Positions 1-64,000 of a stretch of DNA of 64,000 nt are shown here, one piece after another. Numbering within the stretch: position 1 is the first letter of the stretch; each line of letters starts with the position of its first letter. The stretch is from Candidatus Poribacteria bacterium (GTDB taxonomy: Bacteria; Poribacteria; WGA-4E; WGA-3G): the NCBI GenBank assembly GCA_012270795.1, contig JAAXHO010000131.1, forward strand, positions 14,690 to 78,689. Direction: 5' to 3'. The notes beneath the pieces are model-generated. The model had not been told where the DNA came from and did not search any database. It saw nothing but the letters and a program-made list of their open reading frames with translations. The position numbers were made by a program, and so were the translations under genes.

Positions 1-1393
<1,393 letters not shown>

Positions 1394-1415
1394 TCAGTAC
1401 TTCTCATCTTCTTTG

Positions 1416-1767
1416 TTAATATTTATGCAATATTAAACGTGACATTTTGTAAGATGATACTGTTTCAAGAAATTAATATTGCATTTATGGTGAAGTTTGA
1501 AAAGGAGTTTACATTTCTACAATTTACCTATTGGTTGTAAGGCGTGGAGGACGCAGAATGCGTGTGGAATCGCGGAAGGCACGGAGGACGCGGAAAACAC
1601 GGAAAAGACACCTGCATGAACATTTATCGCAAAGAATATGCCCGACCTATGATGAAGACGGGTAACGGTACAAACTGGCAGTTTATGCTACAGAAAAGAG
1701 ACATTATCCATTAGAAATGGTATTAATATTTATGCAATATTAAACGTGACATTTTGCAAGATGATAC
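1416..1767. repeat. 45-bp direct repeat (1416-1460 / 1723-1767) bracketing repeat-element debris
   Basis: TTAATATTTATGCAATATTAAACGTGACATTTTG(T/C)AAGATGATAC occurs twice with one mismatch. Confidence 0.9.
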
Positions 1768-1805
1768 CTATTGCGGGTATTTTTGCCGCGTCATCTGTAC
1801 ATTGG

Positions 1806-2609
1806 CTATAGTTTTTCTTTTTTTGTACTTACTTCAACAACCTTAGCGTGTTCGGATGTCTTCAATGTATATACTTCCATCAAAAATTTGTGGTAGTTGA
1901 TTGAACCTTTACCTTCCATCTTTTCTGCGATGGGTTTACCAATAGTTCGAGAAAGTTCCAATTGGCGTATTGCGGTAAGTTCTGCATGACGGTGGAAATA
2001 ATCAAGGATCAGATTCCATTCATGTTCTGTCACGAGCATCGGCTTTATCCAAGCTGCGTAAATCATCTCTTGGGTTGCAATGCTATTAGGTAAGGTGTTC
2101 TGACTTTCATTAGATCTCATGTTTCTCAGCTTAGTCTGAGTTGTTCTTACGACGAGTGTTCCCGCAGCCAAATCCCCCAGTCGTTGCCAATTTTGATTTA
2201 ACAACATCACCAATAATCCTGCTCCATAGCAAAAGGGCAAAAAATCCACAATCCGCATGAGGTTTCGGATGGCTGAGTCTGCGAAATTAATAGGGTACCC
2301 TCCCTCCTTTATCACCCGCAATCCGAGTGCGAGTTTTCCGGGTGATTGTCCATTTGTTGTCAGCTCAAAGACCATAAAGTACCCCCAGAATATGGCAAAG
2401 ATCACAATTCCACCGATCGCCCCCAACCAATTGCCGAAAAAGTCCCCAAGTTCTTCAATAAAGTTTTCATTCACGTAAGCCCCAATGATAACAATGAGAC
2501 CAAGTAATAGTGTATCAAGAAGGGCAGCGAAAAACCGAGAACCGATTCCTGCTATCTGATAATTGATGTTGATCTGTTCTGGGGTTTCTACTGATAGGTG
2601 GTCATTCAT
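1806..2609 (-). CDS. RDD family membrane protein
   Basis: VETPEQI..IAGIGSRFFAALLD, GQSPGK, IRNLMRIVD and QRLGDLAAGTLVV motifs. Confidence 0.9.
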   Translation of the reverse strand: MNDHLSVETPEQININYQIAGIGSRFFAALLDTLLLGLIVIIGAYVNENFIEELGDFFGNWLGAIGGIVIFAIFWGYFMVFELTTNGQSPGKLALGLRVIKEGGYPINFADSAIRNLMRIVDFLPFCYGAGLLVMLLNQNWQRLGDLAAGTLVVRTTQTKLRNMRSNESQNTLPNSIATQEMIYAAWIKPMLVTEHEWNLILDYFHRHAELTAIRQLELSRTIGKPIAEKMEGKGSINYHKFLMEVYTLKTSEHAKVVEVSTKKEKL

Positions 2610-2739
2610 TCTAATGTTGTTCCTATCGCGTCCAATCCTTTAGGTTGGGATCTGTCAATAATACTATCTTCGTTTGCATCTAACTTGTGTCATAATACCA
2701 AATTTTGATATATATTCATATCAAAATTTGGGTGTTTGT

Positions 2740-2870
2740 GTTCTGAATTGTGGAATTCACGGAAAAGATTGGTGCGATAAACCGTCTTGATTAGGATAAG
2801 GTTTATTCTTAGCAATGAATCTTGTGGTAGCGGTTTTTTCTGCGTATTCAGGGGTATTTGGGGAGGAGGG
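2740..2870. repeat. Dispersed ~130-200 bp repeat family (related copies near 1540-1670, 9495-9660, 19050-19260, 44415-44490)
   Basis: Reverse complement matches 19100-19200 (CCGCTACC...ATAAAC.TTATCCTAATCAAGACGG.TTATCG). Copies carry CCGCG/CGCGG-rich arms. Boundaries are approximate. Confidence 0.7.
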
Positions 2871-3013
2871 GGTTTTGTATTACTTGACACTTGTCTAATC
2901 TATATGATAACCTATTTAAACGCTGTACGAAGAAGAAATTTTTATTATAGGATCTGATTTTTTGATTGTGTGCTTCGCTGGTGTTGGTGCACAAATAGTA
3001 TTGATAACATTAT

Positions 3014-3955
3014 ATGTCTTCCGAATTTATTGAGAAAAAAAGACAGAGCTGGAATGAATTAGAGGAGTTGCTGAAAAAATCTCGACATGCGAATGCTAAG
3101 GATCTCAATAGACTGGGGTATTTGTATAATCGTATTACCTCTGATTTAGCAGTAGCGCGTCGTGATTTTCCACAGGATTCCTGTGTCAGATACTTGAATG
3201 ATTTGGCATCCAGGGCACACTCCACGATATACCAAACCTCTCCTTTGAAACGTGGTTCATTTTTGGCGTTTCTACGTTTCGGTTTTCCCGCCATATTCCG
3301 CGAGAATTTTTATTTTATTGGTGCTGCGTTTCTGATGTTTGCAGTTGCATTTGCAGGTGCATACATAAGTGCGTTGAGAACCCCCGAATTTGCTGTAAAT
3401 CTTGTCCCTGATGAAGTCGTATCGCATATTGAGGAGTTGGGGGGAGGGAGATGGAACACGACCTCTGCTGCAAACAGAAATCTTTTTGCGTCTTTTGTGA
3501 TGACGAACAATATACGCGTTGCGTTCCTCGCTTTTGCGGGGGGTATTATGTTTATGTTCGGGAGTGTCTATATTTTGGTGTATAATGGTCTACTTATTGG
3601 TGCCATTGCAGGATTGTGTCATGTAAATGGGGTTGCCTTAGAACTGTGGTCATTTATGTCTCCACATGGTTACATAGAATTGACGACAATTTATATATCT
3701 GGTGGTGCGGGTATGAAATTAGGGTATTCACTCATTTCCTCAACAACATTGACTCGAAAGAGAACATTAGTAAATGCTGCGAAAACTGCGATTAAGTTAC
3801 TCGGTGGGTGTGTTATTCTACTTGTCATAGCTGGAATCATTGAAGGATTTATATCACCCTCTACGTTAGCAAATGGAGTCAAAATAGGTTTTGGGATGTT
3901 GACTGGTATTTTGCTTTTTACCTACCTTTTTGGCATGAGATCTCATCAAGAATGA
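3014..3955 (+). CDS. Stage II sporulation protein M (DUF95) family membrane protein
   Basis: Y.R..SDLA.AR..P...YLN.L..RAH N-terminus, NNIRVAF, PHGYIELT and AGIIEGFISP. Confidence 0.9.
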   Translation: MSSEFIEKKRQSWNELEELLKKSRHANAKDLNRLGYLYNRITSDLAVARRDFPQDSCVRYLNDLASRAHSTIYQTSPLKRGSFLAFLRFGFPAIFRENFYFIGAAFLMFAVAFAGAYISALRTPEFAVNLVPDEVVSHIEELGGGRWNTTSAANRNLFASFVMTNNIRVAFLAFAGGIMFMFGSVYILVYNGLLIGAIAGLCHVNGVALELWSFMSPHGYIELTTIYISGGAGMKLGYSLISSTTLTRKRTLVNAAKTAIKLLGGCVILLVIAGIIEGFISPSTLANGVKIGFGMLTGILLFTYLFGMRSHQE

Positions 3956-3986
3956 TTTGCATTTATTTATAATTTTTCTGAAGCTG

Positions 3987-5342
3987 CTATATTTTTGATT
4001 TTGCTTTGAGTTCTAAGTATTTATTCACGACAGACATAGTCAGTTGATGTGCTGGAACATCAATGGTAATAACGCCTCGGCGGCGCAGGATTTCTAAGGT
4101 TGTGTGTTTTTCTTGCAACATTCGTTCTGCAATTGCTTTTTGATAGACAGACTTAGAATTGGAAATATTCTGTTCAGTTAATTCGACGATTCCTGAGTCT
4201 GTCAAAGTAACACAGATCACAAGGTGATGTTTGGAATATTGTGAGACATAAGTTGCTATGCCTTCAGCAGAATCTTTGTCAAGTATGTCTGTAAAGAGTA
4301 TAATGAGTGCTCTTTTTTGTTGTTTTGAGGCGAGATATGAGAAGGCTGCTTCAAAGTCAGGTTCTACGGGATGAACCTGCAGTGCGAATATCGTTTCTAA
4401 CATTGTAAGGAACTGCTTTTTTCCGGGTTTTGGTGATAGGTGTTGATGAACGGTATCTGAAAATGCTATCATACCAACCTTATCTCCTTTCAACATTGAA
4501 ACGTAAGCTGCCATAAGTGTTGTGTTGATGGCGTAATCTAATTTTTGCATGGTTTTTTGTGATACGGTAACTGTATCTATTGTATTGGATGAATCTAAAA
4601 GGATAGGAGATGCCATTAGTCGTGCTGTATCTAACATTATTACAACATCTTGGCTTCTTTCCGTTTCAAATTCTCTGACAATTGGTTTTTGGTGTCGTGC
4701 AGTTGCTTTCCAATCAATCCGTCGAAAGTCGTCATCGGGTAGATATTCCCGTAATCTTTCCATTTCTGTGCCTTCTCCGAATAGACGTGAATTCTTAATT
4801 CCTAAACGATGCAGCATGCCTCGTTTCACCAAAAGTTCGTACTGATGCACTGCTTGCAGGTTCGGATATACCTTTATCTCTGTTTGAGCAGGAAATTTAT
4901 ATTGTCTTACAACTAAACCTAAGACTCCCCAACACCGAACATGTATATCTCTAAAATGATAAATACCTCTCCGTAATGGTGTTAAGTGGTAAAATATATT
5001 CTCATGTTGTGAACTTGGAACTTGTAAGTCATGTATAACATCATTATACAGAAATTCAGATGGATAATCGTCCTTCACACGTAATTTTAATTGGTAGGGT
5101 GTATGGTTTGTTATGCGTAATGTCACAAGGTTTTTTACGCCTAATGAAAATTTATTATTCATTATTCTGCTGACTTGAACACTTTTCATCGATGGGTTTG
5201 TTACATAATCAATGATACCGACGACAATTAGCAGCAACAGATAAGCACCACCAACATATAACAGACTTGGTAAGATAGTGTAGAGTGCAATTGTAATGGA
5301 AATAGGTAAGAGAAAAAGAAGGAATCGTTTGCTGATATGCAT
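3987..5342 (-). CDS. DUF58 domain protein (vWA-like MoxR partner)
   Basis: VYPNL, GTEMERLREY.PDDDFRRIDWKATAR, LDTARLM and LFTD. Confidence 0.9.
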   Translation of the reverse strand: MHISKRFLLFLLPISITIALYTILPSLLYVGGAYLLLLIVVGIIDYVTNPSMKSVQVSRIMNNKFSLGVKNLVTLRITNHTPYQLKLRVKDDYPSEFLYNDVIHDLQVPSSQHENIFYHLTPLRRGIYHFRDIHVRCWGVLGLVVRQYKFPAQTEIKVYPNLQAVHQYELLVKRGMLHRLGIKNSRLFGEGTEMERLREYLPDDDFRRIDWKATARHQKPIVREFETERSQDVVIMLDTARLMASPILLDSSNTIDTVTVSQKTMQKLDYAINTTLMAAYVSMLKGDKVGMIAFSDTVHQHLSPKPGKKQFLTMLETIFALQVHPVEPDFEAAFSYLASKQQKRALIILFTDILDKDSAEGIATYVSQYSKHHLVICVTLTDSGIVELTEQNISNSKSVYQKAIAERMLQEKHTTLEILRRRGVITIDVPAHQLTMSVVNKYLELKAKSKI

Positions 5343-5349
5343 TTTTGTT

Positions 5350-6303
5350 TTATCTTGGTATTTCTATTTCCGCAAGTAGTCTATCAATCACATCGTCTGC
5401 GGTCAAACCTTCTATTTCTGCTTCAGGTTTTAATAAGATACGATGGCGATAGACGTGGGGTGCTAAGTATTTCACATCATCAGGTATGATATAATCTCGT
5501 CCTTGTACCGCAGCATAGGTTTTGCTTGTTAATAACAATGCAATTGATGCGCGTGGACTTCCGCCTAATACCAATTCGTGAGATGTGCGTGATGCATCTG
5601 CTAATCTGACAATGTAGTTTAGGATTGATTCCTCTACCGTAATTGACCGGATGACTTCTTGACACTGGGAAAGGGCTTCGCTGTTAATTACGTTTTCAAT
5701 GCCGACCTCGTCTAAACGCGTTGCATTAAATCCTTTGTGGTAATTCATTAGGATTTGCGTTTCTACATCTGTCCCCGGATAATCTATAAGGAGTTTGAAC
5801 ATAAATCTGTCTAGTTGTGCTTCTGGAAGTGGATATGTTCCCTCATATTCGACAGGATTTTGTGTGGCTAATACAATGAATGGTAGTGTGAGTTGATGGC
5901 GGATGCCGTCAATGCTAACTTGCTGTTCCTCCATACATTCCAGGAGTGCGGATTGTGTTTTTGCTGGTGAACGGTTGATTTCATCAGCAAGCAGTACATT
6001 TGTAAAAACGGGACCGTGCTTCAAGTTGAACTGATTTGTTGCCAAGTCATAGACGCTTGTTCCGACAATATCAGATGGCATGAGGTCTGGTGTGAATTGA
6101 ATACGGCTAAACTTACCTGAAACAATCATGGCTAATGTCTTAGCGATTAGGGTTTTGGCAGTGCCTGGAACACCTTCTAATAGGACATGTCCTCCTGAAA
6201 ATAGGCTGACGACAACGAGTTCAAAGATTTCTGTTTGGCCGACGATAACTTTTTGTGCTTCTTGTTTTATTCTTTCAAAAACTGTTTGTACTAAGTTTTC
6301 CAT
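5350..6303 (-). CDS. moxR: MoxR family AAA+ ATPase
   Basis: [52 protein letters not shown] and SPRA. Confidence 0.95.
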
Positions 6304-6322
6304 AATTTTTTAATAACCCATT

Positions 6323-6474
6323 TATGGTAGATTATACAATTAATTCTATATTTTGAGTTGTAGGAGCGACCTTTGGTCGCGACCGGGGTCCGTTCCTACA
6401 GAAGAGCCCGCACGGTCGCGACCAAAGGTCGCTCCTACAGAAGATGTGTATAATTATTTCAATAATTCACCATA
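6323..6474. mobile_element. MITE-like element with TATGGT(A/G)GATTAT ends carrying GTAGGAGCGACC REP hairpins
   Basis: Imperfect terminal IR TATGGTAGATTAT / ATAATTCACCATA. Close copy at 35068-35207, truncated copy at 27356-27423, left end also near 33674. Confidence 0.75.
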
Positions 6475-6501
6475 GATTAGTTGTGTATTATACTTATTCT
6501 T

Positions 6502-6637
6502 TGTCTGAACCAGGATTTGCAGGATTATCGGATTACCAGGATTACCTCATCAAGGATTATTGATGCGCTTTGATGTCAACTTTGGGAATGAACATGTTGA
6601 GGTAAATCCTCAAAATCTGAAAATCCTGGTTCAGACA
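6502..6637. mobile_element. MITE-like element, TGTCTGAACCAGGATTT family
   Basis: 17-bp perfect terminal IR with internal CAGGATTT subrepeats. Other copies at 13363-13508, 19947-20187, 42294-42430 and 44488-44633. Confidence 0.85.
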
Positions 6638-6671
6638 TAGAAGTTGATTCTGGTACACAACCGACTACTTT

Positions 6672-7784
6672 TCAACGCATGTTAGTATTCGCGCGGTATG
6701 TTTCAACGCGTTTTGCGATTTCAATTAGTTGGGTTTCAGATATATCCCCGACTGGTTCTAAGTCTCTTATAAGGTTTGTAAGTTCTGTGTCTTTATCAAC
6801 GAGGCCGCGCAGCGTCAATTCTTCCATAAACGCAGACGTATCCAAATTTGGGTTGACACGCCAACGTCTCCCTAAGTCGGATCTGAATTTTTCTTGTATG
6901 TGTCGTAAAATATCCTTGCGTGTGTTCCCCTTCTGATATAAAGCTGTCATTGCATGGACATATTCTGAGCTCAATCGTCTATTCTTTTCTCTGATATTCA
7001 ATGGTTCTCCGAATCTTCTGCCTCTAAGTGTCATGAAAACGAACAGGATCAGACAAATATAAACTGCAGCTAACCCCCAAGAAGTTTTGAAGACAAAGCT
7101 TATAAAGGTATTGTCCCGATTTTTATTTATTGTGTAATAATTTCCTTCTGCCAGTCCGATGCGTGCTCTGGTGGGGAATGTAGACATTATGTTGTAAAAC
7201 AGTCTCGCGTTTTCATTATGTCTTAATCCGTTTTCATTAAATAGATAGTCTGATGTTGTGAGATATACTCGTCCATCCCCATCTTTTAGAGTTGCCACGA
7301 CAGCTTGATTTCCTGCACCGTATAGGTTCGCCATATCTCGTTGATTGTTTTGAAGTGTAAAATATGCACGTGGCTGTATTCTGTTGACGGCGTTTAAAGG
7401 GAAAAACGGTTCATCTTCATTTCTATATGCATCATCCAATCTATTTGATAGGCTCTTCAATTTTAATCCGTAAACATCGGCAAATATTTCCATCATTTTA
7501 TGATATCCGCCACTAACAATTAGACTGCCACCTTTCTTAACGAAGTTCTGTATATCCTTAATTTCATTTTCAGTTGGTAGTTTAGTAAGTTCCTGAAGGA
7601 ATAGCACATCATAGTTCTTCAATCGAGAAGGAATTTGTTCAGAAATTAGCGTCACCCGAAATTTTAATTTGCGCATGATGTTGTATAAGACGCTCCCTTC
7701 AACATAAGAATCACACGAATAAAGGGCACATAAGAGTATCAAAAAGATATAGAAAGAAAAAGATAATCTGTGAATTTGCAGCAT
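6672..7784 (-). CDS. DUF4350-like membrane protein of the MoxR cluster
   Basis: FV..GG.LI segment, G.GRV, LFNE.GL....NARLF, TM helix followed by RGRRFGEP and EYV.AM..LY. Confidence 0.75.
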   Translation of the reverse strand: MLQIHRLSFSFYIFLILLCALYSCDSYVEGSVLYNIMRKLKFRVTLISEQIPSRLKNYDVLFLQELTKLPTENEIKDIQNFVKKGGSLIVSGGYHKMMEIFADVYGLKLKSLSNRLDDAYRNEDEPFFPLNAVNRIQPRAYFTLQNNQRDMANLYGAGNQAVVATLKDGDGRVYLTTSDYLFNENGLRHNENARLFYNIMSTFPTRARIGLAEGNYYTINKNRDNTFISFVFKTSWGLAAVYICLILFVFMTLRGRRFGEPLNIREKNRRLSSEYVHAMTALYQKGNTRKDILRHIQEKFRSDLGRRWRVNPNLDTSAFMEELTLRGLVDKDTELTNLIRDLEPVGDISETQLIEIAKRVETYRANTNMR

Positions 7785-7833
7785 TGTTCTTGTCTTTCAA
7801 AGCTTCATCGTAAATATAAGAAATTTTGAAATA

Positions 7834-8472
7834 TCAACCTTTTACGTGAATCTTTTGCAATAGATCTCTATAGTTTGCGATAGTATCAGCATCACATGAT
7901 TTGTGTCCGTACCATACATCATCAAAGACAGTTACTGCTGATCCGAGTGTTTCCTGAAGGTTATTATCTACTTGTGCGTGCTGTAGATATTCGCGATTTG
8001 TCATGCTTTTGTCATAAGGAAGGATTCCGCGTTCTTGCAGGTTTAAAATTGCGGATAGATAGAGATAACGGAGTGCTTCGCGGAAGTCATTTGAAACCTC
8101 AGCAGTATCTGCGTTTGCCAGTGCTGCCTTCGCTGTCGTTACCTGTTCGTCTACAATTTCGGCTTCCTTATCATGTACCTCACTGATTATGTTCAACCGT
8201 ATCTGTCTAATAAAGTAGATAAGTATGATGGTAATTGCTATAACTCCCAGAGGGAATAGTATGTATTTTAGTTGAATATGTCTTACAGGTTTGGGGTTTA
8301 GCAGTTTATCTAATTCGGTTTGATATTCTCTATATGATATTTTGGCTTCCGATTGGTTCCTCTCCAATTCATCACGAAATACTTGGACTTCTGATGCTAA
8401 TACTGTTTGCAAAGTGAGACTAACTATTGTCATGAAGATAAAGGAACTCATGCAGGTTTTTATTGTGTTCAT
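7834..8472 (-). CDS. DUF4129 domain protein
   Basis: C-terminal FREALRYLYL..L...G......TNREY...FDDVWYG. Confidence 0.8.
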   Translation of the reverse strand: MNTIKTCMSSFIFMTIVSLTLQTVLASEVQVFRDELERNQSEAKISYREYQTELDKLLNPKPVRHIQLKYILFPLGVIAITIILIYFIRQIRLNIISEVHDKEAEIVDEQVTTAKAALANADTAEVSNDFREALRYLYLSAILNLQERGILPYDKSMTNREYLQHAQVDNNLQETLGSAVTVFDDVWYGHKSCDADTIANYRDLLQKIHVKG

Positions 8473-8477
8473 GCTTC

Positions 8478-9392
8478 TTATTGGAGATTTTGCATTTGGT
8501 CAACGGGGGTTGTAGCTTGCATTTCAAGATCGTAAGCTTCTTTACGAATTCGCATGTCAAAGTATAGAAGTGTGTAACCGATTGATAGGATCGGCATTGC
8601 TAACGCCTCAATGCTTGTGGTAATAAATGACCAAAACAGATATATTCCCCATCCGATTACGTGCGGCGTAGGTTCAATCATGAAAAGAATAGTTTCAAGG
8701 GTTGAAGCAGTATCAAAAAACGCGTCGGTTCCTGGAATTAAAAAGAATATAATGGAAACTGAAATTATGAGAATAATGTATATTATAAAATAGATCAGGA
8801 AAATGGCGAGGGTTATACCAAACACACGCGCCCAACTTCCCTTGACTAATTCAGAACTCCGCCGCAATGAAATCAATGCCGATGATTCCTCTAACAGAAT
8901 TGGCTGCGTATACAAGCTCCAACGAACTAAAAAGTAGATCCCAAATGGAATACCTATGATTGTAAGCGACAGACCGCCGCAAACCAAACCATATATAAAA
9001 AATGCACCGAGGAGTGTTAAATAACGACGCAACGATTGTTGCACGGCTGCGGTTGCGGATATATTCTTACCTAAAAACACATGTGCAGTCGCATATAATA
9101 AAGTACCTGTGATAAAAAGTCCTAACAACGTCACAAACACCATATTCATCATATTCAGAAAGTCTTGTGAACCCAGATATTCATTTGCTAAAGTTACAGA
9201 AACCCAATTTCTTATAACGTCAAACCCGTAGGATATGGCAAAATAAACGGTGGCGATCATGAAAAATAGGCGGAAGTGTTTCCGATAGAGTGAGAACATT
9301 CCATCTAATATTTCTGTGAAACTCAAGGGTTGTAAAGGCGGTAAGGGGTCTTGCGTATCTTTTTCTGGAACTATACTATTTTGTGCTTGCAT
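8478..9392 (-). CDS. Integral membrane protein of the MoxR/DUF4129 cluster
   Basis: LQPLSFTEILDG.F.LYR..F, SLRRS.ELVKG.W.R and LLYFDMRIRKEAYDLE. Confidence 0.8.
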   Translation of the reverse strand: MQAQNSIVPEKDTQDPLPPLQPLSFTEILDGMFSLYRKHFRLFFMIATVYFAISYGFDVIRNWVSVTLANEYLGSQDFLNMMNMVFVTLLGLFITGTLLYATAHVFLGKNISATAAVQQSLRRYLTLLGAFFIYGLVCGGLSLTIIGIPFGIYFLVRWSLYTQPILLEESSALISLRRSSELVKGSWARVFGITLAIFLIYFIIYIILIISVSIIFFLIPGTDAFFDTASTLETILFMIEPTPHVIGWGIYLFWSFITTSIEALAMPILSIGYTLLYFDMRIRKEAYDLEMQATTPVDQMQNLQ

Positions 9393-9741
9393 GTTTTCCT
9401 GACCTAAGTGTGTGATTTGTATATGCCATTAGTTTATCTGATTTGGTGTTTTATTGCAAGGGGTGTGTAAAGTATATATCACCCTTTTTGTCAGAATCAC
9501 GGAATGCGCGGAGAAGATTGTTGCTTCATGATTTTTTGCTAAGAATAACCCTTCATTATCCTTATCAAGTCGTTTTATTGTGGGTGTCTTTTCCGTGTAT
9601 TCCGTGAAATCCGCGCTTTCCGCGATTCTGAACCCAGATCCGCAAAACCCGACAATTGAATGCTTATGGTGGTGAATGGGTGTGATTTAGCTATATACAT
9701 ATTCTATATAAGAGAGGTTTTTTCAGAAACGGTGTTACATG

Positions 9742-9765
9742 AAAAAAAGGCGGAGCAACTCCGCC
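9742..9765 (-). terminator. Intrinsic terminator downstream of the aldehyde dehydrogenase
   Basis: On the minus strand, GGCGGAG-TTG-CTCCGCC is followed by T7. Confidence 0.8.
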
Positions 9766-9825
9766 AATGTAATCCTAATATCCTATTTGAAACGACACAA
9801 ACTGGTCGTGAAAAACCTATTTCCG

Positions 9826-11250
9826 TCACAATGTGTGTGCAGAAAGGTTGTTAGCGATGGTGAGTCTTCTTTGGCGTGTAAAGGTTCGGGGGCGGGTGTA
9901 TCCTTCGCCAGTCGGGCCGGCGATAGTCATTGCTAAGAAGCCTTCACCTTCCAGTCCACAACTTGCATAAGAAGGTGCATTCACGACGACAACGGAACAG
10001 TTCATCGCCTTGTTGTATTGCGTGATGCGTGCGGTGTTATTCGTGTGTAGCATTGCGGTGTGTCCACGGCCACCGTCTGCGGCGACAGCACCCTTGACCG
10101 CTTCATCAAAATCACGCACACGCGCGACTGGCAATATCGGCATAAGATATTCGTTTATTACAAAGCCATGATCCGCGGGAACTTCCACGACAATAGCGAC
10201 CGTCTGTGCGGGTGCTGAAATCCCAGCTGCTTCTAAGATAGTTTTCGCATCTTTACCGATGTATTCCTTGTTTGCCTCTCCATTCTGGGTGACGACAGTC
10301 TCAAGTGCTTCGCGTTGACTGGCACTGAGAAGATGTCCACCGTTTTGTGTCAATTCACGGATAGTATCGTTAACGACAGATTCAACGACAAAAAGTGCCT
10401 TTTCACCGATACAAAGTAGGTTGTTGTCAAAACTTGTTCCTGCAATAACGTGCCTTGCGGCTTTTGGAATATCAGCAGTTTCGTCTATTATAGCAGGTGG
10501 GTTGCCCGGGCCCGCGGCGATTGCCTTCTTACCACTTGTCAATGCTGCTTTCACAACGCTTGCACCACCAGTCGCGACAAGCATCGCGATGTCGGGGTGT
10601 TCCATAATCTGTTTTGCTGTACGGAGTGAAGCGTTTTCAACGGAGGTAAGCAAGTTGGGGGGGCCTCCTGCCTTCACAATGCCTTCGTTGATGACATGCA
10701 TGGTTTCTTCCGTGCATTCACGTGCATTCGGGTGCGGACTAAACACGACGGCATTGCCAGCGGAAATCATAATAATTGCATGGTTTATCACTGTTGAAGT
10801 GGGATTAGTGGTGGGAGTAATAGAATTTATAAGACCAAACGGAACATATTCAATCAACAGCGTACCATCGTCACCGGACATTGATTCCGAGATAAGGTCT
10901 TCCATGCCAGGTGACAAGTTGACAGCACCTTCATTCTTCATCACCTTGTGTTCCGCATTGCCCATTTTTGTTTCTTGAACAGCCATCTCTGCAAGGGGTT
11001 TAGCGTTCTCAAGCGAGACCTTTTTTATTGCATCAATAAGTTCACGTCTTTTGGCAAATCCGAGTTTTGTGAGTGCTGCTTGTGCTGTTTTTGCTGCACT
11101 AATTGCCTCCTCGACGGAAGTGAAAACACCTGATCGCGAAGAAGTTGCCCCCGTTGTTGCAAGGGGTACTGCAACGTTTCCATCTTTTTCCAATGTTGTC
11201 AAGACTTGCGAAACAATTTGTTCGATCTGTTTCTCATCAATTTGTGGCAT
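9826..11250 (-). CDS. eutE: BMC-associated acylating aldehyde dehydrogenase (EutE/PduP-like) with N-terminal encapsulation peptide
   Basis: PTTNPTST, ATGG, AGPGNPP, SFDNNLLCIGEK (catalytic Cys) and TIAGPTGEG.T..RTF.R.RR. N-terminal amphipathic helix IDEKQIEQIVSQVLTTL followed by a linker. Confidence 0.9.
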   Translation of the reverse strand: MPQIDEKQIEQIVSQVLTTLEKDGNVAVPLATTGATSSRSGVFTSVEEAISAAKTAQAALTKLGFAKRRELIDAIKKVSLENAKPLAEMAVQETKMGNAEHKVMKNEGAVNLSPGMEDLISESMSGDDGTLLIEYVPFGLINSITPTTNPTSTVINHAIIMISAGNAVVFSPHPNARECTEETMHVINEGIVKAGGPPNLLTSVENASLRTAKQIMEHPDIAMLVATGGASVVKAALTSGKKAIAAGPGNPPAIIDETADIPKAARHVIAGTSFDNNLLCIGEKALFVVESVVNDTIRELTQNGGHLLSASQREALETVVTQNGEANKEYIGKDAKTILEAAGISAPAQTVAIVVEVPADHGFVINEYLMPILPVARVRDFDEAVKGAVAADGGRGHTAMLHTNNTARITQYNKAMNCSVVVVNAPSYASCGLEGEGFLAMTIAGPTGEGYTRPRTFTRQRRLTIANNLSAHTL

Positions 11251-11399
11251 TCAGCCCTCCAATATATATCAAGTAGGCATGTGCTGAAACTGCTGTAAAT
11301 CTGTCTGTATTATGTCGTCCAGTCCAATTTCTTGCACTTCAGCTTTGTCAAAATGTTCCACTGTATTGCTTCCTATTTGAAGATTTCATATCACTTCTA

Positions 11400-11498
11400 T
11401 CATTTCTTCTGACTTCCAATAAGGGATCGTAAAGCTTGGTTAACACTTGTGTCCGTTGGAAACGCAACAGCAACATCTGGTGCAAACCGGACGGTTCT
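11400..11498 (-). pseudogene. C-terminal remnant of a BrnA-like antitoxin
   Basis: In frame right after the stop of 11499-12170: RTVRFAPDVAVAFPTDTSVNQALRSLIGSQKK*. It resembles the 'PDVA..FP....VN.ALR.L' small antitoxin pattern and has no start codon. Confidence 0.5.
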
Positions 11499-12170
11499 CT
11501 AACTTGATGCCATAAAATACCATATTGCACCGTCAACAACTCGTTCCGACACCTCTAATTTCGCAGCAACACCTTCTATAAGAAGGATGCACTCGTCTTC
11601 TGAGAATCTTTGGCCTGTGGTTTCATATATGAATTTCATGACATGCACATCAGGTTTTGAGGTATCCGCACCGAAAAGCATTCGCAGCCACTGAAAAGTT
11701 GCGATCCCAACACCTTTGGTATTCAGCACCTCGGAACCGGCAGGTTCTGCTGTAATCGCCCATTGCTTCAGCGTTTTTTCTTCAGGGACTGTAGGTGATG
11801 CTTCAATAAGACCGCAAAAATATGTCACAAGACCATCAATAGCACCTGCCTTTCCTTGATTTCTCAAGTTCACTTCTTTTGTAAGAAACTCAAGGGATGT
11901 TGTGTAAGATGCCATCAAATCTGCTAATTGCCTAACAGACTTTACATCTGGACGGTTTCTCCTAAAATCTACCAGTCGCGGATATACTTGGGTCTTATAT
12001 CTGAGTGCCTGTGATATAACACTATTAATTACCTTAACCGCAGGCGGGTGATATCTATCGCTATAATCGCCATCGTATAGATCCGGTGATAAGTCTTTCA
12101 GCCTTGATGCTACAGCATCTATATACTTTTTATTTATCATAAAATCTTTTCCTTGTTGCGAATTTGCCAC
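11499..12170 (-). CDS. Helix-hairpin-helix (HhH-GPD-like) DNA-binding/glycosylase-like protein
   Basis: KGVGIATFQWLRMLFG.DTSKPDVHV and C-terminal DGAIW. The start may be ATG 12140. Confidence 0.65.
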   Translation of the reverse strand: MANSQQGKDFMINKKYIDAVASRLKDLSPDLYDGDYSDRYHPPAVKVINSVISQALRYKTQVYPRLVDFRRNRPDVKSVRQLADLMASYTTSLEFLTKEVNLRNQGKAGAIDGLVTYFCGLIEASPTVPEEKTLKQWAITAEPAGSEVLNTKGVGIATFQWLRMLFGADTSKPDVHVMKFIYETTGQRFSEDECILLIEGVAAKLEVSERVVDGAIWYFMASS

Positions 12171-12277
12171 CTACTTATAGTTATATCTCCCAAAACTCAG
12201 CTAACGCTTTCCTTCTTTAACGACTTGTGCCAGTTAACATCTTGTTTGGCAAATTTTCACATATATTTGCATTAATC

Positions 12278-12359
12278 CTATACACATATCGTCCCTACGG
12301 GACTGAAGAGGTGTGTGCTACGTTTTTCTATAAACATATCGTCCCTACGGGACTGAAGA
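12278..12359. repeat. Tandem pair of 32-bp REP-like units with GTCCCTACGGGAC hairpin
   Basis: CTATA(C/A)ACATATCGTCCCTACGGGACTGAAGA at 12278 and 12328 (period 50). Confidence 0.85.
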
Positions 12360-12568
12360 ACTTATAAATATATGATAATAATTTTCACAACATCTTCTTT
12401 TGTGAAATAAAGTTCTATAGATAGTTATTTAGCACAACTCGTTTCTTTAGTAGTTGCTTAAGGCAGTGGCAGCACTTTGTGTTTCAGCCGTAAAATTTTC
12501 AGACTTTTGTTTTTTGTAAAATTGAATTTTGATGTAGTATAAACCCTCTAATTGCTACTTTGGCTAAA

Positions 12569-12706
12569 CTAACAGAGATTTTTTTCTCTTTTGGCAAGAC
12601 TTCTTATATCTGTGTTAAGTTCTGGAGTATAGACATCTATAAATCTGACCGTTCTATTTTCAGTCTTAAAAATATCTCCATCAATAACCGCTGTGAAAGA
12701 TTCCAT
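12569..12706 (-). pseudogene. Truncated thermonuclease (SNase-like) fragment
   Basis: Manual translation MESFTAVIDGDIFKTENRTVRFIDVYTPELNTDIRSLAKREKNLC* resembles the SNase 'VIDGDT....VRL.G.DTPE' N-terminus. It stops after 45 aa. Confidence 0.5.
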
Positions 12707-12894
12707 ATATGTAACCCATTCCTAAATTTCCTTTATTTTAGTACGTTTCTCAAGGAAATTGAGATTTTGAGAAATATCAGTTTTATGAAAATTTAGGCAA
12801 AACGGTTGACGCGCTTTCGTAATGATATATTGCTTGCCCGTTCCCCGTAGGCGCGACCTTTATATCGCGCCAAGTCCAACACCAAAAATGGTTT

Positions 12895-13200
12895 TTACGC
12901 ATCCGAATCGTCATCAGCGGCTGCCGTTTTTCCGGCAAGAATAGATTCAACATCGGAATGTGGGCGTGGGATGACATGCACGGAAACCAGTTCACCGACA
13001 GTTTTTGCGGCTTCTGCCCCAGCGTCTGTAGCAGCTTGTACTGCACCAACATCACCGCGTACCATGACGGTTACGAAACCACCGCCGACCTGTTCTTTTC
13101 CGATTAATTTGACGTTGGCGGCTTTGACCATCGTATCGGCAGCTTCGACTGCCCCGACCAATCCGCGTGTTTCAACCATTCCTAAAGCTTCATTGCTCAT
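12895..13200 (-). CDS. eutM: Bacterial microcompartment hexameric shell protein (BMC-H, EutM/PduA-like)
   Basis: [26 protein letters not shown]...GDVGAVQAA...HVIPRPH, with an acidic C-terminal tail. Confidence 0.95.
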
Positions 13201-13362
13201 ACTTTTTGCTCCTTATGTGTCTAATAGAATAGAATGCAAGGCACTGCATAATATATTTCAGATGCAGTCCTTATGTTTGATAAATGTGTCCTTTTAAATG
13301 ATACTATAAAAGTGTTTTTTCTGCAAATCAAATTTTGCATTGGGGGGTAAAGTTTTTGCTGT

Positions 13363-13508
13363 TGTCTGAACCAGGATTTTCAGGATTTATAGATTTCCAA
13401 GATGACCTCATCAAGGATTTTTGATACACTTTGATGTTAACTTTGGGAATAAAACCTGTTGAGGAAAATCCTGAAAATCTATAAATCCTGAAAATCCTGG
13501 TTCAGACA
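13363..13508. mobile_element. MITE-like element, TGTCTGAACCAGGATTT family
   Basis: Terminal IR as at 6502. Preceded by a GGGGGTAAAGTTTTT outer-end remnant. Confidence 0.85.
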
Positions 13509-13621
13509 ACAGAGGACGTAACAACCCAGGATAGGTCTATTGTCTATTGCTTCAAATTGGCAATTAAGGATAAAATTAGGATTACCCAATTAATAAATTA
13601 ATCTTCATAAGGGATTAATGA

Positions 13622-14821
13622 TTAGATTGTACCAATATCAAGTCCACGTTCTTCTAATGTTCGTCGTCTACGGGGTAGGTCGCCGAATAGGGGACGGAAA
13701 TAACCAGCTCCTTCAGCCGACAGATGGTAGTTGTCTTCATCATAAAATCGTGGGTCAAGACTGCGGCGAATTACGTGCCCGGTTTCATCGCGTTTTAATA
13801 CCTGTTCTAAAGGCAACATAATAGGTTCGATGCCAACGTCTGTGCGTGTGATAGTTGCAACACCGTTTACCATGCCATCTGCAAGTGATCGTACAGCAAG
13901 GGACCCTGCCTTGATTGCGTTGTCTCTATCCAACGGTGTTGGACTTCCGCATCTCTGCATATAACCCAATATCAACGCCCGGAATGCGGAATTGGGTATA
14001 TCCGTTAGTCGTTTTTTCATGGCTTCTACGATGATTTCTGAACACCCGCCAGGTTTGGTATGTCCAAATGCGTCAAGTTCTGCTTGGGATGTGATCATCA
14101 GTTCCCCTGCATCATTTCTAATTCCTTCGGAGACAACGACAATGACATTTCCTTGTTGCGTATGTTTTTCCCAGATTGCTTCTGCCAATCTATCCGGTTG
14201 GTATGGCACTTCTGGTACGACGATGAGGTCTGCTAGCCCGTATGCAGCAGATAGCGTTAGCCAGCCAGCATCTCTACCCATAGCTTCTACGACAATGACT
14301 CGGTCGTGTGAGTAGGTGGTTGTACGTAAATCTCTGACAGCATTGATGACACGACTTGCAGCGGATGGAAAACCGGGACAGAAGTAGTTCACCATCTTGG
14401 AATAATCTACGGAATCCCCTTCAGGTGGGTTCATACCGACATCGTTATCAATTGTCTTTGTGACGAAAACTGTTGTAAATTGCTCCGATAGTGCGGTGCC
14501 CACTGTTAGCGTATCATCTCCTCCGATTGGAATAAGTCCGCTAATGTTTAACTTCTTCAGATTGTCAATTGCTTCATCTAACTTCCCCATTGCGATAAGG
14601 TTAGTGCGTGAACTTTTTAGTATCGTACCCCCATGATTTTCGTCAATCAGATCGGGTGTAAGTGTGAAATAGCGTCCGCCTTTTAACACACCTCTCCATC
14701 CTTCCATAAATCCGATGAGTTCAAACCCGAGTTCTTCGGCTTTCAACGCAATCCCTTTGAGGGTAGCATTAAGCGCGCTTGTATCGCCACCCCCTGTTAA
14801 AACTCCTATCTTTTTTCGCAT
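13622..14821 (-). CDS. pfkA: 6-phosphofructokinase, probably pyrophosphate-dependent
   Basis: LTGGGD, GGTILKSSR, IGGDDTL, KTIDND, VEAMGRDAGW, VSEG and LGYMQR. Confidence 0.88.
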   Translation of the reverse strand: MRKKIGVLTGGGDTSALNATLKGIALKAEELGFELIGFMEGWRGVLKGGRYFTLTPDLIDENHGGTILKSSRTNLIAMGKLDEAIDNLKKLNISGLIPIGGDDTLTVGTALSEQFTTVFVTKTIDNDVGMNPPEGDSVDYSKMVNYFCPGFPSAASRVINAVRDLRTTTYSHDRVIVVEAMGRDAGWLTLSAAYGLADLIVVPEVPYQPDRLAEAIWEKHTQQGNVIVVVSEGIRNDAGELMITSQAELDAFGHTKPGGCSEIIVEAMKKRLTDIPNSAFRALILGYMQRCGSPTPLDRDNAIKAGSLAVRSLADGMVNGVATITRTDVGIEPIMLPLEQVLKRDETGHVIRRSLDPRFYDEDNYHLSAEGAGYFRPLFGDLPRRRRTLEERGLDIGTI

Positions 14822-14886
14822 ATTTTTCTCCTAACTCCCCAATCAGAAGATTGAGATTACTATAAAATGATTCCATAATTAATATA

Positions 14887-15077
14887 ATACCATTTCTAAT
14901 TGATAATGTCTCATTACCTGTAGAGATATGGTAGGAGCGACCTCCCGGTCGCGACCCGGGGAATGCCAAAAGGCATTCATACCGTTGATTTGGAGGTCGC
15001 TCCTACCGAAAAGAGTCACCCCAACCAGCAATAACAGTGGAATTCCTTAATGAGACAATATTTATTAGAATTGGTAT
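14887..15077. mobile_element. ATACCA(A/T)TTC-ended MITE carrying a GTAGGAGCGACC REP doublet
   Basis: Ends ATACCATTTCTAA / TTAGAATTGGTAT. Related copies at 23883-24050 and 41869-42025. Confidence 0.8.
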
Positions 15078-15078
15078 A

Positions 15079-15195
15079 ATACCATTTTTATTAAATTTTC
15101 TCTCATTATCGGCTGTTAGAAATGAAACGGAGAACGGAAACCCAAACTGGCAGTTTATGCCGCAAAAGAGAGACATTATCAATTAGAAATGGTAT
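15079..15195. mobile_element. ATACCA-ended MITE carrying the CAAACTGGCAGTTTATGC motif
   Basis: Same terminal IR class as the adjacent element but different interior. The right half recurs at 1670-1723 and inverted at about 22418-22472. Confidence 0.7.
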
Positions 15196-15203
15196 AGTTA
15201 CTA

Positions 15204-15300
15204 TGGCGTATCTCATAAATGCAATTTGTCCGAGTTCACCGAATCGCGTGTGCGGTAAATCGGGGTTAGAAACCCCTCCTACGATTTATGAGATAGGCTG
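15204..15300. mobile_element. CTCATAAAT-ended MITE with GGGGTTAGAAACCCC hairpin
   Basis: IR TATCTCATAAAT / ATTTATGAGATA. Close copy at 61054-61151. Confidence 0.8.
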
Positions 15301-15362
15301 TACATTGTCGTTCAAACTCACGAACGGTAAGATCCCTTTGTCGTTCTGTTTCCAGATTGATT

Positions 15363-16922
15363 CTATTTCTTTACTTCAACAACGACTGGTTTATCCAAAG
15401 CGAGTGCTTTTTCAAGCGTCGGTCTAAAGTCTTGTAAATTTTCAACATGCAATCCAACTGCTCCAAACGATTCTGCGAATTTCACGAAATCCGGGTTTAC
15501 CAATTCTACGCCTATACGTTTGCCGAATCGTCTTAATTGTCCTCTTTCAATTGAGGTGTATTGATTATCGTTCATAACAAGTGTCACAACAGGTAGGTTA
15601 TACATCACTGCTGTAGCGAGGTCAGGACTTGTCATCAGGAATCCACCATCCCCACATAAAGCAACAACTTTTCGGTTGGGGAAAGCAACTTGTGCGCCGA
15701 TTGCAGCTGTCAAGCCAATTCCCATTGCGACTGATATTCCTGAAAAGATATAACTACCTGATGCGTATGTAGGAAAATGTGACAACGCACCATAACCAGT
15801 GATGTTGACATCAACAGATAGTATTGCATCACGTGGCATTACATCACGCATCTCCTTGAGCAAACGTGGGGGTTCAATTGATGTAAATTGATTATGAAGG
15901 CGTTTCAATTCCTCACCCCAGCCACATGTGAGTTTCTCAGCACTGAGTGCTGCATTTAACTGCTGAAGCACCAATTTTGGATTCGCACCGATACCTACAG
16001 TTGCAGGATATTCCTTATGAATTTCACTTACATCCGCTTCAATATGTATGAGTGGCTGTGGTATTTTCAGTGCCCAATTCCCCGTATCACGATAAGTGAA
16101 GCGGGTGCCAATAGCAATTAGTAGGTCAGATGCTTTAAGTGCTGTTTGTGCAACACCATCACGGAATAGTCCAATAGAGAAAGGGTTATCTTCAGGTACA
16201 GTCCCTTTTCCCATACCTGTTATAGCAATAGGTGCATTAAGTAACCGTGCAAATTCCAGTATTTCTTTAATAGCACGATTATGATTGATACCGCTGCCTG
16301 ATACAATTAGAGGACGTTCTGATTTCTTGATTAACTGAACCGCAGCGTCAATATCTTTCTGACTCGCCATCGTCTGAACACCATTGTTACGCTGTGGTAT
16401 AGGTAAATCAGTTTCTGCTTGTAATGCGTCCGTAGCAAGTTCAATTAAAACAGGCCCTGGACGCTCTGATCGTAATGCGTTGAAGGCTCTATTTACTGCT
16501 CCTGGTATCTGATCAACTCGGTGTACTTTTTCAATATGTTTTGTGAACGGAGCAAAGGCGGCTTTTTGGTCTAACCCGTGGAAACTCTTTCTTGGATCTT
16601 TCTGTGCTAAGTATGATGGGTTTTGCCCCGTAATTAACAGAACAGGTGAACATGCTGTAAATGCCTCACATATCCCAATAGAAGCGTTATTTGAACCGGG
16701 ACCTGGGACTGTCATGCAGACACCGACATCCCCTGTGGCACGAGCATACCCATCTGCCATAAACGCTGCGCCACCTTCATGTCGCGTCACATAGTGTTGA
16801 ATGCTGTCTTGATTGTTATATAACGCTTCATAAACGGTATCAAGATGGTTCCCCGGTAAACCGAAAATCGCCTTAACACCTTGTGTTTTCAGACATTCAA
16901 CAAAAAGTGTTCCACCTGTCAT
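15363..16922 (-). CDS. Thiamine pyrophosphate-dependent enzyme (acetolactate synthase-like family)
   Basis: FGLPG, RHEGGAAFMADGYAR, PGPG, GDGGF..N TPP motif and NPDFVKFAESFG. Confidence 0.9.
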   Translation of the reverse strand: MTGGTLFVECLKTQGVKAIFGLPGNHLDTVYEALYNNQDSIQHYVTRHEGGAAFMADGYARATGDVGVCMTVPGPGSNNASIGICEAFTACSPVLLITGQNPSYLAQKDPRKSFHGLDQKAAFAPFTKHIEKVHRVDQIPGAVNRAFNALRSERPGPVLIELATDALQAETDLPIPQRNNGVQTMASQKDIDAAVQLIKKSERPLIVSGSGINHNRAIKEILEFARLLNAPIAITGMGKGTVPEDNPFSIGLFRDGVAQTALKASDLLIAIGTRFTYRDTGNWALKIPQPLIHIEADVSEIHKEYPATVGIGANPKLVLQQLNAALSAEKLTCGWGEELKRLHNQFTSIEPPRLLKEMRDVMPRDAILSVDVNITGYGALSHFPTYASGSYIFSGISVAMGIGLTAAIGAQVAFPNRKVVALCGDGGFLMTSPDLATAVMYNLPVVTLVMNDNQYTSIERGQLRRFGKRIGVELVNPDFVKFAESFGAVGLHVENLQDFRPTLEKALALDKPVVVEVKK

Positions 16923-17039
16923 CTTTTTTCCTTTCTATGACTTTGGGTATAGACATTGGAGCATGTTTTCATCTTTAGCTACAAGGGATGCACAAACTGG
17001 CAGTTTATGCTACAATAAACATTGGAGCATGTTTCATCT

Positions 17040-18938
17040 TTAATCTTCTTCTAACTTCTCTGCCATATCGTAGTCGTCTTTTGCTTCTTTTTCTAATCCG
17101 AGTGCTTCTTTTGCTTTCGCGCGGTCTCGGTAGGATAGAACATGCTTAGGGTCTAACCGAATGGCTTCACTGAAATCTTCAATTGCTCCGTCATAATCTT
17201 TTAGGGCGGCTTTTACAGCACCCCGGGTATGGTAATAAGCATAAACTATGTAAGAATACTTACCTAAACGGATAGCTTCTTCGCTATCAACCAAAGCCTC
17301 TTGAAAAAACTTGAGTGCCTTAGTATCCCTCTCTTGCTCAACTTCAAAGTTGCCAAGGTTGTATCTTACCCACCCTCGTTCATTATATGGTGATGCGTTT
17401 CTTGGGTTCTGTCGGATAGAATTCGTATAATCAATTAAGGCTACATTAAAAAGTTTTTTTGCCTCCGCATTATCACCTTGAACGACTTTAGATTCACCGA
17501 GAAGATAGTGTACTTTACCTCTACAACTCAGTGTACTATATGATTTTGGGTTGAGATGAATAGCTTTTTTGATGTCGTCAAGGGCTTTGTTATAGAATTC
17601 TTCGGCAGTTCGATAATCTTCCTCTTCAACTTTTGATTTACCATAAGCTATGTATGCAGTTGCCCGACCAACGAATCCCATTTCTGAATTTGGTTTCAAT
17701 CTCAACGTCTTTTCAGTATCAGCTATTGCTCCTTGAAAGTCTTTCAGTTCATTCTTGATGTAACTTCGCAACACGTATCCTTCAGCGAATTCTGGGTTAT
17801 GTGTAATAACTTTGTTGATGTCTTCATAGGCTCCATCATGATCCCCCAAAGCACTTTTCGTAGCTGAGCACATCAGATATAGACGGAAAGCATCGGTGGA
17901 ATCCGGGCGTTTTTCAAGGACTATATTTGCATCGTTTAACGCTTCTTGATATTTGTTTAAGGATACCTTGGCAAATGCACGGTTACTGTATGCGATAATT
18001 ATATCGGGGTTAATTTCTATTGCGGTATCACAATCCTTTTCAGCTTGTTCATAGTTTTTTAGTGAAATGTTTGCGGTAGCACGGTTGCAATAGGCGAAAG
18101 CTGAATCAGGACTGAGTTCTATTGCTACATCATAGTCAGTGATCGCTTCCTTATATTTTCGTAAACTACTCTTTACCATACCTCGATTGAGATATGCCTC
18201 AGCTAAATCAGGATTGGATTTTATTGCTTTAGTATATGCAGAGATTGCCCCTTTTGGGTTTCCCTTATTACGTTTCATGTTTCCTTCTGAATACAGAAAA
18301 TATGCGTTCACTCTCGGTCGTTTTAACCATTCAGATAATGGTTCAACTGGTGCGTTAATTTGGTTTTCTGTTTTTTGCATGAGTTCTTTGATAGTGTTAG
18401 CCGTTATGGCGTTAGCGAATTCGAAATCAACACTCTTTTCAACATAACTGACCTGATTCAATATAGCAATGATTTTCCCTTTGGCGTTTAAAACGGGTGC
18501 TCCACTATAACCCCTTTTAGCATTAACCAGCTGTACACGAAGACTATTGTTGCTATTTCTAAAACCGTGTATAGTTCCACTTACCTTGCCCTCTTTTCCT
18601 TCCGGGTATCCTATAGCGGTTATCGTATCGCCGATTTTCACGTTATCGCTATCCTCAAAAGGGTATGGTGTACACTGTTCTAATGTCTGAAGCACAACAA
18701 GATCGTTTATATCATCAAACGTATAGACACCTTCAATTGTGTAAACCTTGCCTGTGTTCATATTTTTTATTTTGACTGTTGTAGTTCCAGCAAGAACATG
18801 TATATTGGTAACGATTTTGTTTTCTTCTATAAAGAACCCTATGCCGTAGGCACCGATATTCATATCCGTATATTTCATATCAAAAAGAACGGTAGCACCT
18901 GGATTCTCATTGAAATTATGTAGTGTCTGTTTTTTCAT
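17040..18938 (-). CDS. Trypsin-like serine protease with C-terminal TPR array
   Basis: TNIHV (His), DLVVL (Asp) and GYSGAPV (Ser), followed by many TPRs (AY.NRG...A..DY..AI.L.P). Likely start ATG 18938; the ORF track extends to 18995. Confidence 0.88.
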   Translation of the reverse strand: MKKQTLHNFNENPGATVLFDMKYTDMNIGAYGIGFFIEENKIVTNIHVLAGTTTVKIKNMNTGKVYTIEGVYTFDDINDLVVLQTLEQCTPYPFEDSDNVKIGDTITAIGYPEGKEGKVSGTIHGFRNSNNSLRVQLVNAKRGYSGAPVLNAKGKIIAILNQVSYVEKSVDFEFANAITANTIKELMQKTENQINAPVEPLSEWLKRPRVNAYFLYSEGNMKRNKGNPKGAISAYTKAIKSNPDLAEAYLNRGMVKSSLRKYKEAITDYDVAIELSPDSAFAYCNRATANISLKNYEQAEKDCDTAIEINPDIIIAYSNRAFAKVSLNKYQEALNDANIVLEKRPDSTDAFRLYLMCSATKSALGDHDGAYEDINKVITHNPEFAEGYVLRSYIKNELKDFQGAIADTEKTLRLKPNSEMGFVGRATAYIAYGKSKVEEEDYRTAEEFYNKALDDIKKAIHLNPKSYSTLSCRGKVHYLLGESKVVQGDNAEAKKLFNVALIDYTNSIRQNPRNASPYNERGWVRYNLGNFEVEQERDTKALKFFQEALVDSEEAIRLGKYSYIVYAYYHTRGAVKAALKDYDGAIEDFSEAIRLDPKHVLSYRDRAKAKEALGLEKEAKDDYDMAEKLEED

Positions 18939-19541
18939 TAATACTGTCCAGTTGTTAGTAATGTTTGTGATTCCTTGCCCTTTAAGATAACCCAAATTTC
19001 AGATTGTGTCAAGTATTATTATTGTCTCAACCAGAGGCATTCAATAGTCGGGTTTTGCGGATTTGGGGGGCTGAATCGCGGAATTCGCCGAAAACACAGA
19101 AGACGCGGAAAAGACCGCTACCCATGATTTTTTTTCTAAAAATAAACATTATCCTAATCAAGACGGGTTATCGTAGGTATCTTCTCCGCGTCTTCCGTGT
19201 CATCCGCGATCCCCCCACACCCCGCCCTCCGCGATTCTGTACCCAAATCCGCGCTATCAGCCGATAGCCGACTGCTGAAACCTATTAGATATATATTGGA
19301 AATCCCAATAAACAGACACCCAAAAAACTACAAAATACATAATAAATCACTTATAATATATATAAATAATAAGCACACAACAAAAACGTTATGCAAAGCC
19401 AAAAGCCAACACAAAAAACACAAACAAAAAACCGCACCAAAATCCGACAAAAATTTTACCAAAAAAACACTACAAAAACTCCCATGAAGCTTTATGAAAA
19501 CTGGACGCATAACGAATTAACAAAACCGTACCAAAAACCGA

Positions 19542-19569
19542 AAAAACCGTACCATATGGTACGGTTTTT
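19542..19569. promoter_or_regulatory. Perfect 28-bp palindrome, candidate operator
   Basis: AAAAACCGTACCATATGGTACGGTTTTT, with an extra half-site AAAACCGTACCA at 19522-19533. Confidence 0.5.
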
Positions 19570-19920
19570 AAAGTAGAAAATTCTTATGAAATCTAAAAAA
19601 ATACACAAAGAATTTGCAGTTATTCCTCACACAAAAAGAAGTAAAACATAAAGCAACGAAACCAAAAAAACAGACATACCAAAATGCTCAGAAAAAATTA
19701 ATGTTTTTGAAAAAAAATCCCTTTCAGCCATTACTACGACTAGATTGAAAGCCAATTTCCAAAACATACCACTGTATGTTATTTCATACCACGTGGTATG
19801 TTTTGGAGAATCTGAGCTAACGAAAATTGCATGCAAAATGATATTTACACTACGCAAAAAAAGCAAAAAAATTTTATATTGAACAAGAACTTACACATCC
19901 TAAGCTAGGGTGTGTAAAGT

Positions 19921-20238
19921 CTAGGGTGTGTAAAGTTTTTGGCATGTGTCTGAACCAGGATTTACAGATTTTCAGGATTAGAGTCTGATGCTGTTGAGTT
20001 CTATTTCAAATAGAGACTGCTTTGGCTGTATACAAAAGACGTTTCGCCTAAGTGTGGAACTTGATGATCAAACACCAATCCCGGGGAATGCCAAAAGGCA
20101 TTCATACCCGGGGAATGCTATATAGCATTCATACCGTTGATTTCTTGATTTGAAAATCTGTAAATCCTGTAAATCCTGGTTCAGACAAGTGAAAACAACT
20201 TTACTCCCAATTCATGCCAAAAACTTTACACACCCTAG
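19921..20238. mobile_element. Nested MITE: CTAGGGTGTGTAAAGTTTTTGGCATG shell around a TGTCTGAACC element (19947-20187)
   Basis: 26-bp perfect outer IR (19921-19946 / 20213-20238). The left end is tandemly duplicated (16 bp at 19905). Confidence 0.85.
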
Positions 20239-20244
20239 AAAAAC

Positions 20245-20273
20245 TTGATATTTTCACTAAAAGCAGTTAAAAT
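20245..20273 (+). promoter_or_regulatory. Putative sigma70 promoter for the sigma-factor gene
   Basis: TTGATA-N17-TAAAAT. Confidence 0.5.
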
Positions 20274-20405
20274 GCTAAAAAATAGCTAAACTTTTTCTTG
20301 TGAAATGGATATATATAATATAGCAGGTGATCACCATGTTATTTATAGTTGGGAACGACTTCAAATTTCTCGTTATTAACCTTTTAATTTAAAAGGAGTC
20401 AGCCG

Positions 20406-21050
20406 ATGACAGATAAACGAGGTCCACGTCATTCGGGAAAATGTCCGTTCTATATTGTTCAGGGCGATCCGATCTCAGCGGAGAAGTCAATATCTCGATG
20501 TGTCAATTGTGCTACAGAATATAACAAGCGATTGCAAACTCTGAAGCAAGACTTTCGTCAAATTGCGTTGTTAACGATTCTGAAAGAGACACCGAAGTAT
20601 GACCTGGATCATCCAAGTGGTGCCAGTTACATAACGTTCATTAAGAAACAGGTGTGTGTACAACTCTGGCGGGTACGGGAGAAAGAACTAAAATATCTTC
20701 CATTTCAAGAGCATGAACAACCCGCGGAAGTTGTTGAGGATTGTCCGAAAAATCCGTTGATTGCGGGTTTGATTGCTGAAGCATGCACGCATGAATCAGT
20801 GGAAGATGAAGTGAGTCGGAAACTTGAAGTGGAACGTTTCTGTGAACATTTACCGAATATTTTAGCGAAACTGACTGAAAAAGAACGCAGTGTTCTTGAA
20901 TTGAAGTTCTTCCAAGAACAGAGTGGCGTTGAGATAGCGAAGACACTCGGTATTTCTAATGGGCGGGTGAGCCAAATCCTGAAATCCACTTTGGCGAAGA
21001 TGGAAAAGGCATACCGTCTTGCATTAGAGACAAGTTTCAACAACCACTAA
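20406..21050 (+). CDS. Sigma-70 family RNA polymerase sigma factor (regions 2 and 4)
   Basis: AAGGAG RBS. Region 2-like QDFRQIA...YD...GASYITF and region 4 LTEKERSVLELKFFQEQSGVEIAKTLGISNGRVSQI. Confidence 0.85.
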   Translation: MTDKRGPRHSGKCPFYIVQGDPISAEKSISRCVNCATEYNKRLQTLKQDFRQIALLTILKETPKYDLDHPSGASYITFIKKQVCVQLWRVREKELKYLPFQEHEQPAEVVEDCPKNPLIAGLIAEACTHESVEDEVSRKLEVERFCEHLPNILAKLTEKERSVLELKFFQEQSGVEIAKTLGISNGRVSQILKSTLAKMEKAYRLALETSFNNH

Positions 21051-21159
21051 TACTTGAACAAAATAGTTGAAAAACACGAGAAATTTGCTACAAAAGAAAC
21101 AACAAAAAACGTTCATTTTGCCATTCTTGGCAACAACCTATATTCACAAGGAGTTTATC

Positions 21160-22356
21160 ATGTTTGCAAGATTTTGTACGTTATGGTTAATTGTTTTCTC
21201 AGCAGTACTACTTTTCTCAGTCACTGCTGATGCCATTGAAGTTGATTATGTTGGTCCAGAATCCTCTTACGATGATTATATCACTACGGGTGCCACACAA
21301 TATTCTCGTGCAGAATTTGACGCACCTTATGGAATTGTGCATTGGTACGTCAAAGGTCCGGGTGAAACTGGTTTTGGAACTGAAATAGAAGTAGACTACG
21401 GTGATGGAACATCAACTGTTTCTACTTTTCAACACACGTTTAACAGCGGTAGTACATCGGGTAAACAATACGAAATTACTGCGTACGTTTATCCCGATAG
21501 TAATACCGGAAATGGTATAGTTGATTGGGATTCCTACACTTTGAAGGTATGGACTCCTTTTGAAGACGTTGTAAAAGTATCTAAAAACGTAACAGACGAA
21601 ATGAGAGTTGGTGATACTTACGCTTGTTCTTTTACTGCAACATCTTCTTCCAGCAACTATGTGATTGAAGAAATAAAGGTGTATGTGGATGACGTGCTTA
21701 TTGATTCCCAGCTGTACAGTGATGTTACCAAAGGAATCATCCACGTTAGTGGTTCTCTTAAACCTGATGTCGGTGCTTATGTTCCTGTTGTTGTTAAAGT
21801 GTTTGGGAAAATAATAGACATAATTGGAAGTGGATCCAGTAAAATTGTGAAAACAATTTCCAAAGCAACTCTTGGAAAGGTGTGGAATGTCATTTTACGC
21901 GGAACAATTTCTGGAAAGTGTCTGTGTGATGGTGACAAAAAACCATTTAAAAATGCTTTGGATAACAAGGAAGGCGTTAAGTATGTATGTAGAGACCTCA
22001 ATGGACAGGTAGTAAATAATGGAACCCACGATAATCAAACATCTGTTACATGGGATGCGGGTGTTCCACATGGAAATGAATTAAAGGGTGGTCCATATCG
22101 TACAAACGATCGCGGCTTCTATACAACTCTACGCTCTGTGCCGCTTAGGTATAACATCGCGTTAGACATGAGATCAAAGGATCTTCACCTGCACGGGCCG
22201 AGGCAGCTGCAGCGCATCTGTGAATACGAAGAAACCGAATGGATCAGAAGATTCGGGAACGTAAAGTGGGTGGTTGGTGTTCCTATTGAATGGGATCCGC
22301 CCATGAAGCTTAATTTTCTTGTGCTTCCAAAAAAAGTTACGGATCCATGTCAATAG
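21160..22356 (+). CDS. Secreted beta-rich (Ig/PKD-like) hypothetical protein
   Basis: AAGGAG RBS before ATG 21160, signal peptide ending TADA, and a PKD-like DYGDG...HTF...Y.IT segment. Confidence 0.75.
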   Translation: MFARFCTLWLIVFSAVLLFSVTADAIEVDYVGPESSYDDYITTGATQYSRAEFDAPYGIVHWYVKGPGETGFGTEIEVDYGDGTSTVSTFQHTFNSGSTSGKQYEITAYVYPDSNTGNGIVDWDSYTLKVWTPFEDVVKVSKNVTDEMRVGDTYACSFTATSSSSNYVIEEIKVYVDDVLIDSQLYSDVTKGIIHVSGSLKPDVGAYVPVVVKVFGKIIDIIGSGSSKIVKTISKATLGKVWNVILRGTISGKCLCDGDKKPFKNALDNKEGVKYVCRDLNGQVVNNGTHDNQTSVTWDAGVPHGNELKGGPYRTNDRGFYTTLRSVPLRYNIALDMRSKDLHLHGPRQLQRICEYEETEWIRRFGNVKWVVGVPIEWDPPMKLNFLVLPKKVTDPCQ

Positions 22357-22559
22357 ACTATTCATTGAAGCGTTAATCGTGGTGATCTCAAATTTAAGAG
22401 GAACCACGATTAACTTATACCATTTCTAACATGTAATGTCTCTTTTTTATAGCACAAGTTTCCAGTTTGTGTCTTGAAGAATAACAACCATAACAACCGT
22501 AAATGAATAAATAATATTAAAGAAATAGTATTACTTTCTCAATATGGAGGAAAAGAGCA

Positions 22560-23720
22560 ATGCGTCATAAGTTGAATTCTATTTTCCGTTTTTCTATTAT
22601 TCTCGTAATTGGTATCATTTTACATGCAAATGTAGGATACGGTTTAACATACATAAGTCTTTCACATCAACCCTTGATTTCGCCAGATGGCAAATATCTC
22701 GTCATGATTAAGGAAAACAGATATGTGCGCGGATCTGAATTCTCTCTGAACCTTTGGACAATGATACTTGAAGGCGAACATTTTGCCAATGATTATGCTT
22801 TAACTCCACGTTATGACGAGGTGGTCGCTTCTCCGGACGGTAAGATTATCGCTTTTGTGGAATACAACATGACTACATTTTACGGTGTGCACTTCTATTT
22901 ACCTGAAAAAGGAGAAGTTGATTCTGCTAAAGCATATTCTTCGGAAAGAGTAGACAGTTTTCAGTTTTCTAAAGACCAGAAGTACTATAGATTTCGGAAT
23001 ATCCTCGGACATAAATTTGATACGGTGAAAGAGAATTTGGCTGCAGCAATTCTCGGTCCTGCATGGACGATTTACGATATTAATGAAGGTCTTCCCGCAA
23101 ATTATAATAAAGAAAACAAAGTTCATTGGACAGAAAAAGAGGCGGACAAATTTACAGACTGGGCACCGGTTAAAAAACCGAAAGTGATGCCACAGTTCCT
23201 CACGCAGCCGATGCCGAAGATTACATTGGAAACACAGGATCGAATGCAGTGGTCTCCTGATTCAAAATATCTCTACCTGTTTGATAAGACAGGTTTATGG
23301 CGTTGTGATGTGCGGAACTACTATATGCCACAATGGACAAAACTCGTAAACGTTACTGATATTACAAGGTATGAACTTTCACCGACAGGCAAACACCTTG
23401 TCTATGAAGTGCTCTCTGACAATCCATTAGAAAAAACAAGTGGTAGTTCAGATCCAGATGGTTTAGAAAACATCCTTTGGCTTCTTGATCTTGAGAAAAT
23501 TAACGTTGAAATGATAGAATCGCCATTGTTATTGCCGGGTGGTAATTTATGGGAGCTTGATGCGACAGAAAAAATAACGCCGCAGAAAATCGCAAGCGGA
23601 TGGGGTGCTACTTTTCACCCAAATGGCAAAATCTTATTTTACGCGAATATTAATGGACCATATAGACTCATTCTTGATACGATGGAACAGTGGAATTACC
23701 ACGGAACCGGTCGACGGTAA
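22560..23720 (+). CDS. Exported TolB/PD40-like beta-propeller protein
   Basis: GGAGG RBS, signal peptide, and repeated SPDGK/WSPDSK/SPTGK/FHPNGK blades. Confidence 0.75.
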   Translation: MRHKLNSIFRFSIILVIGIILHANVGYGLTYISLSHQPLISPDGKYLVMIKENRYVRGSEFSLNLWTMILEGEHFANDYALTPRYDEVVASPDGKIIAFVEYNMTTFYGVHFYLPEKGEVDSAKAYSSERVDSFQFSKDQKYYRFRNILGHKFDTVKENLAAAILGPAWTIYDINEGLPANYNKENKVHWTEKEADKFTDWAPVKKPKVMPQFLTQPMPKITLETQDRMQWSPDSKYLYLFDKTGLWRCDVRNYYMPQWTKLVNVTDITRYELSPTGKHLVYEVLSDNPLEKTSGSSDPDGLENILWLLDLEKINVEMIESPLLLPGGNLWELDATEKITPQKIASGWGATFHPNGKILFYANINGPYRLILDTMEQWNYHGTGRR

Positions 23721-23882
23721 ATGTCTATAAAGTTTGTCCTTTTCATTAGGTTTCTGTGGAACACACGTTTCACAAAAACCCATATCCAAATCTAAGGACG
23801 TATAAAAATGAAAAAATTTGGTTATACTACAATCTATCTCCTAAATCGTTGGCGGGTTTTGTAACCCGATTTCAGATACATA

Positions 23883-24050
23883 ATACCAATTCAAATTAAT
23901 ATTGTCCCATTAAGGAATTCCACTTTTATTGCTGGTTTATTGCTGGTTGGGGTACCTCTCTTCGGTAGGAGCGACCTCCTGGTCGCGACCGGGAGGTCGC
24001 TCCTACCAGAACATTTTGACAAATGGCATCTTATTTTTTAGAAATGGTAT
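23883..24050. mobile_element. ATACCA-ended MITE with GTAGGAGCGACC REP palindrome
   Basis: Nearly identical to 41869-42025 apart from an internal 11-bp duplication. Confidence 0.85.
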
Positions 24051-24108
24051 AACATGAAAAATCGGGGTTGGAAACCCCTCCAACAAAGATGTTTTGTTAC
24101 ATAATCCT

Positions 24109-25899
24109 TTATGTAGCGAATAGGAGTCTACCTTGTTCTGGTTTAAACTGACAATTCAGATAGGTTTTATCATTTGCATGCCAAAACTTTAACCGCACGC
24201 TTTTTCCTGTCTGTAAATGGCATTCTTCAATATTCTCAATTTGTTTTTCAATCTCTACCAACGCATCAATTGTTTCGTTCCCAGAATAATATAAAAAGAA
24301 CAATTGTCTATTCTCATGTTGTCTATGGTGAATTTTGATATTTGTCACAGGTGTATTCTCGTTGTTGGAATAAATTGAGATAATTGGCTTAACCCATTTA
24401 CGCAAATACTTTCTTAGTTCTGCTTCCCTTTCATTCAGTGGTCCGTCTAATACAGTTGTTTGTCGTCTGAAGAGGAGACGTTCTAACCGATATGGTTCAA
24501 GCCCTACCTTGCCGTTTAACAGATAAGGAACTGGTGCGTTAGCAAGGATGCGTCCTTTTGATTTAGTAAATTCTGTCAAGAGATGGACAGTCGTTTCGTG
24601 AAGTGACAAACAGCTTGGAAGTAACACAAGTTCATACATTCTCTGATTGAGACAAAGCTTTCGTCCATTCTTATGTAGGAAAGTTTTGGCAAATTGTGCT
24701 TCTGAAACAGTGTCAAAGTCATACCCCAAATTCCAAACTGTTTGGGTCAACCATCCCCATGATTTTGTTATACTGCTCCATTCCTTTTCTTCAGGTTTCA
24801 TCCATAGGCTCTGTATTGGAGACAACATAAGAATTTTCCGAACCGGTGTGCCATTTTGCAGGGTTTCTCCTAAATGTTGATGTTGTTTGGTGTCAGAAAG
24901 AGGATTGCCAATATCATAAGAAAGCCATTGGTTGAAACCGAGGGGAATATCACTGAGGCAATGAGAAAATGTGTGGTTGTCTTTACGAATTATCCCAACA
25001 TTGTTTGCATTACTACACGTTGACTTAGCAACAACAAAACGTCGTGGTGTGAGTTCATCTGCTGCGAAGAGAATTGGACAATCTGCCTTTTCCAAGAGTG
25101 TTTCCAAGTCGTATTGCAACGACTTTGAGCTCTCTCGAATCGTTACAGCAAATCTAAGGTTGTGCTTATGACAGAACTTTTTTATACTAACCAAAAAGCA
25201 ATCTGCGAATTGTGAAGTTAGACTTTGCCAAAACATACTTCTGATGACGGGTGAGTTATATGTTTCGTAAAAAAGATAGGGTATGGAATTTCCTTGAACT
25301 TTCTCAGTTCTTCTATTTTCTGTCTCTATGCATTTCAATAGCGAACTACTCCAAGGGATTGTGGTTGCATCTCTTTCAAAGATTGACAAGAAGTATGGTA
25401 TTTCAATAGCAAAACCCTCAATACTTTCTAATCCAAACGTCTCTATATATGTCTCAAGTACACGGCTAATAAAGGCGTTAACACCGGATTTAGATAATAA
25501 ATCGTCCGCATCTTCTGCAGTTTGTGTGATAAAGAGAAGTGTTCTGCCCCGTAACCGTTCTGCTACCGACAAATCCCATTCACTGCATCTTTGAACATAA
25601 TCGGTGATATTGTAGAATGAATCCTCCGTATGAGACTGTGCAACAAGAAAAAAGTCGCTATAATCTATGCTACTCCTATCTGCATTATTATTTGCAAGGA
25701 GAATTCGCAATTTCATTTGAATTGATGTTGGTGTCTCAGTTGTTTGAAAATGCAAGTATTGAACTTTCAATCGGCATCGTGTCTGAATCATATCAGCAGT
25801 CATAAGTATCCATGCTGTTTTGTTGTGTTGAGACAGTTTTGCCAACTCTGATTTGTGTGAACCTATAGTATGGATACTGGGGTACTTTAGTAGAGACAT
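24109..25899 (-). CDS. Degenerate glycoside-hydrolase-like protein (GH106/GH2-type architecture)
   Basis: IPWS..L, R..FWQ.L...F...F, GYDFDTVSE and YELVLLPS. Start ATG 25899 is chosen over the track's 26022. Confidence 0.5.
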   Translation of the reverse strand: MSLLKYPSIHTIGSHKSELAKLSQHNKTAWILMTADMIQTRCRLKVQYLHFQTTETPTSIQMKLRILLANNNADRSSIDYSDFFLVAQSHTEDSFYNITDYVQRCSEWDLSVAERLRGRTLLFITQTAEDADDLLSKSGVNAFISRVLETYIETFGLESIEGFAIEIPYFLSIFERDATTIPWSSSLLKCIETENRRTEKVQGNSIPYLFYETYNSPVIRSMFWQSLTSQFADCFLVSIKKFCHKHNLRFAVTIRESSKSLQYDLETLLEKADCPILFAADELTPRRFVVAKSTCSNANNVGIIRKDNHTFSHCLSDIPLGFNQWLSYDIGNPLSDTKQHQHLGETLQNGTPVRKILMLSPIQSLWMKPEEKEWSSITKSWGWLTQTVWNLGYDFDTVSEAQFAKTFLHKNGRKLCLNQRMYELVLLPSCLSLHETTVHLLTEFTKSKGRILANAPVPYLLNGKVGLEPYRLERLLFRRQTTVLDGPLNEREAELRKYLRKWVKPIISIYSNNENTPVTNIKIHHRQHENRQLFFLYYSGNETIDALVEIEKQIENIEECHLQTGKSVRLKFWHANDKTYLNCQFKPEQGRLLFAT

Positions 25900-26111
25900 G
25901 CTTGGTCTTATTGAAAATATGGTTTTCACGGTGGTGTCAGTCTTAAGAAATTTGCATATATTGTTGATTTTGTAGTATACTGTGAAAAGTATCAATAGGA
26001 ACTTCGTTTTCAATTTTAGCACTATTTAGAGCTAGATGCAATACATTGCGATCTTTGAAGGAAAACTATTTTGCATTTTAAAGTTCTATAGTGTAATAAA
26101 ATCAGGAAAAA

Positions 26112-27353
26112 ATGCGAATTATAGAGAACCTTCTTACTGCGTTATCAGCACTACGTGCAAGTAAGCTCCGAACGATCCTCACCTTGTTAGGTATTACCAT
26201 CGGGATTGCCGGTGTTATTGCCATGATGTCGTTAGGTGCAGGGGCTGAAAAACTCATTATGTTAGAATTTGAAAAGATTGGTGGTCCCAGTATGTTCGGG
26301 GTATACCGTCCTGGATATATCCGAAAAAACAATCGGTGGCAACGAAATACAAGTCCTCACTACTTAAATATGACTGATCTACGCGATGTCCAGAATCAAT
26401 GCCCATCAGTGGAAGTTGCTACTGTTGAAGGTAGTTATTATATCAGTTTTGACGTTCAAGGCAAACACCAACCGACCTACATGCGAGCGACTACCGTAGA
26501 ATATCAAGCTGTTAGACAGTGGCATAGTCAGTATGGTAGATTTCTTGCAGACACAGATATGGATTTTTGGAATAAGGTATGTGTGATCGGTTCACAAGTT
26601 TGGAAAGAACAGTTCAAAGGTCTAGATCCGATCGGGAAAGAGGTTGGGATAAATAACAAACGTTTCACTGTGATTGGTATTATGGAAAGCAGAGGCCCCG
26701 GATTAGAACAGGGCAAAAGCGATGACAATATGATTTTCATTCCAATCACAACAGCACAAACACGGTTTTGGGGACATGAAAATGTAGGGCATATTATGGT
26801 TCGTGCAAAAAGCCCATTTCTTGTAGACCAAGCTGTCAAAGAAGTTCAAACCATCATCAGGCGTAATCACGATGGAGACGACACATTTTTTCGCACGTGG
26901 CAAGCACAAAAGGGTATTGAAAGTGCTAAGAAGACGATCTTTATTATTGAAATGGTATTAGTAGTGATTGCTTCTGTAGCTCTAATTGTTGGTGGTATCG
27001 GAATCCTAAATATTATGCTTGTATCTGTTACAGAAAGAATACCGGAAATTGGTTTAAGAAAGGCAGTCGGTGCAAAAACATACCACATCCGCTTTCAATT
27101 CCTGACTGAGTCAATCCTTTTGTGTCTTATTGGCAGCATACTTGGTATCATATTAGGTGCATTTGTTGGACAAGGATTTGCTTGGGCAGTTGATAAATTT
27201 ATGATGGGAATGATGCGTTGGCCCTCTGTTATTACTATAAGATCAGTTCTCGCTTCCGTTGCCGCTGGGACTGCTGTTGGGTTATTTTTTGGCTATTATC
27301 CTGCAAGTAAAGCTGCGAAATTAAGCCCGATTGATGCTATACGACATACATAG
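26112..27353 (+). CDS. MacB/FtsX-type ABC transporter permease
   Basis: KLRTILTLLGITIG, VGGIGILNIMLVSVTERIPEIGLRKAVGA and GYYPASKAAKLSPIDAIR. Confidence 0.93.
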   Translation: MRIIENLLTALSALRASKLRTILTLLGITIGIAGVIAMMSLGAGAEKLIMLEFEKIGGPSMFGVYRPGYIRKNNRWQRNTSPHYLNMTDLRDVQNQCPSVEVATVEGSYYISFDVQGKHQPTYMRATTVEYQAVRQWHSQYGRFLADTDMDFWNKVCVIGSQVWKEQFKGLDPIGKEVGINNKRFTVIGIMESRGPGLEQGKSDDNMIFIPITTAQTRFWGHENVGHIMVRAKSPFLVDQAVKEVQTIIRRNHDGDDTFFRTWQAQKGIESAKKTIFIIEMVLVVIASVALIVGGIGILNIMLVSVTERIPEIGLRKAVGAKTYHIRFQFLTESILLCLIGSILGIILGAFVGQGFAWAVDKFMMGMMRWPSVITIRSVLASVAAGTAVGLFFGYYPASKAAKLSPIDAIRHT

Positions 27354-27495
27354 TTTATGGTAGATTATACAATTAATTCTACATTTTGAGTTGTAGGAAC
27401 GACCTTTGGTCGCTCCTACAGAATGGGGTTTTGAAAAACAGATACGGCAAGTTGCAGATGGTTCTGCGGGGATGGAGGTGTTTAGTGAAAAGTGA

Positions 27496-29589
27496 TTATG
27501 TGTGCAAAGATGATGGGGCAATGTCGTAATGCGAAAACTCTAAAGTAAAAGCACCACGTCCTTGTGTCATGGAACGGAGTCGGGTTGTGTATTGAAACGT
27601 CTCCGCTAAAGGTATGATGGCGTTGATGATATTGTTTGAGTCTTGAGAAGTTGTCTCGTTGATTTGTGCGCGGCGAGAATTCAGGTCACCGATAACCTTT
27701 CCAACATGTTCATCGGGTACTGTAATGTGTATTTGCATAATTGGTTCAAGCAGCAAAGGTTTTGCTGACTTTACCGCCTTCTCAAATGCAAGTACTGCGG
27801 CTGCTTCATAAGCCATCTCCGAAGAGTCTGTAGGGTGCGTTGAACCACCTGTGAGGATTACCTTTATATCTTGCAATGCGTATCCTAAGACAGCACCAGA
27901 ACCCATTGCATTTTCCAATGCTGCTTCAATTGATGGGATAAATTGTCGTGGAATCTGTGTTTCATCAGTTCTATCTTCAAACTGAAACCCGGTATCACGT
28001 TCCAACGGTTCAACGGTGAGTTTCACATCGCCATAGATACCTTCCTCATCAGTTTTATGAATGTGTGTCGCCCGTCCTTCAGCTTTTGTGTTAATTGTTT
28101 CATGATATGCCACTTGGAGTTTACTGACTCGTGCATTCACGCCGAATTCCCGAATCATACGGTCTGTAAGGATTTCCAAATGAAGTTCTCCCATACCTGA
28201 AATGATTCGTTGTCCTGTTTCCTTATCAATGCCGACGGTAAAAGTCGGGTCTTCGTCCATAAGTTTTTCAAGGGTTTCCTCCAAAGCGTCAGCATCACTT
28301 GCCCGTTTGGGTTCGATAGCGACAGAGATGACAGGTGGCGGGAATTCAATAGATTCAAGTAGGAGTGGATGTGCAATATCGCTCAATGTGTGTCCAGTTT
28401 TGGTGCTGCGCATACCGACAAGAGCGACGATGTCGCCTGCATAGGCAGCATCACAACTTGCCTCTTTGTTTGCATGCATCTGTAAAATTCGGTTGACACG
28501 TTCTCTTTTCTCTGTAGCAACGTTATAGACGACTTCACCGCGTTTGAGTGTACCAGAATAGACACGGCAATAAACTAACTTATCCACTGTGTCATGACTT
28601 GCGACTTTGAATGCTAATGCAGAAAATGGTTCCTTATCATCAGGGTGTCGAACGACTGTTTCTGTGGTCTGGTCTGTGTCTTTTTTGGATGATTTGTTAT
28701 TAGTTGTTTTTGCTATTTCGCCTTCAATGGGTGGTACTTCTAATGGAGAAGGCAAATAATCTATTACGGCATCAAGGAGGGGTTGGACCCCTTGGTTTTT
28801 GAGTGAACTACCGCAAAGTACTGGGATTAAACCTCCTTTCAAAGTTGCCTTTCGTATGCCAGCAACTAATTCAGTTTCTTCAATGTTACCGCCCTCAATA
28901 TATTTTTCAAGCAGGTTATCGTCTTCTGCTGCAACATTTTCTATGAGATTTTCGCGTGCAATGTTTGCATCATCCTGAAATTTGCTTGGAACATCTACCC
29001 TCTCAAACGTCTTGCCTTGATCAGATTCATTCCAAATAATTGCTTTCATTCGGATCAAATCAATCACACCTTTGAAGTCGCGTCCTTCCCCAAGTGGTAT
29101 CTGCAGCGGTACGGGATTTGTGTTGAATCGTTCCTGCATCATCTCAATCACTCGATCGAAATTAGCCCCTGCTCGGTCCATCTTATTTACGAAAGCAATG
29201 CGCGGTATCTGATAACGTTCTGCCTGATTCCAGACTGTTTCCGATTGCGGTTCCACGCCGCCGACAGCACAGAAAAGCGCGATAACACCGTCCAAGACCC
29301 GTAGCGATCGTTCAACTTCAACTGTGAAATCGACGTGTCCAGGGGTGTCAATCAGGTGGAATGCGTAATCTTGCCAGTAGCATGTGGTAGCGGCGGCAGT
29401 GATGGTCACGCCGCGTTCGCGTTCCTGTACCATCCAATCCATCTCTGCGGTGCCGTCATCTACTGTGCCGATTTTATGTTTTTTGCCAGTGTAAAAGAGG
29501 ATGCGTTCGGTGGTTGTGGTTTTCCCTGCGTCAATGTGCGCAGCAATACCGATATTTCGTACTTTTTCTATTGGATATTCACGTGCCAT
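27496..29589 (-). CDS. fusA: Elongation factor G (stand-alone paralog)
   Basis: [38 protein letters not shown] and LRSMTQGR. No rpsL/rpsG/tuf neighbours. Confidence 0.93.
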
Positions 29590-29650
29590 TTGTTGTTAGC
29601 TCTTTTTTTATGCGTATTTTAGAATGGAAAATGTGTTGCAATGCAGATAG

Positions 29651-29729
29651 CCATCAGCAGTCAGTAGCATGCGAAGTTCGGTTTCTCACGGTTAACAAAC
29701 GCACAAGACTGACCACTGACTGCTGATGG
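29651..29729. repeat. Inverted repeat CCATCAGCAGTCAGT / ACTGACTGCTGATGG
   Basis: 15-bp perfect arms between the WD40 gene and fusA. Confidence 0.7.
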
Positions 29730-29756
29730 TTGCCAATTGAATACTGATAGACACCA

Positions 29757-30854
29757 TTACTCACTTATGTCCCGGATGCGGATGGTGAAATCAGCACCGG
29801 AACTGGCGAGGATGTTTCCTTCTGGATTAAACGCAACGCCGTTAGCAGCACCTGTATGATCAGTGAATGATTGTAGTTCTGCCCCGCCGTTTGCGTCCCA
29901 CAGACGGACAGTCATGTCCCAACCGGCAGTCGCGACCTTGTTACCATCCGGACTGAACGCGACGGTGATGACTTGAGCCGTATGCCCTTCAAGGGTGCGG
30001 ATGTGACTGCCATCGCTTGCGTCCCACAAACGGGCGGTTGTGTCAGAACAGGCACTGGCGATCATGCTACCATCCGGACTGAAGGTAACACAGTTGACAT
30101 CATGCGTATGCCCTGTCATTGTGCGGATCTCGGTGCCATCGTTGACGTTCCACATACGGACGGTATCGTCATAACTGCCACTGACGAGCGTGTTTCCATC
30201 CGGACTGAACGCGACAGTTCTCGCAGCGTCCGAATGCCCTTCAAGTTTGCGGATTTCCGTGCCATCGTTTGGGTCCCAAAAACGGATGGTGCGATCAAAA
30301 CCGGCAGTGGCGAGAATGTCACCATCCGGATTAAACGCTACGAAGGTGACTCTCTCCGTATGTCCTGAGATGGTGCGGATCTCTGAACCGTCGCTCGTGT
30401 CCCACAAACGCGCAGTGTTATCGAATGCGGCAGTCGCGAGCATAGTACCATCCGGACTGAACGCGACGTTTCTGACAATATTCGTATGTCCTGTGAGTGT
30501 ATGTAGCTCTGTTCCTTTGGTTGTGTCCCACAACTTGGCTGTATTGTCATAAGCACCACTTGCAAGTAGGTTGCCATCCGGACTAAACGCCACGCTGTAG
30601 ATATTATTCGTATGACCTGAGAGATCACCTGTAAAATACGTTTTTTCAGGTGGTATCTCAATTTCCTCTTCGGGTTCTTCTACGACTTCTTCTACGGGTT
30701 CTTCTACGTTGTTATCCACTTGGTTGCCTGTGTTGTCAACCATTTGGTTATCTGTCTGCATGTCTGTGTCTGTGTCGGTCATCTCATCATCACCACCGCA
30801 TCCGACTATCATAATGCAGGCGAATATACTGAGTATCAATATAACTTTTTTCAT
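29757..30854 (-). CDS. WD40-repeat lipoprotein
   Basis: Lipobox IVGC, acidic linker, and seven regular GH....VAFSPDG..LA....D.T.RLWD repeats. Confidence 0.93.
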   Translation of the reverse strand: MKKVILILSIFACIMIVGCGGDDEMTDTDTDMQTDNQMVDNTGNQVDNNVEEPVEEVVEEPEEEIEIPPEKTYFTGDLSGHTNNIYSVAFSPDGNLLASGAYDNTAKLWDTTKGTELHTLTGHTNIVRNVAFSPDGTMLATAAFDNTARLWDTSDGSEIRTISGHTERVTFVAFNPDGDILATAGFDRTIRFWDPNDGTEIRKLEGHSDAARTVAFSPDGNTLVSGSYDDTVRMWNVNDGTEIRTMTGHTHDVNCVTFSPDGSMIASACSDTTARLWDASDGSHIRTLEGHTAQVITVAFSPDGNKVATAGWDMTVRLWDANGGAELQSFTDHTGAANGVAFNPEGNILASSGADFTIRIRDISE

Positions 30855-30936
30855 GATAATAAACTCCTTTTGAATAGAATTTTGGAGACATTCTAATTCA
30901 TGAACAAAAATATGTCAATACTTATGTCAAATAACA

Positions 30937-31317
30937 CAGGGTTATTCAGTTTTAGGTTTTTCTTGCGATTTTTTAACACATGCTATATATCCCAGGCCGG
31001 TAGGTGCGGTTTCCTAACCAATGCAGAATACGCGTGTGGTATTCTGCATTGGTTAGGAAACCGCACCTACCGGCCTAGTGTCCTGTCCAGACTTATTTTG
31101 TAGGTCGGGTAGAGCGAAGCGAAACCCGACATTAATTCAAATAGGTGGCATCATGTCGGGTTTCGCTTCGCTCTACCCGACCTACAATGTAAGAGTAGAT
31201 AATCCACTAGGACATTAACTTTCAGTAAATCTAAATAATGGGAAACTCTTAGAACTAAATAACCCTGCAAATGCTCCAGGGCTATTTAGTTCTAAGAGTT
31301 TTCCGTTATTTAGATTT
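30937..31317. mobile_element. Composite element: CAGGGTTATT shell enclosing two GTAG REP hairpins, plus an inverted extra end
   Basis: Shell 30937-31267, 38-bp-arm hairpin 30994-31076, REP doublet 31098-31187, and an inverted copy of the right end at 31277-31317. Confidence 0.8.
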
Positions 31318-31557
31318 CTCTTCGGTGTTCTCGTCATTTTGGTCTAAATGTTTGATCTTGCCGTTCTCATCAAAATTGAAGGTAGCAGCCCCAACACCGT
31401 CAACCTGTACTTTGACACTCCCATCTCTATCAAGATTTATCGTTATATCACCTAAACCTAAAGTTCCACCGCCACCAGAAATCGTAGAACTGCTATTCCC
31501 TTGTTTGAGTTGATATCCCTTTCCTTTTTTAATCAATTCAATACCTTTTGTTTGCAT
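31306..31557 (-). CDS. Probable frameshifted C-terminal domain of the upstream WD40 protein
   Basis: No RBS. The frame stays open upstream to the A6C run at 31611-31617. Confidence 0.55.
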   Translation of the reverse strand: MQTKGIELIKKGKGYQLKQGNSSSTISGGGGTLGLGDITINLDRDGSVKVQVDGVGAATFNFDENGKIKHLDQNDENTEEKSK

Positions 31558-31601
31558 CCAGCTGAGGATTGCTTTTGCTTCTTCTGCCTTATTTGTATAT
31601 A

Positions 31602-33647
31602 CTATAGGTGGTTTTTTGGTGGGATTATATTATGGGTTAGATCCTTACCTTTAATCTCATTTCTTGCTTTAGTTACTATTTGTTCCCAATCCCAAAGGAG
31701 TATTGTACCATCAGAACTTCCTGTAGCTAATGTCTTGCCATCATGAGAGAACTTGAGGGAATTAATTCTTTCTGTATGCCCCGTGAGTCTTCCAAGATTC
31801 CAACCCGTGTTAGCATCAATTAACTGAATTTCGTAATCCCAACCTATTATTCTTGCGATGAGTATTATCTGTCCATCAGGGGAGAATATTAACTCGTCAC
31901 CCAATCTACTATTCCCTATTGTTCCCAGTTTTTTTATCTCGTTTTGTTCAATCGTCCACAGAACAATACCTTTACGGGAGCCTGTAGCAATTCGTGTGCT
32001 GTCAGGAGAAAATGCAAATGCTGTAGTCTTTTCCATATCTTGGTGAGTTATTTCCTCTTGTGTTTTTGCATGCCATATATGTGTTGTCGCATGGGTGCCA
32101 TAAGCTGCAAATAGGTTACCATTTGGAGAATATACCAACTCTCTTTCAAAAGGTTCTCTTTCCTGAATGTTGAACATCTCCTCTCCCGTGTCAATGTTCC
32201 ATGCGATAATGCCTTCCCAATCGACACTTACTGCAAGGACCTTCTTATCGTTGGAAAGTACAAGTCCATTTACGGATTTGTCCATATCTTCCCACGGACC
32301 GGAAATCTCCTGATCTGTCGTAATATCACGTACTTTAACCCCTTCAACTTCGATTGATCCGCCTCCGCTTGCACCGAAACTTAACGGATCATACACCATT
32401 ATCCAGTTCTTGTTGTGAGTTGCAAGAAGCGTTGCATCACCAGATAATGCTACAACGTCAATAAATTTATTTTCGCCTAAAGTGAAACTGTTTAAACCGC
32501 TGCCATCTCTAACACTCCAAACATCTATTGTGCCATTCAATGCGACACTTGTAAGTATCGTGTTGTCTTTAGTAAAATCCATTGTGGAGACTGATTCTGC
32601 ATGTCCAGTGGTAAAAGTTGAAATCTCAAAACCAGTGTTTTGGTCCCAAAATCGGATCATTCCATCACAGCTGCCGCTCGCTATCGTTCTACCATCTGGG
32701 GACGCGGTTAATGCACATATCCCATTTGTATGTCCGGTAAGTATAGCAAGTTCGTCATTGGTTTCTACTGACCATAGTCTGATGATACCGTCTGCATCAC
32801 CACTTGCAAGGATTTCTCCATCGTGAGAAAACGTGACGGATAAAATCCGCGATTTGTGATTTTTTAGGATTGTGAGGTTCTTGCCATTATCTGTGTTCCA
32901 AAGGCGGACTGTCTTATCCTCACACCCGCTTGCAAGGATACTACCATCTGGAGAGAAAGCCAGTGTCCATATTTCCTTGTCTTCATTATTGAGTAATCCG
33001 GCATGCCCTCTTAGTCTAACACGGGTTTTCCCTGTTGCGTCATATAAAGCTATTCCACCGTCTTCCTTTCCAGTAGCAAATCCGTTGTATTCTTTTGAGT
33101 ATGCAATTGATTTGAATGATCCCAAATCTCCAGATCTCTGCAATATTGCACCTGATTCAATATCCCAATGATGAATTGTTCCATAAGTGTTCTCAGAAAT
33201 AAGTGTTTTTCCATCTTTAGAAAAATTCAAGTATGAAATGGAGTCATGATTTTTCCCTATTTCTATATTTTTGTTTGATAACTCAATGTGGGAATGTTTT
33301 TTTGCTGTATTTACATCCCACAGTTGTATGATAGGGTTAGCAAAACCTCCACTTGCCATTGTCTGTCCATCTGGTGAGAACGCAATTGCATTGACCTGTC
33401 CCTTATGTCCTGTAAACATTGCAGTCTCTTGACCTGTTTGGGCATCGTATAACCACAATCCGACATCTGTTCCTACAGCAAGATGTGACCCATCTGGTGA
33501 AAATCGCATGATATTTATGCCGCCTTTACCTAAGCGTGCAAGTGCTCCTTCAGGTAAACCTGCCTTCGTGTTGTCTTGGGCATAACTTGCAATGAGGCAT
33601 GACATGAATATCTGTAGAACAGTGATAAATATAAGTTTCGTTTTCAT
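31602..33647 (-). CDS. Secreted WD40-repeat protein
   Basis: Signal peptide, GLPEGALARLGKG start, and about 14 WD40 blades. Confidence 0.92.
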   Translation of the reverse strand: MKTKLIFITVLQIFMSCLIASYAQDNTKAGLPEGALARLGKGGINIMRFSPDGSHLAVGTDVGLWLYDAQTGQETAMFTGHKGQVNAIAFSPDGQTMASGGFANPIIQLWDVNTAKKHSHIELSNKNIEIGKNHDSISYLNFSKDGKTLISENTYGTIHHWDIESGAILQRSGDLGSFKSIAYSKEYNGFATGKEDGGIALYDATGKTRVRLRGHAGLLNNEDKEIWTLAFSPDGSILASGCEDKTVRLWNTDNGKNLTILKNHKSRILSVTFSHDGEILASGDADGIIRLWSVETNDELAILTGHTNGICALTASPDGRTIASGSCDGMIRFWDQNTGFEISTFTTGHAESVSTMDFTKDNTILTSVALNGTIDVWSVRDGSGLNSFTLGENKFIDVVALSGDATLLATHNKNWIMVYDPLSFGASGGGSIEVEGVKVRDITTDQEISGPWEDMDKSVNGLVLSNDKKVLAVSVDWEGIIAWNIDTGEEMFNIQEREPFERELVYSPNGNLFAAYGTHATTHIWHAKTQEEITHQDMEKTTAFAFSPDSTRIATGSRKGIVLWTIEQNEIKKLGTIGNSRLGDELIFSPDGQIILIARIIGWDYEIQLIDANTGWNLGRLTGHTERINSLKFSHDGKTLATGSSDGTILLWDWEQIVTKARNEIKGKDLTHNIIPPKNHL

Positions 33648-33658
33648 CAATTAATCTT

Positions 33659-33745
33659 CACTTCTCTAAAATTTATGGTAGATTATGGAATTAATTACAC
33701 ACTTCTCTAAAATTTATGGTAGATTATGGAATTAATTACACACTT
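33659..33745. repeat. 41-bp tandem duplication including a MITE left end
   Basis: CACTTCTCTAAAATTTATGGTAGATTATGGAATTAATTACA occurs twice, followed by CACTT. A REP doublet follows at about 33751-33851. Confidence 0.9.
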
Positions 33746-33926
33746 TTACAGGTAGGAGCGACCTCTCGGTCACGACCTGGAAATCAAGAAATCAACGGTA
33801 TAAATTCCTTATGGCATTCCCCAGGTCGCGACCGGGAGGTCGCTCCTACCAGATTTCGCAGCTAATGAGAAATTATATTTTAAAATGGTATTATTTTCAA
33901 ACTTTACTATAGTAATAAAGAGTGTA

Positions 33927-34928
33927 TTACATCTCACCATTCCATTGAAGGACAACCCCGAGTAATCCAGGATTCCATTCCATTAGCAGTTGATAGGCTT
34001 TTGGTGCGTCATGACCGGGAACGCGGTGACTAATCAATGGTGCAACATTGAACCTTTTATGTGCGATGAGAGATAACATCAACCGTCCATCATCTTCACT
34101 TGTCCAAAAATTTGGTGAGGATTCTTGTCGTGGACGAATGGAATTGTGTGCGCCATAGAGAACTAATCCCTTTTTATGTACATCCCGATAGAAGTTGACT
34201 TTGGGTGTTTCTCCGCGTGTGCTTGCCAACAACACCACGCGTGCGCCCCAACCGGCTGCAGCCAACGCGGTGGAAATTGCATCTGGATGTCCAGTTGCTT
34301 CAATAACAATATTAGGACATTTCCCCATTGTAGCATTTTTCAAATTATCGGAAAAATCAGTATCTTCTGGATTAAGGGTATGATCTGCACCGATAGTTTT
34401 TGATAGTTCAAGACGGCTATCAGTTAAATCGGCTGCGATGACTGGGACTGCCCCGCTCAACTTAGCAAGTTGCAAAGCAAGCAGTCCAATGAGTCCTTGT
34501 CCTATGACCAATGCAGATTCTCCTAATTCAATTTGTGCTTTCCGCACACCTTGTAAAGCGATGGCACTGAGATTGAAGAAGACTGCTTCTTCAGATGGAA
34601 CATCAGTAGACTCTACTTTTAGCAAGCGATTCGGAGAAGCTACAAAATGACTTGTATGTCCGTGTGTTGATGCAACGCGATCCCCTACGGCTAATCCACT
34701 CACGCCATTTCCAACATCAACAATCTGCCCGATATTACTGTAGCCGGGACGTGATGGATACCTTCCCATTGCATTTGGAAGTGCTAACAAAAACGCGCGT
34801 TCTGTTCCTGGACTGATGAGCGTACATTCTGATGCAACCAGCACTTCGTTATCCTTAGCAGACGGTATATCAAACGTCTCAATGTCAACTTTGGCACGTT
34901 CTGGCCAAATCACTCGTTGTCCTTGCAT
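33927..34928 (-). CDS. Medium-chain (Zn-binding family) alcohol dehydrogenase
   Basis: ISPGTE, PGYS..G, VGDRV, GQGLIG Rossmann motif and VIEATG. Confidence 0.88.
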   Translation of the reverse strand: MQGQRVIWPERAKVDIETFDIPSAKDNEVLVASECTLISPGTERAFLLALPNAMGRYPSRPGYSNIGQIVDVGNGVSGLAVGDRVASTHGHTSHFVASPNRLLKVESTDVPSEEAVFFNLSAIALQGVRKAQIELGESALVIGQGLIGLLALQLAKLSGAVPVIAADLTDSRLELSKTIGADHTLNPEDTDFSDNLKNATMGKCPNIVIEATGHPDAISTALAAAGWGARVVLLASTRGETPKVNFYRDVHKKGLVLYGAHNSIRPRQESSPNFWTSEDDGRLMLSLIAHKRFNVAPLISHRVPGHDAPKAYQLLMEWNPGLLGVVLQWNGEM

Positions 34929-35067
34929 AAAACATTAACCCCTTTAAATAAATGAAGGATAATCGCTTATGGAGTATACCATAAAAACGATTATCCTTCA
35001 AGTTTTAATTAGAATCAATCTCATAAATACGTTGAAGGCATGCTTGCCAGTTCACTGTTTACATCAT

Positions 35068-35207
35068 TATGGTGGATTATACAATTAATTCTACATTCTG
35101 AGTTGTAGGAGCGGCCGTGCGGTCGCTCCTACAGAAGAGATCACACGGTCGCGACCAGAGGTCGCTCCTACAGAAGAGGTGTATAATTATTTCAATAATT
35201 TACCATA
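35068..35207. mobile_element. TATGGT-ended MITE with GTAGGAGCG REP hairpins
   Basis: Copy of the 6323-6474 element. Confidence 0.8.
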
Positions 35208-35220
35208 GTTAGGGCAATCC

Positions 35221-36171
35221 CTAATTATCATCATTAACCTCTGACTCGTCAGATTTGATTTCGTATTCGGTTAATTCAAAGGTAATCACCTCGTCGGTCT
35301 GTTCCTCTACTTCTGTGTTTTTTTCCTTTGTAATTTTGACGATTCCGACGTGTGGTGCTAACCATACTGTTGTAAGAGATTTCTTGGGCTCTTCAGCAGA
35401 TTCTATGGCTTCCAATTCCTGATCTGATAATTGCTGTCTGATCTCCTCAGGCACTTCATTTTCATTAGTCGTTGTTGTTTCTAAGTGGAACTCAATTTTT
35501 AGACAGTCTTCAAACATTCCTGCCTCAGTTTCAACGGTTTCTTTGCCTGTAATTATCCCTGTCTCAACCAATGTGATAGACATTTTGTGATCTTGATCTG
35601 GAGCTTGAATCTGTATGGCCGGATTATCACTTTTCAATTCAATCTCTGTCGTTATGTCTATATTAATTTCCATAGCTGTCCACTCTTCGTTGAAATTAGC
35701 GGGGGTTGGAAGGAAGTAAAAGTTATCTTGTGCTTCAACATCGATAGTGAAATTCATATCAACACTAATTGGTAATTCTGGGGGTAACTGCTTCTGAAAT
35801 TCTTTAAGGAATTTTTGTTTTTCTCCCTCCATACTTTTCTTAAAATTCGCTTCATAGGCATTTTCACACTCTTCACCGATGGAGAAAGTTATCCACTCCT
35901 CACTAACGCGATAAAAATAGGGATGAAGAAAATAATCGAATTTTGTCCAGTCCTCCAATTGGGGTTCATAATTGAAGGCGCGATACGTCTCACCGTCAAT
36001 TTCCTCTTCCTCAACTGCGTAGCGTGTTAATTCATTTCCATTTTGATCTTCATAAACCCAAAAACTACCAAATTTATCTGGGAAATAGTAGTTTGCCCAT
36101 TCGTTGCCGAGAAGTGTTACACTAAAGCTAAATATGAACAATAGCGTGAAAATCGAACGAGAATATTTCAT
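35221..36171 (-). CDS. Exported acidic hypothetical protein
   Basis: Signal peptide, YFP...GSFWVY, ETVETEAG.F.DCLKI and WLAPHVGIVK. Confidence 0.75.
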   Translation of the reverse strand: MKYSRSIFTLLFIFSFSVTLLGNEWANYYFPDKFGSFWVYEDQNGNELTRYAVEEEEIDGETYRAFNYEPQLEDWTKFDYFLHPYFYRVSEEWITFSIGEECENAYEANFKKSMEGEKQKFLKEFQKQLPPELPISVDMNFTIDVEAQDNFYFLPTPANFNEEWTAMEINIDITTEIELKSDNPAIQIQAPDQDHKMSITLVETGIITGKETVETEAGMFEDCLKIEFHLETTTTNENEVPEEIRQQLSDQELEAIESAEEPKKSLTTVWLAPHVGIVKITKEKNTEVEEQTDEVITFELTEYEIKSDESEVNDDN

Positions 36172-36209
36172 AATTTTAATCCTCTATTTTAGATTTCTAT
36201 AGTTTAGCC

Positions 36210-36356
36210 AACCTAAGTTGCCACCTACTTTAGAATACTTTTGTTGGAGGGGTTTCTAACCCCGATTTATGACAATTCGTATCAGCATTCGTTGTTTTTC
36301 TGTTATCAATCAGGGTTAGAAACCCCTCCAACAAATAATAGGTAGCAACTCGGGTT
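36210..36356. mobile_element. AACCTAAGTTGC-ended MITE with GGAGGGGTTTCTAACCCC REP doublet
   Basis: IR AACCTAAGTTGCCACCTA / TAGGTAGCAACTCGGGTT. Close copy at 45879-46033. Confidence 0.85.
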
Positions 36357-36381
36357 AAAGGAACGACATTATGTTTGGATT

Positions 36382-38016
36382 CTACCTGTCATTAGGAATA
36401 ATCCTTAATGTCCTATAATGTCCAGTGTTGTCTAATTTTTTGAAATAGATAAGTACAAGTTTTTCGTCACTTTCTTTTAACTCTTTTACGATTTTCTCGT
36501 AATCTTTGAGGTTATTTATGGGGTTATAATCAATTTCTTTGATGAGAAACCCTTTTTGTATACCTTTATTTGCTGCGCTACTTTTAGGTTCAACGTTCGT
36601 TACAATTACACCTTCTTCGTCTTGGTGACCGTATTGTCTTGCGAGTTCAGGTGTTGGTTTTTCTACCTGCATGCCAGCAAAAGTTTCCTTTTCTTCTTCC
36701 TGTTCGGGTACAACTGGAACGTCATTTTTAGTTGCGTTTGGATCAAGGGTATTTAAAGCTTCTTCTGTGCGTTGTTCTAGTTTTGCAGTTAGTTGCTTGA
36801 TTTTGCCTTTTCGGAGTACCTGTATTTTCACTGAAGTACCGACAGCAGTTGCGCCAACTAAATGTTGCAGATGAGAGAAATCCTGTATTTTTTCATTGTT
36901 GAATACAAGAATAATGTCACCCTTTTCAATTCCTGCTTTTTCAGCTGGGCTGTTTTTTCCGACTACATGAACAAGTGCACCGTGAGGTGAATCGAGTTTG
37001 AGTTTTTCTGCTAAATCATGGGTTACTGGTCCCATGGTTATTCCGAGCCACCCGCGAACGATTTCACCATTTTCAATAAGATCAGGTAGGATCTGCTTTG
37101 CAAGATTGCTTGGAATAGCGAAACCTAAGCCAATATTGCCAGTGGTAAAACCGCCTGTAGCAATAAAGGTATTTATACCGATCAGTTCACCCCGTATGTT
37201 TATCAACGCACCTCCACTATTTCCTTTGTTAATGGGTGCATCGGTTTGAATGAATCTTCCATAGTCGGTGAATCCTGTTCTTCCTTTTGCACTTACAATA
37301 CCGCGCGTTACAGATTGTGAATAGTTTAGGGGGGTACCAATTGCGATAACCCATTCCCCGACTTCCAATGCCTCTGAATCGCCGAAGGGTAGGACAGAAA
37401 GTCCATCAGTATCAATCTTGATAACTGCTAAGTCTGTACCACCTACTCTTTGACTGGCAGAGTCACTTCCAATTAACTCTGCGGTATATTCTTTACCGTT
37501 TGCCAACGTAACAGTAATCTCTTCAGCTTTTTCAATGACATGGTTATTTGTCAAAATATAACCGTCTTCGCTGACAATCACACCAGAACCGACCCCTCGT
37601 GCAGGCGGTAGATTAGGTCTGTTCGGTCTGTTCGGTATGTTTGGAAAACCTTCTCTAAAGTCGAACTCCCACCAATCCTCGGGTCCTCTTGGATTGTCCC
37701 TGTCCCTATCTTCACGTGGAATTACCCGATACCTAAAGCGATTAGTAGTCTCGTCATTATTTTGCTTCATTGTCGTTGTAATTTGCACAACTGCAGACCG
37801 CGTCTGGGAAACAAGATTTATAAATGCACGATTGGTGCGATCAAGATACTGAAAATCCTCAGATTCTAAGAAGGGGTTATCGGTTTCACCGATAGCTGTA
37901 GGAACAACAAACTTATCTCCACTATGATGTATAATTAATCCTGTTACCAATACAAGTCCAGCAAGTACCAATATGAACGCTGCACGTCTACTGAGTTTGT
38001 TTTTCAAATTAATCAT
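36382..38016 (-). CDS. degP: HtrA/DegP (Do) serine endoprotease with two PDZ domains
   Basis: GSGVI, LTNNHVI, DLAVIK, IQTDAPINKGNSGGAL and RGWLGI. Confidence 0.93.
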   Translation of the reverse strand: MINLKNKLSRRAAFILVLAGLVLVTGLIIHHSGDKFVVPTAIGETDNPFLESEDFQYLDRTNRAFINLVSQTRSAVVQITTTMKQNNDETTNRFRYRVIPREDRDRDNPRGPEDWWEFDFREGFPNIPNRPNRPNLPPARGVGSGVIVSEDGYILTNNHVIEKAEEITVTLANGKEYTAELIGSDSASQRVGGTDLAVIKIDTDGLSVLPFGDSEALEVGEWVIAIGTPLNYSQSVTRGIVSAKGRTGFTDYGRFIQTDAPINKGNSGGALINIRGELIGINTFIATGGFTTGNIGLGFAIPSNLAKQILPDLIENGEIVRGWLGITMGPVTHDLAEKLKLDSPHGALVHVVGKNSPAEKAGIEKGDIILVFNNEKIQDFSHLQHLVGATAVGTSVKIQVLRKGKIKQLTAKLEQRTEEALNTLDPNATKNDVPVVPEQEEEKETFAGMQVEKPTPELARQYGHQDEEGVIVTNVEPKSSAANKGIQKGFLIKEIDYNPINNLKDYEKIVKELKESDEKLVLIYFKKLDNTGHYRTLRIIPNDR

Positions 38017-38135
38017 TATCTAATACCTCCACCAAAAATAATGAATTTTGTGTTGTTATGTTTCTTTCTGTTGTATGTCATAAAAACACACCTATCAAGC
38101 AACAAAGTTGCAAAAAAATAGGTGCAAAAACACTT

Positions 38136-38492
38136 CTACTCTCCACGAGAAATTTTGTCAACATGTTCACGGACAATATGTTCTGGACAATTCTTGATAA
38201 ATATCCATGCACCCGGAACCAAAATAATCAATGCTCCAATCAATAGATCTTCTATCCGTCCAACAATAGGAAAAATATCGGGTATAAAATCAATAGGGAT
38301 CACCAAATATGCGATAGCAAATGCCCCTGCAAGTATTTCTGCAATCACGAGAATTGCCTTTCGGTAGACAGGCACCCGTTCGTCACGAAATAACCGCATG
38401 GTCAAGCGAATAAAATTCGGAAAATGAAGTAAGATACGAAAAAAACGAAGGAACCCCCGTCCTTTTGCACCGAAGAAAAATGGATTGATCAT
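38136..38492 (-). CDS. DUF1232 (YkvA) family small membrane protein
   Basis: D.RVP...K, AY...PIDFIPD..P..G..ED. Confidence 0.85.
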   Translation of the reverse strand: MINPFFFGAKGRGFLRFFRILLHFPNFIRLTMRLFRDERVPVYRKAILVIAEILAGAFAIAYLVIPIDFIPDIFPIVGRIEDLLIGALIILVPGAWIFIKNCPEHIVREHVDKISRGE

Positions 38493-38565
38493 ACATCAAT
38501 TTTACCAAAATATTATGACTCAGTGCAAGTCATTTTTGTTTTCTACAATGTAAAATCGCATAGAA

Positions 38566-38860
38566 CCAGAGGCATTCAATTGTCAAGTTGTGTATCCTGT
38601 TCTAATCGTGGAATTTTTTAGTTGTTTTTTTGTGTTTTTCTCGTTTTTTTAGAAGTGTTCTCGATCGTGTCGTGATATGGGTTTATGAAGGTTTTATGAA
38701 TTTGCGAAATTCTGAAAAAAACAACTAAATGGGTTTTTTGTCGTTTTTTTATGTTGTGTTTTCTGTTTTGAGAACAATAGAAATCATGTATAATCTATTG
38801 GTATTTTATTGTTGAAATGTCTTTCAACAAAGAGACATCGTGACAATTGAATGCCTCTGG
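38566..38860. mobile_element. MITE with 20-bp perfect TIR and probable target-site duplication
   Basis: CCAGAGGCATTCAATTGTCA / TGACAATTGAATGCCTCTGG, flanked by GCATAGAA / GCATAGTA. Solo ends near 9650, 19031, 42518 and 44390. Confidence 0.85.
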
Positions 38861-39006
38861 GCATAGTACTGATTTTTTCTTTTATTTTTTGGCAAATTAT
38901 GTTAACATGTTCTCTACTGAATAGGTAATAAACGTAAATTTCCGTAATCTTTAGCGAAAATCAGATAACAAACTACATATTATGTTACACAAGGAGAATT
39001 TCAGAG

Positions 39007-39798
39007 ATGAAAATTAATCACATTTTCACTATTTTAGCGGTTACACTGATGTTGAGTGTGTCAATGTCGGGATATGCACAAGTGCAAAAAGACAGTCTTG
39101 TTGGTTGGTGGCTCTTTAATGACGAAACGGAAGAAACTGGTAACTGGGGTGATTTGGTACTTGAAGGTGCTACATTTGAGGGTGGTCAACTTGTCCTTGG
39201 AAACAGCAAGTGGGCACATACTGTTGATTACAGTGGACCTGACATCATAGAGTTGACGCTGGTAGCTTGGGTTACTTTGGACAACCTTGACGAAAAAAAT
39301 GGTTCCGCCTTAACATTGGATGGAAATAATAGAGATCAGTTTTGTGGAATTGTCTATGGTGAGAGGACTGCCAGACAGTGGATGTCCGGGAGTAGTTACT
39401 TTCATCGGACAGATGATTTTCCACAAGTAGTTACTGAAAGCAAAACTGGTGAAATGCTTTTATTAGTGATTACATACAAAGATATTGGGAATAAGTATGA
39501 GGTCACTGGCTACCGGAACGGGGAAAGTATGGGGAGCTACCAAGCTAATCACCAAGATAACACTATGGTTCTCCAAACATGGACAAAAGGGACTTCCGAA
39601 GCAATAATGGGGACGCGCCACACCACGGGCGGAGATAATAAGGTGACTCGCAATTTTATTGCTGCGCATCTGGAAGAAGCACGTATCTACAATGTTGCGT
39701 TGACAGAGGCAGATGTCCAAAAAATGCATAGTGGCGATCTACCAGTTGAAGCGCGGGGTAAACTTGCAACGCGTTGGGGAACAATAAAATCACGGTAA
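39007..39798 (+). CDS. Secreted LamG/concanavalin-like protein with C-terminal VEARGKLATRWGTIK motif
   Basis: Signal peptide, LVGWWLF, T..AWV, Y.NG and LEEARIYN.ALT..DV. Confidence 0.85.
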   Translation: MKINHIFTILAVTLMLSVSMSGYAQVQKDSLVGWWLFNDETEETGNWGDLVLEGATFEGGQLVLGNSKWAHTVDYSGPDIIELTLVAWVTLDNLDEKNGSALTLDGNNRDQFCGIVYGERTARQWMSGSSYFHRTDDFPQVVTESKTGEMLLLVITYKDIGNKYEVTGYRNGESMGSYQANHQDNTMVLQTWTKGTSEAIMGTRHTTGGDNKVTRNFIAAHLEEARIYNVALTEADVQKMHSGDLPVEARGKLATRWGTIKSR

Positions 39799-39849
39799 TT
39801 ATTTCTGTTTTGTAGGTGCGGTATCAAACCGTGCCTACAAAAATCATCT

Positions 39850-41766
39850 TCAATCCGGTAATATTCTATATCCGCTGCTAATACCTGTAGACATCCCCAC
39901 AATTGCCCACAATCCAGCACATAACATCTCTCCGATGACTAACCCGAGAAACAGGGGACGCGCTTGACGGTACGCCCTCAAACCACCATATTTCACGATA
40001 GCAAATTTCATACCCCAACCTAAAAAGATTGAAAACCAGAGTTTAAATGTCGCCCAAGAACTCAACATCGTGTAACCGAGCGGATGTAGGGGCCACCACA
40101 CAAAGGTCTGCCGCATCCACATCAACCATGCCGTAAATCCCCCGCCAAATAGGATAAAACCCGTATTCGTCCAATTTGTGCTGGTTTTTGGACTTGTTAG
40201 CAGTCCTTCAAGTTGCCGCATAAACCAGCTGCTTCCCATATAGGGGGCACCGTGTGCATATCCAACTTTGAGTGCGGAATAGTAAGACACCGCTAAACCG
40301 ATTACCATTGCCACTGCCATAGCGATTAGTAGTTGTCGTCTTTTGACGCGTGCTTCATCTGCTGCCTTCAGTCCGTTCATAATGTTTGGCATCATGAATT
40401 CACGCAAATCCAGTGTGAGACACACCGGATGCATCATTAACGATGTAAGGGTTGAGGGATGAATTTTTGATGTGCCGAGTGTTGTGAGAAAAAAACTCTG
40501 TGGTGAAAATGATGGGTTGATGAAAGGAATACCCCCGTTTATTACCTGCCATGTCAACAGGATATACATTGCAAGAAGAAACAGTACAAAGCCGACTGCA
40601 AATAAAATAGACATCCCCATCATGTGATTGAAAAAGACAAGTACACAGATTCCACCGAGAAGACCGAAGATCGTAAAACCGTAAGACATCGGTTCGTCAC
40701 TGGAACGTGATTGAAACATGTGTTTCAGGTGGTGTCGCGTTTTCCATAATGCAATTGCGACAAACACCAAGCATGCACCAGCTTCCTGTGCAGCACTAAA
40801 CGATTTTCCTGTCCATTGCACACCAGGTCCGGATGTCAGTTGGAATCCGAGCATCACACCAATGAGACATTGCAACTTGTAAAACAGGAAGAAAAACCAA
40901 ATACTAAATGATACCTCTAAAGTAAGTAGGTAACTAAAACCGACCATTGACCAGAAAATAACAATCTGAAAGGGGCGTAAGGCACTCCAAGGTCTTTCTG
41001 TCAGAAATGGATTTAACCAGAAATCACGTGGAATATGTGGCACGGATGGAAAGAATGTATGAAGTCCGTTCATTGTATGCAGGAAAACTGGAAAAGCAAA
41101 CCCAATCCACAGCGCGCCATTCTTGAAGAGTGGTGCGAGTCTGCCAGGTCCTTGTGTTACCATCTCAACGGGGAGTTTGACAAGCGGAAAAGCACATCGT
41201 TCATACTCCACCCACTGCTTTCGAAGCAATGCCGAAAGACAGATCATTACTAAATAGATCACGAGGACATAAGCACTCCAGATAAGAATCGGAGTTACCC
41301 ATGCTCCCCATGGTATAGTCTCACCAGTGAACAAACCTTCAAAAAAGGATCTGATTGCCGATTCATCGCGGACAACACGCCAATGCGGAATGTAGTGATA
41401 GAACAACGACTCCCAATCGTTTTCTGGTGTGGCAAAATATTGATATGCGACCATTGGGCTAATCGCATATCGCATCATGCCCGAAGATGGGATACCTGCA
41501 GGGGCAAGCATGATGCACCAAATTGTAATGAGTTCACTGGGGGAAAAGGCAGATGTCGGATGTATCTGTTTTAAGAGGACGTTTACCCCTAACACAAACA
41601 AAGTCAGGACAAAGAATGGGCCGACAGGAAAATGCCCACCTGCAAGAAAAATGTTTCGGATGACATAGTCGTTATATGGGGCAAGGAGACATTCAATCGT
41701 AGCACATGTCAAACCGATAATTACTGCGCGCCAAGTTAAACTCGTCCGTGTCCGTTGTTGAATCAA
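39850..41766 (-). CDS. Multi-pass membrane protein (DUF6785/DUF6784-like putative transporter)
   Basis: LRKQW...ER..FPL, WWPLHPLGY, YGG...YR.A.P.FLGL..GE and many TM helices. Confidence 0.75.
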   Translation of the reverse strand: MIQQRTRTSLTWRAVIIGLTCATIECLLAPYNDYVIRNIFLAGGHFPVGPFFVLTLFVLGVNVLLKQIHPTSAFSPSELITIWCIMLAPAGIPSSGMMRYAISPMVAYQYFATPENDWESLFYHYIPHWRVVRDESAIRSFFEGLFTGETIPWGAWVTPILIWSAYVLVIYLVMICLSALLRKQWVEYERCAFPLVKLPVEMVTQGPGRLAPLFKNGALWIGFAFPVFLHTMNGLHTFFPSVPHIPRDFWLNPFLTERPWSALRPFQIVIFWSMVGFSYLLTLEVSFSIWFFFLFYKLQCLIGVMLGFQLTSGPGVQWTGKSFSAAQEAGACLVFVAIALWKTRHHLKHMFQSRSSDEPMSYGFTIFGLLGGICVLVFFNHMMGMSILFAVGFVLFLLAMYILLTWQVINGGIPFINPSFSPQSFFLTTLGTSKIHPSTLTSLMMHPVCLTLDLREFMMPNIMNGLKAADEARVKRRQLLIAMAVAMVIGLAVSYYSALKVGYAHGAPYMGSSWFMRQLEGLLTSPKTSTNWTNTGFILFGGGFTAWLMWMRQTFVWWPLHPLGYTMLSSWATFKLWFSIFLGWGMKFAIVKYGGLRAYRQARPLFLGLVIGEMLCAGLWAIVGMSTGISSGYRILPD

Positions 41767-41868
41767 TTTCCCCTCACTTTCTTAAATTCGTCTTTGCGTC
41801 CCAATGCCATTTTTGCAATTTCGCGTTTGTAACAGGTATCAGCATATTGTATACAAACTTGTTTGATT

Positions 41869-42025
41869 ATACCAATTCAAATTAATATTGTCCCATTAAG
41901 GAATTCCACTTTTATTGCTAGTTGGGGTACCTCTCTTTGGTAGGAGCGACCTCCCGGTCGCGACCGGGAGGTCGCTCCTACCAGAACATTTTGACAAATG
42001 GCATCTTATTTTTTAGAAATGGTAT
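41869..42025. mobile_element. ATACCA-ended MITE with REP palindrome
   Basis: Copy of the 23883-24050 element. Confidence 0.85.
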
Positions 42026-42070
42026 TATACACAAAAAATGTGATTCTGTAAACTGTTTTGGGGTGTGGAG

Positions 42071-42271
42071 CAGGGTTATTCAGTTTTAAGAATTATCACT
42101 TGATGTGTGTTACTTAAAGTTTATATCGTAGGTCGGGTAGAGCGTTAGCGAAACCCGACATGTATTGTTTGCGGTTATCATGTCGGGTTTCGCTTCGCTC
42201 TACCCGACCTACGCATCTAATTCACGAATGTTATAAATATCTGTCAAAATACCTAAAACTGAATAACCCTG
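42071..42271. mobile_element. CAGGGTTATTCAGTTTTA-ended MITE carrying a GTAGGTCGGG REP doublet (42127-42213)
   Basis: 18-bp perfect IR. Same shell end and REP family as 30937-31267. Confidence 0.85.
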
Positions 42272-42508
42272 GGTGTGTAAAGTTTTGGTTACTTGTCTGA
42301 ACCAGGATTTTCAGGATTTCCAGATTTCCCTCAACAGGTTCTATTCCCAAAGTTGACATCAAAACGCATCAAAAAACCTTGATGAGGTAATCCTGGTAAT
42401 CTGGAAATCCTGAAAATCCTGGTTCAGACAAGGGAAAATAATATAGACATACGAAAAAGATGGGGAACAAAAGTCATATCAATGTTTCTACAAAAACTTT
42501 ACACACCC
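42271..42508. mobile_element. GGGTGTGTAAAGTTTT shell around a TGTCTGAACC element (42294-42430)
   Basis: 16-bp outer IR, same as the 19921-20238 element. Confidence 0.8.
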
Positions 42509-42833
42509 GGGGTGTATCCAGAGGTATTGAATTGTCGATTAAGCGCAAAACCTAACATAGGTTTCATAAGGTAGGAGCGACCTCCCGGTCGTGCCCCGGG
42601 AAATGCCATAAGGCATTCATACCGTTGATTTGCTGGTCGCTCCTACCGAAGAATACTTACATGACAGGCAATATGGTAAATTGCAGAAATGTAAACCTAT
42701 TTTCAAACTCCACCATAAATACACATATAAAAAAGTTATACAAAAATTATGAGAATTCAAGTAAAATAACCATAGAATGTTAGAGTATTTGACCAAAATA
42801 GAAGTTTTTGGATATATAAATGGAGATAAGATT

Positions 42834-44339
42834 ATGCATGAGCATTCAAACCTGTTAAGCGATAAACAGATGCAAGATTTCATTGTTCGGGGATATGTCA
42901 CTGTGAAAACGGATCTTCCAAGAAGTGTCCACGAAACCATCTACCGAAAAACACAGGAATACACCGAAAAAGAAGGGAACCCAGGGAATAATATCTTACC
43001 AAGAGTGCCGGAACTTCAATCAGTCTTTGACGATCCTGTGGTACGTGGTGCATTTACTAGTATCTTGGGAGAGAACTATGTGATGCATTCACATCGGCAT
43101 CCACACCGGAATGCCCCGCATAGCAAGGGGCAAGGTTTTCACATGGATAGTTATTGGGGACATCAGAAGGTTCGCCATCATCGTCCGCGTTGGGCAATGG
43201 CATTCTATTATCCACAGGATACACCTCTTGCCCTCGGTCCTTCATCGGTCTTGTCGGGAACACAATACTACAGTCATCGGATCACCGAAGAAAATGAAGG
43301 TGAAATTGCACTTAACGGCGAAGCGGGAACAGTAACCCTCATCCACTTTGATTTGTGGCATCGTGCTATGGCAAACCGGACCGACAAAACACGTTACATG
43401 ATGAAGTTTCAATTTATTCGTTTGGATGAACCACATAAACCGGAATGGAATGTGGAAAATACAGAATGGAATGTTGATGCGTATGATTTTAGCGAGAATC
43501 CTGTTTCAGAGAAACATCAAGCTACATGGCGACATGTGTGGAATTGGATGGCAGGCAATGGAAACGGACATGCGACACAAAATATTAATGGCAATTTGGG
43601 AAAACACATTGAAGATCTAAATGATGAGAACCCGTCTATCCGTTCTGATGCTGCTGATGAAATTGGCTTGTTAGGTGAGGACGCATCAGACGCAATTTCC
43701 GCGTTGAGTCAGGCATTGCATGATGATTATGAACCTGTCCGACTCAACGCTGCTTATGCTTTGGGGGCAATTGGAGAAAAAGCAGTACCTGTTTTAATCG
43801 AGAAGCTTGTCTCAGAAAATGGACAAGTACGCCGTAAGGCTGCGTATGGTTTAGCCGCAGTTGGAGCACCTGCAGTACCAGCACTTATTGAGGTATTAGC
43901 ACATGAAAATGATGATGTAAGAGTTGAAGCAACTTATGCATTAGCGCAAATCGGAAATGATGCCAACCCCGCAGTACCCGCATTGATAGCTCGCGCAAAA
44001 GATAGGAAAGTTGAAGTTTGTAGATATATTCCAGAAGCTTTTGGCAGCATAGGTGCAAACGCAGCACCCGCAGTACCAACATTAATTGATATGTTAGCAA
44101 ATGATGAAGATGTACAAGTCCGTTTTGAGTCTGCGTTGGCGTTAGCACAAATTGGTCCTGCCTCCGTTGCTGCGATCCCCGTTTTGACAAACGCTTTACA
44201 CGACAGAAACAGATATGTACGGGATAATTCTATCCATGCACTTAATCGCATTGGTACCCCAGAAGCTGAGACTGCACTAATGGATTACTTACTAATAGCG
44301 CGCTGGTGTGACATCACTAACAAGAACAGTAAATATTGA
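42834..44339 (+). CDS. Phytanoyl-CoA dioxygenase (PhyH)-like 2OG-Fe(II) oxygenase fused to HEAT repeats
   Basis: F...GY, GFHMDS (HxD) and HFDLWHRA, then VR..AA.ALG.IG..AVP.LI repeats. ATG 42834 follows a GGAG RBS. Confidence 0.88.
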   Translation: MHEHSNLLSDKQMQDFIVRGYVTVKTDLPRSVHETIYRKTQEYTEKEGNPGNNILPRVPELQSVFDDPVVRGAFTSILGENYVMHSHRHPHRNAPHSKGQGFHMDSYWGHQKVRHHRPRWAMAFYYPQDTPLALGPSSVLSGTQYYSHRITEENEGEIALNGEAGTVTLIHFDLWHRAMANRTDKTRYMMKFQFIRLDEPHKPEWNVENTEWNVDAYDFSENPVSEKHQATWRHVWNWMAGNGNGHATQNINGNLGKHIEDLNDENPSIRSDAADEIGLLGEDASDAISALSQALHDDYEPVRLNAAYALGAIGEKAVPVLIEKLVSENGQVRRKAAYGLAAVGAPAVPALIEVLAHENDDVRVEATYALAQIGNDANPAVPALIARAKDRKVEVCRYIPEAFGSIGANAAPAVPTLIDMLANDEDVQVRFESALALAQIGPASVAAIPVLTNALHDRNRYVRDNSIHALNRIGTPEAETALMDYLLIARWCDITNKNSKY

Positions 44340-44487
44340 AAGAGAATATTTAAACTTTCTCACACCGATGCAATAAAGATGTTTCGTAACAATTGAATGC
44401 CTTTTGATTGTAGTTATCTTTTCCGTGTCTTCCGTGGAATCCGCGATTCTGAACCTAAAGTCGCACCATCCGCGAATTCCGAGATTC

Positions 44488-44657
44488 TGTCTGAACCAGG
44501 ATTTACAGGATTTATAGATTACCAGGATTACCTTATCAAGGTTTTTTGATGCGTTTTGATGTCATCTTTGGGAATAGCACCTGTTGAGGAAAATCCTGGA
44601 AATCTATAAATCCTGAAAATCCTGGTTCAGACAAGTGACAAAAACTTTACACACCCC
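44488..44657. mobile_element. TGTCTGAACC MITE with outer-end remnant
   Basis: IR 44488-44633 followed by AAAACTTTACACACCCC. Confidence 0.8.
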
Positions 44658-44672
44658 TACCTTTTCAACTAC

Positions 44673-44701
44673 TTGAATTTCGCGAAATTATATGATATAA
44701 T
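44673..44701 (+). promoter_or_regulatory. Putative sigma70 promoter
   Basis: TTGAAT-N17-TATAAT with an extended TG. Confidence 0.6.
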
Positions 44702-44758
44702 ATACCCTACTGAAAAGTGTGAATCCAATATTAGTCTGAGAAAGTGTTGTGATATATA

Positions 44759-45880
44759 ATGATTGCTTTTGACTCAAATTTGGCACAACGTGTCATTTTT
44801 GGTGAAAACAGTATAGAAAAACTTGCTGAATCAACAATAACACTTGGAGGTAGTCGCGTATTACTCGTAACAGATCCTGGGATTGAAGAAGCAGGTATTC
44901 TCAAACGTGCCTATTCATCCCTTAATAGCGAGAAAATAACGTGTTACATATTCATAGGTGTTGAGCCTAATCCGACAGAAAAGCATGTGCGAGCTGCTGT
45001 TGATTTTGCGAAGGCAAATGCCCCAATCGACTTGATTATTGGACTTGGCGGTGGAAGTGCAATGGATTGTGCTAAGGGAGCCAACTTCATACTCACAAAT
45101 GGCGGAAAAATGGAGGACTATTGGGGTACGAACAAAGCAACTAAGCGGATGCTCCCATCTATCGGTGTGCCGACAACTATTGGTACAGGAAGTGAGGCTC
45201 AATCCTTTGCGTTAATTTCACAGGAAGACTCTCACATCAAAATGGCTTGTGGTGACAAGAAAGCACAATTCCACACGGTTATTCTGGACCCGACATTAAC
45301 AGAAACCTTACCATCAAGTGTTGCAGCTGCAACGGGGATAGACGCAATTGCACATGCTATTGAGAGTTATGTTTCAACCAGACACAACGCAATGTCACAG
45401 ATGTTTTCACAGCAAGCTTGGAAACTCCTGAATGCGAATTTTGAGTCTGCAATTACAAAAGAAAATTATCATGCACGTGGAAAAATGTTATTCGGTGCTT
45501 ATCTTGCGGGAGTTGCGATAGAAAATTCCATGCTGGGTGCAGCCCATGCATGCGCTAATCCATTAACTGCAAGATACAATATTACGCATGGTATTGCTGT
45601 AGCACTGATGTTACCGCATGTCATTCGGTTCAATAGAAACATCGTTGGTGAATCTTACAACGAACTTTATTCTGACGGTGATTTAGCGAATAGAATTGAA
45701 GAATTAATGAAAATTGGAGATATTCCGAACACATTACAAGCGTGTTCTGTCCAACATCAAGGAAATACAACAGACATTCCGGCTTTGGCAAATGAGGCAT
45801 CAGTCCAGTGGACTGCACAATTTAATCCGCGGCCTTTGGCAATACATAATTTGATTAGATTATATGAACAGATATTTTAA
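44759..45880 (+). CDS. Iron-containing alcohol dehydrogenase
   Basis: VEPNPT, GLGGGSAMDCAK, PTT.GTGSE, DAIAHAIE, HA.A.PL and HG. Confidence 0.93.
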   Translation: MIAFDSNLAQRVIFGENSIEKLAESTITLGGSRVLLVTDPGIEEAGILKRAYSSLNSEKITCYIFIGVEPNPTEKHVRAAVDFAKANAPIDLIIGLGGGSAMDCAKGANFILTNGGKMEDYWGTNKATKRMLPSIGVPTTIGTGSEAQSFALISQEDSHIKMACGDKKAQFHTVILDPTLTETLPSSVAAATGIDAIAHAIESYVSTRHNAMSQMFSQQAWKLLNANFESAITKENYHARGKMLFGAYLAGVAIENSMLGAAHACANPLTARYNITHGIAVALMLPHVIRFNRNIVGESYNELYSDGDLANRIEELMKIGDIPNTLQACSVQHQGNTTDIPALANEASVQWTAQFNPRPLAIHNLIRLYEQIF

Positions 45881-46033
45881 CCTAAAGTTGCCACCTACTT
45901 TAGAATACTCTTGTTGGAGGGGTTTCTAACCCCGATTTATGACAAAACACATCAGCATTCGTTGTTTTTCTGTTTTCTGTTATCAATCGGGGTTAGAAAC
46001 CCCTCCAACAAATAATAGGTAGCAACTTAGGTT
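45879..46033. mobile_element. AACCTA-ended MITE overlapping the ADH stop codon
   Basis: Copy of the 36210-36356 element. Confidence 0.85.
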
Positions 46034-46074
46034 ATTTTAGAAAATCTGATTTTAATTCAGTACGAGTTTTAAGT

Positions 46075-47214
46075 ATGATTGCACCCACATCACGTTTAGT
46101 TTTATTTATTGTTGTCTCACTTTTCCTGATTCTCAGTCCTGCTTGGAGTGATTGGACAAGTTTCCGAGGTAATCCACAACTTACAGGGGTTGCAGATTCG
46201 GAACTCCCCGAAAAGCTAGATTTACTTTGGGCGTTTAAAGCTGGAGATATTATTGAATCTACAGCAGCAATTGTTGATGATGTCGTCTATATTGGTGCCC
46301 TGGATGGGTATCTGTATGCCATAGATGCAAAGAGTGGTAAGCAAATTTGGAAATATCAGACTGATGGACCAATCAAATCATCTCCTTCAATCAATAACGG
46401 TATTATCTATTTCGGTGACGATGAAGGCGTTTTTCACGCAGTAGATATTTCTACCCGAAAAATGAAGTGGCAGTACCAGACTGAAGGTGAAATCATTTCA
46501 TCTGCAAACTTTCTGGATGATCGTGTGCTGTTCGGTTGCTATGATGGATTCCTCTACTGCTTAAATAAAGACAATGGGAACTTTTTATGGAAATTTGAAA
46601 CTGAAGGATATATCCATGGCACTCCTGCAATTTATGGAGATTTTACAATTGTCACAGGATGTGACAGTTACCTTCGTGTTATCAATATAAAGGATGGTAA
46701 ACAGACACAACAGGTTAATCTTGGTGCTTATGTTGGTGCAAGTCCTGCTATCCTTGATACTGGAACAGAGACCCAAAAGCGTTCTATTCTTCGTGCGTAT
46801 TGCGGTACTTATGGTAATGAAGTATTGGGTGTTGACTTGAACTTGGGCGAAATTGCGTGGAACTATGAAAATCCTGATCGACAATTACCATTCTTTGCTT
46901 CAGCAGCAGTCACGAAGAACCTTGTGATTATTGGTGGGCGCGATAAAATGATGCATGCACTTTCACCTGAAACAGGTGAACCGAAATGGACTTATACAAC
47001 AAAATCCCGGATAGAATCATCGCCAGTAATCGTTGGTAAACGCGTGTTTTTTGGAACATCACGTGGTATGTTTATTGCTTTGGACATTACGAGTGGAGAT
47101 GAAGTTTGGAGTTTTGAGACGGGTTCGTCAATCGTCGCTTCACCCAGTGTGGCTAATGGAAAAATATATATCGGAACAGAAGATGGGGTATTGTACTGTT
47201 TTGGCGAAAAATAA
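46075..47214 (+). CDS. Exported PQQ-like (BamB-type) beta-propeller protein
   Basis: Signal peptide, DW.SFRGN and repeated SSP....VY.G..DG.LY..D...G...W. Confidence 0.9.
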   Translation: MIAPTSRLVLFIVVSLFLILSPAWSDWTSFRGNPQLTGVADSELPEKLDLLWAFKAGDIIESTAAIVDDVVYIGALDGYLYAIDAKSGKQIWKYQTDGPIKSSPSINNGIIYFGDDEGVFHAVDISTRKMKWQYQTEGEIISSANFLDDRVLFGCYDGFLYCLNKDNGNFLWKFETEGYIHGTPAIYGDFTIVTGCDSYLRVINIKDGKQTQQVNLGAYVGASPAILDTGTETQKRSILRAYCGTYGNEVLGVDLNLGEIAWNYENPDRQLPFFASAAVTKNLVIIGGRDKMMHALSPETGEPKWTYTTKSRIESSPVIVGKRVFFGTSRGMFIALDITSGDEVWSFETGSSIVASPSVANGKIYIGTEDGVLYCFGEK

Positions 47215-47244
47215 TACAATAGTTGTTTTATTGTGGGTAAGCAG

Positions 47245-47796
47245 ATGAATCAATTTTCTAAAACCTTATTACCTTTTGTGATATGTTTCTTCGTCATTCT
47301 AATAGGATGTACTAACAAGAAAACATCAAGAGAATTTTCGCACACAACGGAAGACGGTGGACGTGTAAATATCAAAATAGAGTATAAACCCAAAAGCCGA
47401 ATCAGTGGAGATGATAAATTTGGTTCTTATTACTATATTATTCAATACTTTGATCCTAAGCCATCTCCTTCTGCCAAAACACAGGAACAGCAAGGTAAAC
47501 CTAAAACGTTTGATTCTCGATCGATTGTTGATCATTATCGTAGGACATCTAAGCAGCAAGGTAAGCCCAAAAACCCACCTCGAATTGAGATTTCCTTTTA
47601 TGACCGAAAAGGTTACTCACTTTTCAAGAATCTTTCTTCAAATACACTCGCCCCTGGATGGAATCATAATGAAGATGAAAAGAATAAAATTAAGGGGGGT
47701 TGGGAATGGAAGGGGCACTTTGACGAGAGTTATATCACAATTGAAAATTTTCGTGACATTCATTCTATAAAAGTAAAAACTTACGGTCTACGTTGA
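47245..47796 (+). CDS. Hypothetical lipoprotein
   Basis: Lipobox LIGC and an internal QQGKPK duplication. Confidence 0.7.
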   Translation: MNQFSKTLLPFVICFFVILIGCTNKKTSREFSHTTEDGGRVNIKIEYKPKSRISGDDKFGSYYYIIQYFDPKPSPSAKTQEQQGKPKTFDSRSIVDHYRRTSKQQGKPKNPPRIEISFYDRKGYSLFKNLSSNTLAPGWNHNEDEKNKIKGGWEWKGHFDESYITIENFRDIHSIKVKTYGLR

Positions 47797-47920
47797 TAGG
47801 GACATTTTTAGCTGAACTTCAAAAGACTTGTTATTCTGAACGATCCTATGGTAAAATTTATACAATAGTTTTGGTTAGTGAGAGATTCTCTTCTGATTTA
47901 AAACAAAGAGGTACTATACA

Positions 47921-48151
47921 ATGAATAATTCGTCAACTATTCAAAAGATCGTAGAGCAATTAGAGATGCTTTCACCGATTCTTCAGAAACAGGTTTTGGA
48001 TTTCACGTTAAAACTTGCAGATGAAATGTCAGAAGGTGCTCCAATTCACGAATTCCTTAATTTCTCAGGGACTATTCCACCAGAAGACCTTGAACAGATG
48101 AAGCAGGCAATCGAAAAAGGATGCGAACAAGTCTATGCTTCAGAATGGTAA
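47921..48151 (+). CDS. Putative antitoxin (VapB/DUF2281-like)
   Basis: GAGG RBS, QKQVLDF and G.I..EDLEQM..AIE.GCE. Overlaps the PIN gene. Confidence 0.75.
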   Translation: MNNSSTIQKIVEQLEMLSPILQKQVLDFTLKLADEMSEGAPIHEFLNFSGTIPPEDLEQMKQAIEKGCEQVYASEW

Positions 48152-48530
48152 GTATTTATTAGATACAAATATCGTTATTGCAATGTTTGCTAACGATATT
48201 AACATTGAAGAAGAAAGACAGAAAATGGGTAAAGTTTACTTGCCTACTCCTGTGATTGGTGAACTATATTATGGTGCTCGTTATTCTGATAGACCTATAG
48301 AAAACATCACGAGAATAAACAACCTTTCAGTGCGGATACCCTGCATTTCTTGTAATAAAGAAACTGCTCGTTGGTATGGAATTATCAAGAATCAATTGAG
48401 GCTAAAAGGGAATCTCATCCCCGATAATGACATCTGGATTGCTGCAATCGCTAGGCAGCGTGATTTGATTCTTGTTACGCGAGATGCACATTTCAATCAA
48501 GTGGAGTCTCTCAACTTGGCAAGATGGTAG
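48135..48530 (+). CDS. vapC: VapC family PIN-domain toxin
   Basis: YLLDTN, GELYYGA, IPDNDIWIAA.A and LVTRDAHF. Confidence 0.92.
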   Translation: MLQNGKYLLDTNIVIAMFANDINIEEERQKMGKVYLPTPVIGELYYGARYSDRPIENITRINNLSVRIPCISCNKETARWYGIIKNQLRLKGNLIPDNDIWIAAIARQRDLILVTRDAHFNQVESLNLARW

Positions 48531-48604
48531 ATCAACAATCAGTTTCCACTCAATACACACAATGTATCTGCTCAACTTCACCACTTTTAAATTAGGAAAC
48601 AACA

Positions 48605-49945
48605 ATGTCAGAAACAAGACCTGAACCTGCAACAGCGGGGATAGAATCAAAACAGACCACAGTTGGAAGCGTATTTGTCTCAAATTATCCGCCTTATTCT
48701 ATATGGAATGATTCGGCAGTTCCAGATGTACATCATGCCCTGGGTGAAAAACCGCGTCCTGATGCTACATTGGGATTATACCTTCACATCCCATTTTGCA
48801 GAAAAAGATGCAAATTCTGCTATTTTCGAGTATATACCGATAAAAACAGCACAGAAATTGATACTTATTTGAATGCTTTGGCGAAAGAGGTAGAACTCTA
48901 TAGCAGACAACCAGCAATTGCGAATAGACCCTTACGGTTTGTCTATTTCGGGGGTGGCACACCATCTTATATCAGTGTCAAACACCTGACTGCATTGGTA
49001 GATAGGGTAAAAAATGTAATGCCATGGGATGCTGCGGAAGAGGTCGCTTTTGAATGTGAACCCGGCACACTTACTCAGAAAAAATTGGAAGCGATTAAGA
49101 CAATCGGAGTCACCCGTTTGAGTCTCGGTGTAGAGAATTTGAATGACGAAATTCTTGCAGAAAACGGCAGAGCGCATCTTTCAAAAGAGGTATATCGTAT
49201 CCATCCTTGGATACAGGAATTAGCATTTGATCAGGTAAACATTGACCTTATCTCAGGTATGATTGGAGAAACATGGGAAAGTTGGCGCGAAACTGTGAAA
49301 AAGACCATTGACCTTGATCCCGATAGTATCACCGTTTATCAGCTTGAGTTGCCGTTTAACACCGTCTATTCCAAAGACATTCTCGGTGGTGATTCGTTGC
49401 CTGTTGCAGATTGGAAACTGAAACGTGAATGGCATCAATATGCCTTTGAGCAATTTGAAAAAGCTGGATATGTAATTTCCAGCGCGTACACTGTGCTAAA
49501 GAAAGATAAACCGAGTCAGTTTGTCTATCGTGATGCCGTGTGGCAGGGAAGCGATATGATAGGCACAGGGGTTGCGTCATTTTCACATCTGAGTGGGATA
49601 CATTTTCAAAATGCCCCTTCATGGGGGGATTATCTTGGAAATCTTGAGGAAGATAAGTTGCCTGTCTACCGTGCACTGAAACCAACAGAAACCGAAAAAC
49701 TGACACGAGAGATGATTTTGCAGCTCAAACTCGGTAAAATTAGACCGTCCTATTTCAAGGAAAAATTCGGTGCGGATATCCTCACGCAATATGCGGAGGC
49801 TTATGAAAAACTGCAAAATGATCGTATGTTACACATCAATGCAGAAACTGATGAGATCGTATTAACGCAACGTGGGTTGCTTCGGGTTGATAGTCTGCTT
49901 CCAGCGTTTTATGCACCAGAATATCAGAATACACGATATACATAA
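48605..49945 (+). CDS. HemN-like (class C) radical SAM protein
   Basis: LYLHIPFCRKRCKFC, YFGGGTPS, RLSLGV and NIDLI.G. Confidence 0.9.
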   Translation: MSETRPEPATAGIESKQTTVGSVFVSNYPPYSIWNDSAVPDVHHALGEKPRPDATLGLYLHIPFCRKRCKFCYFRVYTDKNSTEIDTYLNALAKEVELYSRQPAIANRPLRFVYFGGGTPSYISVKHLTALVDRVKNVMPWDAAEEVAFECEPGTLTQKKLEAIKTIGVTRLSLGVENLNDEILAENGRAHLSKEVYRIHPWIQELAFDQVNIDLISGMIGETWESWRETVKKTIDLDPDSITVYQLELPFNTVYSKDILGGDSLPVADWKLKREWHQYAFEQFEKAGYVISSAYTVLKKDKPSQFVYRDAVWQGSDMIGTGVASFSHLSGIHFQNAPSWGDYLGNLEEDKLPVYRALKPTETEKLTREMILQLKLGKIRPSYFKEKFGADILTQYAEAYEKLQNDRMLHINAETDEIVLTQRGLLRVDSLLPAFYAPEYQNTRYT

Positions 49946-49948
49946 TAG

Positions 49949-51199
49949 ATGGATAGAAAAAAACAATTTTTCCGCCTGCGTGAAATGCTTGCACAAGTAT
50001 TAGAAACAAACGCCTTCTACAAGCAGAAATTCACCAACGTTGGAATTAGTCATCCCAACGATATCCAAACAATAGCCGATTATCAGAAACTTCCATTCAC
50101 AACCAAAGACGAACTGAGCAACGATCAGGTTTCCAACCCACCTTACGGTACTAATCTTACCTTTCCCTTGGAAGAATATACCTGCTTACATCAGACCTCA
50201 GGGACGACCGGTTCACCGTTGCGATGGTTAGATACGAAGGCATCATGGGACTGGTGGGGAAAATGTTGGCGTGATATATATAGTGCTGCAGGAGTGACAT
50301 CAGCAGATCGCTTTATGATCGCCTTTTCTTTCGGTCCGTTTATCGGTTTCTGGAGTGCGTATCACGGTGCACAGCAACTTGGTGCATTGACAATTGCAAA
50401 TGGTGGCTTAAGTTCGGAACAGAGGATCCGTGCTATTCTCAGTAACGATGTGACGGTGGTAATCTGTACGCCAACTTACGCGCTACGTCTTGTGGAAGTG
50501 GCGGAACAGGAAGGGGTTGACTTAAACAGGGATTCTTGTGTTCGGGTGACTATCCATGCAGGGGAACCCGGAGCAAGTTTGTCAGCAACTAAACAGCGGA
50601 TTGAGGATGGTTGGGGGGCGCGTGCCTATGACCATGCGGGGGCTACCGAAGTCGGTGCTTGGGGTGTGATGTGTAGACCCCAAGCTGGCGTTCACCTTAA
50701 CGAAGATGAGTTTATTTGCGAAGTGCTTGATACAGAAACGGACAAACCCTCAGACGAAGGGGAGTTAGTTATCACAAATTTGGGACGTATTGGTATGCCA
50801 GTGATTCGTTACCGTACAGGTGATTATGTCAGGTTGAAATCAGGGAAATGTGAGTGTGGAAGTCCGCACCGAGTACTTGAAGGGGGTGTTCTTGGACGCA
50901 TTGATGATGCTATTATCGTGCGCGGATTAAATGTCTATCCTGCTACAATTGAGAATATCATAATGAAGTTTCCCGATGTGAATGAATTCGCTGTTCGTGC
51001 CTACCGAACAGAAACACTTGATGAACTTGAGGTACAAATAGAATCTACCAACAAAAATCCTGCTGATACTACAGTTGCTGTTAGTAACGCTATACGTAAT
51101 GCATTAGGTTTGCGGACAATTGTGAAATTTGTCCCACGTGGATCATTGCCGAGATATGAACTGAAATCAAAACGATTCACGGATGAACGTAATTTGTAG
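49949..51199 (+). CDS. Phenylacetate-CoA ligase (PaaK) family adenylating enzyme
   Basis: LPFTTK, QTSGTTG, AGEPG, GATEVG, RYRTGD and GR.DD...VRG.NVYP. Confidence 0.9.
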   Translation: MDRKKQFFRLREMLAQVLETNAFYKQKFTNVGISHPNDIQTIADYQKLPFTTKDELSNDQVSNPPYGTNLTFPLEEYTCLHQTSGTTGSPLRWLDTKASWDWWGKCWRDIYSAAGVTSADRFMIAFSFGPFIGFWSAYHGAQQLGALTIANGGLSSEQRIRAILSNDVTVVICTPTYALRLVEVAEQEGVDLNRDSCVRVTIHAGEPGASLSATKQRIEDGWGARAYDHAGATEVGAWGVMCRPQAGVHLNEDEFICEVLDTETDKPSDEGELVITNLGRIGMPVIRYRTGDYVRLKSGKCECGSPHRVLEGGVLGRIDDAIIVRGLNVYPATIENIIMKFPDVNEFAVRAYRTETLDELEVQIESTNKNPADTTVAVSNAIRNALGLRTIVKFVPRGSLPRYELKSKRFTDERNL

Positions 51200-51213
51200 T
51201 GGTAAATCTTCCC

Positions 51214-51243
51214 TTGACAATCTAATTCTTGAATGGGTATAAT
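51214..51243 (+). promoter_or_regulatory. Consensus sigma70 promoter
   Basis: TTGACA-N18-TATAAT immediately after the stop of the PaaK-like gene. Confidence 0.75.
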
Positions 51244-51263
51244 TGTTTGACAGGGAGAACAAA

Positions 51264-51464
51264 ATGGTAGACTACGAACTTGACGAAATTCACAGAATTC
51301 GACGAGAAATATCTGCACGATTTGATCATGATGTAGACAAACTGATCGCTCACTATCACGCTTTAGAAAAAGAATACCGGAAGTCTGGCAAATACAAATT
51401 TGTGGACCCACCGGATGAGAAACCTGAATCCACCGAATCAGGAGACGAAAAAGCAGCAGATTGA
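51264..51464 (+). CDS. Small helical hypothetical protein (66 aa)
   Basis: GGGAGA RBS, then MVDYELDEIHRIRREISARFDHDVDKLIAHY. Confidence 0.7.
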   Translation: MVDYELDEIHRIRREISARFDHDVDKLIAHYHALEKEYRKSGKYKFVDPPDEKPESTESGDEKAAD

Positions 51465-51495
51465 TCGCGAATTTTCTGCCCCAAATAAAGTTACG

Positions 51496-54400
51496 ATGTC
51501 AAGACTATTAGATGGATTAAACCCTTCACAACGAGAAGCTGTTACACATACAATAGGTCCCCTTTTAATTATTGCAGGCCCCGGATCAGGTAAAACGCGA
51601 ACAGTTGTTCATTCTATTGCTTATGCTATAGAAAATAAAGAAAGGTTACCGAGTAGAATCGTTGCATTCACTTTCACGCGCAAAGCCCGTGAGGAGTTGA
51701 GGTACCGTGTGCAAGAAGTCATGGAACGAGACGAAAACGCTACTGACGTTTGGATTTCTACATTCCACAGTTTTTGTGGGAAGGTTCTGCACCAAGATGT
51801 TCAGCAGTTGGACATAAGTAACAGACAAGAGTTTACCATTAATGAGTTAACACGTCTCTATAATGAGGGGACGCGTGCCCAAATTGAATATCTACAGCAT
51901 CATCGATTTGCTGAACCCGAGGAAGTCCTGCGTTTTATAAACGAGTGCACAGCAGAGGATGTTTCTCCTGCTGAGGTAAGGAGTTACGCGCAGCATCGCC
52001 ACATCTCACAAACCTATGTAGAAATCTACCAGAGATACAGACAACTTGTTGAAAATGGCGAGGCTAATTATACTGAATGCCAACTATTGACGAATGCTCT
52101 TCTCAGGGATGTTCCTGAAGTTAGAGAAAGATGGCAAGAGAAATTTGATCTTATCTTCGTTGATGAATACCAGGACACGGATCTTATTCAATACCAAATT
52201 ATCAAAACTCTTGCAGAGAGGCATCAGAACCTAAGGGTTGTTGGGGATGATGACCAAAGTATTTACGGATGGCGGGGAGCTGATATCCAAAATATATTAA
52301 ACTTTGAGAAAGACTATCAGCATGCTAAAGTAATTTCGCTTGGACAAAACTATCGTTCGACAAAGAAGGTAGTTGCGGTATCCCGTGCGTTAGCGGACTT
52401 TAATCCAGATAGACGAGATAAAGAACTGTTTACGTGGAACTTTGAAGGTGAGAAAGTAAAACACCTCCATTGTGAAAACCATGAAGAAGCTTCTACTATC
52501 GCCGCTTTTATCCATCGTGCTATTGATGAAGGCGGTCGATCACCAAGCGATTTTGCTGTGCTATACCGCAACAATAAACAAGCAGATGCTTTTAAAAACG
52601 CTTTCAATGGTTTAGGAATTCAGTATCATATAGCTCCAGACTCTTCAGATACGAACACCCCTGGTGTATCTATGATGACGATCCATAAATCTAAAGGTCT
52701 GGAATTTCCTAACGTGTTTGTGGTAGGTATATGTCAAGGGTTATTACCAAATTATCACAACCAAGATGAAAAGAACTGGGATGAGGAACTCCGAGTCCTT
52801 TACGTGGCGATGACTCGAGCAAAAAACTGGTTATGTTTGTCTTCTTATGAAAGAGAGGGATACAAACAGCGCGGACAATCCCCATTCTTGAAACGCCAGT
52901 ACATCCCAACTAACCTTCTTGAATCCATATCGACGCTACAGGATACCAAGATACCACCAGCACCTGAGGAGATGAACGCTCCTGAGGAATCATCCAACTA
53001 TATTGAGCCGCTTCCTGAGCAACTACTTGGAAATGGTATGACTGTCCTGGGAATAGATCCAGGTATCCAAAATGTAGGATGGTCAATCACTAAAAAATCT
53101 CCTGATGGTTATACTGTCCTTGACTATGGGACCCAGACTACTACTGGATGGCAAGATACCTTAGTACAAACAAAAAGCACAATCAATAAACTGATAGACT
53201 TACATTGTCCCGATGCAATTGCGGTCGAGAAGATTGAAATTGGAAGTGAAGCAACAAGAGAAGATTGGTTTCTTTACGTAGCAGGATGTGTAGCAACCAT
53301 AAAAAGCATTGCCCATCAACGCGAAATTGAGTGTCCCCTTTATACACCACAGCATGTTAAAGAGGCAGCCACGGACAATAGAAATGCATGTAAGGTAGAT
53401 GTTCAGAAGGCTGTCAAGCGAATGTGTAAACTCTCGCAAATTCCAGAACCTCATCATTCCGCTGATGCTATTGCAGCAAGTCTTTGTTACCTCAGAAGTT
53501 ATCTAAACTCTTCCCGCTTTGAAGGTAATAAACGAAAAGAGGAAAATTACAACTCAGGTATCGAGCATTTGGACAATCAGAAATATAGCGATGCAATCGC
53601 CAAGTTCAATGAGGCGATAAATATAGACCCCATTGATGCAGAGATGCACTACGGAGTAGGGCGTGCGTGCCTTGGACAGGGTGACTTGAAAACAGGGGAA
53701 AATGCAGCCAAAAAAGCAATAAGGCTTACAGAGAATAATCATCCCGATTCACAGAAACTTTTGGATGCTATAAGGCATTATCGCTCTGGTTGTAATTTCT
53801 TGAAAAATCGTGAATGGGATAGGGCGATTGACAAATTCCAAGAAGCTATAAATATAGAACCTATTTTTACTGATGCACACTATGGACTGGGACGCGTGCA
53901 CCTTGCACAAGGCAATTTGGATGAAGCAGAAAATGCTGCTAAAAAAGCTTTAGGGTTAACAAAAAATAACCATCCTGATTCACAGAAACTTTTGGATGCT
54001 ATAGAGCATTACCGCTCTGGTTGTAATTCCTTGAACAATCATGAATGGGATATCGCGATTGACAAATTCCAAGAAGCTATAAACCGAGAACCTATCTTTA
54101 CTGATGCATACTGTGGGCTTAGCGAGGTATACCTTGAGACAGGTAATCTGGAAGCTGCCAGAAATGCAGCCGAAGAAGCCTTAAGACTCATAAATGACTA
54201 TCAACCTGCCCAAGAACTTAAAGAAAAAATAAAAGAAAAATACAAAGAGCAAGGTGATGAGCATCAGAATAGAAAAGCGTACGCCGAGGCAGTAAAATCT
54301 TATAAACTGGCAATAAGAATTGATAAAAAATATAAAGATGCGCATAACAATCTTGGTATGGTTTATCGGAAAATGGAAAAATACAACAGGGCAATAAAAG

Positions 54401-55239
54401 CCCATCTGCAAGCAATAAACATTGATGAAAGCTGTCATATAGGCCATACCTATCTCGGCATCGTATACTACAGGATGGGCGAGTATGCTGAGGCCGTAAG
54501 TCCACTAAAACGTGCAATTGCAATTAAGTCTGATTATCAAATAGCATACTACAATCTTGCTCGTACTTACTTCAAAATGGAAAATCTAACAGAGGCAAGT
54601 GAAACAGTGCTTGAGGCAAAAAGGCTTGATGCTAATGATCAGGATACACTTAAAATTGTAATGGGTATCCAAGACGCATATTTGAAAAAAGGATATGATA
54701 ATTTTAGACAGGGTGATCTAACTGCATCAGAAAAAGAAGCAAAATATGCATTACGACTTGACCCAAACTATAAGCATGCAACCTGTCTTATGAACTCTAT
54801 AAAAGAAGAGTATTATAAACGTGGTTCAACATCTCTTAAACAGAACGAATGGATACCAGCAGAAACATGTGCAAAAGAAGCATTGAGAATTGACCGAAAC
54901 TATCAACTTGCATCTGAACTTTTAAAACAAGCGTATTATGAACAGGGACTTGCACACATAAAAAACAGCAGATATGACAAAGGTATAAACAAACTTCAAA
55001 AAGCAAACGATATTGATGCAAATTGTGAAAAAACGCACTATTATCTTGGATTGGCTTACTTCCAATTGGACAGATTGAAAGAAGCAAAACTATCGATCAA
55101 AAATGCATTATCAATTCAACAAAATTATCCTCAGGCCAGTGAACTTCTGTCTAAAATAAACCATCCCCGTAATTGGTTAAAATTAGGAAGGACTAAGGTG
55201 CAACAATTGGCTCGTTGGATAGACGAATTTCTTTCTTAA
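51496..55239 (+). CDS. UvrD/Rep helicase - RuvC nuclease - TPR fusion protein
   Basis: All SF1A motifs: LNPSQ, AGPGSGKT, TFHSF, DEYQD, GDDDQSIYGWRGA, NYRS, TIHKSKGLEF, YVAMTRA. RuvC motifs LGIDPG, IAVE, YTPQ.VK, HHSADAIA. Long TPR tail. ATG 51496 is preferred over the track's 51400. Confidence 0.9.
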   Translation: MSRLLDGLNPSQREAVTHTIGPLLIIAGPGSGKTRTVVHSIAYAIENKERLPSRIVAFTFTRKAREELRYRVQEVMERDENATDVWISTFHSFCGKVLHQDVQQLDISNRQEFTINELTRLYNEGTRAQIEYLQHHRFAEPEEVLRFINECTAEDVSPAEVRSYAQHRHISQTYVEIYQRYRQLVENGEANYTECQLLTNALLRDVPEVRERWQEKFDLIFVDEYQDTDLIQYQIIKTLAERHQNLRVVGDDDQSIYGWRGADIQNILNFEKDYQHAKVISLGQNYRSTKKVVAVSRALADFNPDRRDKELFTWNFEGEKVKHLHCENHEEASTIAAFIHRAIDEGGRSPSDFAVLYRNNKQADAFKNAFNGLGIQYHIAPDSSDTNTPGVSMMTIHKSKGLEFPNVFVVGICQGLLPNYHNQDEKNWDEELRVLYVAMTRAKNWLCLSSYEREGYKQRGQSPFLKRQYIPTNLLESISTLQDTKIPPAPEEMNAPEESSNYIEPLPEQLLGNGMTVLGIDPGIQNVGWSITKKSPDGYTVLDYGTQTTTGWQDTLVQTKSTINKLIDLHCPDAIAVEKIEIGSEATREDWFLYVAGCVATIKSIAHQREIECPLYTPQHVKEAATDNRNACKVDVQKAVKRMCKLSQIPEPHHSADAIAASLCYLRSYLNSSRFEGNKRKEENYNSGIEHLDNQKYSDAIAKFNEAINIDPIDAEMHYGVGRACLGQGDLKTGENAAKKAIRLTENNHPDSQKLLDAIRHYRSGCNFLKNREWDRAIDKFQEAINIEPIFTDAHYGLGRVHLAQGNLDEAENAAKKALGLTKNNHPDSQKLLDAIEHYRSGCNSLNNHEWDIAIDKFQEAINREPIFTDAYCGLSEVYLETGNLEAARNAAEEALRLINDYQPAQELKEKIKEKYKEQGDEHQNRKAYAEAVKSYKLAIRIDKKYKDAHNNLGMVYRKMEKYNRAIKAHLQAINIDESCHIGHTYLGIVYYRMGEYAEAVSPLKRAIAIKSDYQIAYYNLARTYFKMENLTEASETVLEAKRLDANDQDTLKIVMGIQDAYLKKGYDNFRQGDLTASEKEAKYALRLDPNYKHATCLMNSIKEEYYKRGSTSLKQNEWIPAETCAKEALRIDRNYQLASELLKQAYYEQGLAHIKNSRYDKGINKLQKANDIDANCEKTHYYLGLAYFQLDRLKEAKLSIKNALSIQQNYPQASELLSKINHPRNWLKLGRTKVQQLARWIDEFLS

Positions 55240-55290
55240 CGGAGATAGAAAAAGGGATAGCTAAGGTGCAACAATTGGCTCGTTGGATAG
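55193..55290. repeat. 30-bp perfect direct repeat separated by 38 bp
   Basis: CTAAGGTGCAACAATTGGCTCGTTGGATAG at 55193 and 55261. Confidence 0.9.
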
Positions 55291-55369
55291 TAAACCGTAT
55301 CGGGTTCTAAAAAACGTAATAAGATACTGACCCTGTAATCAAAATCACAATTCGTACAGAGAAACATAG

Positions 55370-56668
55370 ATGAACACACACAAAAACTACGACACCATCA
55401 TTATCGGAGGGGGGCCTGCCGGTAGCACTGCCGCGACGCTTATTGCACAACAGGGTTACCGTGTCCTACTCTTAGAACGCGAAACTGAACCCACGTTTAA
55501 AATCGGTGAGTCGCTCATTCCTGCCACCTACTGGACTTTCAAACGACTCGGCATGCTCAAGAAGTTAAGAGAGAGTCATTTCCCGCAGAAGTTCAGTGTG
55601 CAGTTCTTTACACGCACAGGGAAAGCAACGAATCCGTTCTATTTCTTTGAGACCAATCCCCATGAAAGTGCAATAACGTGGCAGGTATTACGTAGCGAGT
55701 TTGACCAGATGCTGTTGGACAACGCAACAGAAAAAGGGGTAGAGGTGCGATGGGGTGTGAGTGTACGGAAAGTCCTTTTTGAGGGTGACAAGGCGTTAGG
55801 TGTCGTTGCACAGAATGGGAAAAATGGTAACCTTGAAACGATACATGGTCATGTGATAGTCGATTCGACGGGGCAACGTTCACTGATTGGCAGGCAGTTA
55901 GACCTCAACACTTTTGAACCCAATTTGAAAAAGGCATCGCTATTTACACACTACGAAGATGGGTATCGTGACGAAGGTTTAGATGAAGGTGCAACGCTCA
56001 TCTTACATACAGAGGATAAAGATTCATGGTTTTGGTCAATTCCGCTTCCATATAACCGCACCAGCATTGGTGTTGTCGGTGAATTGGATTATCTACTTCA
56101 AAATCGGAGAGAACAAAACGGCAAACTGAATGCACAAAAGATTTTTGATGAGGAATTGGAGAAATGCCAACCTTTGAAGCAACGACTTGAAGGGGCAAAA
56201 CAGCTCTTTCCTATACAGACAACAAAGGACTTTTCATATCGTGCCAGTAGAATCGCAGGTGAGAATTGGGTGTTGATTGGAGATGCGTTTGGGTTCTTGG
56301 ATCCGGTATATTCAACAGGACTATTCTTAGCACTCAAATCCGGTGAAATGGCTGCCGATGTAATTGTTGATGCGTTTCGGTCAAATGACTTTTCAGGAAC
56401 AAAGTTAGGAAGTTGGGGACAGGTATTTGTTGATGGCATGGAAGCATTTCGGAAATTGGTCTACGCTTTTTACACAAAAGAATTCAGTTTTGCAAGGTTT
56501 CTGACAGAGTACCCAGAGCATTTAGGCGGTATCGTAGACATATTAAGCGGTGATGTCTATAGACGTGATGTAACGCACATCTTTCCTGATATGTCAAAGA
56601 TGTGTTATTTTCCACCTGAAGTTCCACTTGAACAAACTACAAATGAAAACAGCATAGCAAAGATGTAA
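55370..56668 (+). CDS. FAD-dependent oxidoreductase, flavin-dependent halogenase-like
   Basis: GGGPAG, KIGES, R..FD..L, WFWSIP (WxWxIP) and GDA.GF.DP.YSTG. Confidence 0.85.
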   Translation: MNTHKNYDTIIIGGGPAGSTAATLIAQQGYRVLLLERETEPTFKIGESLIPATYWTFKRLGMLKKLRESHFPQKFSVQFFTRTGKATNPFYFFETNPHESAITWQVLRSEFDQMLLDNATEKGVEVRWGVSVRKVLFEGDKALGVVAQNGKNGNLETIHGHVIVDSTGQRSLIGRQLDLNTFEPNLKKASLFTHYEDGYRDEGLDEGATLILHTEDKDSWFWSIPLPYNRTSIGVVGELDYLLQNRREQNGKLNAQKIFDEELEKCQPLKQRLEGAKQLFPIQTTKDFSYRASRIAGENWVLIGDAFGFLDPVYSTGLFLALKSGEMAADVIVDAFRSNDFSGTKLGSWGQVFVDGMEAFRKLVYAFYTKEFSFARFLTEYPEHLGGIVDILSGDVYRRDVTHIFPDMSKMCYFPPEVPLEQTTNENSIAKM

Positions 56669-56738
56669 CAACGGTTCAATTTCGTAATCAAAATGTCAGT
56701 ATATTTTGTTTGATTCATTAAAATAAAGGAGAACAAAA

Positions 56739-57785
56739 ATGAGAAATGTCATATTTAATACACCTATTATCATTCTTATTGTGGTCTTAAGTCTTGGTAT
56801 CGGTTGCGATAATGCCTCAAAAAAGGATGCCGACAATGGCGACAACGGTGAAGCATCCACAACAACAGAGGACAAAAACACATCAGAGCGGCAATTTCTT
56901 AGTGTTGGGACCGCCCCACTGCAAGGTGCTTTTCATCAAGTTGGTAGTGCGATTGCTGACGTTGTTAACCGAAATATAAAAGAAAAAGATTGGGTGGTCA
57001 CTGCGGAAGGTACTAAAGGCACACAACAGAACATACGACTACTTGTAGAAGAAGATAGTACACTGGAATTTGGGATGGCTAACGCTGCAATATCATACTT
57101 TGCTGTTCGTGGTGAAGGCGCGTGGAAAACTGAACAACCGATTCGTGCTGTAGTAACCCTTGCCCCCAATGTTGCATTATTTGTAACCCAAAAATCCTCT
57201 GGTATCCAATCCATGCAGGAGCTCAAAGGCAAACGGGTGGTTGTGGGACCTGCAGGTGCGGGTTTTGAGTATTTCTTGAAACCAGTATTTGAGGAACACG
57301 GTCTGACTTATGATGATTTTACCGACCTCAACGGTTCTTATGGTGATGCGGTTGATATGTTGGCAAATGGATCAGCCGATGCCGCGTTTATGGGAGGTGC
57401 ACACCCTATTTCAGCAGTTAGACAAGCGATTTCGTCTCAAGACATAGTTTTTATTCCATTTGAAGAAGCCGCGTTGAAATCCCTCTTTGAGAAATACCCA
57501 TTTTTTAACGCAGTGACAATTTCTGCCAATACTTATGATAAGATACAAAAGGAAGCATTTTCTTCCGTGAATGTTGGTTCAATGCACCTTATCACTGCGG
57601 AGAATGCTGATGAAGATATGGTGTACCACTTTACAAAAACATTATATACGCATCGTGCGGAAGTAGTTGATGCACATCCTGCTGGTAAGGCGATCAATGA
57701 AAAGAACGCTGTCAAAGATGTAGGAACACCATTTCACCCGGGGGCAGTCCGTTTTTATAAGGAAATTGGTATTTGGATTGAGTGA
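56739..57785 (+). CDS. TAXI family TRAP transporter solute-binding lipoprotein
   Basis: Lipobox GIGC, GT....G.F...G, T.G...N, LKGKRV.VG and PFHPGA.RFYKE.G. Confidence 0.9.
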   Translation: MRNVIFNTPIIILIVVLSLGIGCDNASKKDADNGDNGEASTTTEDKNTSERQFLSVGTAPLQGAFHQVGSAIADVVNRNIKEKDWVVTAEGTKGTQQNIRLLVEEDSTLEFGMANAAISYFAVRGEGAWKTEQPIRAVVTLAPNVALFVTQKSSGIQSMQELKGKRVVVGPAGAGFEYFLKPVFEEHGLTYDDFTDLNGSYGDAVDMLANGSADAAFMGGAHPISAVRQAISSQDIVFIPFEEAALKSLFEKYPFFNAVTISANTYDKIQKEAFSSVNVGSMHLITAENADEDMVYHFTKTLYTHRAEVVDAHPAGKAINEKNAVKDVGTPFHPGAVRFYKEIGIWIE

Positions 57786-57801
57786 AAAATGTCAAAATCA
57801 T

Positions 57802-57831
57802 TTGACAACACAATTAATCTTATGGTATTAT
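57802..57831 (+). promoter_or_regulatory. Putative tRNA promoter
   Basis: TTGACA-N18-TATTAT with an extended TG. Confidence 0.65.
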
Positions 57832-57842
57832 AAATACCTAAA

Positions 57843-57915
57843 GCCGAGATAGCTCAGTCGGTAGAGCAGTAGACTGAAAATCTACGTGTCGGCAGTTCGA
57901 TTCTGCCTCTCGGCA
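57843..57915 (+). tRNA. tRNA-Phe (GAA)
   Basis: Acceptor stem GCCGAGA/TCTCGGC, anticodon arm GTAGA-CTGAAAA-TCTAC and T-loop GTTCGA. CCA is not encoded. Confidence 0.95.
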
Positions 57916-57940
57916 TTTTCTTATTGCAACTGTATGTCAA

Positions 57941-58012
57941 GCCGGTGTAGCTCAGTGGAAGAGCGACTGATTCGTAATCAGTAGGTCGGAGGTTCAAATC
58001 CTCTCATCGGCT
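57941..58012 (+). tRNA. tRNA-Thr (CGT)
   Basis: Acceptor stem GCCGGTG/CATCGGC, anticodon arm ACTGA-TTCGTAA-TCAGT and T-loop GTTCAA. CCA is not encoded. Confidence 0.95.
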
Positions 58013-58029
58013 TTTTCTATTGCTTCTTT

Positions 58030-59100
58030 TTATTTGTCTATATCTTGCTCAAGTGATGTAATGATTGCTAAGGTTGTTGCGTGCGGTTCAAGTGCATATA
58101 CCCTTCGGTACATCTCAAGTGCTTTCCGTGGATTTCTAAGGTAACTTTCATATATTTCTGCCATTTCCTGCCAAGCTAGTATTTCATCTGGATCAAGTTC
58201 TACGATTTCTTCATAGACTTCCAATGCGTCAGCATAAGGTCGTGTTGCTGCTTCGCGTTTCAGGGCATTTGCACGTACATACAGTAAACGGATGAGATCG
58301 TCTCTTATCTCTTGTATATCTGGTTGGATTTTGTATGCTTCTTTCAAAAGGATGATTGATTGTGTCTCAAGACGCGTGATCTCTGCCATATCTGTACTGG
58401 TGAGTTCTCGGTCAACGAAACGATACGACTGAAGCATTTTGTTGTAAGTGCGAGATAGTTGAAGTCGTGCCAGTATGCCTATAGGTGCTTTCTGTGATGT
58501 AATATGTTCCAATTCAGGATCGTTTTCAATCGCAGCTTGATAATATGTTGTTGCTTCCTTATATTGTTGACTACCTTGATATAGAACACCGAGTAGGTAG
58601 TTTGCTTCGGCATTATCTGGATTCTTTTCAAGCAATTTCAAAAACTGTTCAGTTGCTTCCACTGGCAAGCTGTCATCACGAAGGAATTTTCCACTGAGCA
58701 TAAGCACATCTTCATGGTCAGGTTGAATGTGGGCAGCGTGTTGCAATCGGACTTTAGCATCCTTGAACCAATTACTCTGAGAATAGATATCTGCGATACG
58801 TAGGTTGATATGCAGTCGTTCCTTTTCATTCTGCTCTGTTTTGTCAGCGTCATAAGCGCGTAATGCATGCCAATATAGGTTGACCGCCCTACCCAAATCC
58901 TGCTTATCATAGAGCGCATCTGCTTCAGCTAAGTATTTTTCGGTATCGGATATATTTGGGGTACTGGGATTAGTTCTACTCTTCCCCATGTAGACTGCTG
59001 CAACAACAAAGAAACCAACAATAGATAGGATTTCTATGTATATTAACCATCTTTTGGATGTAAAAAATGATTTGTTTTCGTTATGTTTGGTAGAATCCAT
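58030..59100 (-). CDS. Membrane-anchored TPR protein
   Basis: N-terminal TM helix and TPRs (NPDNAEANYLLGVLY). Confidence 0.85.
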   Translation of the reverse strand: MDSTKHNENKSFFTSKRWLIYIEILSIVGFFVVAAVYMGKSRTNPSTPNISDTEKYLAEADALYDKQDLGRAVNLYWHALRAYDADKTEQNEKERLHINLRIADIYSQSNWFKDAKVRLQHAAHIQPDHEDVLMLSGKFLRDDSLPVEATEQFLKLLEKNPDNAEANYLLGVLYQGSQQYKEATTYYQAAIENDPELEHITSQKAPIGILARLQLSRTYNKMLQSYRFVDRELTSTDMAEITRLETQSIILLKEAYKIQPDIQEIRDDLIRLLYVRANALKREAATRPYADALEVYEEIVELDPDEILAWQEMAEIYESYLRNPRKALEMYRRVYALEPHATTLAIITSLEQDIDK

Positions 59101-59108
59101 AACATTTC

Positions 59109-61007
59109 CTACAATGTACCAGCTTTGGCAGTATTAAACTCAGTCTCAATTTCGTCGATTATATCCAGCATATCTTCTGCGTTAATGAATTTTTCAATTC
59201 GTTTGTAAATTTTCCCTTGACCGTTCAGGAAAATCACGACAGGTAAGCCACGTATCTGATATTTCTCTGCCAAAATCTTGTCTGTTTCTGTGGTAAAATC
59301 AAGTTTAACTGTGATATAGTTCTCTAATCTATCAACAATTTCTTGATTAGAAAAAGTTTTATGATCTAACTCGTTACATGCGCCGCACCATTTTGCATAA
59401 AAATCCAACATGACCAGTTTATTTTCTTGTCTTGCAGTTTCTAAAGCGGTACGTTCAGCTTCTGAAGCAGGTAGTTCACCATAAACCCAGTTTAGGTGTG
59501 GTCCTGCGGCGGGTTGCTGTAGGCCTCCAAAAAACATGAAAGTACCCAATATTGCTAAGCCAAGTCCAATTGCTTTTCTTACTTGCATCCCTTTAGATAT
59601 ATCTCTAAATCGTTTTTCTAACTTAACAAGATACAATCCAATGAGAATTATAACAATTGCTATAGCAAAAAATGGAATGGAGTTTTGTAGTAATCCAGTT
59701 AGCGGGGCAAATATCTGAAGGTTTTTGAGGAAAAGGAGTGCTACTGTAATGATTGCGATACCGAATATATTTTCCAATATATACATCCAACCGCCTGAAC
59801 GTGGAAGGGAAGAGATCATGCCAGAGAATGTACCAATGCATATAAACAATAAACCCATACCGAGTGCATAAGTGAACGTCAACCAAAAACCGAGCCACAG
59901 CCTGCTTGTGGTTGCAATATATGTCAAAATAGCTGCTAAAGGGGGTCCGGTGCATGGGGCAGCAATCACCCCAGCAACTGTTCCCATTGCGAATGCACCT
60001 ATAAATCCTGTTCCTCCGACAGTGTTGAGTCTGTTTTGCATTGATGAAGGCAACTGAATTTCAAATACGCCAAACATAGACAAACCGAGCGCGAAAAGTA
60101 TCAGACTAATGAAGCCGATCACCCACGGATTCGCCATAATTGTTCCAAATACTGCCCCTGTTGAAGCTACGGCAACACCAAGAATGGAACAGGTAAGGAT
60201 AATTCCAAATACATACACAACAGAAAGTAGGAAAGATTTCAATTTACTTGCGGACTCATTTGCACCGAAAATTGAAACTGTAATCGGAATTAGGGGATAA
60301 ACACACGGGGTCAAACTTGTTGCAATACCCCCAACAAACGCCAATAGCAGGGCAAGCCAGGTTCTTCCACCTGAAAGGGCTCTTGCTATCCCACCTTCGT
60401 TCTCAACACTGCTTTCTGTATGTTCTTCAAAATTGAGATTTGCGAAAATCTCTTCGTTGGTGGGTAGAATAGATTCTTCAATGCTGACAATTTGAATTGG
60501 TATCTGTATGTTTTTAGTTTCAGGTATGAGACACTGTTCGTCGTTACATGCTTGATAGGTCAGTTGTAGGTCTAATGTCGTTGCTTCTATAGGTGCATTT
60601 TTCTGAACTGTTGCAGGAATACCAAAAGTAATAGTGTCGTGATAGACTGAAGCTAAACCGATTGAAGCGATATCAAGTGTGTCGCCTGCTGGATAAACAA
60701 CTTCATCAAAACTGATGTTTGACATTTCGGGTAGGGTTATTTCAGTTGGGATGAGTCCTTCACGAGTGGGATTAGCGTTTACATGCCATCCTGCAGCTAT
60801 CTCTACAACAATTGCAATTTGGAAATCAGTTCCAGGTTGAACCTTGTCTAATGATAAATATCCTTTAGCAGTCAGTTTTTCAATAGGTTGGTCATCAGAC
60901 AAACCCAATTCTGGAAACTGTGCTGAGGCGTAAATTGGGTATATTGTTAAAATAGATGTTAACAAGAATATTTGCAGAAACTTGTTGAGTTTTACATGTT
61001 TTGACAT
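59109..61007 (-). CDS. dsbD: Thiol:disulfide interchange protein DsbD
   Basis: YQACNDEQC (alpha domain), TPCVYP and APCTGP (beta), WCGAC thioredoxin (gamma). Confidence 0.92.
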   Translation of the reverse strand: MSKHVKLNKFLQIFLLTSILTIYPIYASAQFPELGLSDDQPIEKLTAKGYLSLDKVQPGTDFQIAIVVEIAAGWHVNANPTREGLIPTEITLPEMSNISFDEVVYPAGDTLDIASIGLASVYHDTITFGIPATVQKNAPIEATTLDLQLTYQACNDEQCLIPETKNIQIPIQIVSIEESILPTNEEIFANLNFEEHTESSVENEGGIARALSGGRTWLALLLAFVGGIATSLTPCVYPLIPITVSIFGANESASKLKSFLLSVVYVFGIILTCSILGVAVASTGAVFGTIMANPWVIGFISLILFALGLSMFGVFEIQLPSSMQNRLNTVGGTGFIGAFAMGTVAGVIAAPCTGPPLAAILTYIATTSRLWLGFWLTFTYALGMGLLFICIGTFSGMISSLPRSGGWMYILENIFGIAIITVALLFLKNLQIFAPLTGLLQNSIPFFAIAIVIILIGLYLVKLEKRFRDISKGMQVRKAIGLGLAILGTFMFFGGLQQPAAGPHLNWVYGELPASEAERTALETARQENKLVMLDFYAKWCGACNELDHKTFSNQEIVDRLENYITVKLDFTTETDKILAEKYQIRGLPVVIFLNGQGKIYKRIEKFINAEDMLDIIDEIETEFNTAKAGTL

Positions 61008-61053
61008 AATTAAGTTTCCTTGATAGAGACTTACTTTGTTGTGAATATTAGTG

Positions 61054-61151
61054 CAGCGTAGCTCATAAATGCAATTTTGTCCAAATTCACCGAATCGCGT
61101 GTCTGTTATATCGGGGTTAGAAACCCCTCCTACGATTTATGAGATGGGTTG
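61054..61151. mobile_element. CTCATAAAT-ended MITE
   Basis: Copy of the 15204-15300 element. Confidence 0.8.
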
Positions 61152-61189
61152 TAGGTTTTAACCGTTGTCTAAACGAATTTGTTTACGCA

Positions 61190-62809
61190 TTAACGTGGTT
61201 CAAGTACGACACAAGGCAGAATCATTTCTTCAAATGAGATACCACCGTGTTGAAAACTGTTATGAAATAACGCTTTATATGCGTTAAATTGTCTTTCATA
61301 TACGAAGTAATAATCTTCTTTTGCTATGATGTAGTTCTTTTCATCTGCATTGTAGGGTAGCCGGTATTCTTCAGGGTTTTCAATAAGCAATCCTGCGTTT
61401 GGATCACATGTAATGTCTTTGCCATCTTTCGTCCGCAATCCAGATGAAAGTTCATATTGGCTTGAGATTTTTGCAGCGTTTTGACATAAGACTGAACCGT
61501 GATCAGAAGTGATAATTACAGTCATACCCTTTTCGGCAGCAATGTTGATGATTTCGCTGAGTCGTGAGTTTCTAAACCAAGTTTGGACAAGTTTACGAAA
61601 TGCTTCTTCACTTGGGATAAGTTGTTGAAGCAGGGATACATCACCACGGAGATGGGTTAGCATGTCCAGGAAATCAACAACAAGTGAAGCAAAACTAATA
61701 TAGTTAGTATCAGTTAACCATTGCAAGTATTGCGTTTCTCCACGTTCATCAAAAATTTTGAAATAGTGTGGAGCTGGTTTGAGGGCTATACCGTGTCTTT
61801 CGAGCTGTAAATGCATGAGTTCTTTTTCATAGCGATTGATGCTTGTATGTCCATCTTCAGGTTCTGCATATAATTCTGGATACCGTTCAGCCAAATCTCT
61901 TGGAAAGAGTCCGCTGAAAATGGCATTTCGCGCATAACGTGTTGTAGTCGGCAAAATTGAGTAGTAGTAGTGTTTTGTCATGTGGAAGTCACGATAAAGT
62001 ACTTTTTCAAGTTGCAACCAGTGATCCATCCGCATGCAATCAACTACGATAAATAAGACAGACTTTCCTATTTGAATTTCAGGTAAAACATATTTATAAA
62101 AAACATCTACTGACAGTGATGGCGAATTATCTCCATCAAGCCATTTTGCGTAGTTGTCGTGTATATAATCTGCAAATATGGAATTTGCCTCTAGTTTTTC
62201 TCTGGTATGGATCTCTCTAAGTTCGTCGACGTTGCTAAGTCCGTTTAATTTTATATCCCATTCCAAAAAATGGAGATACATCTCTACCCAGGTCTGCCAA
62301 TCATATTCAGCGTCCTGTTCAACTGTAAACCGGTTTTGATTGTATTCTAAAGTGTCTTGTTTGTTAAAGTTCTTCACATAGGCTTGAGGTGTATATGCTT
62401 CTTGCATTTTCTGTTTTTCAAGCAGGAAAGTAAGGGATGTAACTAACTGTCTTGGATTTGTAGGCATTATCAGGACATCATTAACGCCATGAAAACTTGC
62501 TTTCTCCATTATTTCTTGTCCACCAGTGGTTGACAGTAAAATGATGGGTAAGTGTGGGTCTTCCTTACGGATACGTGAAAGTATGTCATCAGAACGTGTT
62601 GGCATTTCATAATTTAATAGGATGGCGTGAAACTTTAACGCCTGACATAAAGTTATGCCATCATCTATGGTATCTGCAAGTGTAACATCAAATCCATGGT
62701 ATTCTAAAAACTGAATATAGGGTTTCAACTCTGATTTCACATTAGGATTTTCAAGTGACTTAACGGTTGAAGTGTTAATCCAGAGAATATTCCATCTTGT
62801 TTTTCTCAT
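61190..62809 (-). CDS. PorX-like protein: degenerate receiver domain plus PglZ/alkaline-phosphatase domain
   Basis: VVDCMR.D.W, SILPTTTRYARNAIFSG, DML.H, TSDHG and FQHGGISFEEM. ATG 62809 follows GGAGGG. Confidence 0.85.
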   Translation of the reverse strand: MRKTRWNILWINTSTVKSLENPNVKSELKPYIQFLEYHGFDVTLADTIDDGITLCQALKFHAILLNYEMPTRSDDILSRIRKEDPHLPIILLSTTGGQEIMEKASFHGVNDVLIMPTNPRQLVTSLTFLLEKQKMQEAYTPQAYVKNFNKQDTLEYNQNRFTVEQDAEYDWQTWVEMYLHFLEWDIKLNGLSNVDELREIHTREKLEANSIFADYIHDNYAKWLDGDNSPSLSVDVFYKYVLPEIQIGKSVLFIVVDCMRMDHWLQLEKVLYRDFHMTKHYYYSILPTTTRYARNAIFSGLFPRDLAERYPELYAEPEDGHTSINRYEKELMHLQLERHGIALKPAPHYFKIFDERGETQYLQWLTDTNYISFASLVVDFLDMLTHLRGDVSLLQQLIPSEEAFRKLVQTWFRNSRLSEIINIAAEKGMTVIITSDHGSVLCQNAAKISSQYELSSGLRTKDGKDITCDPNAGLLIENPEEYRLPYNADEKNYIIAKEDYYFVYERQFNAYKALFHNSFQHGGISFEEMILPCVVLEPR

Positions 62810-62852
62810 GTTTATACCCTCCCCATAAAGCAACATGGTATCAATCTTTAGT

Positions 62853-64000
62853 TTAGATATTAGAAACAAAACGTCCAGGATTAAGTATATTGTTGGTATC
62901 AAATTGAGATTTGATCTGTTTCATGATGCTAAGTGTGTTCCCGATTGGCCCCCAAACATCTATTAGTTTTTTGAGACCTATCGGAGCAGACTCAATAATC
63001 AAGTTGCCACCCATTTTTATAGTACTTTCCCTTAGATGCGTTAGCATGTTTGAGATATGATTAAAATCACAGTTAGATTCTAAATGTACTTTTAGGTATA
63101 AAACGCCATTACCCAAAAGGGCTATCATCTCATGGTTATCTCTAATAGCAAATTCAACAAATTTGATAATTTCTGTTCGCTTGAAGTTTATCTTTACAAT
63201 GACAGTATTATCACTTTGTTCAACAGTTGGAAACTCTTGCAGTATTTTTTTTAGATTCTGATATGATTCTGATTCAAATTTTTGCACACCTAAATTATCG
63301 GTTTGTTGCAAGAGTGTTTGAACAAAATTGACTTGCCATCTGACAGTTTCAGGATCACCAGCAAATCCAAGGACGAGTGTTGGTTTCTTTTCAGTCAACC
63401 CATTTAATTCGCAATTAAACAGCATGTTGACAAACATAGGCAGTGATTGTGAACTGACAACATTTAATCCTGTTCTTATAGCATCTTGTATACTGTGAAA
63501 CGGTGCTATAATGATCTCTTGATGCAACGGAAGTGGAGCTAATTTGAGCGCAACATCGGTGATAATTCCAAGCGTGCCAAAGGCACCAATATATAGTTTG
63601 TTGAGATCATAACCTGCAACATTTTTTACAACTTTACCGCCACTTTTGACCATTTTTCCGTCAGCATGTACTACATGCATACCTAACACAAGGTTTCTTG
63701 CAGTTCCGTATCTTAGACGTTGTGGGCCGCTTGTATTCGTAGCAACGATGCCTCCAATCGTACATCTGTCTGCAAAAGGAGGATCAAAAGGTAAAAACTG
63801 TCTGTGTTTTGATAACGTAGCTTGTAAGTCTTTTAAAAGCATTCCTGCTTCAACAGTAACAGTCAAATCCGCTGGTTCATATTCTATCACTTTGTTCAGG
63901 CGTTTTGTTGAAAGGACAATATCTGGGCTCTGCGCTAAGTTTCCAATTCCAAGTTTTGTGCCTGAACCTGCTGGTAATACTGTATAACTGTTTTTTGACG
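62853..64000 (-). CDS. glcE: FAD-binding oxidoreductase, glycolate oxidase GlcE-like (5' end off the right edge)
   Basis: PAGSGTKLGIG (read upstream of the track start), YEPADLT, TIGG, GGKVVKNVAGYDL and FD...ILNPGRF. Confidence 0.85.
   Translation of the reverse strand, partial: SKNSYTVLPAGSGTKLGIGNLAQSPDIVLSTKRLNKVIEYEPADLTVTVEAGMLLKDLQATLSKHRQFLPFDPPFADRCTIGGIVATNTSGPQRLRYGTARNLVLGMHVVHADGKMVKSGGKVVKNVAGYDLNKLYIGAFGTLGIITDVALKLAPLPLHQEIIIAPFHSIQDAIRTGLNVVSSQSLPMFVNMLFNCELNGLTEKKPTLVLGFAGDPETVRWQVNFVQTLLQQTDNLGVQKFESESYQNLKKILQEFPTVEQSDNTVIVKINFKRTEIIKFVEFAIRDNHEMIALLGNGVLYLKVHLESNCDFNHISNMLTHLRESTIKMGGNLIIESAPIGLKKLIDVWGPIGNTLSIMKQIKSQFDTNNILNPGRFVSNI

Follow-up and report, generated by a model that had tools for sequence, protein, structure and literature searches.

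The window, a 64,000-nt stretch of a Candidatus Poribacteria contig, carries on its forward strand a single open reading frame (ORF; 51496-55239) in which a UvrD/PcrA-type helicase without a 2B subdomain is joined to a full-length RuvC domain and then to a TPR region of about 558 aa. Translation from the ATG at 51496 gives 1,247 aa; an alternative upstream TTG at 51400 would give 1,279 aa. The 1,247-aa form corresponds to protein-collection entry P0001 (100% identity over 1,247 aa), and the N-termini of homologues align starting at the same ATG. Pfam positions below follow the 1,279-aa form and catalytic residues the 1,247-aa form. The helicase core (aa 1-485, 51496-52950) is followed by a variable linker (aa 486-513, 52951-53034; 31-75% identity across copies), the RuvC-type resolvase domain (aa 514-672, 53035-53511), and the TPR array (aa ~690-1247, 53563-55236). 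An earlier sequence-only reading had described one ORF with a RuvC at about 53038-53490 and roughly 550 aa of TPRs; every element was present, with the Pfam RuvC match at 53044-53487. That reading had also taken the architecture to be uncharacterized, and we found no description of a UvrD-RuvC-TPR protein in the literature. PADLOC likewise has no model of it, returning only generic UvrD-helicase matches (GajB, RTasHel).

The N-terminal part was assigned to the SF1A helicases, with Pfam matches to UvrD-helicase (PF00580, residues 40-307, E 9.9e-75) and UvrD_C (PF13361, E 2e-39) and with PcrA (1pjr, E 1.2e-94) as the closest relative of solved structure. Walker A (GPGSGKT) and the D, E, Q, and D of DEYQD (D-E-x-Q-D) showed no variation in any of 95 full-length homologues, and motifs III-VI of the 1A/2A motor were conserved across the same set. 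The earlier label of a full-motif SF1A helicase therefore holds for the motifs, all of which are shared with UvrD, PcrA, and Rep, but the 2B subdomain that those helicases carry inserted in 2A is missing: fusion residues 379 to 390 span PcrA 380 to 558, so that ~10 residues replace PcrA 381-557 (the roughly 177-residue 2B), and the C-terminal tail is absent as well. The helicase part also scored below every NCBIfam equivalog cut-off (e.g., 397.7 vs 911.2 for pcrA). For mycobacterial UvrD1, deletion of 2B has been reported to give a gain of helicase activity, and the engineered deletion to be harmful on overexpression (PMC13646824).

The RuvC domain matched PF02075 over residues 549-696 and model positions 1-147 of 148 (E 4.1e-21; 75.9 bits vs a gathering cut-off of 22.2), a full-length match in common with RuvC resolvases, and it aligned end to end with the solved chains 6lw3, 6s16, 4ld0, 4ep4, and 1hjr. 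The motifs GIDPG, AVE, and HHSAD, already picked out in the earlier reading, are retained, and the tetrad D521, E578, H654, and D657 was invariant in all 95 full-length homologues; with the invariant helicase residues, this indicates that both enzymes are under selection. In comparison with the RuvCs of E. coli, T. thermophilus, and P. aeruginosa, these residues correspond to the catalytic D7, E66, D138, and D141 given for the E. coli enzyme (PMC3834835), the third being a histidine, as it also is in Thermus RuvC. Identity to canonical RuvCs, the genome's own included, was 30-36%; the domain formed a long separate branch (stem 1.47) outside the Poribacteria RuvC clade and did not reach the NCBIfam RuvC equivalog cut-offs (86.7 vs 163 for NF000711; 47.9 vs 100.65 for TIGR00228). 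RuvC acts as a homodimer that places paired nicks in four-way junctions, and is normally a stand-alone protein partnered with RuvAB. Whereas canonical RuvCs are ~160-190 aa long, the domain described here is embedded in a 1,247-aa protein, away from ruvAB and lodged between helicase and TPRs.

The TPR array is the most variable portion of the protein. It is covered by many Pfam TPR families (about 790-1270), and within it a 231-nt (77-aa) unit is duplicated in tandem at 53698-54116 on the forward strand (Tandem Repeats Finder: period 231, 1.8 copies, 86% matches, score 663). Among copies the array was 35-68% identical, and the region after the H-x-A-D motif ranged from 56 to 1,004 aa in 99 homologues, with an FGE-sulfatase-like C-terminal domain in 23 of the 120 relatives listed. 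TPR-like repeats and FGE-sulfatase-like domains are described as sensor types of defence-associated STAND proteins (PMC13581612), and FGS domains as binding ligands in conflict systems (PMC7159879). By sequence, then, the fusion has a C-terminal part of the Avs/STAND sensor type, which may serve in sensing. TPR proteins are common in the source genome, which holds several weak TPR paralogues of the fusion.

Gabija, Hachiman, Nhi, and AddAB/RecBCD are helicase-plus-nuclease defence and repair machines, and the fusion resembles them in pairing an SF1-type motor with a DNase. Their nucleases are of the OLD/TOPRIM, PD-(D/E)XK, or HD kinds, whereas the fusion uses RuvC, an RNase H-fold resolvase, and combines it with the motor and a TPR sensor-like array in one polypeptide. 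The GajB models of PADLOC matched the motor at E 1e-84, a generic UvrD similarity. Membership in Gabija was rejected because there is no GajA OLD-family ATPase/TOPRIM nuclease beside the fusion; its neighbours are a 66-aa ORF (small66), a PaaK-like ligase, and an FAD oxidoreductase. With Avs/STAND proteins, as these are described (PMC13581612), the fusion shares the combination of nuclease effector, NTPase, and C-terminal TPR-like/FGE-sulfatase-like sensor, but its NTPase is an SF1A helicase instead of a STAND module, and its domains run NTPase-nuclease-sensor. Neither NB-ARC nor NACHT was present among the 25 listed of 31 Pfam families on the fusion, and a STAND NTPase was rejected, residues 1-485 being fully covered by UvrD domains.

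Ahead of the fusion lies a predicted sigma-70-type promoter (TTGACA-18-TATAAT, 51214-51243, forward strand) with the consensus claimed earlier (12/12 hexamer matches), followed by small66 (51264-51464, forward strand), also noted in that reading, whose ATG at 51264 is preceded by a Shine-Dalgarno-like GGGAGAA. This was the one perfect site among 12 promoter-like sites in 51100-55450 (shuffled sequences averaged 10.6 sites, counted regardless of quality), and an 11-12/12 match stood upstream of a small66 copy in 9 of 16 loci examined, window included. Read-through from this promoter probably also drives the fusion. The small66 product is specific to Poribacteria: it had no match in Pfam, NCBIfam, or PADLOC, and all named members among its 310 homologues are Poribacteria hypothetical proteins. 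It lies directly upstream in 16 of the 21 fusion copies with a 5' flank on the locus, and the sequence-only reading had offered it as an inhibitor or regulator of the fusion. The wider set of loci speaks against that role. At 12 of 12 loci with a 162-aa VapC-like PIN gene or its remnant, small66 starts ≤5 nt after it; 8 of the 14 fusion-free sites keep a full-length copy; paralogues also lie on C153, C174, C210, and C115 of the source genome; and no small66 accompanies three intact fusion copies (L023, L028, and L032). A type II antitoxin of the fusion was rejected on the same co-occurrence (16/21, and three intact copies without it). Judging from these gene neighbourhoods, the most likely assignment of small66 is as an orphan partner for the VapC-like PIN toxin, not as fusion machinery.

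Twenty of the 24 fusion copies occupy one fixed chromosomal site, between metabolic genes. In the window, the flanking genes, both outside the system and on the forward strand, encode a PaaK-like acyl-CoA ligase (49949-51199; PF14535, PF00501; PaaK models score below their cut-offs), which is 75-93% identical across genomes, and an FAD-dependent halogenase/geranylgeranyl-reductase-like oxidoreductase (55370-56668; PF04820, PF01494), found in 39 of 40 genomes of the genus. In G101 (L050) these two genes directly adjoin, separated by 19 nt, which bears out the suggestion that the fusion interrupts a metabolic cluster. The site is also home to pairs of VapC-like gene and small66, BrnT/BrnA, a clan-AA-protease-like pair, and a 246-aa unknown protein. 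The idea of a self-contained cassette was not supported: besides this fixed location, neither phages (none of 86 matching records covered ≥80% of the fusion) nor plasmids (0 of 191) nor IMG/VR yielded a fusion copy. The unit carries neither terminal repeats nor an integrase or transposase of its own; the transposases seen are insertions or adjoin the single relocated copy. That copy, in G164, has a DDE transposase upstream and is flanked by ZorA2/ZorB2 (E 1.4e-57 and 1.9e-68) on one side and by a DrmD-like helicase (2.8e-109) and TmtA (6.3e-96) on the other, making it the one copy of 24 in a recognizable defence island.

A total of 191 proteins matched the fusion at E ≤1e-3; the 120 listed all had RuvC and TPRs, nearly all of them also had UvrD, and every named relative belonged to Candidatus Poribacteria. 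Of 176 genomes from the phylum, 23 carried fusion-type frames, among them one- or two-contig assemblies (G102, G049, G164, and G152) and closed chromosomes, a recurrence on which an assembly chimera was rejected. The other 153 genomes matched only at the level of a canonical ~170-aa RuvC (147 genomes) or not at all (6 genomes). The source genome (G000) has separate genes for both enzymes, a stand-alone ruvC (170 bits) that adjoins ruvA and ruvB on C134 and a uvrD/pcrA frame of 755 aa, and the fusion is therefore accessory. The gene is dispensable and has been repeatedly deleted or broken. N-terminal remnants persist in G108 (aa 1-151) and G105 (aa 1-88), the G097 copy is interrupted by two identical transposase genes, and in G096 the frame is broken in two.

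Between copies, the fusion was 46-63% identical, compared with 75-90% for the neighbours. Its dN/dS of 0.16-0.42 was 4-8 times that of the neighbour gene (0.02-0.08; Nei-Gojobori estimates, which are rough and have saturated dS for some pairs) and remained below 1 in every domain. Relaxed constraint on a gene that is being lost could explain the raised values equally well and agrees with the repeated losses. These losses and values, like the abundance of TPR proteins in the genome, would be in line with a lineage-specific paralogue in decay that no longer has a function, or with a "eukaryote-like" TPR protein that serves in interactions with an animal host. We nonetheless regard either as very improbable, since an unbroken frame of roughly 800-1,670 aa is kept in 21 of the 23 fusion-bearing genomes with every catalytic residue invariant, no secretion signal is present (the sequence opens directly with the helicase Q motif), and DNA-acting enzymes make a role at the host surface unlikely.

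Phylogenies of the parts set the fusion apart from its surroundings. The tree of the neighbouring FAD oxidoreductase separated genera g1 and g6 cleanly (100/100), whereas the helicase and RuvC trees each required 3 changes, and none of their bootstraps (0%) recovered the genera as monophyletic. These two trees also conflict with one another, as the window copy grouped with L024 and L027 in the helicase tree (100/99) and with L020/L021/L022/L023 in the RuvC tree (99/98). Synonymous divergence between the window and L021 was 0.31 in RuvC vs 2.9 in the flanking gene, and between L024 and L027 it was 0.23 in the helicase vs 0.81 in the flanking gene. Divergence so far below that of the flank points to recent lateral exchange of fusion segments between species and genera, although most of the genomes are metagenome bins, in which strain mixing can mimic mosaics; G094 holds two fusion copies, each followed by the same neighbour. 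Lateral recombination at a fixed site is also what would be expected of a selfish or addictive element, spreading itself by gene conversion into a conserved site or acting as a toxin restrained by small neighbours, and toxin-antitoxin modules do fill this site, with a small ORF directly ahead of most fusion copies. Such an element seems improbable: small66 pairs with the VapC-like gene and persists where the fusion is missing, intact fusions occur without it, the unit has no mobility features of its own, and frequent loss speaks against strong addiction.

We consider there to be an even chance that the fusion is an accessory, Poribacteria-restricted, single-polypeptide helicase-nuclease of the conflict type (anti-phage or anti-mobile-element) with a TPR/FGE sensor. 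This role is favoured because the gene is patchily distributed, repeatedly lost, raised in dN/dS, and mosaic across genera, and because it has a variable TPR/FGE array, occupies a site where toxin-antitoxin modules accumulate, and in one genome lies in a Zorya/DrmD-like/TmtA island. The candidate defence system proposed from the sequence is upheld to that extent, but just 1 of 24 copies lies in such an island and 20 of 24 lie between metabolic genes. Most defence systems spread widely, whereas this one is confined to a single phylum, with no phage, plasmid, or IMG/VR copy and no PADLOC model of the architecture; the dN/dS below 1 throughout, with relaxed constraint an equal fit, and the strain mixing that G094 may illustrate also weigh against it. 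Several of these points would suit instead an accessory repair or recombination enzyme, a motor plus resolvase in one protein that would work alongside RuvABC on recombination intermediates and on forks that have stalled or reversed, its TPRs docking it onto replisome or repair partners, much as in the helicase-nuclease fusions of which archaeal Hef is a type. Strict conservation of both catalytic centres (95/95 homologues), a full-length match to genuine junction resolvases, the fixed chromosomal site, the single phylum, and dN/dS below 1 throughout agree with such an enzyme. We rate it as rather unlikely, given a complete ruvCAB set plus uvrD already in the genome, presence in just 23 of 176 genomes with independent deletions, insertion sequence disruption, and a split frame, alleles that cross genera with conflicting domain trees beside a vertical neighbour, dN/dS 4-8 times the neighbour's, a hypervariable C-terminal array with FGE-sulfatase variants, and a site shared with toxin-antitoxin modules, with one copy in a defence island.

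For a conflict-type helicase-nuclease, we propose that the TPR module, with or without FGE, would act as a ligand sensor that holds the enzyme in check. The ligand, a foreign protein or a host protein altered by infection, would on binding bring together two RuvC domains and, RuvC being a homodimer, yield an active nuclease. Lacking 2B, the motor is expected to escape the autoinhibition of the UvrD family; it would run along single-stranded DNA in the 3' to 5' direction, delivering or exposing branched DNA (forks, D-loops, four-way junctions, and the like). Nicking or resolving these structures would destroy replicating phage DNA or, alternatively, the cell's own DNA in an abortive infection; small66 would be dispensable throughout. 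More tentatively, the family may represent a new class of innate immune receptor, in which an SF1A helicase without the autoinhibitory 2B and a genuine Holliday-junction resolvase are joined to a hypervariable TPR/FGE sensor, and ligand-driven pairing of RuvC would turn on cleavage of branched intermediates of phage replication or recombination. If so, it would be the first defence effector derived from a cellular junction resolvase and a helicase-based counterpart to the STAND (Avs/NLR) receptors.

The site analyzed here lies between a gene for a PaaK-like acyl-CoA ligase (window positions 49949-51199), which flanks it upstream, and a gene for a FAD-dependent oxidoreductase (55370-56668) downstream. 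In the window it holds a perfect consensus match to a sigma-70-type promoter (TTGACA-18-TATAAT, 51214-51243), a 66-aa ORF termed small66 (51264-51464) and, beginning 31 nt past the small66 stop, the 1247-aa ORF of the fusion (51496-55239); a sequence scan found no terminator 3' of the latter. Pfam domains in the fusion comprised a UvrD helicase N-domain (E 9.9e-75) with UvrD_C, RuvC matched over its full length (75.9 bits; 1-147 of the model's 148 positions), and TPRs of many families. Together with the ORF calls, these matches bore out the coordinates and motifs of the sequence-only reading, which had also described a full-motif SF1A helicase. The motifs are indeed present, but the helicase is not complete: aligned with PcrA, it skips from PcrA residue 380 to 558 over approximately 10 residues, and the 2B subdomain is thus wholly missing. 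Elsewhere in the window, a 131-aa PIN-domain protein (48135-48530, + strand; PF01850, E 4e-15) is encoded between PQQ-repeat and radical-SAM genes, a small toxin-type insertion near the fusion that was found in some relatives only (loci L024 and L042), and the opposite strand encodes a 570-aa protein (61190-62902) that combines a PglZ domain with a response-regulator receiver domain.

A protein search with fusion residues 470-720 (the junction and RuvC) matched 191 database proteins. The 120 of these that were listed all combined RuvC with TPRs, nearly all with UvrD as well, and every named protein among the matches listed came from Candidatus Poribacteria. Across the phylum, where most genomes compared were metagenome bins, fusion-type frames occurred in 23 of 176 genomes, closed chromosomes included (8/40 in the window's genus, 14/65 in a second genus, 1/20 in a third, and 0/51 elsewhere). 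The other 153 genomes either matched only as a canonical RuvC of ~170 aa (147 genomes, 30-36% identity) or had no match (6 genomes). An architecture repeated to this extent, in closed chromosomes and database proteins alike, rules out an assembly chimera. Nor is the fusion the sole or universal RuvC of its lineage, since most genomes of the phylum lack a fusion-type match and a check for separate ruvC and uvrD genes, proposed in the sequence-only reading, found both in the window's genome: ruvC together with ruvA and ruvB on another contig, and a uvrD/pcrA of normal length. Origin as a recent duplicate of the resident ruvC was likewise unsupported; in a quick tree that combined 10 of the 19 fusion copies with 11 canonical RuvCs and 30 representatives from the list, the fusion RuvCs formed a clade on a long stem, separate from the clade of Poribacteria RuvCs.

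Broader searches returned the same restricted range. When 1.84 billion representatives were scanned without an index, every one of the 21 proteins with E ≤ 1e-30 was a member of this family and at least 50% identical to the query; weaker matches were only canonical RuvCs or helicase tails. The genome_contigs collection contained 15 loci with near-complete coverage of the query, 14 of them under the title Candidatus Poribacteria and the other labelled 'uncultured bacterium', and metagenome_contigs one further copy. No relatives outside Poribacteria were seen in the representative scan, genome_contigs, or metagenome_contigs, viral_contigs contained no copy, and the fusion junction was not found in phage, plasmid, or IMG/VR records. 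A literature search, which did not extend to supplements and any domain-architecture tables in them, found no description of a UvrD-RuvC-TPR protein. One genome bin (G094) held two differing fusion copies, on contigs C74 (L031) and C466 (L054), each followed by the same FAD gene; with 7% contamination and 910 contigs, this bin probably mixes two strains, and the two copies are therefore unlikely to be true paralogues.

The catalytic sites of the fusion are strictly conserved. In 95 full-length homologues (those of the 120 listed proteins with at least 1000 aa and a Walker A motif within the first 90 residues), GPGSGKT was invariant, as were the D, E, Q, and D of DEYQD and RuvC residues D521, E578, H654, and D657. 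The last four are counterparts of D7, E66, D138, and D141 in E. coli RuvC, as described in PMC3834835, and alignment with solved RuvCs showed that Thermus RuvC likewise has His at the third catalytic position. The C-terminus is variable: its length past the RuvC motif ranged from 56 to 1004 aa among relatives, an FGE-sulfatase-like domain formed the C-terminal end in 23 of the 120 relatives listed, and the window's own copy carries a 231-nt tandem duplication in this part.

Twenty of 24 fusion copies occupied one site, immediately 5' of the FAD gene. The exceptions were L023, L025, and L032, which lay off that site, and L055, which was too short to judge. The PaaK|FAD gap (51200-51264 and 55240-55370 in the window, and the same gap in loci L020-L053) is a variable spot, where the fusion, pairs of a VapC-like gene and small66, BrnT/BrnA (Pfam E 3.3e-22 for one and 3.8e-7 for the other), a 172-aa clan-AA-protease-like protein together with its 89-aa partner, and a 246-aa protein without assigned function occur in varying combinations. 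In 14 genomes of the window's genus without the fusion, the same site was differently filled: two retained only fusion residues 1-151 or 1-88, one (G101/L050) was empty, with a 19-nt gap, the sole empty case among the 34 loci compared with the window, and the remainder were filled by small genes. Broken copies were also observed, and like these sites they mark repeated loss of the gene. In L025 (G097:C2:1355500-1375499) the fusion lies in three pieces, interrupted by two identical 426-aa transposase genes, and another copy is divided into two frames. At L025, a third, related gene of 425 aa stands in place of the PaaK-like gene.

Copies of the fusion were 46-63% identical to one another, versus 75-90% for their neighbours, and simple Nei-Gojobori estimates of dN/dS were 0.16-0.42 for the fusion versus 0.02-0.08 for the neighbour. 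The alignment and the trees drew on 19 of the 24 copies, without the broken L025 and L037 and the partial L054-L056. The neighbour's tree set the two genera apart with full support, whereas the helicase and RuvC trees both mixed them (0% of bootstraps monophyletic) and disagreed on the placement of the window's own copy. In several pairs, synonymous divergence was far lower in fusion parts than in the flanking gene (0.31 versus 2.9; 0.23 versus 0.81). The simplest reading of these patterns is that alleles and allele segments have been exchanged by recombination between species at a conserved site. The main rival explanation is that the fusion is an accessory repair enzyme that processes forks and junctions. 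Its dN/dS below 1, fixed chromosomal site, and range of a single phylum all favor such a role, which we nonetheless regard as rather unlikely. The overall pattern is typical of conflict genes rather than of a core repair gene.

The company kept by the fusion includes toxin-antitoxin genes. The small66 family comprised 310 proteins, from Poribacteria only among those named; it belonged to no family in Pfam, NCBIfam, or PADLOC, matched PHROGs only at chance level (E 0.018), and matched only unnamed clusters in Atlas, all below 0.9. Wherever the gene for a 162-aa protein, or a remnant of that gene, was present (12 of 12 loci), small66 started at most 5 nt from its end. The 162-aa protein itself had no Pfam, NCBIfam, or PDB match; we call it VapC-like because several NCBI records name it a VapC-family toxin and some homologues contain PF01850. 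Of 14 sites lacking the fusion, 8 retained small66 at full length; small66 also had paralogues at other, unrelated genomic positions and was absent beside three intact fusion copies. From this adjacency, persistence, and independence we read small66, earlier proposed as a possible inhibitor or regulator, as a toxin-antitoxin component sharing the site and orphaned in the window. The promoter in front of small66 may nevertheless drive the fusion as well. Three RNA runs labelled as this species gave 0 reads on 48500-57900 and are thus uninformative on expression. An alignment of small66 (51264-51461) with 20 locus copies showed conservation of a C-terminal E/D-K/E-A-A-D and a central K-S-G-K-Y-K-F-V-D. 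Conserved free C-terminal tails are among the peptides that TPR domains can bind. Elsewhere in the window's genome, at G000 C174:59892-63117, a tandem row of five 201-aa ORFs, paralogous to one another, precedes a paralogue of small66 (63165-63389) and genes with WD40 repeats.

One relocated copy, in genome G164 (L023, G164:C1:1089000-1108999), adjoins a DDE transposase. ZorA2/ZorB2 lie on one side of it and a 2OG-Fe(II) oxygenase resembling the CARF_2OG model, a DrmD-like SNF2 helicase, and TmtA on the other, with a trypsin-like protease also present; these surroundings are a defence island, seen in this one case.

Dispensability, allele exchange across genera, and raised dN/dS, together with the variable repeat/FGE C-terminus, the toxin-antitoxin and defence company, and the strictly kept catalytic sites, suggest that the fusion is an accessory single-protein helicase-nuclease of the conflict (defence) type, a reading to which we give an even chance. 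In such a protein, the TPR module would sense a ligand, sensing would let two RuvC domains pair, and the motor, lacking 2B, would supply or expose branched DNA. TPR-like repeat and FGE-type C-termini have been described as sensors in STAND defence proteins (PMC13581612; PMC7159879), and an engineered 2B deletion is described as unmasking helicase activity in UvrD1 (PMC13646824).

If true, a cellular RuvC resolvase would be a nuclease type added to the bacterial defence repertoire, and a naturally 2B-less UvrD motor under a repeat sensor, rather than under 2B, would add a regulatory idea. It would also offer a natural test case for open questions on the UvrD family, namely the purpose of 2B and how dimerisation activates unwinding; because the fusion is one gene, a laboratory host would suffice for testing it, although the bacteria that carry it cannot be cultured. 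For these uncultivated sponge-associated bacteria, it would mean that a fixed chromosomal site amid metabolic genes can be an exchange point for immune-type alleles.
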